Shown: positions 1 through 64,000 of the stretch, piece by piece | Position numbering within the stretch: the stretch's first letter is position 1 | Layout: every line of letters starts with the position of its first letter | Origin: Octopus sinensis | Lineage: Eukaryota | Direction of reading: 5' to 3' | Length of the DNA stretch: 64,000 bases | Assembly: GCF_006345805.1 (NCBI RefSeq) | Contig: NC_043000.1 | Span: 56,544,001 to 56,608,000, forward strand | Made by a program: the position numbers and the translations under genes | The notes under the pieces: model-generated | What the model saw: only the letters and a program-made list of their open reading frames with translations | Database searches by the model: none | Told to the model about the DNA's origin: nothing

Positions 1-138
1 TATTTACATGCCTGAATGGCATAAAATCATTGAGTGCAGAATAAAGCAGACAGAAAGACAGACGGATAGTCGTGAATAGAAAGAAACTGTTAGAGACAGA
101 AATTATGACACACACACACACATATATATATAAATATA

Positions 139-651
139 CTAGCAGTATCGCCCGGCGTTGCTCGGGTTTGTAAGGGAAATAACTATATAAGCATTTTTAG
201 AGAGTTACTTCCCTTATAGATGCCAATTCGGGCTTTCTTAGCCATTTCTGTTTTGGTGTCTTCAAGCCATGAAGTCGTTGTTCTAAAAGAACGCTGGTCT
301 CCTTGACAACGCTTTACGACGTTGATTTCCTTACACTCCCTTCCCCACAGCTTCACGAGGGAGGGAAGAAGGGGGAGAAGCAAACGGGTGCAGGTGTGAC
401 CATGGACGCCAACTCCGCCGCCATCGACACACGAAAAATTATGCATTAAAATGGAATAAAAAATTATGTTAAATTATTTTTAAAATCATAGACTCATCGT
501 AGACGCGCGCTAATACCCAGACGGGCTCGATATGAATCACGACTATCAGATACCCGAATTTGGTTAAACTGCACCGCAAAATGTGGGAGTAGTTAGGAAT
601 CTAAATCGAAGGGAACAGACACTCACACAACTACAGTTTTATATATATAGA
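139..651 (-). mobile_element. Non-autonomous Helitron, copy 1
   Basis: On the minus strand it begins A|TCTATATATATAAAA (651) and ends with a GC-rich subterminal hairpin CCCGAGCAACGCCGGG followed by CTAG|T (139). It sits in an AT site with no TSD. The ends are near-identical to the copy at 20104-20495. Confidence 0.8.
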
Positions 652-787
652 TATTTCTCCATTTTCTTATTTTGTATTATGAATTTGTGGTAAAACATTT
701 TACCTTTGCCCATATAATACAATAAATGAATTAATTGTATCGCAATTCTTAACATTTATGTATTAACTTTGTTGGATACCTCACTAG

Positions 788-847
788 CAGTATATTGGAT
801 ATATGTTATCCCATGGAGGGTTGCATTTACAACCCCTGTCTCAATTT
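788..847 (+). CDS. Candidate coding exon of an unidentified plus-strand gene
   Basis: Acceptor cactag|cag and strong donor TTT|GTAAGT; 60 nt, open in all three frames (e.g. QYIGYMLSHGGLHLQPLSQF or SILDICYPMEGCIYNPCLN). No homology recognised. Confidence 0.25.
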
Positions 848-931
848 GTAAGTATATATATATATATATATATATCATAATGGCATATATGTGTGTATGT
901 GTATTTATATATATGAGTATACATTTTTCAA

Positions 932-966
<35 letters not shown>

Positions 967-1913
967 GTGGTTGTGTCTGGTAGGGGAGAAGTAGAAGTAA
1001 AGGAGTGGGGGCAACCAAACAAACCAAAAAAAAGGCAAAAAGAAAAGGAGCAAAGGGTGAATAAATGCTTAGACACTGACAGGCAGTGCAAGAACCCACT
1101 TCTCTCATCTCTGGTCATCTACCAGTTCCAAGGTTGGTGAGACAGGAAGAGGAGAAGAAAGAAATATATTACATACACACACATGCACACACTCAGAGAA
1201 ACATATAAATATGCGTGTGTATATCTATCTACATATATATCATCATCATCATCATATGTAGATAGATATACACACACACATACATGCATATAGATACACA
1301 CACACATATACCTATAAACAATCTTGCAATCATGAATCATTTCTCATCACAGAATGAAATTCATTATACCACGCAAAAAGAAAGGAAGAAAGATTGTTTA
1401 AAACAAGAAAAAAAAATGGAAACAAGTACAAACACACATACACACACATACACACACACACACACATACACACACAGACACACACATACACACAACCAAC
1501 GAAACAAAAAAGACCTTATTACTACAAAGAAGAAGGCAAACCATATATATAGAAACATATTGGTAATGATAGGATATGGCAAGGTACTATACTCATTGAC
1601 TTACAACAACATCAACTACAACAACAGCAGCAACAACAACAACAGCAGAAGCAGCAGCAGCAGCAGCAGCAAGGTAGACTCTATTACAATTAATGAATGA
1701 CTTGCAGTGATGGCCATCTATTGTAGAGGGAAGGCAGGGGCGAAGAGGAGGAGAAGGAGTAAGCAGAGGACAGGAAACGGCAATTATATAACCAAAAAAA
1801 AGGAAAAAACAAAATGTAGTAGGTAGAATTTGGAACCCAACAGATAGAGAATAGAAATGATTATGCAACATTCAGCCTATTAATATGATTGTTTTTGTTT
1901 TTTGACTATTTCT

Positions 1914-2008
<95 letters not shown>

Positions 2009-2326
2009 GTGTATGTCAGTATGTATATTTGTATATATATGTATATGTGTATGTGTGAATGTATTCTACACAGATGTGTGTGTGTGTATATATATATATA
2101 TATTATATATATATATATACATACACACACACATAGATAGATAGATACATAAATAGATGTATACACACACATACACAAATGTGTGTGTGTGAGTGTGTGT
2201 ATGTATATATGTATATGTGTGTGTTTGTGTATGTATATACGTATGCATGTACATATATGTATATATATTTATATAGATAAATGTGTGTGTGTGTATATAT
2301 ACATACACATATGTATATGTGTATAT

Positions 2327-2400
<74 letters not shown>

Positions 2401-2402
2401 AT
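1914..2402. repeat. Compound (TA)n/(TG)n microsatellite tract
   Basis: Directly visible. Similar tracts lie at ~14815-15170, 29030-29575, 38385-38540 and 56660-57010, and these account for most YIYI/CVCV ORFs in the track. Confidence 0.95.
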
Positions 2403-3892
2403 AGGTAGATAGATAATTTGCTGATGGTTATCTGGAAGTGATTATGCAATATTCCACAATAATTCATTCATTCATATACATATATATATTCATGTTTTCA
2501 TTTTGTATGTTTGTTCCTTATTTTCTTGCCGTGTGTGTGTTTCTGTGCTCTTTAAGTTCTATATTCTCCAAAACTGTTGATGGTTGCGGAAATGCGATGA
2601 ATATGTAGATGTGGGTAGGATATATATGTACAAGCTAGAAGGTTATGCAATGTGATTTTCTAACATTCGCACTGAAGAAGAAGAAGAAGAACAGCAACAA
2701 CAACAACAACATCTTTGCTGCCTAAGGAGAGTACAAGAAGTGCTATAACAAAAAAAAATATATAGAAAACAGCTTGTTGTCACATAAAACTTAGTGATGG
2801 AAGCTGAGAGAAAAAAAAGACAAAATGACAAATTAAAATTCAAAACATCGCATGTGAGCAAAAACCTGTAGAGTGAAATAAAATTGAAGCAAAAACGTAA
2901 TGATTAAAAGAACAATAACAAATAAACAGTAAAATATTAATTATTTATGATGATTCATTATGGTATGTAGAAAGGAAAATGTAAGGGAGAAAGAAAGGAG
3001 TTGAGGGCCAAAGAAGGAAAAGACAAAATTAAGAGGGAAGAAGTAGAATATAGATGCAATAAACATTAACTCTCTTTGTTGTTGAACAACTGAGTATTTT
3101 GTCTTACATATATATGCTTTTATACATACACGCACACACACACATGTGCGCATGTTTGTGAGTACATGTGTCTTTTACTGATGTAAAAGAATGTAAATAT
3201 TGCTTCTAGAAGTCCCTTGTGATTTTTGCTCCACACCGAGATACAAACACTCCCTAGATACTTTTAGTATCAAGGTGTATGTGAACCAGTAATTGGCCTA
3301 CTGAGAACCAGCAATTAATGATTCCATTGCTTGTCATATGCTATAGCATGCTGGACAAAAGGCTTAGCAGCATTTCATCAACCATTCTGTTCTGAGTTCA
3401 AATTCCACTGAGGTCAACTTTGCCATTCATTCTTTCAGGCTCAATGAAATGAGTGTCAGTTGAGCACTAAGGTTGATGTAAGAGACTAGTCCCCTCCTGC
3501 AAGATTTCAGACCTTGTGTCTATAATAGAGAGGATATTAAACAAATATACATGTAAAGCCAGCCATCACTCACAAGTACGTCTTGATAGCATACACTATG
3601 CTTTCACAAAATGTTTTAGGTGCCTATGTAGTCACGAGTACACATAGACATCCTCATGGCCCTTACAACCCTGATCCAGCTGAACATTTAAAATATAACA
3701 GCTGGAGGTGAGAGAGCTGTATTGCACATGGTTGGTACTCATTTACAGCTGAGTAGACTGGGATGAACACGAAATGAAGTTCCTCACCCAAAGACACAAA
3801 ATGCTGCCTGATGCAAACATTGACGATATGACCTTATGATCATGAGCCAAACACTCTAAGCATAAAGCCATGTGCCTTCACATTCTCACTCA

Positions 3893-3933
<41 letters not shown>

Positions 3934-4399
3934 TCTCTCTCTCTCTCACATGCACACGTGCGCGCACACACACACATCATCATCATTTTAACATCCACAT
4001 TTCCAGTATTGCATGCATTGGACAGAGTTTACTGAGGCAGGTTTTCTATAACTAGATGCCTTTCTTGTCACCAACCCTTAGCTTGTTTCCTAGTCAGGGA
4101 ATATTTCAAATGTTTCCCTGCTGACCAGACATGCTTACGCAGAATACTGGAAACAAAGACAACCATTTACAATTACCAAATGTCAAGACAAGGAGACAGA
4201 AACAAACACAATCACACACACACACACATGTAAGTTTAAAAATACTAATTGAAACATTCATTACTAATTGAATACAATTTCATGAGGAAACTTGTGAGAG
4301 TGAATTCACTTCTATGAAGCATAAGATGTTTAGGATATTCCCATGAAAAACAAGAAATGAAATCAAAAACATGAACCTGAAGGAGCCATTTTTACACAT

Positions 4400-4700
4400 G
4401 CCACTCACAAGGGTTCTTGTTTTTAAAGAACAACATAAAGGTGAAAAGAAGAAGACAAACAATAGGGCCCCAGTAAAGAAACACAAGCTCTGGTGGTTTG
4501 GGAATGTCACCCATTCATCAGGGATGGCCAAAACAATTCCTCAGGGAACAGTCAAAGGTGGCAGATGCAGAGGCTTAAAGAGCTGGGAAAACATCTGTGA
4601 GCGGACAGGCCTAAAGATGAGAGACACAGTGCAAAAAGCAGAAGACAGAGATGGGTGGATGGATTTGGCCAGGTCATCAGAAGTGCCCTAATAGTCAGCC
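4400..4700 (+). mobile_element. RTE-clade LINE C-terminal remnant
   Basis: Translates to VKKHKLWWFGNV..SGMAKTIPQGTVKGGRCRG..KSW..NI.E.TGL..AEDRDGW, resembling the RTE/BovB ORF C-terminus (KLxWFGHV..GxRxRGR..W..A.DR..W). Confidence 0.65.
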
Positions 4701-4727
4701 AGACTATAGGATATGTAATGTAATAAA

Positions 4728-5755
4728 GGCGCATGGCTTAGTGGTCAGTGTATTCAGCTCACAATTGTAAGGTCATCAGTTCGATTACTGGTAGTGTTTT
4801 GTACCCTTGAGCAAGACACTTTACTTCATGTTGTTCCAGTCCACTCAAGTAGCAAAAATGAATCGTACCTGTAATTCAAAGGGCCAGCCTTGTCACATTT
4901 TGTCATGCTGAATTTCCCTTAGAATGTTGAACATAAGAAGCATAGGATGTGGTGTGCAAGAGAGACGTTTGCGCTTGTATGGTCATGTACTATGGATGGA
5001 TGAGGAGAGATGTGTGAAGAAATGCCACTCCCAAACAATTGAAGGAATCTGGGGTAGAGGTTGACCCAGGAAGATATGGGATGAGGTGGTCAATGACAAA
5101 AGACTGAGACCTCTGGAGATATGCTGTGAGTGCGAAGACCCGGCGAATAAAGTGAGTTCACAGCTGTATCCTACACCAGTTTCACATAACCAGCCCCAGC
5201 TCATTCAAAAGTACCTTCGACAGTAGAATGACCTGCTGTGCTTGAGGAGACCTATTGAGTCAAGTACATCAACATCTAAATGATAATCAAATGGAAATTG
5301 TAGTTGTGATACGTGTGCCAGTGGCACATAAAAAGCACCATCTGAACCTGGCTGATGCCAGCATCACCTTGATTGGCTTCTGTGCCAGTGGCATGTAAAA
5401 AGCACCAACCGATTGTGGCCGTTGCCAGCCTCCTCTGGCCCATGCTGGTGGAATGTAAAAAGCACCCACTACATTCACGGAGTGATTGGCATTAGGAAGG
5501 GAATCCAGCTGTAGAAACACTGCCAGATCAGACTGGAGCCTGGTGCAGCCTCCTGGCTTCCCATACCCTGGTTGAACCATCCAACCCATGCTAGCATGGG
5601 AAACGGATGTTAAGCGATGATGATGATGAACTACATTAAGGGTATGCATGTTTGTGGAGTGCTCAGCTATTTGCATATTAATTTCACAAGCAGACTCTTC
5701 TGTTGATCAGATCAACTGGAACATCTGTCATCATAACCATCAAAGTGCCAGTGTA
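4728..5755 (+). mobile_element. tRNA-derived SINE (family C) interrupted by an RTE 3' fragment
   Basis: Head GGCGCATGGCTTAGTGG (A box) ... AGTTCGATT (B box), then CCTTGAGCAAGACACTTT..TTGTTCCAGTCCACTCA (Meta/CORE-like core). The body appears to resume at ~5630. Related heads occur on the minus strand at ~3650-3880, 8115-8436 and 11551-11878. Confidence 0.65.
4925..5628 (+). mobile_element. RTE LINE 3' fragment (ORF end, 3'UTR, (GAT)n tail)
   Basis: Degenerate YGHVLW..CVKKC..GRG.PRKIW motif, then a 3'UTR with GGCA.GTAAAAAGCACC repeats, ending AACCCATGCTAGCATGG..(GAT)n. The same tail occurs at 23218-23645 (+), 24840-25500 (-), 39750-40000 (-), 42090-42330 (+) and 57360-57545 (-). Confidence 0.75.
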
Positions 5756-6123
5756 TAATATAGAGATAAGTGTCTTCTTCAAACTTTCATTTCATATTTC
5801 AGTGAATATTTCAACAGAAAAGCAGGATCAGTTCATTAGTTCATGATCAGAACCAAGTAACTCTGAGTATTGGAAATCAGAGCCTTTCCATTATAATGTA
5901 TTAAAGAATATTCTACATTTGTATTGAGTCTTGTAAATTCCTCACTTCTGGTGAATCAACAGGGATGGATGGATGAACAGATAGACAAGCAAGAAAGAAA
6001 GCAGACAGAGAGACAGACAGATAGATAGATTCATACATACACACATACAAATACATGAGAGAGGGAAGGAAGAGAGGAACTGGAGGAGAAAAGAAAAAAG
6101 AGATGGATAAACACAGGCATATA

Positions 6124-7398
6124 TTAAATCAACCAATAAATAATGCAGTTTTTCAATTGCCTGAACTAAAAATCAGAGAAGGACAAGATAAACTACTTGC
6201 ATCAACTTACAATAAAAGCAGGTAGTAATTTTACCTAACCTTATTCTTGGTGTAAGTTTTGAAGAGTGCAGTTCAATTTTAACAGCTATTTTTTCAAAAC
6301 TATAATAGAAGTGACAAAGGAGCATATTCGGCATATTTTACTTCATGAGTTCAATAAAGGCAACACCACACCAGAGAGTGCAAGGAATATTGGTGCAACA
6401 TATGAAGATCAGACGATAAGCATAAGCCTGTGTCGATGGTGGTTCCAGAAATTCTGGGCCAGAAACTACAGCCTAGAATATGAACCTCGTCCTGGAAGAT
6501 CTGTAGAACTTGATGAGGATGTCCTGCAAAACCTGAGGGAACAAAATCTCATCATAAGTTGAGGAACTAGCAGAGAAGCTTGGATTTGGTCATTCAACCA
6601 TTCATCAACACCTCCATGCCATTGGAAAAGTTAGCAAATTAGGTCAATGGGTTCCTTACAAACTTTCCAAGTCTAATCGAATGCAGAGGGTAAATGTGTA
6701 CTCTTCTTTGCTATTATGTCTCACAAATGAACCTTGTTTGGACCAAATAGTGAGTGGTGATGAGAAATGGGTTCTCTATAAAAATGTTAAGTGCCAAAGA
6801 CAATGGGTAGGGAAAGGAGAAACACCAGCACCCCAGGCTAAAGAAGGCCTTCACCCACATAAAATGTTATCTGTTTGGTGGGATATGAAATGTTTAGTTC
6901 ACTTTGAACATTTAAGCCTCAACCAAATGATAACAGACGAGATCTACTGCGAGCAGCTTGAGCGGCTTAAGTCAGTGCTAGAAGAAAAACAACCATCTTT
7001 GGTTTCAAGACAAAAGGTGTTCTTCCTTCAGGATAATGCTTGACCACATACAGCAAGGATGACATTCCAAAGGCTGGACCAATTTGAATGGGAAACCATG
7101 CCCCACCCACCATATTCACCAGACATTGTCTCATCTGATTATCATTTATTCTGCAGTCTTCGAAATCATTTGGATGGAAAAAGTATGAATTCTGTAGACA
7201 GGTCAGAACAGTACTGGAGGAATATTTTTCATCACAGACAAGTGAATTTTGGAAGAGGGCCTTGCAAGTCTACCAGATAGCTGGAGGAGCATTGTAGAAA
7301 ATGAAGGAGAGTGTATTTTAGATGAAAAAAGAACTTTATTTTAATTTTGAAAAATAAAAGAAGTATACAAAAACCGCATTATTTATGGGATGACCCAA
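6124..7398 (+). mobile_element. Mariner (D,D34D) DNA transposon, full length, inactive
   Basis: Imperfect ~29-bp TIRs (ttaaatcaaccaataaataatgcagtttt / aaaaccgcattatttatgggatgacccaa), TA flanks at 6122-6123 and 7399-7400, length ~1.28 kb, with a transposase inside. Confidence 0.92.
6305..7325 (+). pseudogene. Mariner transposase pseudogene
   Basis: Start probably mutated (ATA-EVTKEHIRHILLHEF). Motifs EPRPGR, WVPYKL, IVSGDEKWVLY, FLQDNA*PH and HPPYSPDIVSSDYHLF are present, with 34 residues between the 2nd and 3rd catalytic D. Frameshifts and an in-frame TGA at 7041. Confidence 0.9.
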
Positions 7399-10300
7399 TA
7401 CATACATAGACATACATTGTATTCGTTCTTGGAGTTTGGCTGTGACTATATTTATTCTATGATGTTTGGAAGAGACTAAGCTTTGACAATTTCTTTAAGG
7501 TGTGCAGGGAAGAAGTGTTCAATAATATATTAACTATAAGCTAGAAGATGTACAGTTTTCCCATTTTTCTAAATAATGTTGAAATAACAGTTTTAGAACC
7601 CCATAGAAAATATTATACAACATAAATAAATGCATTATTCATCACCACATCAGAACGTAGCACAATTTTATTTTGTTTTGTTTTATTCTGGCTTTTTTTG
7701 TCTTTTTTTTTATACAAGCTACACTGTCATTTTCCTTTGTCAGTCAATTTTAACAGAAGAATGTGAATAGTCACAGGCTGCAAGCTTAAAAGCTCATATG
7801 TTGGTGACAGTTTAGTTGTTGTTTGCTGACCACAAGACTAAATAAGATGGAGCTGGGGGATGTAGGGAATGGAACAAATGAAAATGATAGTAAACCTTTC
7901 TTTCTTGTGGCAGGAATCACCTCCAAAGAACTAAACTGCATGTTAACCCTTCAGTATTTTGCACCAGCTATAATATATCAAACTCATTTATTTTGTTTTA
8001 TGTTCAAACTGGCCAGATCCAGCATCTCACACCTACCCTACAATGTGAGTCTGAAAAATAAAAAAAAAAGACTCACATCACTGAAATCTCAAGGTTACAG
8101 GGTAAAAATAGGGTAAAGACCCCCTTCAGTCATGAATGACCATGGGATTGTACCTAGAAAGTTCCTCTCTGAGGCACAAGCCTGGGCAAGGCTGTTTATA
8201 GAAGACCAGCAGTCGCCCATGCGTACCAGTCTCCCACTGCCATGTCACTTATTTTATCCAAAGGAAAGGCAAAGGCCAATACAGCTTGGCACCAGTGACA
8301 TCACAACTCATTTCTACGGCTGAGTGAACTGGAGCAACATGAGATGAAGTGTCTTGCTCAAGAACATAACACATAGCCCAATCCAAGAATTGAACTCACT
8401 ACTTCATGATTGTGAGCCCAATGCTCTAACCACTGAAGAGAAATCTGAATGCAAAAATGGTTAAGTAAACCAAATTCAGAAATATACTATTTAGGTATTA
8501 GGAATATTCTTGTCTGAGAGACATAGCCGTGTGGTTAAGAAACCCACTTTACGAGCATGTGGTTTCAGGTTCAGTCCCACTGCATAGCACCTTGGGCAAG
8601 TGTCTTGAGTGAATGCCTTGAGTGTATTCAAGAGACAAACTGTATGGAAGCACCATTTGACAACTAGTGTTGATGTGCTTACGTTGCTGTAACTTAGCAG
8701 TTCAGCAAGAGAGACCAATAGAATAGGTGTCAAGCTTCAAAGGCAAAAAATACTGGGGTTTAATTCATTCGACTACAAATTCTTCGAGGCGGTACTCCAG
8801 CATGGCCACAATCTAATGACTGAATCAAGTATAAAAATAAGAAAAAAAGTTATAATTTAAAAAATCTAAAACCTGATATTTGTCTACACATACACACACA
8901 CACACACACACACATGTACCAATATACAAATGCATGTAAAAACACACACACACACTCATGTACTAATATACAGATGTATATACAAACACACACACACACA
9001 CACACACGTATCAATATACAAATGCGTGCACAAACACAGACATACACACACAGACGTACCAATATACAGACATGTACAAACACACACCCACACACATATG
9101 TGTACCAATATACAAACAGACACATGTACAAACACACTTATATTGTAAGAACATATGTACAAGCCAATTTAAATCACATAAAATAGACAATGATTTCAGA
9201 AAATATAAAAAATATTTTTAAAAAAGCCTCATATCATTTGGTTTTAACTCTAACAAAATGCAACTCTATTTATTTGCACAATTTGTTTTCTACAGGTGTG
9301 CACAATAACAACGCCATGTGGTGCCACAGTAGACTACTTAGTTTAATACATTTTCTGCAGGCATCCAGCTATATAAAAGATTCTTGAAACTTAGTTTCTG
9401 CTATCCTAACTATTTAACAGAATATTCAAATTTGCAATTAATTAAAAGTCTGGGGAGCTTTTTTTTCCTTGTTTTTTTTCCTTCCCTCATGTTGCAAATC
9501 AAAAATAAAAGAAACAAGGACTTCAGAAAAATAAGAAAACAGCAGATAAGAAAATTTCTATGTGATAATTTAACCTTCTAAAAATAGCAGTCAAATCCCT
9601 TGTGTAAAATGGAGAAATAAATTAAAGATGCACATTGGTTAATATGATTATAGATGCACTTTGCCTTAAAAATTGCACAGGACAGTCATTGCTAAAATAT
9701 TTTTCTTTTAATCACAGATCTGCTTGATCAGGACTGACCTGGGGGAAAAAACAAAACAAAAAGGACAAAAAAATATATAAATAATTAGTCCTGATTATGT
9801 TAGAAAGAAGCTCACTTTGCATGCATGTGGTTTCAGGGTCAGTCCCACTGTACACCACCTTGGGCAACTGTCTTTATAGTCCTTGGCTGATCAATAACTT
9901 GTGAGTGAATTTCATAGAAGGAAACTGTGTGGAAGCCCATCATATATATCATCATCATCATCATCATTCAACAACTGTTTTCCATGCTGGCATGAGTTGG
10001 ATGGCTTGACATGAACTGGTAAGGCCAGGGGCCACACGTGGTTCCATAGTCTGTTTTGGCTTGATTTCTACAGCTGGATGCACTTTCTAATGCCAACCAC
10101 TCCACAGAGTGTACTGAGTGTTTTTCATGTGGCACCATTACCAGTGCTTTTTAAGTGGCATCAGTACCCACACCAATGCTTTTCACGTGTGGTGTTAGGA
10201 AGGGCATTCAGCTGTAGAAACTTTGCCAGATCAGATTGGAGTCGGTGCAGCCTTCTGGCTTGCCAGCCCACAGTCAAACCATCTAACCCATGCCAGCATG

Positions 10301-10751
10301 GAAAGCAGATATTAAACGATGATGATGATGAAAGCTATTGTATTTCACATGGGTAGAAATATATGAAAAATAGAAAGTGAAAATGCACTGAGAATAGTTA
10401 AAATGTGACTATCCTCTACCCAAATCCTATTCAAAACATTTACTAATTTGAGCCATAAACTCCCTATAAAAACAGAGCAAACTTCAAACACTAGTCAGAA
10501 GTAAGACAGCTGCAACATAAGAAACGTCTTTCTATTTAAACTTTTTGAAAATTGGTATCAACTGTGAAACCGGTTAATACTTCAAATATATTCATAAAAA
10601 ATATTTTAACTATTCGCATTGCATTTTCACCTTCTATTTTACCTCTGTGTGTGTTGTAATGTTTGAATATGTTCCTGACCAACATTTAACAATCAGTGAT
10701 GGTTAACCAAGTGTAGTACCAAAATAAGTAGTTAACACAACATTGATTTCG

Positions 10752-11227
10752 AATTTTGGCACAAGGTCAGCAATTTTGGGGGAGAGTGAGTTAAGTTGAT
10801 TACATCAACCTCAATGCTCAACTGGTACTTATTTTATCGACACCGAAAGATTGCAAGGTGAAGTCAACCTTGACAGTATTTGAACTCAAAATGTAAAGAC
10901 GGGCGAAATGCTGCTAAATATTTTGCACAGTGTCCTAACAATTCTGCCAGGTTACTGCCTCTACTTAACACAACATTAACTCAAAAGCTCGCAAGGTGGC
11001 AAGCTGGCAGAAACGTTAGCATGCTGGGCAAAATTCTTAGCAGTATTTCGTCTGCCATTACGTTCTGAGTTCAAATTCAGCCGAGGTCGACTTTGCCTTT
11101 CATCCTTTCGGAGGTCAATAAATTAAGTATCTGTTATGCACTGGGGTCGATGTAATTGACTTAATAGCTTTGTCTGTCCTTGTCTGTCCCCCTCTATGTT
11201 TAGCCTCTTGTGGGCAATAAAGAAATA
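10752..11227. mobile_element. Two Nin-domain-like tRNA SINEs (family B) in divergent head-to-head orientation
   Basis: The plus copy 10993-11227 has head AAGGTGGCAAGCTGGCAG, B box GAGTTCAAATTC and GAGGTCGACTTTGCCTTTCATCCTTTCGGAGGTCAATAAATTAAGTA (Nin-like domain). The minus copy spans ~10752-10962. Other copies: ~3340-3540, 15712-15930, 47910-48145, 54930-55110, 55750-55960, 62925-63150. Confidence 0.8.
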
Positions 11228-12503
11228 ACAATATTAACTCAAAAGTTAACAAGTGAAAACAACAGAAACATATCATCAACATAGGGGTACAGACCAATCC
11301 ATGCGACTAAGAAGTTTACATTACAACCACATAGTTCCAGAGTTGATCCCACTGTGTATATCTTCTACAGTAGACTCAGGTTGACTAATGTATGTAAAAC
11401 TAGGAATATGAAAACATACATAAATATGTTTCTGTATGTATTTGAATACATACATGGTATTTACATTTACTAGTGTAAACCAGTGTTTCAAGTTATATAT
11501 CCCTTTATGTCAAAACTGGCAATATAGTCCTTCTATAAATAAAGGAGGAGGAGACCCCCTTTGGTCATGAATGACCATGGGATTGCACCTAGAAAGTTAC
11601 CCTCTGAGATACAAGTCCAGGCAAGGTTGTTTATGGAAGGCCAGCAGTCGTCCATGTATACCAGCCTCCCCTCTCCAAACCACTGATGTTATCCAAGGGA
11701 AAGGCAAGGCTGATACAGCTTGGCACCAGTGATGTCGCAACTCTTTTCTGCAGCTGAGTTAACTGGAGCAACGTGAAATAAAGTGTCTTGCTCAAGAACA
11801 CAACATGCAACCTGGTCCGGAAATCGAACTCACAACCTCATGATCGTAAGCTCGACACTCTAACCACTGAGCCATAGTGCTAGTAATAGAGTTGGTATGC
11901 TCAATTAAAATCCATAAAGGCAGAGCTCCAGCATGGCTGCAGTCCAATGACTGAAACCAGTAAAAGTGTATATATGGTCAATGTCTGAATATATTTTGGA
12001 CTATTTTCTATTATAGACTGCATCATTTAAAATACATAATGTTGCATTATATCTATGTGTGTGAACAAACCTCACTTCGCAGTTCAAATAACCTGCATTT
12101 TCAGGGCTATTTTCTTTTTCTTTCTATTATCATGTCAGTGATTTTGTGTTTAGTATAGCGAGCTTATAGCTCACACAGAATATATCAAAAGAACGTGCTA
12201 AAAAGCCAATATTTTAATATGCAGAAAGAAAACAGGTCATGTTTTATTCCTTAAAATGTTAGAATATCTTAGCTTCAATAGTTTCTGAGATTCTGAAGTA
12301 GACACTTTAGCAATCAATCAAGCAAACATATTGGATAAAAACAGAAGCACCTAAATTTTTCAGTAGTTAAATACGTTGTATTGGTGGGGAAGAGATGATA
12401 GAAAATAATGGTAATGGTGCACAATAACAGTGGGCATGATCATATGGTGATTGCGTGTTTTTCATCAACTTGTTCAATGGAAACTAGCTTCCATTCAACA
12501 CAT

Positions 12504-12611
12504 TACCCAACAAGTGATAGCTGGAGCAGAATAAATAGCAGAACCATTGAAAATTGCCCAGTTGGTATCATTTCATCTTTTGAACTAGAGTCTTGTAATT
12601 TTAAAAACTTT
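12504..12611 (-). CDS. Candidate terminal exon with hydrophobic C-terminal tail
   Basis: Minus-strand acceptor tttttttt(gtt)n gcag| and phase-2 entry; reads KFLKLQDSSSKDEMIPTGQFSMVLLFILLQLSLVG then TAA (or a donor GG|GTAATG after 12507). Confidence 0.4.
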
Positions 12612-14895
12612 CTGCAACAACAACAACAACAACAACAAAAAAAAAGAACGCACATATACTAAGACACACACAAAAACACACATTAAAACTAATGATGACT
12701 AAACTTTGGTGATAGTAGAAAATTTTAAAAAATAAGCACTTCTCTTCAATGGTTCCAGAATGTTCTAACTCTAACTAGTTGCAATTAACTTGGTTCTTCC
12801 ATTTATTTTATCGTTGTGGTCAGGATAGTTTTATTTAGTATCATTAGTACTAATGCAATGTATAGCAAATGCTAGCTAGCCAGCTACCTAGCTGAGTGAA
12901 AACTACTTTATCAGATTCTAAACCACACAATATTTCATTCTCACGAATAAATGACTACTTTTGTCATGACAAAACTCTTAAATTCTTAATGAAATCCAAC
13001 ACCTTGATATTAGTCAGGTTAGCAATTTTTCTTTGAGAACCTATCTTTAGTCTGACACTTAACAATGTTTCGTCAATATACAATTCCAGCAAATATCTGG
13101 CGTTTGTTACAACTCTCTCTGCAAGATTCCTTTCCATAGCCATTGATTTTCTTTTATGTTTATTTGTTTGATTTTTACTTTTCTTTTTTTTTCCCTTTTC
13201 TTTTTTCATGTCTACTCTTCAGTACTGAGAAAATGGAACATTAGTTTACATGTGATGCAAATGTTTCTGTTTCAAATCTCAAGCATTTTATTAGTAAAAT
13301 GTGGATCTATGTTTATTCACATTCTGTGACATTGTACGCAATTGCAACTTTACATTAATAAATAACTTATGGGTGAACGGGTGAAATAAATTTGCTACAT
13401 GGAAACTGTGGAAAACTGTTGTGTGTTTGTATATGTGCAAGTTGTACATGGTTCCAGGTTCAGTTCCACTGCATGGCACCTTGGACAAGTGTCTTCTACT
13501 ATAGCCTTGGGTTTACCAAAGTTTTGAGAGTGGATTTGGTAGATGGAAACTGAAAGAAGCCCATCATGTATGCATACATATACGTGTGCGTCTTGATGTC
13601 TATGTTTGTTCCCCAGCAGCACTTGATAACTGTGTGTTTATGTCCCCATAACCTGGCAGTTTGGGCAAAAGAGATTGATGGAATAAGTACTAGCCTTTAA
13701 AAAAACGTTCCCGAGTCAATTAATTCAACTAAAAAAAAGAATTCTCCAAGACAGTGCCCCAGCATAGCAGCAGTCTGTGTGTGTACGTGTGTGCATGAGG
13801 GTGTGTTTTTCAGTATAGTAGTGTAAGTTGGTGTGTTGAGTTACCCCCCTTTGTAAAACAAGAAAATATAGAGTAAAAATGATAACCAATAAATTAAGTA
13901 CCACAGTTAAATAAGTACTCAGTGCAATATATCAACAACTAAAACCCTTGAAAACAAAGGTGAAGGTGATGTTCAACATGACTATATTCTAACTGACCGA
14001 GACTAGTGAACTAAACCAGGTAGACTACATAAATAGATTAAGATTCCATCAGCTTGGCTGTTGTTGTTGTTCTTGCTCTTCCTGTAATTGTTGTTGTTAG
14101 TTGTTGTAGTGATAGTGGAGGGTTGGCATCAGATTAGTAATGGAGAACTTAGTTATAGAACTAAAGACATCTAAATTTCTTGCATACTTATTATGAAGTA
14201 AATAGAAACTATTCTTTTATTCCTATACTTGTTTCAGTCATTTGACTGTGGCCATGTTAGGGTATCACTTTAAAGGGGTTTTAGTCAAAGAAATCAATCC
14301 CAGGACTTATTCTTTGTAAGCTTAGTACTTTATTGATCTCTAATACTAGACCACTAAGTTATGGGGATATAAACACACCAACATTGGTTGTCAAGCAATG
14401 GTGGGGAGACAAATACAGAAACAAAGACACACATACATAAAAATGTATATATATATATATATATACACAACAGACTTCTTTCAGTTTCCATCTACCAAAT
14501 CCACACACAAGGCTTTGGTCAGCCTGAGGCTACAGTAGAAGATACTCGGCCAAGATGACTGAACCTGGAACCATGTTTGGTGAGAAGCAAAGTTCTTACC
14601 ACACAGCCATGCCTGTGCCTATGTGGAGTAAATTTCATTAAAATTATGGCTATGAAAGTATTCAAAAGAATCAGTTAGAGAGAAGTAGAAAATCAAAGGT
14701 ACAAGGTAGGAAGAGAACCATGAAAGTCGACATATGAACCATGTTCGACAAAAGCTTCACTAAGTAAATTGTACCTTTTACTGAAGCCTTAAGTTAACCA
14801 GATCAGTAGCACTATTATGTGTGTGTGTGTGTGTTGTATATATATACACACACACATATATATACATATACAACATATTCATTTGTATATATATG

Positions 14896-14932
<37 letters not shown>

Positions 14933-14975
14933 ATATATGTATATATATATATGTATATATATATATGTATATATT

Positions 14976-15006
<31 letters not shown>

Positions 15007-15064
15007 GAATATGTTGTCTATGTATGTGTGTATGTGTATATGTATGTATATACATTCATACATA

Positions 15065-15096
<32 letters not shown>

Positions 15097-16500
15097 ATAC
15101 ACACACACATGCATCCATACATTCCTTGATACATAGATACATACATATATATACATACACACACACACAAACTCACATGCTAAATTGAGGTCATTATTTT
15201 TGAGTTACTTTAAAAATAACAACAGAACAGTTGCTAATGGAGTGGCTTAATACTGAGAGTTGAGTCAAATTTGTTGTAAAGTTTTTATGTTAGTTGAGAG
15301 ATTAAGGCACACTTAACAGCTTATTCGACCAGTCAACTGGTAAAATAATCTATTAGACAAAGGTTGAACTCCCTGTCAATACGAACGTTACAATATTGCT
15401 AGTTTTGAAACGGACGTTTTGATGACTGATTGACTCTCAAATTCTTTATTTGCTTAACCCTATTGATACTAATCCACCTGAGATTGCCCTTGGTTTTATG
15501 ATATAAATTCCTGTGATCTTAATTAAAACTATTCATCAAAGTTCCACAATAATTTATGTTTCAAATACCAGCTTAAAGATGGCAAAGTTATTCTATTTAA
15601 TTCTTCATTATTTTCAAAAGGAATTGAAATGAAAGTAGTGAATTTCAAGAGAAATATAGTAAAAAAAGAGCTAGAGTTATTGTTATTGAAAAGACATCCT
15701 CCAAATGTAACCTATTTCTTTACTACCCACAAGGGGCTAAACACACAGAGGACAAAGGACAAACAGATTAAGTCGATTATATCGACCCCAGAGCTTAACT
15801 GGTACTTATTTAATCGACCTCGAAAGGATGAAAGGCAAAGTCGACCTTGGCAGTATTTGAACTCAGAACGTAAAGACAGACGAAATAACGCTAAGCATTT
15901 CGTCCGGCGTGCTAACATTTCTGCCAGCTCAAACATAACCACAATGGCTTACACTGCATGTATGCATGCATGTGTGCGTGTGTGTAGGCATAGCTGTGTG
16001 GTAAGATGTTTGCTTCCCAACCACATAGTTCCAAATTCAGTCCCACTGTGTGGCACCTTGGACAAGTGTCTTCTACTATAGCCTTGGGTTGACTAAAGCC
16101 TTGTGAGTGGATTTGGTAGATGTAACTAAATGAAGCCCGTCGTATGTATGTATGTATGAATGAATGTATGTATGTATGTATTTGTGTATTTGTACCTGTG
16201 TTTGTCCCCACCACCACCACCACCACTGCTTGACAACTGATGCTGGTATGTTTACATCCCTGTAATTAGCGATTCAGTAATGCCATCTCTTGCAAACAAA
16301 GTGTCCAGTGCTGAAGGGAGGCAGAAATAGTTCGAATCCAGACTGGTATGCTGGTCCCATCACAAGAGGGCGGTAGGGGTTCCTTCCCCTGCTCACAATA
16401 TATAGGATGCAGCTATGCATCCTTAATCAGCAAGAGGAAAAATTACAGTAAATTTCACTCAAACAGAACAACCATGCTGAAGTGGCTATGAACATTACTT

Positions 16501-16579
<79 letters not shown>

Positions 16580-17934
16580 ATGTGTGGGTGTGTGGGTGTG
16601 TGTGTATGTATATATATATATATATATATCTTTTATCTTTGCTTTGTTTCAGTCATTAGACTGTGACCAACTAAAAGTAAAATGGAATAAGTTAGTATGA
16701 GAAGAAGGAGGGAAATCTGGGCCCTTTATAGTAGATATCATTTAAATTTGTAGTTTTTCTACAGAATTTTCGTACCCTATTTTTTATTTTATTATTTTTT
16801 TTTTACTTTTACTTGTTTCAGTCATTGACTGTAACCATGCTGGAGCACCACCTTGACTTACTCTATCAATCTCTTATGCCAAACCACTAAGTTGATGATG
16901 GAAAATATTGGATGGGCAATAACCCTATACACCTTCCGCTGAGAACTTCTCAAAATCACAGACAGTTCTGGGTCACTTGTCAGAGAAGTCACCAGGCATT
17001 GTTCATTGTCTTAGTGGGGGAAAAAGAGAATTATACAGACTAATTTCATATTTTATCAGTCAAACACAGAAGAGAAGATTATGATGACTGTCATTGTTGT
17101 TGTGGTGGTGGTTGTTTTGTCATTGATTCAACCAATTTTAGAATCTGTTCCAGCTGTGACCAACTTTTTATTTTTTTTTTCCTCTTTGCCTGTCAGTAAA
17201 ATGTACTGCGTTGGAATAGAAAGAAATAAGTGTTATTGAGAAATATTGCGAGAATTATTTCAAAGAAATTTATAAGCACAGATGATTCCTGACTCTATAT
17301 TATTTTGATTTACCATATTGCAGATGCTACAAATTAAAACATATTTCATTAAAATCTTCATTTCACACAAATATTCACAAATACATTTTATCCCACTTCT
17401 CTTATAATTCAATTTACATCTTGAGATTCCTTATAGGAATATAAAAAAGAAAAAGAAAGGATGAAAACAGAATTATTGTGAAATATTGCTTGAAAATAAT
17501 TAAACAAAGACATAGACATAGCTGTGTGGTAAGAAGCTTGCTACTCAATCACATGGCTTTGAGTTCAATCGCATTGCCTGGCACCTTGGGTAAGCATCTT
17601 CCACTATAGCCAACCAAAGACTTGTGAGTGAATTTAGTAGATGGGACCTGAAAGAAGCCTGTCGTATATGCATGTGTGTCTTTGTGTCTGTCATGCTCCA
17701 CCCGTCAACTGGTCTTGGTTTGTTTACATCCCCATAATGTAGTGATTTGGCAAAAAGTGACTCATAGAATAAGCACCAGGCTTAGAGATAAGTAGATTCA
17801 TTCAACTAAAGCTTTCAAGACAGTGCTCCAGCATGGCCACTCTCTGTGATGTGAAATCTGGTCCTCAGCTACAACCACAAGGATCATAAGTTCAATCCAG
17901 CTGCCATTAAATTGTGTATTTAGTTAGCAGATAA

Positions 17935-18387
17935 ATCCTTTTCATACTAACCCACCTGAGACTTCTGTTAGTTCTATGATACAAACTTCCTATTTATTCT
18001 AAGGGATCTTGATTTAACCCTTTAGCATTTAAACTGGTCATATCAGGCCCAAATATTCTACACGCTTTATGTTCAGACAGGGCATATCTGGTCTCTCATA
18101 CCAACTTTACAATGTCATTCTTAAGCTAAACAATCACATCATCAAAATCTTTAATCTACAAATTAATTCATGATTGATTTAAAACAATGAGAATAAATAA
18201 TCATTACATTTGACAGAGAAATATGAATGCTAAAGGATTAAAACCTTCCATCAAGATTTCATGTTAATTTATGTCCCAAACACCAGCTTAATTTGACAGC
18301 TAATTTACTAAATTCTTTATTATGTTCAAAATTAATTACAACAAGGGTAGTGTATTCAAACAGAAATATCTTAACAAAATGGTTGAA
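17935..18387 (+). mobile_element. piggyBac-type MITE nested at a TTAA inside a second MITE
   Basis: Inner element 18018-18237 reads TTAA|CCCTTTAGCATT...AATGCTAAAGGA|TTAA; family copies at 57949-58167, ~7943-8465, ~35393-35620 and ~63690-63795. The flanks join into a second family also seen uninterrupted at ~15454-15675. Confidence 0.7.
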
Positions 18388-19379
18388 TTTCACATGCCTC
18401 TGTCTAGTATATAACAATAGATTACAGTAGATCACTTAAGAACATTACATAACATAGATATAGACCACCATTCTATCCTGAAACAAAATTTATATTTCTC
18501 ACCTGCTTCATGCCAAGATATCAGAGATAAAAACCATTCAAGCTACTTAAAAGTTTTCTGCCCACTCCTCAAAGTTTTACAAAACATTTACACTCATATA
18601 ACAAACATAATACATCAAGCCAGCAAGGATGTCTTTACTTCAGATGTTGTCTGAGTCCCAAGTTTTGTTTGTTCACTTACAATTCCAGGTTTCCTCAACT
18701 TTTTCCCTCCTCTTTGAATTACCGTTCAGTAATTTTCATCACTGTTATCCTTTTACAGTGGTAATTATTGAAACAATTTATGAAACAAAATTTCTTTATT
18801 AATTAAATCAATTAACTGTGATCAAGGGAAATTTATTAATTGCAATAAAAAAAAAACTGTTTTTATTCAATGGGTTATAAAACTTTAATTTGAAGTCTAC
18901 ATGATTAGTCATTATGCTAAAAATAGAAGCCAAACTTACTAAAACTTGCTAATTTATAAAAAAATGAGATGATCCCCACAGCTGAGATACCTTTGAGTAA
19001 AGAGCTGTTCAACTAGGGTTGATCTGGGGAGAGAAGGTAACCATAACAACAATAGCATTAACACCAACAAATAATAATTTGGTAGCAATTTTCAATCCTG
19101 TATTCGTTTTCTTTGATTTTTAAATTTATAAGCCGTAGGTTTTTGCTTTACTTCTTATACAATTCGAAATATTGAGGAAAAGAAATCAACTGTGACAATG
19201 TTGACTGGAAAGATCAGAGAGGCCAGACTTTATTCAGGGTCCAAAGTCAGTTATGCAAGATGCCATAACCAAACCTAAACATTACCCTTTATGGTTGTTG
19301 TTATTATTATTTTAATAATTGTTGTTGTTGATGTTATCATCACCATCATCATCCTCATCACTATCATCATCATTGTCAT

Positions 19380-19382
19380 AAA

Positions 19383-19445
<63 letters not shown>

Positions 19446-19470
19446 CAATAATAAAAATAATAATAATAAT
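19380..19470. repeat. (AAT)n microsatellite
   Basis: Directly visible; explains the poly-N and poly-L ORFs at 19275-19494. Confidence 0.95.
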
Positions 19471-19499
19471 GTTATCAAGCTATTGTGCTGCTGATAAAG

Positions 19500-19945
19500 A
19501 ATATTTAGTCAAAAAAACTACTACTTTTAGAGAGCTGACTTTGTCTGCAGAATATAAGGTGGCTGACTTTACACAGTACCAGGCAACCAGCTGAGAGATT
19601 GGCAGTTCAAATTCTGTCAGTGGCACTCTGGGATGTCTCCAACAAATACACAGGCAGAAGGGAAGGAACCACTCCAAGTGAAAGAGCAAAAGCTTGCCTG
19701 GTACAGTTACATATCTTGCCACAACTCTCTATCCAAAACAATTCTCAGGACACAGTTGAGAAAGGGTAAAAAGAGGAAGACAGAGAAAATCTTGGTCTGA
19801 CAGCATCAAGGACTGTTGCAATGCCACGACCCTGTTATGTATGACAGAGAACAGAGACTGGTGACAATGGTTGACTGCAAAAATGTCTAGGGTGGCACCC
19901 CAAAGACTGGCTGCATTAGTTAAGGGATGACGAGGATGATGATAA
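19500..19945 (+). mobile_element. RTE-like LINE 3' remnant
   Basis: Degenerate translation VKEQKLAWYSYISCHNSLSKTIL..TVE..KRGRQRKSWSDSIKD, ending in a (GAT)n-like tail. Confidence 0.55.
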
Positions 19946-20103
19946 TGGTGTGTGTGTGTGTGTGTGTGTGTGCTTGCATATATTGTTTAAAACAGTTTGA
20001 TTCAGCTCTATGTATCTTAGAGTTTCATAGGCTTCATACAGAGACTAGCTTCTTTGGGATCAGATTACATATACACACACATACATACATATATATATAT
20101 ATA

Positions 20104-20495
20104 CTAGCAGTATCACCCGGCGTTGCTCGGGTTTGTAAGGGAAATAACTATATAAGCATTTTTAGAGAGTTATAGCCAAAAAAATAGCAAAAAATGCATT
20201 TAAAATGGAAAAAAAAATTATGGTAAATTTTTTTTTAAATCGTTGACACATCGTAGACATTTTTAGAGAGTTACTTCCCTTATATAATAGCGAAAAAATG
20301 CATTAAAATGGGAAAAAATGATGGTAAATTTTTTTTTAAATCGTAGACGCGTGCTAATACCCAGAAGGGCTCGATATGAATCACGACTATAAGATACCCG
20401 GTTTTGGTTAAACTGCACCGCAAAATGTGGGAGTAGTTAGGAATCTAAATCGTAGAAGACAGACACTCACACAACTTCACTTTTATATATAAAGA
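20104..20495 (-). mobile_element. Non-autonomous Helitron, copy 2
   Basis: Same TC...hairpin-CTAG termini as 139-651, inserted in a (TA)n tract. The interior carries a tandem duplication instead of the unique segment of copy 1. Confidence 0.8.
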
Positions 20496-21041
20496 TATAT
20501 ATATATATATATATAATGTGTGCGTGTGTATGTGTGTGTAGACATATATATATTTTTATTAAAATTTAGCGGAAGTAACAGAGTTACTCAAGGTCCAAGA
20601 ATTTCATGTGTTGGCACTAATCAAACTAGTTACAGGTCAAAGACCTGTGCCTTTATACAGATGTTGATAAATAAACATATTTCCAGACGTATATATACAT
20701 ATATGAATTTATAAGGAATTATGGAGATAAACAAATTAGACACATCAAATATATCAAATATATTAAATACATCAAATACAAAATATGTATCTTTTACTTG
20801 TTTCCGTCATTTGACTGTGGCCATGCTGGAGCACCACCTTTAGTCGAGCAAATTGACCCCAGGACTTATTCTTTGTAAGCCCAGTACTTATTCTATTGGT
20901 CTCTTTTGCCAAGCCGCTAAGTGACGGGGACGTAAACACACCAGCATCGGTTGTCAAGCAATGCTAGGGGGATAAATACAGACATACAAACATACACCAC
21001 ACACACACACATATATATACATATATATATATGTGTGTGTG

Positions 21042-21101
<60 letters not shown>

Positions 21102-21607
21102 TATATACAACAGGCTTCTTTGATTTTCCGTCTACCAAATCCAATCACAAGGCTTTGGTTCACCTGAGGCTATAGTAGAAGACACTTGCCCAAGATGCTA
21201 TGCAGTAGGACTGAACCCGGAACCATGTGGTTGGTAAGCAAGCAACTTACCACACAGCCACTCCTATGCAAAGCAAGAGAAAGCAAAAGGTAGCAACTTT
21301 CAAATGGTGAATGATGAATTTATATCTATGATATATATATATATATTTATTTATATAAATAGGTCCAACTTACACAGATTACAAACGACAGAGAAACTTA
21401 AAGATGTGAGAAACAGGTATAATAAGTCCAACAGCTGTTTCTGGGGGGTTCAGCGATCCAGAATAATGTTGGCAGATTTAGACCACCACAAAATGCGACT
21501 GTATGGATGCACTTAAATAGGATGAGACAAGCCTCGGTCATCACAGTCGAGAAGATCACATGTATATATACACATATAAAAATATATTTAAGTACCTGAT
21601 TAAGTAG

Positions 21608-21649
<42 letters not shown>

Positions 21650-21662
21650 TACATGCACGCGT

Positions 21663-21703
<41 letters not shown>

Positions 21704-21712
21704 TGCACGCGT

Positions 21713-21751
<39 letters not shown>

Positions 21752-22144
21752 GCATAAAGGTGTTATATAGTTGAGAAACAAGCTACTTAGCACACAGAGC
21801 ACATATATACAAAATATATACTCAAAATTCATAACAACATATTAGAGTTCCCACAGACATCCAGTTTTATACACCTACATTATTATCATTAGAAGTCATT
21901 GATAAATAACAGGAGACTGAGCACTGAACTCTGATGGACACCTAAATGCATTCACCTCACAAACAGCACCCATGTACATGGCTTGGATGGCTCTCACAAC
22001 CCATCTTTCTACTCCCAGTTGCTTCTATGCCTACCAGATCAATAAGCGAAGGACTCTCCCAAAGGCTTTCTCAATAAATGCTAAGTGTGGCAGATTATTC
22101 TCAGCAAAGTACTTCTGCTAAACACTTGGTTGTTTTCCATCTTA

Positions 22145-22189
<45 letters not shown>

Positions 22190-22290
22190 TCTCCTTTGCC
22201 GAACCATTAACTTACAGGAATGTAAACACACCAACATCAGTTGTCAAGCAATTCCAGGGGGGACAAACACAGACACACACACCATATATA

Positions 22291-22339
<49 letters not shown>

Positions 22340-22498
22340 ATATGCAACGGGCTTCTTTCCAGTTTCTGTCTACCAAATCCACTCACATGGCTTTGATCAG
22401 CCCAAGGCTATAGTAGAAGACACTTGCCCAAAGTGTCACACATTGGGACTGAACCCAGAACCATGTGGTTGGTAAGCAAGCTTCTTACCACACAGTCA

Positions 22499-22560
<62 letters not shown>

Positions 22561-23217
22561 TATACAAATACATACACATATATATACTTCAAAATATATA
22601 CGCACACATAAACACACATACAAACATAAATATAGATTAATAGCAAAAAATATGGAAATATGCATTCAAGCAAATGGAATTTGAGTTTTAAATGTGAAAC
22701 TAACATTTCTATAAAAGAATATACAAAGAAAAAAAATTTTTCAAACTTAATCTTCAAGTTTAAAAATAACATATACATATATGGTGCAGGAGTGGCTGTG
22801 TGGTAAGAAGCCTGCTTCCCAACCACATGGTTCCAGGTTCAATCCCACTGCATGGCACCTTGGGCAAGAGTCTTCTACTACAGCCCCCAGCTGACCAAAG
22901 CCTTGTGAGTGTATTTGATAGGTGGAAACTGAAAGAAGCCTGTCATATATGTACATATATATGTATGTATTTGTGTGTCTCTGTTTGTCCCCACACCTTT
23001 GCTTCACAATTGATGTTGGTGTGTTTACATCCCCATAACTTAGCATTTTGGCAACAAAAAGACCGACAGAATAAGTACTAGGCTTACAAAAGTAAGTCCG
23101 GGGGCGATTGGTGCTCTAGCATGGCCACAGTCAAATAACTGACACAAGTAATTGAAAGAATAAAAAAAATACAAAATTACATTCATACACATATGCATAT
23201 ATATACATACAAACATT

Positions 23218-23645
23218 ACGTAAAAAGCACCATCCGATCGTGGCCATTGCTAGCCTCGCCTGGCTCCCGTGCCGGTGGCACGTAAAAAGCACCCTCTGAT
23301 CATGGCCATTGCCAGCCTCGCCTGGCCCCCGTGCCAGTGGTACGTAAAAAGCACCATCCGATCGTGGCCATTGCCAGCGTCACCTGGCCCCCGTGCCAGT
23401 GGCATGTAAAAAGCACCATCCAACCGTGGCCGCTTGCCAGCCCCATCTGGCACCTGTGCCCGTAGCACGTAAAAAGCACCCACTACACTCACGGAGTGGT
23501 TGGCATTAGGAAGGGCATCCAGCCGTAGAAACATTGCCATATCAGACTGGGCCTGGTGCAGCCTTCTGGCTTCCCAGACCCCAGTTGAACCGTCCAACCC
23601 ATGCTAGCATGGAAAGCGGATGCTAAATGATGATGATGATGATAT
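23218..23645 (+). repeat. RTE 3'UTR with ~4.5 tandem ~60-bp units
   Basis: Unit CGTAAAAAGCACCATCCGATCGTGGCCATTGCCAGCCTCGCCTGGCCCCCGTGCC.GTGG repeated over 23218-23480, followed by the standard tail and (GAT)n. Confidence 0.85.
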
Positions 23646-23804
23646 ATATATGCATATATATATATACAGGCAGATATATACACAAGCACACACACATATA
23701 TATGTTAGCACATGTATTTTGCAATAACAATCATTTAAAATGTTCTATATGTATTTTCAATAAGCAAAAAAGAAAAAAAATTTACAGTCCTTTTTTTCTT
23801 TCAG

Positions 23805-23818
23805 ACAGGTTGTGAAAG
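23805..23818 (+). CDS. Candidate 14-nt microexon
   Basis: ttttttctttcag|ACAGGTTGTGAAAG|gtacgt; phase-compatible with 34395-34441, giving TGCER-CLERIGYQEDLVDIS. Confidence 0.25.
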
Positions 23819-24206
23819 GTACGTTTTATGCTAGATATTAAGCACAAGTAACATTGGTATTTTTCAACCAGAGAAAAGCTATGTGAAATAAAGGACTCTG
23901 GTTATTAGAGAGTGATAGGGAGAAAAAGAAATTATTAAATATTTTAAGTTATTGTGATTGAAAGTGTTTCTGAATATTCAAGAAGATATTCCTTCATTGA
24001 GTTGAAAAATTAATAATTCAAATATTTCAAAATAAATTTAGGAGAGATGGAGTGAGAGAAAAACAGAGAGAAAAAGAGGGGGAGGAGATAATAGGGTGGG
24101 GGTAGGAGGCAGCGAGTAAAAAAGAGTAGGAAGCCTGCGAGTGAAAAGCAATAACAGAGAGTGGGAGGGAGAGAGCAAGACGAAGGGAGTGGGAGTGAGG
24201 GAGTAA

Positions 24207-24238
<32 letters not shown>

Positions 24239-26209
24239 CAAAGCTTTACAAACAAAATGCATCGAATCAGCAAAAATATTATTCCACAAGAACTGAAGAA
24301 ATGCAAACTTTTATTTATATTTTAATTTTTTTTTTCAACAATTTCATTGTGTTTTATTGTGATTCTAATAGCTTAGTTTGTCTTAGCACCATTTATGCAG
24401 AAAAGTGGATTAAGTTGAATGCAGAAGCTAGACAAATAATTGCACTGGAATACACTTGAAATTTCATATTTTGCATCGAATCTGCTGAGTTTGTTTCTGT
24501 AAGAAATTAAAGACCAAATCATAAGAACTCTACCAAGATCTATAAGCTGCTACTAAACACAGTATTACCATCTTCATGGCAATACTGTAATTACTTTAAG
24601 ATATCAGAACAAGGGACAAATAGAAGAATTTTAAAAAACTGGACTAATTTTCAAGTACAAGGGTGCAAGAATGGCTATGCAGTTCAGCGGTCTACTTCAG
24701 AGTCACATAGTTTTGGATATAGTTCCAATGAATGGGCGGTACATTGAGCAAGTGTCTTCTATGATAGCCCTGGGCAGATCAATGACTTGTGAGGGAATTT
24801 GCTAGACAGAAACTGAAAGGTCATTGCATATATATGTATATCATCATCGTCGTCATCGCCACCGCCACTACCGCCGCTGTCGTCATCATCATCACCATCA
24901 TCATTTAGCATCTACTTTCCATGCTGGCATAGCTTAGATGGTTAACTGAAATTGATAAGCTGGAGGGCTACACCAGATTCCAATCTGATTTGGCATGGTT
25001 TCTATGGTTGAATGCCCTTCCTAATGCTAACCACTCCAAGACTGTAGTGTGTGCTATCTATGTGTCACTGGAATGGATGCCAGTTACATGACACTGGTGT
25101 CAACCATGACTACAATTTCACTTGGCTTGATGGGTCTTCTCAAGCATGCCATTATCGCCAAAGGTCTTGGTCACATTTTATTACCTCCATGAGGCCCAAT
25201 GTTCGATGATCATGCTTCACCACTTCCTTCCATGTCTTCCCGAGTCTACCCCCTTCTACAGGTTCCCTCCATAGTTAGAGATTGGCACAACACAGTTGTC
25301 TTTGTCCATACACATCACATGACTATACCAACACAGTTGCACACTACACTGGATGCCTCTTATGCCCAACTTTTCTCTCAAGATGCTTACACTCTGTTGT
25401 ACATGCACACTGACATTGCACATCCAACAAAGCATACTAGCTTCATTTCTTTCAAGCCTACGCATGTCCTTGGTGGTGACAGCCCATGCAGAATTCATAA
25501 ACAAACAATAGCCTTCAGTCTGCATACACTCTACCATCATTTTTATGCGCTACGTGATCACTACCTTACATAGGAGATAAACCTTAAGTAGGGGTGGGGA
25601 TAGCACTAAGCCTTTAGAAGTGTTCATGGGAAATGTCAGAGGATAGGGACTTCTAGTACAGGTGGTGGGGGATTGGCATACCGCAAAACAGCAAATGCTG
25701 TCAGTGTCAGTGAATAACATGATAACAGTGAGATAGAATTGAAAAATCTTAGAATTTTCGGTCAGTCAATCTGTGACAAAATCAGAGAAATGAATAAGTA
25801 ATGATGTGACAAAATTAAAGAAATGAATAAGTGACAATGTGATAAAATTAAATAAATGAATGAATAAGTGACAATAGTAAATGCGCGTGAAAGAACTTAA
25901 GTTTGTTTTTAAAACATAACAGCTTGGAAGATGAAACTATGGTTACATAGGTAATGAAATAGATAGAATAATGAAAAGAACTAAGGAGATTATGATCTGT
26001 GCAGATAGATAGGTGTTAGATGTATGAAGCTGAAAAACACAAGATTTCTTATCTGAACATCTGGATTTGTATTCTTTTGGTGGACAAAAATTTATAAATA
26101 TATAAAAATTCATAGACATATAAAAATTTATAAATACATAAAAATTCATAAATATAAATATATAAAAATATAAGTTCATAAATGTACCTCTAAAGTCCAA
26201 ATGTTCAAA

Positions 26210-27527
26210 GTATTTGAGGATAAATTAGATATTCTTATCGACACACCTTTGATTATCCCCTTAATATCAATTTGGGGATGATTTGATAAGGCGTGGATAT
26301 ACTTGATAGTTTTGTTAGGCTTATGATAGGGGTAGGATAAGCCATTATCCAAATTTAATGTTACATCCAATATGTTAACACATTTAGAGACCTTTTCAAA
26401 TATAATATCTAATTTGTATAATTTTAAAAATTTTATTAATTTTTTTCCTAACCCTATCAGTTGCTTGTGTGGAGGATTCAGATATTGCAAATAAGGCATC
26501 ATCTCTATATAGCCCTCCACTAATATTAGGGGATTCTTACTTAATTTTTGAGATTAGAAATAGTCCAACAATGTCTGTAACCTGGATGGAATCTGTACTT
26601 CCCATTTTAACATCAAAATCATCATGAACGTCAAATTGGCTCCATGTCCTTTTTTTGAAGGATATCAGTGTTTTCCCTGTGGTAAAGATGATATTTTTTT
26701 CCAAAGGCATAATGCTAGTAAACTTCTCAGCAAATTTAATTGTTTTGTCTAGTAAATCAGGTTTAATGGACTGGTAGTAGTTACTAATGTCAAAAATTAA
26801 ATAAAGCGGGTTTTCTTTTTGTTATTTAAAGAGCAGAACCAAGTTATGACATCTCCCGTGGATGACCAAAGTGGGAGGTTCATGTTTCTTCTAATATGAA
26901 GGATAATTCTATCAATGATAGACTTACTAATTCTGTCCAAATCTGATATGGTTGGGCAGATTAGCCTAACAGTTGGCTTTGTGGTCCTTAAAGGTGAAGT
27001 GAGGGATTTTAGGGGCATAGGGTTCAATAGTATCTAGTAGCTTTAGCTCTTTAATTAAGTCGATATGTTTCTTATTAATTTCATTCAGTCCATTATTAGC
27101 CACTATTTTATATTTAGAGCTCAATTCCTTCAAGAGAGAGTTATTATAGGCATCAGTAGGTAGTGAATATAGGTTTCCTGTTTTATCAGAGAGAACATGT
27201 ATGTAATCAGAATTTTTTTTTTGAGAGATAATAACAGTTAAATTCTTCTGGATGTGGTTTGTAGTTCTTGAGAATTTCAGTTTTTTCACCATGTTAATGA
27301 GGTCTTTTTCCAGTTTCAGTGGAATTGAAAGTGGGGTTTCTGCAGGTTTTCACATTATAATTATCCTGTATATCATTCCAGTGTTTTCTGTCTGAATCAT
27401 AATAGAATGCTTTCCATCTTAATCTTTTTCTGAATTCGTTGATTTTCTGCAGTAGCAAAGCAGTGTACATATCCCTTGATGGAATCGGGATATTTTTTAT
27501 GGAGAAGCTGTGGAATTGTTTCTCCAT
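26210..27527 (-). pseudogene. Penelope-like element reverse transcriptase (resembles the Naiad type), frameshifted and 3'-truncated
   Basis: Ordered minus-strand motifs across frames: SIKNIPIPS..FRKRLRWKAF, DKTGNLY, FTFKDHK, PTVRLICPT, WSSTGDVITWF, FDVKMGSTDSIQVTDIVGL, GGLYRDDAL (catalytic YxDD ~26510-26499), ILDVTLNLDNG..PYHKPN..YIHALSNHP. No GIY-YIG domain is visible. Confidence 0.85.
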
Positions 27528-27600
27528 AAGTTGATGCTGTAGGAAGTGCTCACCTCGAACAAATGTAGAACAATGAAGAAATAAGTGATATAGATATCCA

Positions 27601-27620
27601 TTTTATACAGCTCAGCCAAT
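27601..27620 (-). promoter_or_regulatory. Possible TATA box and inverted CCAAT box upstream of the PLE ORF
   Basis: The minus strand reads ATTGGCTGAGCTGTATAAAA about 75-90 nt upstream of the ATG at 27527. Motif evidence only. Confidence 0.25.
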
Positions 27621-27975
27621 TAGCACTCTGACAGAGATTCAGGAATATAAAAGGAGAGAAGACAAATTGAAAGGTTGATGTATATATTCATTCAATCCAT
27701 ATTAATGAAATTCTCCATGGTATACAATATACATACATAGATGCATTCATGTATATGATATATAAAATTTCTAAGAATTTATAAATACATACATATACAT
27801 GAAAATTTATAAATATATAAAAATTTATAGACATATAAAAATTTATAAACACATAAAAATTCATAAATATAAATATATAAAAATATAAGTCCATAAATGT
27901 ACCCCCGAAGTCCAAATGTTCAAATTTGAATCAATGAAGAGGAAGATAAAAAAGCGATTGTAAAATGATTCATAA

Positions 27976-28094
27976 GGAATCCAAAACATGTATAAGATCT
28001 TACAGCTGTTTCAAAAAGATATAGGTTGCTACGGGCAAGCTAACTCTAACCATAGCAATTCTCTATATTTCTCTCATCAGAGTTAATAGATTCC
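27976..28094 (-). ncRNA. Type I hammerhead ribozyme associated with the PLE (long stem II, minimal palindromic stem III)
   Basis: Minus strand: CTGATGA (28080-28074), stem II gagaaatatag..ttgctatgg/ccgtagcaa..ctatatcttttt, then GAAAC AGCT GTA with predicted cleavage after 28001. Proximal stem I is weak (one mismatch), with a distal ggaatc/gattcc pairing. Confidence 0.7.
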
Positions 28095-29054
28095 TGAGGT
28101 TAAAACTTTAAAAGAAATGGTAGGTTAGATGATTTTTAAAGACCAGATGTTTAATCGGGCCATTCTCTTCAAGCAGATGATGTTAAAGTGCATTACATCG
28201 CTATATATCATATAAAGTTTTAGAAGAGTCCATAATATGAAAGAAGGTTAGGTAGATAGTATCGTCTACTATAGCCCCAGGCTGATCAAAGCTTTGTAAG
28301 TGGGTTTGATAGGCGGAAACTGAAAAAATCCAGTTGTATACATGTATATACATTTGTGTGTGTGTGTGTGTGTGTGTGTGTGAGTTTATATCCCACCACC
28401 ACTTGAAGACCAGTATTGGTTTCAGCAAAAGGAGACCAATACGATAAGTACCAAACTTTAAAAAAATACAAAGGCTATTTGTTTGACTAAAACCTTCAAG
28501 GAGATACCTAAACATGGCCACAGTCTAATGACTGAAACTAGTAAAAGATAAAAGATAAAAAAGATATATAAACACACACACATATATATATATGTGTGTA
28601 TGTTTGTGTAGGTATATATTATGTGTATATTTGGGTATATGTGTGTGTGTGTATGCGAGTGCCTGTTTGTGTTTTCTCTTCATATTGCACAATAGTTGTA
28701 AATGATTTTCACCATCATACAACTGGTGTTGTTCATTTCCAGTCTGTGAGGGAAACATATCAGATCATGGGAAAAGATATCTTGTTTGGAAATGTGAGCA
28801 TTGGTGACACGAAGGGCATCAAATTTTAAAAACTTTTCCTTCTATGTTTTTTTCTTTTTTTTTGTGAGCATAAACCTAATTAAACTCTGTATTTTTCACC
28901 TTGTCTTTGTGTTATGTATAATCTACCTCAACAAATTCTGTCTCGCTCTTACAAGCATGGAAATTTGAAAATTTAGGACTATTTTAAAGTGTAAAATGCT
29001 ATGTGTGTGAAAGTATTCATGAATGTGTAGGTGTGTGTGTATGAGTATGTGTGT

Positions 29055-29141
<87 letters not shown>

Positions 29142-29529
29142 ATATGTGTGTACATATATATATACATATATATATGTATATATATATACATGTATATATA
29201 TATACATGTATGTGTGTATATATATATATATACACACATACATGTATGTATGTGTATATACACATACATGTATATATATATATATATCTGTATATGTATA
29301 CACACACACACACACACACACACAACAATTCTTATTGATAGGATGTTCAAAATGTCTCCATCTACAGCTTTATTCAAACTGTTTGAATAAGCTACACATG
29401 GTGAAACGCCAAAGTCACTAATGAAATTATCGCACATACATACACACACACATTTAGGTGTGTGTGTGTGTGTGTGTGTGTCTGTGTACACATGCATGTA
29501 TATATACATATATGTGTGTACACACACAT

Positions 29530-29575
<46 letters not shown>

Positions 29576-30449
29576 ACATGTTTTGGACTTTAAGTAGACA
29601 TGATTCTTCATACTTTAACCTTCACAACATCAGATATGTTGATGTATTTATATAGAAATTATGAAACAAAAGCTTACAACTTTCTTTTATAAGTTAAAAG
29701 TGGCTTTTTCTGGCACCATTAAAAAGCAAAAATAAGATATATGTCAACAAGGTTGTTAGCCACTTTGAACAAACAGCACTGTCTTTATGATGTTCAGATT
29801 TGGCTGACTTGAAGGATAAAGGTTTAAATACACATTAACAGCTATGATTAATAAGCTCCTAAACCCAATTGAGTCTCTCAAGCATTTTTTTAGCACTTTT
29901 CACAACTGATGACAGAAATAATTTTAAATCTGATATATGAATCACCAATGAATCTTTTTGGTAGAAATTTATTGATCTTTATGACATTTGAATGATATAT
30001 ATTTTTTAAACTTTGACATTATACAATATATTTCCATTTGGACATTTTCATTGGTTCCAGAAGTCGGTGATTTTTCTAGTTTGCCAGATGTCCCCTTCCT
30101 ATCACAAAGCCATTCTATTATTTTTCAACTGAATAACACAGGTTTTTGTTGTGGCTGTGTGGTTAAGACAATCTCTTTGCAACAACATGGTTGCAAGTTC
30201 AATCCTGCTATGCAGCATCTTTAGTATGTCTCTTCTGCTAAAGTTTCAGGTTGACCAATACCTTTTAAGTAGAATTTCATAAAATAAGATAAATTGTACA
30301 GTAGTCTGTTCTGTGTGTGTGCATGCACATGCTCACACACACACACACACAGAAATATATTTTATATGTATTACAGTTTTAGAATATGTACACCACCACA
30401 TCTCCACAAGTTATAAGAGGTAATTGAAAAAGTTGGCAACAGGAAAGGC

Positions 30450-32400
30450 AGCCATCCATTATCTGCATGTCATTTCTGGTGATGCCAGGATCATGACTTG
30501 CAGCTTCTCAATTTTAAATTTGGCTTCCATGCCTGAAATTCCTTCCACTAAAGATTCAGCTGTAATATCTAGATAATCAGCTTATAGGAGTTTCAACTAA
30601 CAGCCAGTCTTAAACTCCCCTGCAATGGCCTGTATGATTATGTGAAACAGGAGAGGACTGAGAACTGAGCATTGATGGAGCCTACCCTCATGCTAAATTT
30701 ATCATTGAAATTATTGTTGAGTCTCATTTTATTTACCATATCTATGAAAATAACTTGTATAACCCTCAAAATCTGTTCATCTATGCCTAATTTCCATAGT
30801 GACCACCAGCTTACAACGTGTGGCAACAGGTCAAAGACCTTCTCCAGGTCAACAAATGCTAAGCATAGCAGTTTGCTCTTAGCCAAGTATGTCTTCAGCA
30901 GTTATCTCACTAGGAAGATTGCATCTGCGGTACCTCTGTTGGGTACAAAGCCAAACTACATTTCATCTGATATAGCTCCCTTTCTGATCAATTGTGCCTT
31001 AACTTTCTCCATGACCTTGGGCCATGGCTAGACCAACATTTTAATATCTCAGTAATTCTCTCTCTGTAAGACTTCTCCTTTGCTCATATAGCAGCTTGCA
31101 ACGATGTTACTATGCCAGTTATCATGCATGCTACCTTCCTGTAATACTTCATTTACTATGTGGGTGATAATCATGTGCTCTTTCTTAAGCAGATATTTTG
31201 AACATCTCTGCAATAATTCCCAAAATGAGATGTAAAATAGTAAACTGTAATTCCAATTGTCCACGACAGAAATGAATAAGAGTGTATGCAAGACAACAGT
31301 CCCAAGGTGGAAAAGAATAAATCCATAAAATGAGTCAATGTATAAAATATATCACCTGGCAGAGTCAATAAAGTGTTCAGCATCTTTCTCTACCTTCATG
31401 TCTTTAATCACCTTATCCACCACATTACCATCAATCAGAATTGCTGATTCCCTTGTTTGGTCAATATAATATAGCCCTTCCCTTATCCTATGAAATCTTC
31501 ATGTTAAACAGCCTATCATAATGACACTTCGATATCTCTTTCTTTCTTGTTATTGACAATAATAGCAAGTATGCCTTCATTATTTGGATAGAATTCTCCC
31601 CACTGATGCCTCAGTTCTAGATATAATGTAGGAACAAATAATGATATTGTGCCCAGATAATGATGTTAATAACAAACAAAAAATATTGCAATAATTCCCA
31701 AAATGAGATATAAAATGGTAAACTGTAATTCCAATTGTCCGTGATGGAAATAAATAAGACTATACTCAAGAAAAGAGTCCCAGGGTGAAAAAGAATAAAT
31801 TCATGAAATGAGCCAATGTGTAAAATATATTACCTGATAGAGTCAACGAAGTGTCACCCAATTGGATGAATAGGTATAAGCTAAAATGATAAATGAAGTG
31901 TGAGTAGGAAAATGTCACCAGATAGAATCATACCACATGATTGGATGAACAAAAATAGACAATTAACAAACAAAGTTTTTTGTTGAATAACCCCAGTTGT
32001 CTCAGTTCTCTCTAACATTCTGTTGCACAATCAATCCAGAACACCTCCTGTCCCTAGGCCACATGAGGAAGAATATTTTCAAAACTCTTCCTTTCTGATT
32101 CTCCCTTAACCAGATGTACCTAACACCAAAATGCCATTGCAGCTACTTTATAAAGTTCTCTGCTACTAGCTTTTTTCATTCCAAGCCTGTCTCTGAGCTT
32201 TTACAGCTTTCTCTCTACCATGTCCTTCCGATGCCATGTCATCTTTGGTTTGATTAAGACTTTGCATCAGTCACATGTCTGATCTGGAACCATCAGCAAG
32301 CTATCTCATAGGATCTCCCAGTTGCCATTCATGTTATAAGTATCAAACTCTTTTTACCTTAAATTCATATGCATCAATTAGAATTTCTCAAATCCTTAAA
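30450..32400 (-). mobile_element. Highly decayed RTE LINE reverse transcriptase region with internal insertions
   Basis: GFVP.RGTADAIFLVR, AKSKLLCLAFVDLEKVFDLLP..WWSLWKLGIDE, QFSVLS and LL*ADYL (YADD remnant ~30575-30590). Interrupted by a duplicated ~168-bp sequence; the upstream boundary is approximate. Confidence 0.75.
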
Positions 32401-33684
32401 CCTATGACCAACTGCAGATTAGGTTTTCTGTCTCTGTATTGCCTTCTATCTCAGTGTCTTCCAAGCCCTGACACTAAAGTAACTAGCCACTAATCTATAG
32501 CATTCTTCACCAAGAAAGGTTTTGGTATTTACAATGGCCCGACTTACCCATTTCTTAGTGTAAATGAAATGTGTGTGTGTGTGTGTGTGTGTGCATGTGC
32601 CCTTTTCTTTCTCCATTTTTTCTCCCTTCATCTATTCTTTCTAGAGAAGAGCATATGCTCAAAATCTATAAACTTTTCCTTCTATTTTTTATTTTGTGAG
32701 CATAAACCTAATTATATTCTGTATTTTTCACCTTGTCTTTGTGTTACATATAATTTTTAAAATGTTTTTATATAATTTTTGTACCACACACACAAATTAT
32801 ATACACCCACATATAATGTACACACAAATACAATCACATACCTTTTGCTGTGAGTGAACTTCCCTGTTATCAAATTGGTTATTGTTTACATAAACAACAG
32901 AGTTCACCCCATCCCCTAACCAAAAGCTACACTATCCACACAAATGAAAACACAAATCTATGAATTTGCATATGCACATATGCTTAGGTATACACCTATG
33001 AGGAAATACTTTAAAAAGACCAGTGTAATATATACACCATATGCAAGTGTATGTAGTGGTGATGGTGGCTGATGATGATGATGATGATGATGATGACAAC
33101 GCTGATAATGTTGATAATGATATAATACACTTTAGAATAAAATTTACTTTGTAATAAACAAATGACCTCTCCTAGGAGTTGAAAAAAAAAATTATCGTAT
33201 TTACGATTCTAAACATTCAAGTTTGTCTTTGAATGCATTTGAATGTTGAGGTTGGGGAAGACAGAAGTGGTGGGGGGGGGGGAATAAGTTTAAAAACAAA
33301 AAAAAATGAAATGAATTGAAAACATATGCTGTTTGAATTGAGTTCCATGGTATCTTAGCAAAAAAAGTGTTTCCATTTTTTATAAACAAAAAAAAATTGA
33401 AATGTCCTATAAAACAATAGTGATAAACAGTTGTCACATGATGGCCCACCCCTACTTACACAACCTAAAAGTAACAAAAACAAAAAAAGACAAATTAAAA
33501 GTTTTAAAAACCTAAAATGGTATCTTTACTTCAATGCTGTTAAATGCAAAAATATATATAAATGTTGTATGTGTGTGTGTGTACGTACATGTGTGTGTCT
33601 ATGCATATATATATATATATATGTATGTATGTCTGAATGTATGTGTATACATCTATATATGTGAGTACGTGTGTGTGTATATAC

Positions 33685-33731
<47 letters not shown>

Positions 33732-34394
33732 ATCAATTCAAATATATCTTGCAAGTATTGATTATTTTCTCAATATTATAGATAACAAACACCAAACGTC
33801 AATGTTTGACTTGCATTTTTTTTTTTTCACTTCCTAAACAGGATAAATTTCTGAGACTTCAGAAAACATCAGGAATGAAAAATTGGGAGGTGGTTGGAGT
33901 GGATGCAAAAAGAAAAAGAAAAAGAAAAAGAAAAAAGATTTTTTAAAAACAGAGCAGGAAAGGGAAAAAGAAAGAAAGAAAAGAAAGTAAGAATTTGTCA
34001 AGTTTTTTTTTTCCACTTCCTATGCCCTTCTACTATATGTAATATATTACATTTGGTCCCAGGTTCGGAGACAAATAAATAAAGAACACAGATGAAGTAT
34101 AGGAAAGGTTTGATGCAAAAAAATTGAAAGAAGAGGAGGGTGAAGAAGATGAGAAGGTGGTACATTTGACCATACTTGGTAGGACATGGTTCAGACAAGA
34201 TATAATCATTCATACAATCTCAAAAAGACATTATTTTAATATTTTTACTCTCAAGAAACTATGATAGCCTAAGCAAAACCAAAGAACTGAAGAATTGCAT
34301 TGTTTTCATTCTCAGGAACATTGTATCTAGGACCATTTTATGCAATGTGGCCCTTGTGTTTTTGTTTTGTTCTGTTTTTTTTTTGTTTTTTAAG

Positions 34395-34441
34395 ATGTTT
34401 AGAGAGAATTGGATACCAGGAGGATCTGGTGGATATTTCTG
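34395..34441 (+). CDS. Candidate 47-nt coding exon
   Basis: Long polypyrimidine tract ending ttttttaag| and consensus donor CTG|GTAAGT; open as CLERIGYQEDLVDIS (phase 2 to 1) or MFRENWIPGGSGGYF. Confidence 0.35.
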
Positions 34442-35639
34442 GTAAGTTAAATGACAACATGGAGGCTCTGTCGTCAGTTCATTTACAATGTTGGTTTATA
34501 TATATATATATATATATATGTCTGTGACAGGAATTGAACCTGGAAACTTTATTTAACAACTGGCCTTGCTGTTCTAAAGCCGGAACCAACGTCACATTTT
34601 AGAACAACAGCAATAAGGCTTAAGGGGAAAATTTTGCTTACTAAATACAAATACAGTCAAGTGTCAGACATGTGGTGATTTGAGCAGGCAAAAGCACCCC
34701 AAGCTTGCTTCCCAACCACAAGGTTCCAGGTTCAGTCCCACTGCATGGCACCATGGCCAAGTGTCTTATACTATAGCCCTATGCTGACCAAAGCCTTGTG
34801 AGTGGATTTGGTAGAAAGAAACTGAAAAGTAGCCTGTTGTGTGTGTGTCCACCACCGCTTGACAACCAGTGTTGGTGTGTTTACATACCTGTAACTTAGT
34901 GGTTTAACAAAAGGGATCAATAAAATAAGTACCAGGCTTTAAAAAAAGTACTCTGGTTGATTCATTTGACTAAAGTTCTTCAAGGCAGTGCCCCAGCATG
35001 GCCACAGTCTAATGACTGAAACAAGTGCAAGATAAAAGATATCCAGTTTCATAATTTATCAGTGATTATATCAATTATTTTTATTTGGGGTGGTGCTATT
35101 TTAAAGATGTTTGTATAGGTTAATCTATAAGAATTCTAAAAGACACAAAAAAAAAATTACATCAGTTGTTCTTAAAATAACATCCTCCAGCATTTAGTCT
35201 ATCTCAGGGAATATCACCTGCCTGAAGATGATTGGAGAGAAGACAGACAGACATAGCATGTCAATATTGATGAGGATAACCATTCAAGTTGAGAAATGTA
35301 ATCCAAAGGCAAACATTCAGAGTTATATTATGAAGATCTATTTTTCAAAGTCAACATTTTGAGGTAGTATCAGGAAATCTCCAGACCACAACTGACCCTT
35401 TGGAATACAAACTGGGAATGACTGGCCCAAATATTCTAAGTGTTCTATGCTAAAACTGACCAGATCCAACATTTTATACCTGCTCTACAATATCATTCTA
35501 AAAATATACAAACACATCATCAAAATCTTGAAACCACAAGATGATGCATGATTAATTTTAAAAAATGTAAATAAATAAGCAATACATTTGACAAAGAAAT
35601 CTGAATGCAAAAGGGTTTTTTAAATGTACACCAGTATTC

Positions 35640-36405
35640 TAATAAATAATGCTTTATACACATTCTTTATATTTTGACACCATCCTCTTTGAAGTACACA
35701 GCAATCCCAGTGTATTTTCATTGCTACAAAAGTATCATTGAAATTCTGACTCTAAAGGTCATCTAATACTGTCTGTCACTGCTTTTAAGTTTCATCCTCA
35801 TCCCAAAGTAGTGTTCCTTCAGTTTTAAGTACACTTTGCAAAGCACAGCAAAGTCCCAGAGGGATTTGTCAGTTAAGCACACAGAAACGAATTTCACAGC
35901 AATGTGATGCATGTTCAGGTTTTCTGTATGAATATCCTGGTAATCACCATAATTAATTCTAATCATATGAAGTAGCTGGTGGATTGTTTGACAAAAGTCT
36001 TCAGGAATGACTTTATAGATTTTTATCCATATCTTCTGACATTTTGGTAGTCATAATCACCCTGAACCTGTCTTGGTTCAGAGTTATTAATCTTGAAATG
36101 TGAATATTACTCAAAAACCTCTCTTCAATCTAAGGAAATTTCTCCAAAACTCTAAGAACTATTTCAAGGGTCTTGGTAGCAGACTTGCAGGATTCTGTGC
36201 AAAATCTTATATATCCATTGTACAAATCACAGATCTATTTTAACACAATGTTATAAAACTTTGTGTACAGAACTGAGCTCATAGCTAGCATGAAGCCTAT
36301 TTATAGACTAATTAACTAGGGAAGTCATCAATGCTCATCGGTTGCATGTACATTTCAAATGAGCAGTGCAATCACAGCAGTTCATAAACTTTCTGATAAT
36401 ATATT
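35640..36405 (-). mobile_element. Decayed, internally deleted mariner-like element
   Basis: ORF 35763..35966 INYGDYQDIHTENLNMHHIAVKFVSVCLTDKS resembles mariner ISYGS.Q.ILT..L.M..VAAKFVP..LT, and is followed by KLKEHYF and a YFKED-like C-terminus. Ends approximate. Confidence 0.5.
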
Positions 36406-36419
36406 CCAGTATTCTTTTA

Positions 36420-36620
36420 TTCTTTTATTCGTTTCAGTCATTTGACTGTGGCCATGCTGGAGCACAGCCTTTAGTCAAGCAAATCGACCCCAGGACTTAT
36501 TTTTTGTAAGCCTAGTACTTATTCTATCGGTCTCTCTTGCCGAACCGCTAAGTCACAGGGATGTAAACACACCATCATCGGTTGTCAAGCAATGTTGGCG
36601 GGACAAACACAGACACACAA

Positions 36621-36675
<55 letters not shown>

Positions 36676-37162
36676 AATACTAATTCGAGACAAAACCACT
36701 ATTTTGCAAAACAAACAAGGAAAGACTTAATCAATACATAAAAAATTTTAATATAAAGAAATAAACCGCCACTACAATCGTTTCAGTAGTGGCGGTTTAT
36801 TTCTTTATATTAAAATTTTTTATGTATTGATTAAGTCTTTCCTTGTTTGTTTTGCAAAATAGTGGTTTTGTCTCGAATTAATATTATATAATATTTTACT
36901 ATAAAATTGGATTTAATCCTAAATCTGATTTTTTCCCTGTAAATTTGGATTTATTCCCTAATATTTATTATTATTATATATATATATATATATATATATA
37001 AATATACAACGGGCTTCTTTCAGTTTCTGTCTACCAAATCCATTCGCAAGGCTTTGGTCGGCCCAAGGCTGTAGTAGAAGACACTTGCCCAAGGTGCCAT
37101 GCAGTGGGACTGAACCCAGAACCATGTGGTTGGAAAGCAAGCTACTTACCACACAGCCACTC
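36420..37162 (-). mobile_element. Family A SINE with a palindromic element inserted in its central (TA)n
   Basis: The SINE 3' part (36420-36625) and 5' part (37005-37162) match the intact copy at 45316-45716; the insert spans ~36671-36975. Confidence 0.85.
36681..36880. repeat. Perfect inverted repeat, 95-bp arms, 10-nt loop
   Basis: 36681-36775 is the exact reverse complement of 36786-36880 (checked base by base); loop AATCGTTTCA. Confidence 0.95.
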
Positions 37163-37264
37163 ATATATTTTTTAAAGCTATATTGAAATTGTTTTGTTAT
37201 GCAGATCCATAAGAATTATAAGAGGCAAAAACAAAAATTATAAGAGGCAAAGAAGTACATTTAC

Positions 37265-37322
37265 TCAGAAATGTACAACACCAATTCCTTCAAGAAATCA
37301 TGTAACAGCTGATCTATAACAG
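37265..37322 (-). CDS. Candidate 58-nt coding exon
   Basis: Minus strand ttCTAAC..tattattcag|..TCTGA|gtaaat; reads VIDQLLHDFLKELVLYIS (phase 1 to 2), an amphipathic helix-like sequence. Confidence 0.25.
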
Positions 37323-38231
37323 CTGAATAATAGTAACACTTGTGGTTAGAAATTTATCCTGCACAATAATCTAGACATAATCCAGTCAATATTTACAGAT
37401 TTCCTGACGCTTGAATATGGCAAAAATACTTTTGACATAAGATTTCTTAAATCATAAAGCTATTGGAGATAATCATTTGACCTTTACATAGAATTGCACA
37501 GACTACATAAAAATTAAAATAACAACAACAATAACAATAATAATAATAATAATACCATGAAAAACAGTCAATAAATCTCTGATTTATTGACAAAAACAAA
37601 ACGGTTGGAGCTGAGCAGAATTGTATATTAACATTCTAAACTTTAAAACAAGAACCAAAAAAAAAAAAAAAAAAACAACACACAACAAAATTTTAAGAAA
37701 CAAGTGAAAATATTTTTAAATATTTGCCTATTACTTTTGTGAAGTACTTGAAAATATTTCAAGAAGAGAAATTCAAGAGTATGGTACATTTTGATAATTA
37801 AACTTCATGTTTGGTAATCAATGACGTTTGAGAAATCAATTATATCCACACAATTTTCTTTCTCCTTATATAGAAATTTATAACAGCAAATAATGATAAA
37901 GATGACAATGATAATGATGGAGATCGTGATGATAATGATAATGATGATGATGATAATGATAATGATAATGACGATAATGATAATGACAATTTGCCACAAG
38001 AGCTCATTCATTCGATACAAAGTGTGTTATAAAAGGAATTACAAGATGGATAGGGATACATAAAATATATAGAAATATATATATATAATTCTTTTTTTTT
38101 TTTAATGTCTTGAAGCACACAGAAAATCAACCATAATAGCATGTAAATAAATATTGAGTTGAAAAACCCTTTGGATAGAAAAAATAAAAGGCTTTTGGAA
38201 CATGCTGCACCTTGCAACATCATAGGGTTTG

Positions 38232-38273
<42 letters not shown>

Positions 38274-38384
38274 ATAAAGTTAATCCAAACAAGAAAACAC
38301 AGAAAAAAACACAGAAAAAACACAGCAACGCGAGGACGTGGAACAAATAAAGTATTATTTGATGCTCAGGAAAGAAGGGAAGGA

Positions 38385-38427
<43 letters not shown>

Positions 38428-38428
38428 G

Positions 38429-38500
<72 letters not shown>

Positions 38501-38682
38501 TAGAACCAGCACAAATACACACACACACACACACATTAGTACATATATGAGTGTGTGAATGTATCCCTCAAAAGCACTTTCACTCACACGTATACACATG
38601 GCAGAACTTCCGCCTACCAAATTTACTCAGAAGGCTTTGGTTAGCCCAAGGCTATAGTAGAAGACAATAGCACAAGGTGCTG

Positions 38683-38713
<31 letters not shown>

Positions 38714-39261
38714 TGCTTTGTGTGTGCATGTGTGCTACCTATGTATGTACTGGTTCTACCAATACAGCTGTGCTCATATCAGGTCACCACCATCAAAACA
38801 ACAACTGCTCTGCAACTAATCACACACACACGCACTCGCATGTAATGTGCACACATATTACATACACTACAGGTAGAGATGAACAATTTCACAAACAGGC
38901 ACAGACAGGCACAAACAGAAACAAACAGCAAATCATATCATGGTGACTACAGAGTGTCATATTCTGTATTATCAAAGGCAAAAATTAAATTTATTTGGAC
39001 AATTTTCCACTGGAGTTTTACAACGATTTCCATTTAGATCATGAAGCCAGTTTATACAGGTTAGCTAAGAGAATTTACAATCTACATCCATGAATTTGGA
39101 GCAACACCAAGAGGAATTGATCAAAAGAAATTACAGCAGAATACATGACTGAATATTTGGAAGCAAATATTGAGATCTTGTGTGACAGTTTATCTCACTA
39201 TATAATGTAACCACCTACAACTATATAGCTATATCTCCACCCTTCTCATGCTCTGTTATGA

Positions 39262-39302
<41 letters not shown>

Positions 39303-39507
39303 AGATAGTGGTGTCATTCAGACCCAAAGGTGTCAGGTAATGCAGAATAAGTGCTATAGACAGACCATAGGTAAGTTCCAGATTCGGTAATATTGCGAAT
39401 AAAGGGTTCAATGTTGGTTCTATGTCAGCGTGTGTATATAAGAATTTTTTGTGTAATAAAATAAAAAACCAAGGCTGTATAGATATTAGAGCATTTATAG
39501 ATAGAAG

Positions 39508-39559
39508 GTCTTACAGCTGTTTCTAGGATATTAATTAATAATATCCCTTCATCGGAGAT
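39508..39559 (-). ncRNA. Minimal hammerhead ribozyme, variant core (CCGATGA)
   Basis: Minus strand: atct CCGATGA agggatattattaattaatatccta GAAAC AGCT GTA agac; U4 to C substitution in the core. Confidence 0.6.
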
Positions 39560-39594
39560 GGTACTAACTATGACTTAATTTTTCCTCTCACACT

Positions 39595-39646
39595 GTCTCT
39601 GATGAAGGGACATTATTAATTAATATCTTAGAAACAGCTGTAAGAC
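39595..39646 (+). ncRNA. Minimal type I hammerhead ribozyme, canonical core
   Basis: gtct CTGATGA agggacattattaattaatatctta GAAAC AGCT GTA|agac: stem I gtct/agac, intact CUGAUGA and GAAA, palindromic ACAGCUGU stem III, predicted cleavage after A39642. Confidence 0.85.
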
Positions 39647-40716
39647 CTTCTATCTATAAATGCTCTAATATCTATACAGCCTTGGTTTTTATCTTATTAC
39701 GCAAAAAATTCTTATATATATATATATATATATGTATATACATACACGCACATCATCATCATCATCATCATTTAGTGTCCATTTCCCATGCTGACATGAG
39801 TTACACAGTTTGACTAGGATAGGACTGGTGAGCCAGGAAAGTTGTACCAGGCTCAAGTCTGATTTGGCTTGGTTTCCATGGCTGGATGCCCTTCCTAATG
39901 CCAGCCACTCCAAGAGTGTAGTGGGTGCCTTGTACGTGTCACTGGCACGGGTGCCTTTTACATATCATCAGCATAGGCCACGACTACGATTTCGCTTGGA
40001 TTGGCAGTGTGGTAAGTAGTTTGTTTCCTAACCACATAGTTCTAGTTCTTCTCATCATTTGTGGCACCTCAGGCAAGTGTCTTCCACTACAGCCTTAATC
40101 CGACCAAAGCCTTGTAAGTGGATTTGGTAGATGGAAACTGAAAGAATCCCTAAACCTATGACCAACTGCAGATTAGAATTTCTGTCTCTGTATTGTCTTC
40201 TATCTCAGAGTCTTCCAAGCTCTGACACTAAAGTAACTAGCCACTAATCTATAGCATTCCTCACCAAGAAAGGTTTTGGTATTTACAATGGCCCAACTTA
40301 CCCATTTCTTAGTGTAAATGGAATGTGTGTGTGTGTGTGTGCATGGGTGCATGCATTTCAGCAAAAGAGACTGATATAATAAGTAGCAGGCTTAGTAAAA
40401 AAAAAAAGTACTGGGGTTGATTCATTTGACTAAAATTCTTCAAGGTGGTGCTCCAGTATGACCACAGTGTAATGACTGAAATGAGTCAAAGATAAAAAGA
40501 TAGTACAACATTATATGTATGATATGTATGTTGCAATGCGAATGTGGACGTGTACATACATACATGCATGCATACCAATGTGTGGCGAACTTGTAAGTAC
40601 GTCAATTCATGCAGGAAGCACCTCACACAATTTTCAAATTACAGTAAAAAAAAAAAGATACCTCAATTTACCACAATGTTCTTGCAAACACACACACATT
40701 CAACTACAGCAGCAAA

Positions 40717-40747
<31 letters not shown>

Positions 40748-41220
40748 TACATACACACATTTATGTGTGTGGGGGGGCTGTGTGCCTGTGTATGTATGTA
40801 TGTATGTATGTATATATATATATATAATATATATATATATATGTATAAATATGCGGACAAAAATAGTAAAATTCAATAAAACTACTAAAAATAATAATAA
40901 TGACCCAAAACACATCTATTTTCATCGTCAACGGTTTTCCATAGATTAAATAATATAAGAAATATAGTAGAAAACACGGGGTAAAAAAGAAGAAAAATAA
41001 ATAAATATAATATTCAAAGTATCTTCTGATCCAGCTTTCAATCTTTCTTGTGCCATCTTAAAAATGTTCAAATATCTTTTTTTCTTTTTTATGTTTTTAT
41101 GAATAAAGCATATAAAATGTTATATGTGCATAATACATAAGTTACTTTCAGCATAAAGTAATAAAACTGGTCTTTTCAGCAGAGCAACAACAACAACAAC
41201 ATCAAAAGATTCTAGTTAAC

Positions 41221-41286
41221 CTTGATAGTGATTTTATGTCGCCTTCAGTAATCCCAAGTTCTGAAACAGCTTCATAATAAATGCAA
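41221..41286 (-). CDS. Candidate 66-nt coding exon
   Basis: Minus strand ataattttatag|...TCAAG|gttaac; only one frame is open, CIYYEAVSELGITEGDIKSLS (phase 2 to 2). Confidence 0.4.
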
Positions 41287-42429
41287 CTATAAAATTATCA
41301 TCTCCATATAAGCAAAAGAGACTTTTATATTATAAGACAAAAATGACAGTTAACCATAAAGATGTAACATTTTGATGTTTAGAGAGAAAGAGAAAAAAGA
41401 ACAGCTCGGGAGGTAGTTATTTAATTTCTTTTCTTTTTTTTTCAGATTATTTTAGCTATCATGGCTAAGGCCATGCTGGAGCACTGGCTTGACGCCAAGC
41501 AAATTCTTGAGAAACTAATTAGTTTTTCCTTGAGATAATTCACTTGGAAAACTTGGAAAAATTTTTGCAGTTTGATCCATTATCATAAAATCCTCAAATA
41601 AAACTTAAGGCTGAAAAAATCAATAATGTGCAGTATGAATGACTCCAACAAAATGTCCTAGGTTATCGCAGTTGGATGCAGTTTCAGCAAGACTATGTTG
41701 ACGGAGAGCAATGACTAGTTTAGATGAACATAAAAAGCTGGGAACATTGCTGACACAAATGTAATCTACTAAAATGAAGAAACATTGTGCAAAGCAACTT
41801 ACTGACTACTAAAACTATGTCTGCTTCTATTCTTGCTGCTGGCTTAAATTTATAGCTTTATGGTTAAGGCACTAGACACATAAGCTACCTCTGTCTCAAA
41901 ATAATCCTAAAGTAAATAGTGAACTTGTCAGTAGTGAAGCCATAAACCAATATGAAAGACAGGTTTGCAGTTGCTGTAAACATATAAATCACCATATCTA
42001 AACCAGTGCATAACAGGAACTTATTTTACTAAATGGATTGAGAAAAAGGAAGGTAATTCCTAGTGGGATTTGAACTCAGGATTAAGGGATATAAAGCACC
42101 ATCTGAGCATGGCCGTTGCCAGTATCGCCTGACTGGCCCTCGTGCCGGTGGCACGTAAAAGCACCCACTACACTCTCGGAGTGGTTGGCATTAGGAAGGG
42201 CATCCAGCTGTAGAAACTCTGCCAGATCAGATTGGAGTCTGGTGCAGCCATCTGGTTTGCCAGACTTCAGTCAAATCATCCAACCCATGCTAGCATGGAA
42301 AGTGGACGTTAAACGATGATGATAATGATATTAACTCAGCCAACTACAACAGAATGATAGAATTAAAAGATTATTATTTTGAAGCTTGGATTGAAATAGT
42401 CCTGTTCCAGGGTAATGAGGCCTGGGTTG

Positions 42430-42900
42430 TTGGTAGTCCATTGGTGTCTGACGATGACAAAGTTTGTGTTCTCAGTGAAGCGAATGCATGTGACTCTGCA
42501 GTCCAAAGATGGAAACACACAGGAACCCACAGGTGTCACAACAATAATCTGTTGTCTGGATGGAAGTGGATGCTGTCCTGTGACATCTGTTCCTTGAAGC
42601 AGTGAGAAGGCAGCTGCTGCTCATGAAATGAGAGACATCCACACTAATCTGTTTATAGTAGAGGCTTCAAGTTTGCATAGAGCAATGCCACACCATTTAA
42701 GGATACTTTTCAGGGTGTCTTTGTACCTCAGTTTCCTTGTTTGCATGAGGCCTGGGTAATAACAGTAATACTAACAAGAGGGGTAAGCACTAGACACCAG
42801 TCTTTTCTATGATTTGCTCTCTTTGTTTCATCCATGTTTATAAACCTGAATACCTTCCTGACAGTGGACTTCTGCATAACGGTGGTGCATTGGCCTTGAC
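42430..42900 (-). mobile_element. Decayed RTE-like LINE C-terminus
   Basis: Minus-strand fragments KLRYKDTLKSILKWCGI..LEAS and FGLQSHM (C-terminal zinc-finger-like). Confidence 0.45.
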
Positions 42901-42987
42901 CTTAGTGATACCCTAACATTCAAAACGTATAAGAATTCAGATCTGGTGAGTTGGAAAACAAGACTTCATCGAAATTTTCACTTTGAA

Positions 42988-43529
42988 ATTGATTTATTAA
43001 TGCTATGAATTAAGTTGAAAACAAATTAGTCGCAACAAAACAGACCTTTCCCAGAGATTTTAACCTCATTAAAAATATCACACAATTCAACAGTTAGAAT
43101 AAAATATAGCTCACAAATCTGAATAATCATTAGACTCTATAGGTTCAATAAGACTGAGAATTTATTTGACTTTTAACCCTATTAATAGTTAACAATCAGT
43201 GGAAATGTATTTAATGCAATCAAATATGCAGTGAGACAAAATTATATCAATCAATCTAATCTAAATGAGAACAATAAGCTCATTTGGATCAGAAATGTCA
43301 CTGACCACTCACTCATTCAAACCAAACACACTGCTGACCACTCTGTATACACTTTTCAAAAATAAAGTTAGAGATCCTTTTCACATTGACAGAGCTTTGC
43401 AAAAGACATTTCTTTAGTGAATCAGACATGCACATGGATGTAAAAGCATGGAATTTTGGGTATATATCTTCAACTGTAGCCTTGTGTTAACCAATGTCTC
43501 ATAAATGAAGTTGGTGTGTGTGTGTGTGT

Positions 43530-43562
<33 letters not shown>

Positions 43563-45012
43563 ATGTGTGTGCGTGTATGCAGGCATGTGTGTGTAAGCAT
43601 CAAGTCATTGAAAATTCTGCACTCAATAAATTTTGTCTAACCTATGCCAGATAGAAAAAAAAAACATAAAACAATGACAATGATGGCGATGAATGAAAAT
43701 CTAGCTAGATACAATATTAGGTTTAGTGGAACTGCTGATCTGGTCTTAAATAAGGGTCACAAGTAAGAGCAAACTGACCAGCATTGAAAGCAAAATACTT
43801 CATACATTGTAAACTACTCTTTATGGAAACAACAGAGAGCATGGAAGAAGATCCTCACCACAGTAACTGCTGCTGTGAATATTGGTGAATATCTCAGGAT
43901 TAATTTTAATGAAACAATCTACTACCAAAGAAGCAAATGAATTATAAATAGGCACATTGTCATCTCAGTTTAATTTTATCCTTAAACTTGGTTTAACATG
44001 ATAAGTTGTTGTTTAATCTGAGCTCAACCATCACTGAACAAACCTGACCAAAGTATTCCGGCTATACCCATCCTATCTTTTATTTAACCCTGTTATATAT
44101 AACACTATACAGAGTGTCCCAGAATTAAGAATCTACTTCAGTGAAATTGAACAATTTTTTCTAAAAACTCACTTTTATTTAGGTTTATCATGTTGAATAT
44201 GTGTTAAAAGTGTATAAATTAAAAATTTTGTTTATAATTTTATAATTATTATAATTCTTTTTATGATTTTATTTTCATTCCTATTGAATCTTGCTTATAT
44301 GTCCACAACAGCTTTGTTTCAATTTGGCAGCAATCATTTTCTCTACCCCCATCCCCAGGATGGAGCAATAGTTTAGCTGAACTTAAATAACACATTCAGT
44401 TAGTAGTGCAGGAGATAATTCCTGAAATGCTTCAAAATGTGCTTCGTAACACTAAAGACAGATATGAAATTTGTAGGGATGCAAAGAGAGTACATTTTGA
44501 AAATTTTCAATAAAGTTTGACATAAGATTTATAAATCTATTTGTTTTGGTATCGTAAGTAAATGCAAAATTCTGTCAGTTTTTTTTTTTTTTTTTTGAAA
44601 ATTTGCCTGATTTCATTGAAATAGATAATTAATCCTGAAACACCTTATATTATCCAATGTGTCTTTTCACATTTTAAGATACTGGGGTGCCATTAGGAAG
44701 AAAATAGACTGATATTTCTAGCTGACAATCACAGAGGAACAGTATTGATTTAGTAATGCTATGAATTAAGCTGGAAACAAATTAGTCGCAACAAAACAGA
44801 CCTTTCCCAGAGATTCTAACCTCATTAAAGATATCACACAATTCAACAGTTAGAATAAAATATAGCTCACAAATGTGAATAATCATTAGACTCTATAGGT
44901 TTAATAAGACTGAGAATTTATTTGACTTTTAACCCTATTAATAGTTAATAATCAGTTGAAATGTATTTAATACAATCAAATATGCAGTGAGACAAAATGA
45001 TATTAGTCAATC
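42988..45012. repeat. ~268-bp direct repeat pair (42988-43256 and 44744-45012)
   Basis: Near-identical non-microsatellite copies 1756 bp apart, starting ATTGATTTA.TAATGCTATGAATTAAG and ending GCAGTGAGACAAAAT.ATAT.A.TCAATC. Confidence 0.9.
44110..44647 (+). mobile_element. Internally deleted Tc1/mariner-superfamily element
   Basis: TA flanks (44108-44109 and 44648-44649) and ~38-bp imperfect TIRs starting CAGAGTGTCCCAGAATTAA. 44376-44513 translates AELK*HIQLVVQEIIPEMLQNVLRNTKDRYEICRDAKRVHFENFQ*, resembling a Tc1-like transposase C-terminus (..C...G.HFE). Confidence 0.75.
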
Positions 45013-45315
45013 ATTGTTTGTTTTCCCTTTTGTCAGTGACTGACAGGAATGGTACAGCATTTCTAAATGCCTGCACTCAAATCTTTTTTTCTATATTATA
45101 TTAAGCTGACACAAGCAGGATTCACTTTCTACTTTACAGTTGTTATTGCTAAAGGCTTTCTAGCCATAATCATTTCATCTTTTTTCATGCCTAGTGTAAC
45201 ACTGATGATTCTGTCCAATGTGAATGTTTTTAAATCAGCAAGGCATAATTAGAGGAAAATGTGAACATCTATTTGTACTATGGTACCCCAGCTACAAGTG
45301 TGGTAGTTGGTGAAT

Positions 45316-45716
45316 ACTCTTTTACTTGTTTCAGTCATTTGACTGTGGCCATGCTGGAGCACCGCCTTTAATCGAGCAACTCGACCCCAGGACTTATTCT
45401 TTTGTAAACCCAGTACTTATTTTATCGGTCTCTTTTGCCAAACCACTAAGTAATGGGGACATAAACACACCAGCATCGGTTGTCAAGCAATGCTAGGGGA
45501 ACAAATACAGACACACAAACACACACACGCATATATATATATATACATATATATGATGGGCTTCTTTCAGTTTCCGTCTACCAAATCCACTCACAAGGCT
45601 TTGGTCGGCCCGAGGCTATAGTAGAAGACACTTGCCCAAGGTGCCACACAGTGGGACTGAACCCGGAACCATCTGGTTGGTAAACAAGCTACTTACCACA
45701 CAGCCACTCCTGCGCC
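45316..45716 (-). mobile_element. Family A tRNA-derived SINE, representative full-length copy
   Basis: Head GGCGCAGGAGTGGCTGTGTGG (A box), GGTTCAGTCC (B box), CACCTTGGGCAAGTG core, central (TA/TG)n, tail GCATGGCCACAGTCAAATGACTGAAACAAGTAAAAGAG. About 20 further copies or fragments, e.g. 8520-8830, 13440-13775, 14215-14620, 15985-16280, 17510-17840, 20790-21268, 22185-22500, 22783-23150, 34700-35040, 40005-40500, 47075-47430, 50230-50575, 54270-54845, 59020-59410, 60064-60445. Confidence 0.9.
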
Positions 45717-46879
45717 TCTTCATACATAATTTTAATCAAACTACAAAGTTCCACTACAAGGTCCACAATGTCTTGCATCCTTACTGGGTCACTGAAATAA
45801 AGTACTAGCTAAGTGTTTAAGTTTGATCTAACCATTCATACCCTTCACAAAAATCTGTGGCATCCTACCACTGTTAGAAATCATTATTATTTTTCCAGTC
45901 TGAAATACTAGTGAGGTCAACTTTGCTTTTCATCTTTTTGGAGTAGATAAAATAAGTACGAGTTCAGCACTATGGTTGATGTAATCAACTAACCCCTCTC
46001 AACAAACACTCAGGCCTTGTGTCAATATTAGAACAAATTATTATTTTTCCCCTCTAAAACAGTGGATCTGCAGAACTGTTAGCACACTGGGCCAAATGCT
46101 TTCTGATATTGAGGTATGTTGTTTTATGTTCTCAGTTCAAATCCTACCGACATTTGCATTTTTTTTTTTTCATTCTTATGGGGTCAATAAAATAAAGTAC
46201 CAATCAAGCACTGAGGCTGATTTAGTCTACTTCACACAAAATTTGTGGCCCTGTTCCTGTGTCACAACAACCACAACAAAGAGGTTTTAGAGACCGTTTA
46301 CACCCCTGCTAAAGCAGGATTTAGCCTTGCAAGCCCCGTGACTATCATCATGAGATTCTTTCTGGAGCAATGTTTTGTAGTTGGATGCCTTTCCTGACAC
46401 TAAACCTTCTAGCTGCCTCTTACAATGTGCAGGGATATGGTATCTCTTTCAGAAATCATTATTTCTTTTTAGCATCAGTTACAGAAGGGACAACAGTAGA
46501 CATTTTGGGGATTTCTCAGCTAAAATATAATTTTGTCAAAACTTTATTGAAGTGTTAACAAACAAATTGCTAAGTGAGTATACTGAAATGTATTATTTAT
46601 TGTAGTGAATAAAAAAAATGAGAATTATTTTAAAGCAAAATTTATTCTGAGACGCCATCTAGCATGAAAAAAATAAGAGTTGAGTGAATGAAAATATATT
46701 TATTGCATGGAATGTTTAAAAGTTAGAATAAGATAAAAATGCAGTGAGGGGAAAATATTAATAATCAATGACTAACATTAGTTTTTCTTTTTTTCTTTCT
46801 TTTTCACTTTTCCAGAAGAATCTAAAAGAAACATTTTACTTTGGAAAATATATCCATATGTCGCACCAGCATTGCATGA

Positions 46880-47905
46880 AGGTTACACTAATATTCCACA
46901 AATATTGCATCATTATTGCACTTAAGTTTCATCAATCTTGCACAAACATCAAACCAAATCTCATCTCAGTGTTATCTTAGTATTAATTTAATGTTGCTCC
47001 AATGTTGTAGCAATGTTTTATCTATGCTGCACCGATATTGTATATAAGATGCATAAATGTTCAACTGATAAGTGCTGGTGTGGCTGTGTGGTAAGAAGCT
47101 TGCTTCCCAACCACATGGTTCCAGGTTCAGTCCCACTGCACAGGACTTTGGGCAAGTGTTTTATACTATAGCCTCAAGCAGACCAAAGCCTTGTGAATGA
47201 TCTGCTAGACAGAAACTGGAACAAGCCCATTGTGTGTGTGTGTGTGTGTTTGACCCCTACTATCACTTGACAACTGATGCTGGTGTGTTTATGTCTATGT
47301 AATTTAGTGGTTTGGCAAAAGAGATCAGTACAATAAATACTAGGCTTACAAAGAACTCTTGGAGTCAATTTCTTCAACTAAAATCCTTTGAGGTGGAGCT
47401 CTAGCATGGCTGCAGCCAAATGACTGAAAAGAATAAAGGAATAATATTGACCCAGTGTTCCTTCAATACTGCACCAATGATTTCGCAAAGTTATCTTTAT
47501 GGCGTTCTCAAGTTAAACCAATATTACACCAAAGTTTCTCCAATGTTGCAACAATATTACATCAAACATCATACCAATACTGCCTCAATATTGCACTAAT
47601 ATTGCTTTGATGTTACATTAACATTGCACAAATAACAAACCAATATTGTTCTAGTGTTGCACTTACATTTTCCAAATGTTGCAGAAATGTTGCATCAATG
47701 ATTTCCCCATGTTCCCCTCACTGTTGCACTAATATTGCATAAACATCACATCAATGTTGCACAAATATTTCATCAATATTATGCCAATATTGCATCAGCA
47801 TTACTCCTACACCAAATATTGCACTAATACTGCCCTAAATATTGCATCATGGGCTGCCCCATTGTTGCATCAATACTGCATCAATGTTGCTTCAATATTA
47901 TAATA
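46880..47905. repeat. Degenerate ~11-bp minisatellite (CAATATTGCAC-like), split by a SINE
   Basis: Recurrent caatattgca/caatgttgca units at 46880-47060 and 47440-47905, with a family A SINE between them. Confidence 0.6.
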
Positions 47906-49137
47906 TATAAAGGCAGCGAGCTAACAGAATCGTTAGCATGCCGGGAAAAATGCTTAGTGGTATTTCATCTGCCATTATGTTCTGAGTTCAAATTCCACCA
48001 AGGTCAACTTTGCTTTTCATCCTTTCAAAGTTAATTAAATAAGTACCAGTTATGTACTGGAGTCAATGTAATCTACTTAATCCCTTTGAGTGTGTCCTTG
48101 TTTGTCCCCTCTATGTTTAGACCCCTGTGGACAATAAAGAAATAGATATCATAATACATAATGCAATATTATAATACATGACTAATATTCCACCAATGTT
48201 TCTTGCATAACCCATTGAAATTTATCAAAATCTATATTACTTACAAGAGTACAAGTGAGCCAGAAGACAGATAGTTAGAAGAGGTATAAAGGAAGGAGAA
48301 AACCAAGGGATAAGATAGATAAAATTGTGGTATATTATTGTTGTTATTATCATTTACCCCTGGTCATCCCTGATCAAGTTGACCAATGTCAACATTCTAA
48401 TTAAGGCCAATTTATTCTTTTTTTTTGTTTTTTAGTGTTACGTAAAACTATATTATCTGACACATCTTTGCTGTATTTAATATGGCAAATTGTGACTTGC
48501 GAGAGAGATTTTACTATTTCTAGCAGGCCAAACCAACCAAATAATGGCTTCTTCGTTAGCTCATTAAAGTTAGATTTTTTTTCTTCTTATGATCAACATT
48601 TTTTTCATTTTTTACTCTTTCCAGGAAAATAAGAGAAAATTTTGGTTCATTAACCAATTTGACCAGCTTGTTAATGACAATAAATTATTACTTAATGACA
48701 TTATAAATCATTGGATAATTGCTAGTCTCTTCTAGTCTTTTCTCCTGTAGTCTACACACTAGTCTGTTCACCATTTGATCTAGTCATAATAAATGACCAA
48801 AGTAGAAGTCAATTTTCCAATTAGTTAAGAACTCCAATACTAAATCATTTTCTTTGTGTGTATTTTTTTTTTAATATTCATTCTTTTGCTGCCAAGTTAA
48901 TATTTTGAAGAGGTACATATTTCCATTGCTTTATTCATGAGGTGGGATACAAATGCATGAGTCTCTTATCAAAAGACCAGTTTTAATCTTTTCAGCCATC
49001 ATCAATAAGCCACAATGTTTCCATTATTGGAAATTAGTTTCTCACACATGAGCAACATTTCAAATTTTTCTCCTTGCTTTTTTATTTAATATGCATTTTC
49101 TTGTTGAAGACCAACAATGGCTATGGAAAGTACATAC

Positions 49138-49200
49138 CTTTCTAAATTGGATGAGTTGGAAACAATATGGATGAAGTGGGAACTGTATAGAACTGTAGTT
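49138..49200 (-). CDS. Candidate 63-nt coding exon
   Basis: Minus strand atcttctttcatag|...GAAAG|gtatgt (both sites near consensus); phase 2 to 2 reading TTVLYSSHFIHIVSNSSNLE. Confidence 0.4.
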
Positions 49201-52200
49201 CTATGAAAGAAGATTTGAGTGAAGTATAAGGGAATGAAACAAAGAATAGAGGATGAAAGGAGGAGAAGCAGATATATCAAGTGTGTCTGGGGAGAGGTGA
49301 TGAACATAATGCTAGTTCAGAAAAGTAGAACCTGCTAGAATCTTCCATCATTTACAGTTAGAACAGTAATATGTTGAAAATGAATTGGTTAGATTCAGTG
49401 GATCAGCTGATCTGGTCTTAACTCTTTAACATTTAAACCGACCACTAACTTAACTATCCGCTCAGTTGAAGTCGACTCTCAGTTACTCAATGGATCAGTG
49501 TTCTCCAGCCAGTTCTAACTTTGTCTTGACCATTTAAACCCCGTCAGAACCCATCCCTTTTCAGATTTGGCCACAGCTGATTTCATTGAGAAAAAGGAAA
49601 AAGTAGAAGAAAGAAAGAAAGAGACAGAGAAACAGATAGGCAGACAGACAGAAACAAAGAGAGAGTGGGGGGGGGAGACAGACAGACAGACAGAAGTGTC
49701 AACCTCAGTACTAGGCTGATGCTTTATCAACCTCCAAAAGACATCAGCAGAATTTGAACTCATAATGCAAAGAAGCAAAACAAATGCAAAGCATTCTACT
49801 CATCACTCTAATGACTCTGCCATATTGCCTTATCAGCAGTTACAGTGACTGAATCTTTAACCCTTTCAAACCTCAGTTTCTAATTAGTAACATGCCTAAC
49901 TGTTTCAATTAATTTTCAAAATAATCAAAAGTTCTTTAAGAGTTTAGTGTAAAAATTGTCACTGTTATATATATTGTTATATCATTCTGATGTTGTTCAA
50001 CAGAGATTAGAGTTTTAGCAAGATTTTAATTTGAACCTGATCACTTACAATAGGTGGTCTTATGGGAGTTGATATTAAGAGATTTAAACAGTCAGCTATA
50101 GGGTTTTAAGATGGATGCAACCAAGGATGTTAGATCTTAGAGCAGCAATACTTCCCCAGATATGTGAATTAGCAGCACTTCGGTTGTGACAAAGGGAATA
50201 AAATTTACAGTTATACAATAATATTTATAGGTGTAGGAGTGGCTGTGTGGTAAGTAGCTTGCTTACGAACCACATGGTTCCGGGTTCAGTCCTACTGTGT
50301 GGCACCTAGGGCAAGTGTCTTCTACTATAGCCTCAGGCCGGCCAGAGCCTTGTCAGTGGATTTGGTAGACAGAAACTGTGTCTGTGTTTGTCTCCCCAAC
50401 ATCGCTTGACAACCGATACTGGTGTGTTTACATCCCCGTAACTTAGTGGTTTGGCAAAAGTGACTGATAGAATAAGTACTAGGCTTACAAAGAATTAGTC
50501 CTGGGGTCTATTTGCTCGACTAAAGGTGGTGCGCCAGCATGGCCACAGTCACATGACTGAAACAAGTAAAAGAGTAAAGGAGGAGTAGCTTGCAGGAATT
50601 TTTCAAGAATGTTCATAATATATATAAATGATTCAGAACACTACAGCAGACTTTGCTCTTGCCATTAAAAAATCATGTCTTTATGGGATTTTCCTCTCAT
50701 GTTCTTGTAACATTTTAACAACAAAGAGTACTTATTTTATAGCTCTTAAATATTTTAAAGAATATAAAAATATAATGAAACAATTATTGTTTTAGTACCA
50801 GTAGTGATAAAAAAAAAGGTTGTTTGTTGATTAGTTTATAAAATAAGTGTGTGTGTGTATGTGTGTATAATTGGTACTATGGCTCTCTACCAAGTTTAAT
50901 TTAGTGCTATGACCATCATAAAGAATATTCAATGACATTCACTCATGAAATATATCTATAAACAAGAACAATAAGAAAAGAGATCAATTTGATATAAGCC
51001 AGATATTCAAAACATATTTCAACAACTATGTTTTTGTATATTATTTAAATTGACCAACTAACTCCAGCTCTCTTTAAAATGTCTCCTTCAAACTATGATA
51101 AAACTGAAACAAGAAGACAAAACATCTACACAACAGCTATAAATGGTATATTGCATTACTGACACATAAAGTCAGTTTTGATATACAAATAATATTTCAA
51201 ATTTACAGTGCCAAAAAACAATAAAATAATTTCTAGAATAATAATGAAAGGAAATAAGAATGCATTAAAAGAAAATAAAACTATAGAAAAGAGAATGAAA
51301 TTTTATACAAAAATTTCAAATTTACAATAGAAAATGATATATTTATTGGAAACAAAAATATTTCATATGTTTTATTTTCTATGTACAAATCTTATTACAC
51401 AATAAAGCAAGATTCTGGGGAGAGGGAGAATATTCCATTGATTGGCTTTTGTAACTCAAAGTAGCCAATAACCAGAGAAATTTCTTATGAAAAAAATGGT
51501 AAATAATACATACTAATTTATTCATTTTTTTCTTATCACTTGTTCAAAAGTCTGGAGCTGGGGGTGGGGGAGCCTTTTTGTATTTGAAGGCCAAATTAAA
51601 TTAAGTGCAATCTAATAAGGCTGCATTAAAGAAGATTTTATTAAATATATGAAAAAAAAATGAAATTATATTTATTGTGAAAATGTAAGTATAAATATTA
51701 AAAAAAAAGAAATAAGAATGTATATTTATTTCTATAGATGTTTCTGAGACAGTTTAAGAACATTGGAATAGATATAATACTAAGTCATCAACAAAAATGT
51801 ATTTTTTAATGCAAAACCTAGACTTTTATAGAAGGCTGTACTTAAGGTCCTCAAAGAGTTTACTGTCTCATGTTTCCCATCCATGGTTAAGAGATTCAGT
51901 ACTCATAGCTATGTTTTTTTGTTGTTGTTTTTTGTCTTCTTTAGTCAGTGAATATTTTGCCCTCTTGACTCAGTGAATTTAATGTTGAACTAAGTAGTTT
52001 TTCCAATAAACCACCGGCACCTACTTCATTAAAAATTAATGTTTTGTTGACCAAGTAGCTAAATATTGTCTTCCCTTTATGTAATATTGAAATTAAAGCT
52101 GTTAATTTATTAATCACAAAATTGCTATTTAACTACTATTGTGAAGTTATGCATTACTTAAGTAGGATACAACATGTAGTAAAGATTGATCCAAAATAAA

Positions 52201-52838
52201 CATGATGCACTCAGTGAATCAAGTACCATTTTCCAAGAGCCAAAGAGAGAATAGTCAAAGTAATGTTAAAGCTCAGATAAATGCAAGAACTCATGTTGAC
52301 ACAGACTGGGTGCACCATCATGATACATGTCAGTCCTTATTTAGAGTTACTACTCTCCTAGTTGGGCTGGAGCTCTTACAGGCCCTTCAAGACTTGTGAG
52401 ACTAATGCCTTAGTGTTCTATTTAAGTTGTTGCAGGTAAATGCCTGCAGTAAAGACATAACCGAGGAGGAGATTCCAGAGAACTGCTGTTATGGTGAAGA
52501 AGGATTAGGTGTAATGGTTAGTGCAGGGAAGGTGGTTAGATTAAGTTCTTTCACTTCAACATATTCTCTGTTCATTCACCAAACATTTTACACAGTGTGT
52601 CACATGAATTTCATTATGGCTTTTCTAGTATCTGAGAAATTGCTTTATCCAATGTGGCACTAACTAGTCCTCTCTGTTCAATGCTTTCCTCATTCAAGGC
52701 AAGTTTGACTGAGAGAGTGAATAGAAAAGAGAGTGATGATAGAGGGAAAAATACTGTGAAAGGACAAGAAAAAAAAAAAGCAAGTATGAGTATGATGGGG
52801 AAAATAAAGATGTAAGAGTATCAAGAGAGGCCATGGTA

Positions 52839-53825
52839 AAGGCAGCGAGCTGGCAGAAACAATAGCATGCAGGATGAAATGCTTAATAGTATTTCACCCG
52901 TCACTATGTTATGGGTTCAAATTCCACCAAGGTCGACTTTGCCTTTCATTCTTTCAGGATTGATAAATTAAGTACCAGTTGAGTAATTGGGGTCGATGTA
53001 ATTAACTATCTCCCTCCCCCAAATTTCAGGCCTTGTGCCTGTAATAGAAAAAAATTAAAAAATAGAGAGACCATGGTAGATATTTCTATGTTATTACCCC
53101 CCCTCCCTTCTTTAAATTGTAAATATATGCTTCAGTCATCAATATTACAACATGCCTTAAGACTGCAATCTGACAGAATTGTTACAACATCAGGCAAAAT
53201 GCTTACCGGCATTTCATCTGCCTTTACGTTCTCAGTTCAAATTCTGCCAAGGTTGATTTTGCCTTTTTGTCCTTTCAGGTCGATAAAATAAGTGCCAGAT
53301 GAGCACTGAGGTCGATGTAACTGACTTACTCCCTACTCTAGACTTGCTGCCCTTGTGCCAAAATTTGAATCCAAGTTTATAACATGCCTTAAGGTGGCAA
53401 ACTGGTAGAATCGTTAGCACACCGGGTGAAATACTTAGAGGTATTTCGTCTACCGCTACATTCTGAGTTCAAATTTCGCCATGGTCAACTTTGCCTTTCA
53501 TCCATTTGGGGTCAATTAAATAAGTACCAGTTACGCACTGAGATCGATATAATTGACTTAATCCCTTTGTTTGTCCTTGTTTGTCCCCTCTGTGTGTAGC
53601 CCCTTATGGGCAGTAAAGAAATAAGAATCATTAGCAGGCTTGGCAAAATACTTAGTGGCATTTCGTCTGTCACTACATTCTGATTCAAATTCTGCCAAGG
53701 TCAACTTTGTCCTCCATCCTTTCAGGGTCAATAAAATAAGTACCAGTTGGGTACTGGAGTCAATGTAATTGACTTACCCACTTACCTGAGGCGGCTGGCC
53801 TTGTGTCAAAATGTGAAGCCAATAT
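52839..53825 (+). mobile_element. Head-to-tail cluster of four family B SINEs
   Basis: Copies start at ~52839, 53159, 53391 and 53624, each with a GTTCAAAT B box and a Nin-like domain. Confidence 0.85.
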
Positions 53826-55181
53826 CATAACAAACATTACAAAAAAGATTTTTAAAAGCCCTATCAAAAATGCTGAGGAAAAGAAGATTTTAGTGAATTA
53901 TGTGTATATAACAGAACTACTAAACCAAAGCAGAGACAGATTAGTCAACAACAACATCCACATTACCAGCAGCAATAATTCTCCTCCAAAACAAGATCAC
54001 CAGACTACAGATAAACATCAGACACTAGGATACCATCACAAAAGTGAAAATTGAATAATAACTTCAACAAACTTTGATTGAATAATATATTATCAAAAAT
54101 ATACAGGAACAGCAAACTTGAAATTCAACAGCAGAAAATAAGCTAAACGAATCAAAATTTAAGCCTATCGAAAATTTCACACACAAGTTTTTTTTTTATT
54201 ATAAATAAGCAGTAATGGGTGAGAATGGGAAATATTAAATCATCTTCTTAAAAAGTAGAGGCCAATACATTCTTTTATTCTTTTACATGTTTTAGTCATT
54301 TGACTGTGGCCATACTACAGCACTGCCTTGAAAGATTTTAGTCAAACAAATTAACTGCAGGACCTTTTTTTTTTTCAAACCTAGTACTTATTCTATTGGT
54401 CTCTTTTGCCAAACTGCTAAGTTATGGGGACATAAACATACTAACATCAGTTGTCAAGCAGTGATGGAGGGACAAACACAAACACAAAATTACACACACA
54501 GGTATATATATATATATGTATAAAACTTATATATAAAATGTACAAAAGGGGACGACAAGAACGCAAACTACACAAAGAGACGACACAAAAAAAACAGACA
54601 GGTCATTCGAAACCTCTAATCTTCAGTCAGGAACCGGATCATCTTAGCAATTTCAGCTGTATATATATATATATGTATAAACAATGGGTTTTTTTCAGTT
54701 TCCGTCTACCAAATCCACCAAAAGGCCTTGGTTAGCCTGAGGCTAAAGTAGGAGACACTTGCCCAAGGTGTCATACAGTGGGGCTGAACCTGAAACCATG
54801 CAGTAGGGAGGCAAGCTTCTTGCCACACAGCCACACCTGTGCCATGTTTGGATATTATCTACAAATCTTTTACTATACCCTTAATAAGTCCTCTTTCTGC
54901 AATATTATTATTATTACTATTATTATTAAGGGGTGACAAGTAGAATCAGTAGCACGTTACACAAAATGCTAAGCAGCATTTCTTCTGACTCTTTACATTG
55001 TGAGTTCAAATCCTGCTGAGGTCAGCTTTACTTTTCATCCCTTTGAGATCAATAAAATAAGTACCAGTTAAGTACTGAAGTTGATGTACTTGACTAGCCT
55101 CCTCTCAAAATATTTCTGTAGTACATCTCCAGCATTAGAAGCAGTGCAAAGGCAATAATAATAATATTAATAATAATAATA

Positions 55182-55217
<36 letters not shown>

Positions 55218-55218
<1 letters not shown>

Positions 55219-55698
55219 CGGATATTATTATAAAAGATCAGACAAAAAGGATGTGTTTATCAATTGACATGGGTATTCCCTGTGATCACAATATAGCGGC
55301 GAAAGAATTTGACAAGATTAGTAAATATAAAAACCTGCTAATAGAAATTGAAAAAATGTGGCATCTCAAGGCGACTACAGTACCAGTGATTGTAGGATCT
55401 CTAGGAATGATAAAAAAAGGTACTGAAACCTATTTGAAAATGATTCCAGGCTTACCATCCCTACAGGAAGTGCAAAAAATCATATTAACTGGAACGGCTC
55501 ATGTACTGAGAAGAGCACTATCGCTGTGAAAATATCATCCATCGATGAATTTATTTATTTATTAATTTTTAAATACATATTTTATCTGTGAATTTGCGCG
55601 TGTAATCTGGGAATGCATACAATGCCCTTCTCTGCCCTAGGTGTATGGAAAACACTCGGCGAGAAACGGAAGAAAATTTGAAGAAAGAAGGAAAATAC
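55218..55698 (+). mobile_element. 5'-truncated R4/Dong-like non-LTR retrotransposon (restriction-like endonuclease domain plus 3'UTR) in (TAA)n
   Basis: Open frame 55218-55529: PDIIIKDQTKRMCLSIDMGIPCDHNIAAKEFDKISKYKNL..PVIVGSLG..QKIILTGTAHVLRRALSL*, an RLE PD..D..K.KY signature. Flanked on both sides by (AAT)n. Confidence 0.85.
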
Positions 55699-55744
<46 letters not shown>

Positions 55745-56828
55745 TACTTTCTACTAAAGATACAAGGCCTGAAATTTGGCGGGAGTGTGATCGATTATAT
55801 TGGACCCCCCCCCCTCCAGCATTTTGCTGTTACTTAATTTGTAAACCCTGAAAGGATGAAAGGCAAAGTCAAACTCAATGGAATTTGAACTCAGGATGTA
55901 GAGGGTCAGAAATAATGCAGCTTAACATTTTTTTCAAATGTGCTAACAATTCTTCCAGCTCACCACATTAACAACAATAACAACAACAGCAGCAGCAACC
56001 AAAAAAAAAATAATAAAATGCAACAAAACCTCATTTGAAAACTATTTTAGAAATCCTATCAAGAGGATAACTTGTATGATAACTAAGCCATCTTTTTTTG
56101 TGCAAGATTACAGAACGTGATTTGGATATCATCTTTAATATTCTATTTCCTCTAAGAACTTTAAAACATCTTAAACAAGCAAACAGGGAGAGAGAGAGTG
56201 AGAAAAGAGTGAAAGAAAGACAAAAATAAAAGAGGAAAAAGAATGATATTCAAAAGAAAATAGTTTACCTTACATCTACAAAAATAATCCCCTACCACTA
56301 AAAATAAGAAAAAAGAATCTTTATATTCAGTTTACGAAATACATTGGTCAAAACCTCAGGTTTCATGTTGTCCAGAGGGACAGAATGGAGACGATGACTT
56401 CAGTCTATATAGGATATTTATTTAAAAAGTTGTCTGTAGTTTTTTGCTTTTTTTTTCCATCAAATATTTTCAAATCGTACATAGGTAAAACAGAACTAAA
56501 CAATCAAGACAAACAAGAGAAGAGAAAATAAAACACACACACACACAAAATATAAAAACAAGATGTAAAGTATATTAGAAAATGTCTTCTCTTAGGATTA
56601 ATGAATTCTTACCAGTTCTCCCCTCTCTTCTGTTTGTCACTAAATCTAAAACAACACGACATATATACATATATATATATACACATATATATACATATGT
56701 ATACATATATATATATACACACACACACATATATATATACATATATATATACACACATATATATATATACATATATATACATATACATATATATACATAT
56801 ATACATATATATATACATATATACATAT

Positions 56829-56871
<43 letters not shown>

Positions 56872-58478
56872 CACACACATATATATATATACACATACAC
56901 ATATACATTATATACATACATTCTTGCAAACATACATACATACATGTGTGGATAGATGGATGTATATAATGTATATGTGTGTATGTATGTGTGCGTGCAT
57001 GTGTGCGTGTGATTTCAAGTTGTAGCAGCTGGTTAAATCAGTGTCAACCAAGGAATTCATACATTTTTTTGCATCTGACCAACAGTAATGTGATGTGGCT
57101 CAGACAAAAACATTTAACTGTTACTAGCTCAGTCAGTCTATGTGTAAACAGAGTCAATGTAAATAGGGGTAAATTTCATCACTTAGACAGCAAGGACAGA
57201 ATATAATTTATTTCATTCAATGAAGGGGGTTTAGTTAGTTGATAAGGTCCATGGTGAGATGAAAAGGCAAAGTGGCTCCCAGCACTGTTTGAACTCAGGA
57301 CTAAATACTGTAAACCATTTAGTTCTTTACTTACACACACACACACACACACACACAACATTGTCATCATCATCAACATAATCACCATCACCACCACCAC
57401 TATTTAATATCCACTTTTCTGTGCTGGCATGGGTTAGATGCTTTGACAAATACAGATGAGCCAGAGAGCTGCACCAGATTCTATATCTGCTTTGGCATGG
57501 TTTCTACAGATGGATGCCCTTCCTGACACCAACTATACAATAGAATGTATGTATGTGTGTGTATGTATGTATGTATGTATATGTGTGTGTGTATGTGTGT
57601 GTATGTATGTATGTATGTATGTATGTATGTATGTATGTATGTATGTATGCATGTATGCATGTATGTATGTATGCATGCATGCATGCAATTATGGCAGTAA
57701 ATAGGCAGAATTGTTTGAGAACCAGATAAAATGCCTTACAATAGTACATGTTTTGTATTTCTGAGCTCTAAGTTCAAATCCTGCCAAAGCCAACTTTTGC
57801 CTTTCCTCCTCTTTTGGGTCGAAAACTAAAGTATGAAATCTGGGTAGAGATAAATTGACAGAATTGTTAGAAAATCAGTCTGTAATCTAATGGTAAGATT
57901 TGTAGTGCCACTAGCTCCAAGCTGTATGGGCCCTCGCCTTTTCTTTAACCCTTTACCATCCCTATTTCTCTGTCAAATGTAATGATTTTTCATTCAGATT
58001 GTTTTTAATTAATCATGCAATATTTTGTAGCTTTGAAATTTTGATTATGTGATTGTATATTTTTAGAATGGCATTGAAGGTCTGTGTGATAGGTTGGATC
58101 TGGCTAGTTTGAACATAAAACAGGGAGCATATCTGGGCTGGATATGACCAGTTTAAATGCTAAAAAGTTAAACACCAGTGGCAACGGAAGTGTAAAATTT
58201 GCAAAGATGGGTGAGTACTGGTCTCCTTATAAAATTAAAGCATTTCACAAGTCTGTGCTTTAGAGAGAAGTTCCATGAAGATCCAAGGGAAGATTCATGG
58301 TCTCACAGGACATATGAAGGTCCCCAGATATTGCACCACATCACCAAAAACTCAACATATTTATTAGATGAATAATTAGTCTGTTGTGATGAGTTCTAAT
58401 CTATAAAAGCCTATCATTAGTCCCGAACTGGGTAGCAAACCAATCTGGTGCAGAAAAGAGGTTCATATAATCTCTTAC

Positions 58479-58497
58479 CCATAGAAATTGAAGTGTA
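58479..58497 (-). CDS. Candidate 19-nt microexon
   Basis: Minus strand ctttgttttgtcag|TACACTTCAATTTCTATGG|gtaaga; reads HFNFY-G with phase-2 exit, compatible with 49200-49138. Confidence 0.25.
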
Positions 58498-60176
58498 CTG
58501 ACAAAACAAAGTGGTGGCGCAGTCATTAGAGTGTTTGACGTTAATACCTTACAGTATTGTTCCACCTCTCTGCGCTCTGAGTTCAAATCCCACTAAGGTC
58601 AACTCTGTCAGTCATTCTTTTAATATTTTTTACCTTTGTCTTTTGTCTTTTACCTGTTTCAGTAAATAGATTGTGCCCATGCTGGGGCACCAACTTCAAG
58701 AGTTTTTAGTTGAAGAAATGGACTCCAGTACTTTTTCTTTTTTCAAATCTGGTACTTATCTTATTGGTCTCTTTGGATGAACTACGAAATTATAGAGTTT
58801 AATTGCTAAAGGATTAAGCAACAACCAAAGTTCGCTTCCCATAGATATGTATAGCCAATCTGAAAGTCTTGTGCACAGATTCCAACAACCCAGTTTTTCT
58901 TACAAAGCTCAAGTCAACCTAAAATTATAACAGAAAACACTTTATCAAAATACCACATAGTGGGATGGGATTGAATTTAGAATCATGGAATTACAAAGGA
59001 AACTTCTTACTCCCACAGCCAGGCATAGCTGTGTGGTAAGAAGTTTACTTCCTAACCACATGGTTAGGAAGTAAATCCCACTGAATGGCACCTAAGGCAA
59101 GTGTCTTCTACTTTAGCCTCAGGCTGACCAAAGCCTTGTGAGAGGACTTGGTAGACAGATACTGAAAGAAGCTTGCCATGTGTGTGTGTCTCTCTCACTC
59201 TTTCTTTCTGTTTGTGTTTGTCCCCTTCCACTACTTGAAAACTGGTGTTTTTTCCATACCTGTAAGTTAGTGGTTCAGCAGAAATGACACTGATAGAATA
59301 AGTACCAGGCTTCACAAAAAAAAAATAACAAATAAGTAATGAAATTAATTCATTCAACTAAAATTCTTCAAAGCAGTGCACCAGTATGGCCACAGTCTAA
59401 TGACAGAAACAAGAAGAAGATTTTAAAAAATGAAGATAACTGCACTGAGAACTTTCTTTCTGGATTTTGTCAAGCTGACACAAACAAGGTCCACTGCTTA
59501 CTTTGCAGTTGTTATTGCTGAAGGCTTTCAAGCCATAATCAACCTCATCTTTACCAAGCCTAGTGTAATGCTGATAACTCTGTTGAATGTGAACATTTTT
59601 GAGTCAGCAGGGGATAATTTGAGGGGCATGTGACTTCTAGTTGCAGTAGGCTGAGAGACCACATAGAGACTCGCTCGTTAAGCTTGTATAATCAATCCAC
59701 TTCACAGTCCGTTAGTGTTTCATTAGCAAAAGAAGAACAAGCTGGCTGTAAAATTAATTGTTCTAACAAAGTAGCCATCACACTCACATGGAAGCATGGA
59801 AAACTAAATGTAAAATATTTTTAAAATATTGTACACTAATTTTTAATTGATTTGCAGGATGATATAGCTTGAATATAAATCAAGAAGTGAAGGGAATATG
59901 AAAATGAAATGGAAAGAGAGAGAAGACAGTCAAAAGCCAAAAACTATTAGGGATTGATTTATGAAATTTCCTTGGATAGATACAGACAAAAATTTTACCT
60001 TATGGACAAAATGTCAAACAGAACACACACACGTACACACACACAAATAGATGAACAGACATAGGCATAGGAGTGGCTGTGTGGTAAGTAGCTTGCTTAC
60101 CAACAACATGGGCACCTTGGGCAAGTGTCTTCTACTATAGCCTCGGGACGACTAAAGCCCGTTGTATAAATGTATG

Positions 60177-60209
<33 letters not shown>

Positions 60210-61493
60210 TGTGTGTGTGTGTGTGTATGTGTGTGTGTGTATATGTTTGTGTGTTTGTGTTTGTCCCCCCCAACATTGCTTGATAACCAATGCTAATGTG
60301 GTTACGTCCCTGTAACTTAGCGGTTCAGCAAAAGAAACCAATAGAATAAGTACTAGGCTTACAAAGAAGCGTGGGGTCAATTTGCTCGACTAAAGACGGT
60401 GCTCCAGCATGGCCACAGTCAAATGACTGAAACACGTAAAAGAGTAAAAGACAAAAAGAAATACAAATATAAAAGGCAAAGCTGTGCCTATAAGTGTAGG
60501 AGAGGTATGTGGTTGAGAATCCTGCTTCTCTACCATGGAGTCTTGGTTCAGTCCCAATGTACAGCACCTTGAGCAAGTATTTTCTACCACAGCTCGAAGT
60601 TGATCAAATCCTTGTGAGTGGATTGAGAGATGGATTGTGTGCACACATGTAAGCGTGAGTGTGCACGCATGTGAGTGTGCGTGTGTGTGTATGTGTTTGT
60701 GTCAACTATTGTCTAGACTTCATGTGATAGTTGTAAATGAGCATCACCATCATACAAGTGGGGTTGTTTGTTTCCAATCTTCTGTGAATGTGAACATTTT
60801 TGAGTCAGCAGAGCATAATTTGAGGAACATGTAACTTCTAGTTGCAGTAGGCTGAGAGACCATATAGAAACTCACTCATTAAGCTTGTATAATCAATCCA
60901 CTTCACAATTCGTTAGTGATTCATTAGCAAAAGGAAAACCAGCTGGCTGTAAAATTATAATATGTTTAAATATGAGAAAATATTACCTTGCTTGGAAAAC
61001 AGATGACAGTTAGCAAAAGGAAAGTTTCAACAAGTTCCGTCTAACCCTTGCAAGTATGATAAAGTGGATACTAAATAATGATGATGATGAATAAGGTTAA
61101 GAGATAAACAAATAAATGACATAAATTTGAACAACAAAACACATTGTGGGGAAAAGCACAGAAACATGACAGGAAATGATAATAAAGAATGTGTAAAGTA
61201 GAAATAAATACACTAACAAGAAACATACGAAAGGAACATTGTAGGGTAACACACTTTATCAAAGAAAACAAAAAGCAATAAGAAATACAAGAGAAAAAGA
61301 AATAGAAACAATACCGACTTTACAACATCTGTTTATATTGCAGGTTTAGTGTAAATACACATAACTGCTAATTTAGAATTCTAAAATTTTTAACTCGGAT
61401 TTTCTTGCCAATCAGCCAACAACTTTGTGTATGTGTGTGTGTCAACATATATACATGTATACACCCACACACACATATATATATATATACATG

Positions 61494-61527
<34 letters not shown>

Positions 61528-63162
61528 CATACTCAGAAAAATGTATATGTTTATTTATATATACACACACACACACACCAATATATATATATATATATAT
61601 ATATATGATTGTATGTATGTATACATATGTATAATGTACATGTGTATGCACCTGCATGCACAAACATATGCTCACGCATACAGAAACAGAGTCACATACT
61701 CTTAAACAATGTGTGTATGCTCATAAGTACCATGCAACATGCCTATGCAACATAAATGGGGAAAATCACAAAATAAAATAATATCATAGTAATTTCTGAT
61801 CATAAAAATGGACGAGTCAGTCAGTGGGAAGAAAGAAAAAAAGGAGAGAAATAAAGAAAAGAAACAAATAAACGATGACTACTATTATTCTTTTGTTAAA
61901 ATATAAAAACAAACGTTATTCCATAAAAATTCATTCGGATAGTAGAAAACTAATGAAAATGTTTCAAGACAAAAATAAGAAATTTAACTTTAGAAAATAT
62001 ACATCAATATTTTGCAAAACATACATCAATAATTTAGAAATCTTACAAGAATTCTTCAGAAAGTATACAATATGTATATTCTTGAATCTGAAGAATTCAG
62101 GAACAATAAAAAACAAAAAAGAAGTAAATTAACATAAAATCTTTCACTGCATTTTTTTCTTTTTGTTTTGTTTTGTTTGTGTGCTTGTTTGTTTTTTGTT
62201 ATATGGAATGTTAACTTTTATAAAGTTTCATTTTTATATCACTTTTGTTTTTGAGTTTTGTGAGAGATAAAAAAAAAAGAAAGAACTATATCAGTTATAA
62301 AGATTATTCCAGCAATGTAGATTTAATTTTTTTTTTAACACAATATATATTTTTAATTTATCTAATATGCCATTTTGTACTGAAACCAGTATAGTTTATT
62401 TCGTTTTGTTTTGTTTTTTTTTTCTCTTTCATGATATTTTTCTATCATTATACAAAATTTATAATTAAAAAAAGTGTTGAAAACAAAATCAAACAACAGC
62501 TGAAGCAGCAGCATCTTTTTGTATCTGTTTTGCAAGATACTCAATGTGAAAAAAGTGTTGAAACAGATGTTATATCTCAAGAGGATCATTTTGCCAATGA
62601 AATCAGGTAGGCTGATTCTCTTTCACTTCTTTTTATCATTATTGAGCAACTAGTTAACTAATTAACTAATCAATTGTTTCACTAATCATTTCATTAATCG
62701 GTCCATCAGTTGGCTTGTCTGAATCCTTTCATTGCTTTTCCCCACCTCGTTAGTGATATGCTCTTGTAGCTCCAGGTCTATCACAATGTAATGCATCCAA
62801 ACCAGTTTGAATATAGTGATGAAAAGATGATGACAAATCAATTGACTCATTGATTTATTGATCAAGTGATTAGTCAAGAAATCAATAAGTTAATTGGTAA
62901 ATTCATTAACTAGTTAATGTAATAATCCTTTCTACTATAGGCACAAGGCCTGAAATTTTTTTTTTTTTTTTTGGTTGGGGATGAGACTAGTCAGTTATAT
63001 TGACCCCAGCGCTCAACTGGTACTTATTTCATTAACCCTGAAAGGATAAAAGACAAGCTGATCTCAGCATTATTTGAATGCATGATGTAAAAACAAATGA
63101 AATGCTGTTAAACATTTCGTCTGGCATGCTAATGGTTCTGCCAACTCACTCCATTCTTCTTT

Positions 63163-63455
63163 CTTTTCCGCCCTTTTCAAGCCTAGCCAGGCTCAGGGAC
63201 CTGGTTTCTCGGTTTCTGTGGCATATGTGTTCCCCCCTACTGGACAGGACACCAGTCCATTGCAGAGTTACTCAAGAAACAGGAAGAGAGAGTGAGAGAA
63301 AGCTGTGGCAAAAGAGTACACCAGGGGTTGACACCACCCTCTGCCAGAGCCTCTTGGAGCTTTTAGGTGTTTTCACTCAATAAACACACACAATGCCTGG
63401 TCTGGGAATCAAAACCGCGAGTCCACTGCCCTAACCACTGGACCATTGTGCCTCC
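63163..63455 (-). mobile_element. tRNA-derived SINE with V-domain-like core (family D)
   Basis: Minus head GGAGGCACAATGGTCCAGTGGTTAGGG (A box), degenerate B box GGTTTTGATTCCC, and core TGCAATGGACTGGTGTCCTGTCCAG resembling the V-SINE central domain. Confidence 0.55.
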
Positions 63456-64000
63456 ACACTCACTCCATTAGTTGACTTATAATAATGAAAAGAAGTGAAA
63501 TAGAACCAGTATATGTCTTTTGACTGGTAAAATTACCTTCCAAAGATATTTCAAAACTCAGTCCACTCTGCAGAGTGGTTGGTGTCAGAAAAGGCATCGA
63601 ACCATAAAAACTTTGCCAAAACAGACACAGTAGCCTGGGGTAGTCTTCTATCTGGCCGGCTCCTGTCATGCTATGGTTGTTTATTTTTAAAATGACACTG
63701 CAGGGTTAGTGTGAGAGGCTGGATCTGGCCAGTTTGAGCATAAATCCTGTAGAATATTTGGGATGGATATGGCCAGTTTAAATGCTAATGAGTTAAAGGT
63801 ACATAAACCTATAAATACATTAACAGTAATTCATCTCAAACATTTGTTTGAACACTTATCTGAGATAATTTTGACTTCTGGCTTAGGAACAAGGACTCAA
63901 ACTTGAAGGGATGCATGTGATCAACTTGTAAATTTATTATTATACTGACTCTGAAAGGATGAAGAGCAAAGTCAGACCTGGTAATATTCAAACCCGACTA

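What the first reader, a model, noticed from the sequence alone, without database searches (positions are those of the whole stretch)
39435..39720. Twin divergent hammerhead ribozymes forming a ~285-bp palindromic mini-element
Seen: an inverted repeat whose inner ends each encode a complete minimal type I HHR, one per strand, pointing outward from a ~37-nt spacer. The plus copy has a canonical core (gtct CUGAUGA .. GAAAC AGCU GUA|agac) and the minus copy has CCGAUGA. There is no ORF. Known: PLE-associated minimal HHRs with a palindromic stem III cleave mainly as dimers, and PLE insertions can have inverted terminal copies. Inference: a transcript from either strand contains one ribozyme plus its antisense, so it can self-cleave co-transcriptionally or fold into a ~125-bp hairpin that silences the ribozyme. 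It may be a non-autonomous, retrozyme-like palindromic element. It lies ~1.5 kb from candidate exon 41286-41221, and the copy on that gene's sense strand is the mutated one.
Basis: partly seen in the sequence, partly recalled or inferred. Interest (0 to 1): 0.78.

Follow-up and report, generated by a model that had tools for sequence, protein, structure and literature searches.

The report
Fold-back stump of a Penelope retrotransposon
This palindrome is an ordinary decayed insertion of a common Penelope-like jumping gene, in which two cut-short ends are joined head to head and each carries the element's predicted self-cutting RNA; across many copies the break points pile up beside the predicted cut site, which possibly records that ribozyme at work.

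Summary
The inverted repeat and both hammerhead-like motifs are real, but they are not a distinct mini-element. The insertion spans 39300-39718 between (TA)n tracts. It is two 5'-truncated 3' ends of one Penelope-like retrotransposon (PLE) joined head to head at 39562|39563; one arm carries a 135-nt tail. Longer copies lead into an RT plus GIY-YIG ORF with the Hydra-clade motifs. Of 126 tail-picked loci, 77 have an inverted arm and 13 have twin ribozymes, each with its own junction; this junction is unique in the genome. Such inverted copies, and opposite-strand twin hammerheads, are already published. One unexpected result: in two families, 5' break points pile up just downstream of the predicted cleavage site and nearly vanish upstream (30 vs 4; 17 vs 0). 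This may be a genomic footprint of in-vivo self-cleavage, or of RT stalling at the fold. Interest 0.33.

The parts
39258..39299 (.). (TA)n target tract, left flank
   Evidence: sequence; 87 of 98 pattern-picked tail ends lie next to (TA)3 or longer
39300..39562 (-). Arm 1: 5'-truncated 3' end of the PLE with tail; runs from -51 to about +212 relative to the predicted cleavage site
   Evidence: 8 substitutions in 263 nt against the family majority
39300..39434 (-). Tail, present on this arm only; in fuller copies it runs on into the 5' UTR and the ORF start
   Evidence: L147 matches +110..+211 at 100% and reaches the ORF start codon about 53 nt later; L143, L144 and L149 are similar
39508..39559 (-). 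Hammerhead-like motif, minus copy: family core CCGAUGA, intact stem II, stem I cut to 3 bp by a CpG G-to-A change; predicted cleavage after 39512
39562..39563 (.). Head-to-head junction of the two arms, blunt, specific to this locus
   Evidence: blastn break 39562|39563; 1 genome-wide match for the junction 21-mer at up to 1 mismatch
39563..39718 (+). Arm 2: inverted 5'-truncated copy without tail, from -80 to about +76, ending at the element's internal TATATA
   Evidence: 4 substitutions and 1 deletion in 156 nt; most inverted arms end at about +76
39563..39591 (+). Unpaired loop (the 'spacer'): ordinary upstream element sequence that only arm 2 retains
39595..39646 (+). Hammerhead-like motif, plus copy: CUGAUGA, likely by CpG decay; stem II carries an A-C mismatch and an added G-U; predicted cleavage after 39642
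39712..39742 (.). (TA)n target tract, right flank (overlaps the arm end by TA microhomology)
   Evidence: sequence

Best explanation
It is a decayed stump of a Penelope-like retrotransposon with Hydra-clade motifs, made of two 5'-truncated 3' ends joined head to head, likely produced in one insertion event into a (TA)n microsatellite. Shown here: the two arms, their distinct 3' ends (about +212 with tail, about +76 without), the (TA)n flanks, the unique junction, and the link to an RT plus GIY-YIG ORF. Inferred, by analogy with the anole Poseidon protein, which nicks both target strands and starts reverse transcription at two internal sites: the element's protein nicked both strands of the (TA)n tract, primed one cDNA at each TA-containing start site, both cDNAs stopped at about the same place in the RNA, and repair joined their ends. 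Both arms happened to run past the ribozyme (about 1 tail-bearing locus in 10), so the twin ribozyme is a by-product. A read-through transcript would most likely fold into the long hairpin and not cleave; the copy has since drifted about 3% per arm.
For: Same palindromic layout at about 40 other scored loci. The tail is shared by most relatives; 859 exact tail 23-mers, control 0. Walking 5' gives about 1 kb of 3' UTR, then GIY-YIG and RT; the endonuclease piece aligns to the full-length RT-EN protein P0002 (E 5e-16). First-look candidates fall from 1632 (tail) and 1483 (3' UTR) to 45 (ORF 5' end), as expected for 5' truncation. 77 of 126 tail-picked loci have an adjacent inverted arm and 13 have two whole ribozymes; the two break points are coupled (Spearman 0.58, n=65, median offset 0). 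L092 is the same structure with a 1.12-kb inverted arm, 99.1% identical, with a ribozyme on each arm. The two arms of a locus share subfamily variants (4.1% shared-derived vs 3.7% private per arm, 39 loci). The layout, the tail and the (TA)n preference are described in PMC8557442; two-strand nicking and two start sites in PMC11167929.
Against: No intact ORF was seen in any copy examined, and Pfam gave only a sub-threshold GIY-YIG hit (E 0.9) and nothing for three RT fragments, so the clade call rests on motifs and homologues, not on a tree. The tail (135 nt or more) is longer than the 30-40 bp given for PLEs, and the element (about 4 kb, estimated from pieces) is longer than the usual Hydra element (<3 kb). 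The joining step is not settled: snap-back synthesis followed by deletions at the palindrome centre would leave a similar product.
Confidence: 0.93

Rival explanations
1. A non-autonomous palindromic, retrozyme-like mini-element that moves as a 285-bp unit.
For: Dozens of loci look alike at 79-92% over the whole palindrome. A few short junction types recur (antisense arm ending at 0 to +3 joined to +6 or +10).
Against: This junction is unique; the loop differs among the 22 distinct loci aligned and among 13 of 13 twin loci; arm length varies continuously; the tail sits on one side only; an autonomous-type parent exists. Non-LTR retrozymes are defined as tandem direct repeats (10.64898/2026.07.22.740005), which this is not.
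Confidence: 0.03
2. A host-recruited RNA switch in an intron: the transcript either self-cleaves or folds into the hairpin, tuning the nearby gene.
For: Any transcript through the locus is predicted to form a hairpin of about -180 kcal/mol on either strand. A possible single-copy exon lies 1.5 kb away.
Against: Both ribozymes carry damaging private changes at the family's background rate. The hammerhead fold is less stable than the alternative fold even without the hairpin (-1.3 vs -10.4 and -6.3 vs -9.5 kcal/mol). The exon and gene are unverified.
Confidence: 0.02
3. A MITE, a miniature DNA transposon with terminal inverted repeats and a TA target duplication.
For: Short, palindromic, high copy, TA flanks.
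Against: The ends are not inverted copies of each other (tail on one side); copies are 5'-truncated to variable depth and continue into an RT ORF.
Confidence: 0.01
4. An assembly artefact (a fold-back read or a collapsed repeat).
For: No contig in four other runs spans the whole stretch, which the tool says proves nothing for such a repeat.
Against: The arms differ at several sites, each arm carrying its own changes, both end at family-typical ends, and the layout recurs in 77 of 126 loci.
Confidence: 0.01

Closest known systems
Hydra clade of C-terminal EN+ Penelope-like elements (Craig et al. 2021, PMC8557442), including Penelope-13_HM and Hydra-1_Obim
   Same: RWK and DKT motifs, CxCX5C linker, no CCHH, CxxC and CxH around the conserved E and N, (TA)n targets, hammerhead in the pLTR. 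Penelope-13_HM is listed with a 5'-truncated inverted copy and a hammerhead on each strand; many Hydra hammerheads have an extra base on both sides of the stem II base (supplement files S1 and S2).
   Different: A different family from Hydra-1_Obim (its listed ribozyme and N-terminal protein differ by eye; no alignment run). About 1 kb of 3' UTR and a tail of 135 nt or more. The core is CCGA, whereas all Hydra hammerheads in that table have CUGA.
Minimal hammerheads of metazoan PLEs (Cervera and de la Pena 2014, PMC4209133)
   Same: Long stem II, 4-bp stem I, an unpaired base before stem II, palindromic stem III. The paper reports dual motifs 100-700 bp apart on opposite strands in Schistosoma, attributed to truncated PLEs.
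   Different: U4C core, a second extra purine after stem II, and G-U in place of G10.1-C11.1 in the younger subfamily.
Poseidon element PAc of Anolis (Frangieh et al. 2024, PMC11167929)
   Same: Two internal RT start sites bracketing the tail, AT-rich targets, tail continuous with the pLTR-ORF junction.
   Different: There the ribozyme overlaps the ORF start, cleavage was not needed for insertion in vitro, and no RNA-seq ends were found at the cut site; here the ORF starts about 265 nt downstream and genomic break points cluster near the predicted cut.
Non-LTR retrozymes of animals (10.64898/2026.07.22.740005; PMC7229834)
   Same: Short, non-coding, type I hammerhead, derived from PLE pLTRs.
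   Different: Those are tandem direct repeats that yield circular RNAs; this is an inverted pair with a locus-specific junction.

Membership tests
EN+ Penelope-like element | Single ORF with RT and C-terminal GIY-YIG endonuclease | tested here: met
   RT motifs (FDI, YRDD) upstream of a GIY-YIG-type domain in L092, L127, L128, L138, L147; homologues P0001-P0004. All copies seen are broken; Pfam hits were weak or absent.
EN+ Penelope-like element | Partial tandems forming pLTRs, and an optional tail at one end | tested here: met
   Upstream pLTR or tail joined to the ORF start in L143, L144, L147, L149; the tail is on one arm only.
EN+ Penelope-like element | Heavy 5' truncation with an inverted 5'-truncated copy adjacent at the 5' end | tested here: met
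   77 of 126 loci; candidate gradient 1632 to 45.
Hydra clade PLE | RWK motif and DKT in place of DKG | tested here: met
   RRMRWK in L140 and L153; SDKTGNMY in L143, L147, L148, L153; L127 reads DKA.
Hydra clade PLE | CxCX5C linker; CCHH absent; CxxC and CxH flanking the conserved E and N | tested here: met
   CNCRPGTTC; at most one Cys in the GIY-YIG core; CKLCLKE ... LLNKHNE ... CNH.
Hydra clade PLE | Insertion into (TA)n | tested here: met
   87 of 98 tail ends lie beside (TA)3 or longer.
Hydra clade PLE | Generally shorter than 3 kb | tested here: not met
   About 4 kb estimated from overlapping pieces; the paper says 'generally', so this is a difference, not an exclusion.
Hydra clade PLE | Placement in the RT phylogeny with the reference Hydra elements | not tested
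   The reference proteins were seen only as text in a supplement and were not available as stored sequences.
Type I minimal hammerhead | Core CUGANGA ... GAAA ... UH | tested here: inconclusive
   All core positions match except position 4: C in 83 of 100 family A copies and 15 of 53 family B copies. PMC3088659 notes that U4C lowers activity in vitro yet suffices in a viroid in vivo.
Type I minimal hammerhead | Stems I and II, palindromic stem III | tested here: met
   GUCU/AGAC, a stem II of 6-11 bp that changes length and sequence between families while staying paired, and AC-AGCU-GU; the ribozyme block is 75% identical between families A and B (shuffled 47%) while the flanks are near background.
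Type I minimal hammerhead | G10.1-C11.1 pair at the base of stem II | tested here: inconclusive
   G-U in family A (95 T, 5 C of 100), G-C in family B (46 of 52) and in some older A copies, with one extra base on each side.
Type I minimal hammerhead | Self-cleavage (monomer, dimer or protein-assisted) | not testable with these tools
   Needs an in vitro assay; only contigs, no raw RNA reads, were listed.
Non-LTR retrozyme | Tandem direct repeats, each with a hammerhead | tested here: not met
   One inverted pair; no other copy of this family's 3' 1.8 kb in the window.
MITE | Terminal inverted repeats at both ends with a conserved interior | tested here: not met
   Asymmetric ends and variable interior.

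The most novel reading that the evidence does not exclude
Hydra-clade hammerheads, including the U4C form, cut the element's RNA in vivo, and the roughly 215-nt cleaved 3' piece is itself a major template for insertion: both cDNAs run off the same cleaved 5' end and are joined head to head, leaving hundreds of small palindromes whose centres mark the cut site. The genome would then hold a countable record of PLE ribozyme activity.
Probability: 0.45. Interest if true: 0.62.

Novelty: new member of a known kind. Interest (0 to 1): 0.33.

Why it matters
The locus itself is ordinary transposon debris. The family statistics matter more. The role of hammerheads in endonuclease-bearing PLEs is called unclear in PMC8557442, and PMC11167929 found cleavage dispensable in vitro and saw no RNA ends at the cut site. 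A step in 5' break points at the predicted cut, seen in two families whose flanking sequences differ, gives a cheap test that can be run on any genome rich in PLEs. The coupling of the two arms' break points also constrains how PLE inverted repeats form. Hundreds of such palindromes in introns could be a source of double-stranded RNA (inference, untested).

Tried and rejected
Rfam found no hammerhead family. Pfam did not recognise the RT fragments and gave a weak unrelated hit on a low-complexity piece, E 0.028 and below its cutoff; rejected as chance. I first read the endonuclease as Neptune- or Nematis-like from memory; the published motif list pointed to Hydra instead. A MITE and a conserved mini-element were rejected. 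A microhomology-only model for the break-point pattern predicted 1-12% of arm ends in -1..+9 and 21-76% in -30..-8 across its settings, against 30 of 86 and 3 of 86 observed, so it was rejected as the sole cause. A sharp single-base spike at the cut site was not confirmed: the 45-hit genome-wide pattern gave 8 of 40 breaks at -1/0, several of them indel artefacts, and its filter excludes the commonest junction at 0; family B peaks at +8..+24; the 28 discovery loci alone are not significant (p 0.10 and 0.26). No RNA holder was listed, and contigs from four runs could not show ends or span the locus. The candidate exon matched no solved structure, and a crude exon scan found no convincing gene model. 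Two look-ups of earlier scan findings returned nothing. Lunse et al. 2017 on PLE hammerhead variants was not held; it and its supplements may already list U4C forms.

Full report
Observation. The inverted repeat is real, and my motif scan finds exactly two hammerhead-like motifs in the 64-kb window, one per strand, pointing outward. Rfam does not call them. Positions below are counted from the predicted cleavage site (0 = first base after GUA) on the element's sense strand. The host is probably an octopus; that rests on recalled features (2.72 Gb, microsatellite-rich) and on no call.

The thing is larger than reported and belongs to a big family. A search of the own genome scored 40 of 3417 candidates, and nearly all matched the whole palindrome. 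Alignment of 22 distinct loci showed that the left flank is shared in most of them up to a (TA)n tract at 39300 and that the loop differs among them. An exact 23-mer of that tail occurs 859 times, control 0. Against the family majority, the insertion splits at 39562|39563 into a minus-strand arm (-51 to about +212, with tail) and a plus-strand arm (-80 to about +76, without tail). The junction 21-mer has one match in the genome at up to one mismatch.

The parent is a Penelope-like retrotransposon. Walking upstream led through about 1 kb of T-rich 3' UTR into a GIY-YIG-type domain and an RT. Four unnamed full-length relatives of 671-723 aa were found, and the endonuclease piece aligns to one at E 5e-16. 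The motifs are those listed for the Hydra clade in section 11 of PMC8557442: RWK, DKT, CxCX5C, no CCHH, CxxC and CxH, and (TA)n targets (87 of 98 tail ends). No tree was built and no intact ORF was seen. In L143, L144, L147 and L149 the tail runs on into the 5' UTR and the start codon, as for the anole element whose two RT start sites bracket the tail (PMC11167929). First-look candidates drop from 1632 at the tail to 45 at the ORF 5' end.

How common is the twin ribozyme? I picked loci by the tail alone, so without regard to inversion: 98 of the 100 listed places (one was already held as L039, one lay inside another fetched region) plus 28 of the 30 loci (the window and one duplicate dropped). 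Of these 126, 77 have an adjacent inverted arm by a conservative automatic call, 13 have two whole ribozymes and 10 have one; the 13 have 13 different break pairs. L092 is the same structure with a 1.12-kb inverted arm. The two break points of a locus are coupled (Spearman 0.58, 65 pairs, median offset 0, 43 within 20 nt), and the arms share subfamily variants, so both arms likely came from one template. This layout is in print. PMC8557442 describes an inverted 5'-truncated copy and a one-sided tail, and its supplement lists Penelope-13_HM with a hammerhead on each strand. PMC4209133 reports dual minimal hammerheads 100-700 bp apart on opposite strands.

The ribozymes. In 100 aligned family A copies (a few loci may be counted twice) core position 4 is C in 83 and T in 16; the paired G is A in 9, and a neighbouring CpG decays at a similar rate (17 and 16), so the T is likely methyl-CpG decay. 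A second family (B; endonuclease DNA about 65-67% identical) keeps the ribozyme block at 75% identity against 47% shuffled, while three flanking segments sit at 48-60% against 50-56% shuffled. Stem II changes length and sequence but stays paired. This points to selection on the ribozyme in the active ancestors. Family B is mixed at position 4 (38 T, 15 C of 53). U4C is reported to weaken but not abolish activity (PMC3088659 passage). Activity was not testable here.

An unexpected pattern. I first noticed break points near 0 in the loci. In the independent 98 loci, tail-arm 5' ends number 30 in -1..+23, 4 in -26..-2 and 8 in +24..+48 (p 8e-4 and 7e-6, corrected for arms at risk); 8 lie at -1/0. 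In family B (76 loci: 80 fetched minus 2 query loci and 2 duplicates; three further loci share one junction outside the tested range) the counts are 17, 0 and 4 (p 4e-5 and 6e-4). Scanning all positions, the best step lies at -7 in A and at -4 to -1 in B, and none of 300 constant-rate simulations matched it in either family. L194 has both arms starting exactly at 0. Against: the 25-nt windows were set after seeing the family A data; the 28 discovery loci are not significant alone; most ends at 0 in A are ambiguous by up to 3 nt through a TCT microhomology; the peak in B is at +8..+24; ends in older copies are called a few bases short; the genome-wide pattern census showed no sharp spike; and breaks inside the stem II loop get reassigned upstream. 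A microhomology-only null did not reproduce the pattern. My reading: run-off from ribozyme-cleaved RNA with some trimming, about 45%; RT stalling at the edge of the folded or protein-bound ribozyme, about 35%; other causes, such as a preferred length of the second cDNA or palindrome instability, about 20%. Searches did not surface a paper reporting such a step, but the library lacks most subscription papers.

Mechanism for this locus. Shown: anatomy, flanks, parent family, uniqueness of the junction, decay of about 3% per arm. Inferred: two-strand nicking of (TA)n, priming at two TA-containing sites, coupled termination, end joining. Here both cDNAs passed the ribozyme, so the template was uncleaved RNA. 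A transcript through the locus is predicted to form the long hairpin, and even alone each copy folds more stably in a non-ribozyme form, so cleavage here is unlikely. Nothing ties it to the nearby candidate exon.

Papers as seen: PMC8557442, passages, section 11, supplement part 2 of 59 and search hits; PMC4209133 and PMC11167929, parts 1-2 of 4 (plus passages of the latter); bioRxiv 2026.07.22.740005, part 1 of 5; PMC6765202, PMC3088659 and PMC7229834, passages; Lunse et al. 2017, nothing (not held), so whether U4C is already listed among PLE hammerheads is open.

Verdict. The finding is a known kind of PLE insertion from a Hydra-type family that appears distinct from the one published octopus Hydra element. 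Interest 0.33, carried mostly by the break-point step.

Noticed in passing
L092:2285-7142: A 3.7-kb copy with a 1.12-kb inverted arm 99.1% identical to its partner, although copies differ from each other by 8-15%; L094 likewise has a 229-nt arm at 99.1%. Either young insertions from diverged templates or conversion between arms.
   Followed up: partly
L144:991-1286: An upstream pLTR in which most of the ribozyme (-39..+8) is deleted, directly ahead of the ORF start.
   Followed up: no
L157-L254, tail ends: Three alternative tail ends, each followed by TA (57 short, 18 middle, 9 long, 14 other of 98), suggesting several internal RT start sites chosen by pairing with the (TA)n target.
   Followed up: partly
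L047, L049, L037, L042, L032 (sense strand across ribozyme and tail): One reading frame stays open for about 95 codons across the ribozyme and tail in several copies, without a start codon; probably chance in short AT-rich sequence.
   Followed up: no
L300, L149, L151: A third related family with a shorter stem II and the same ribozyme block; L300 holds two tandem 3' ends.
   Followed up: partly
window 41221-41286 (-): Single-copy 66-nt stretch with AG and GT ends and an open 21-aa frame; no match among solved structures; gene unknown.
   Followed up: partly
window 6558-7043 (+): A 161-aa frame that looks like a fragment of a Tc1/mariner transposase (recalled resemblance).
   Followed up: no
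window 37011-37162, 38608-38680, 39755-39931, 39999-40150, 42158-42329: Copies of other short interspersed repeats in both orientations around the insertion.
   Followed up: no
L045:1-3131: The whole short palindromic insertion with its flank is duplicated in tandem about 400 bp apart.
   Followed up: no
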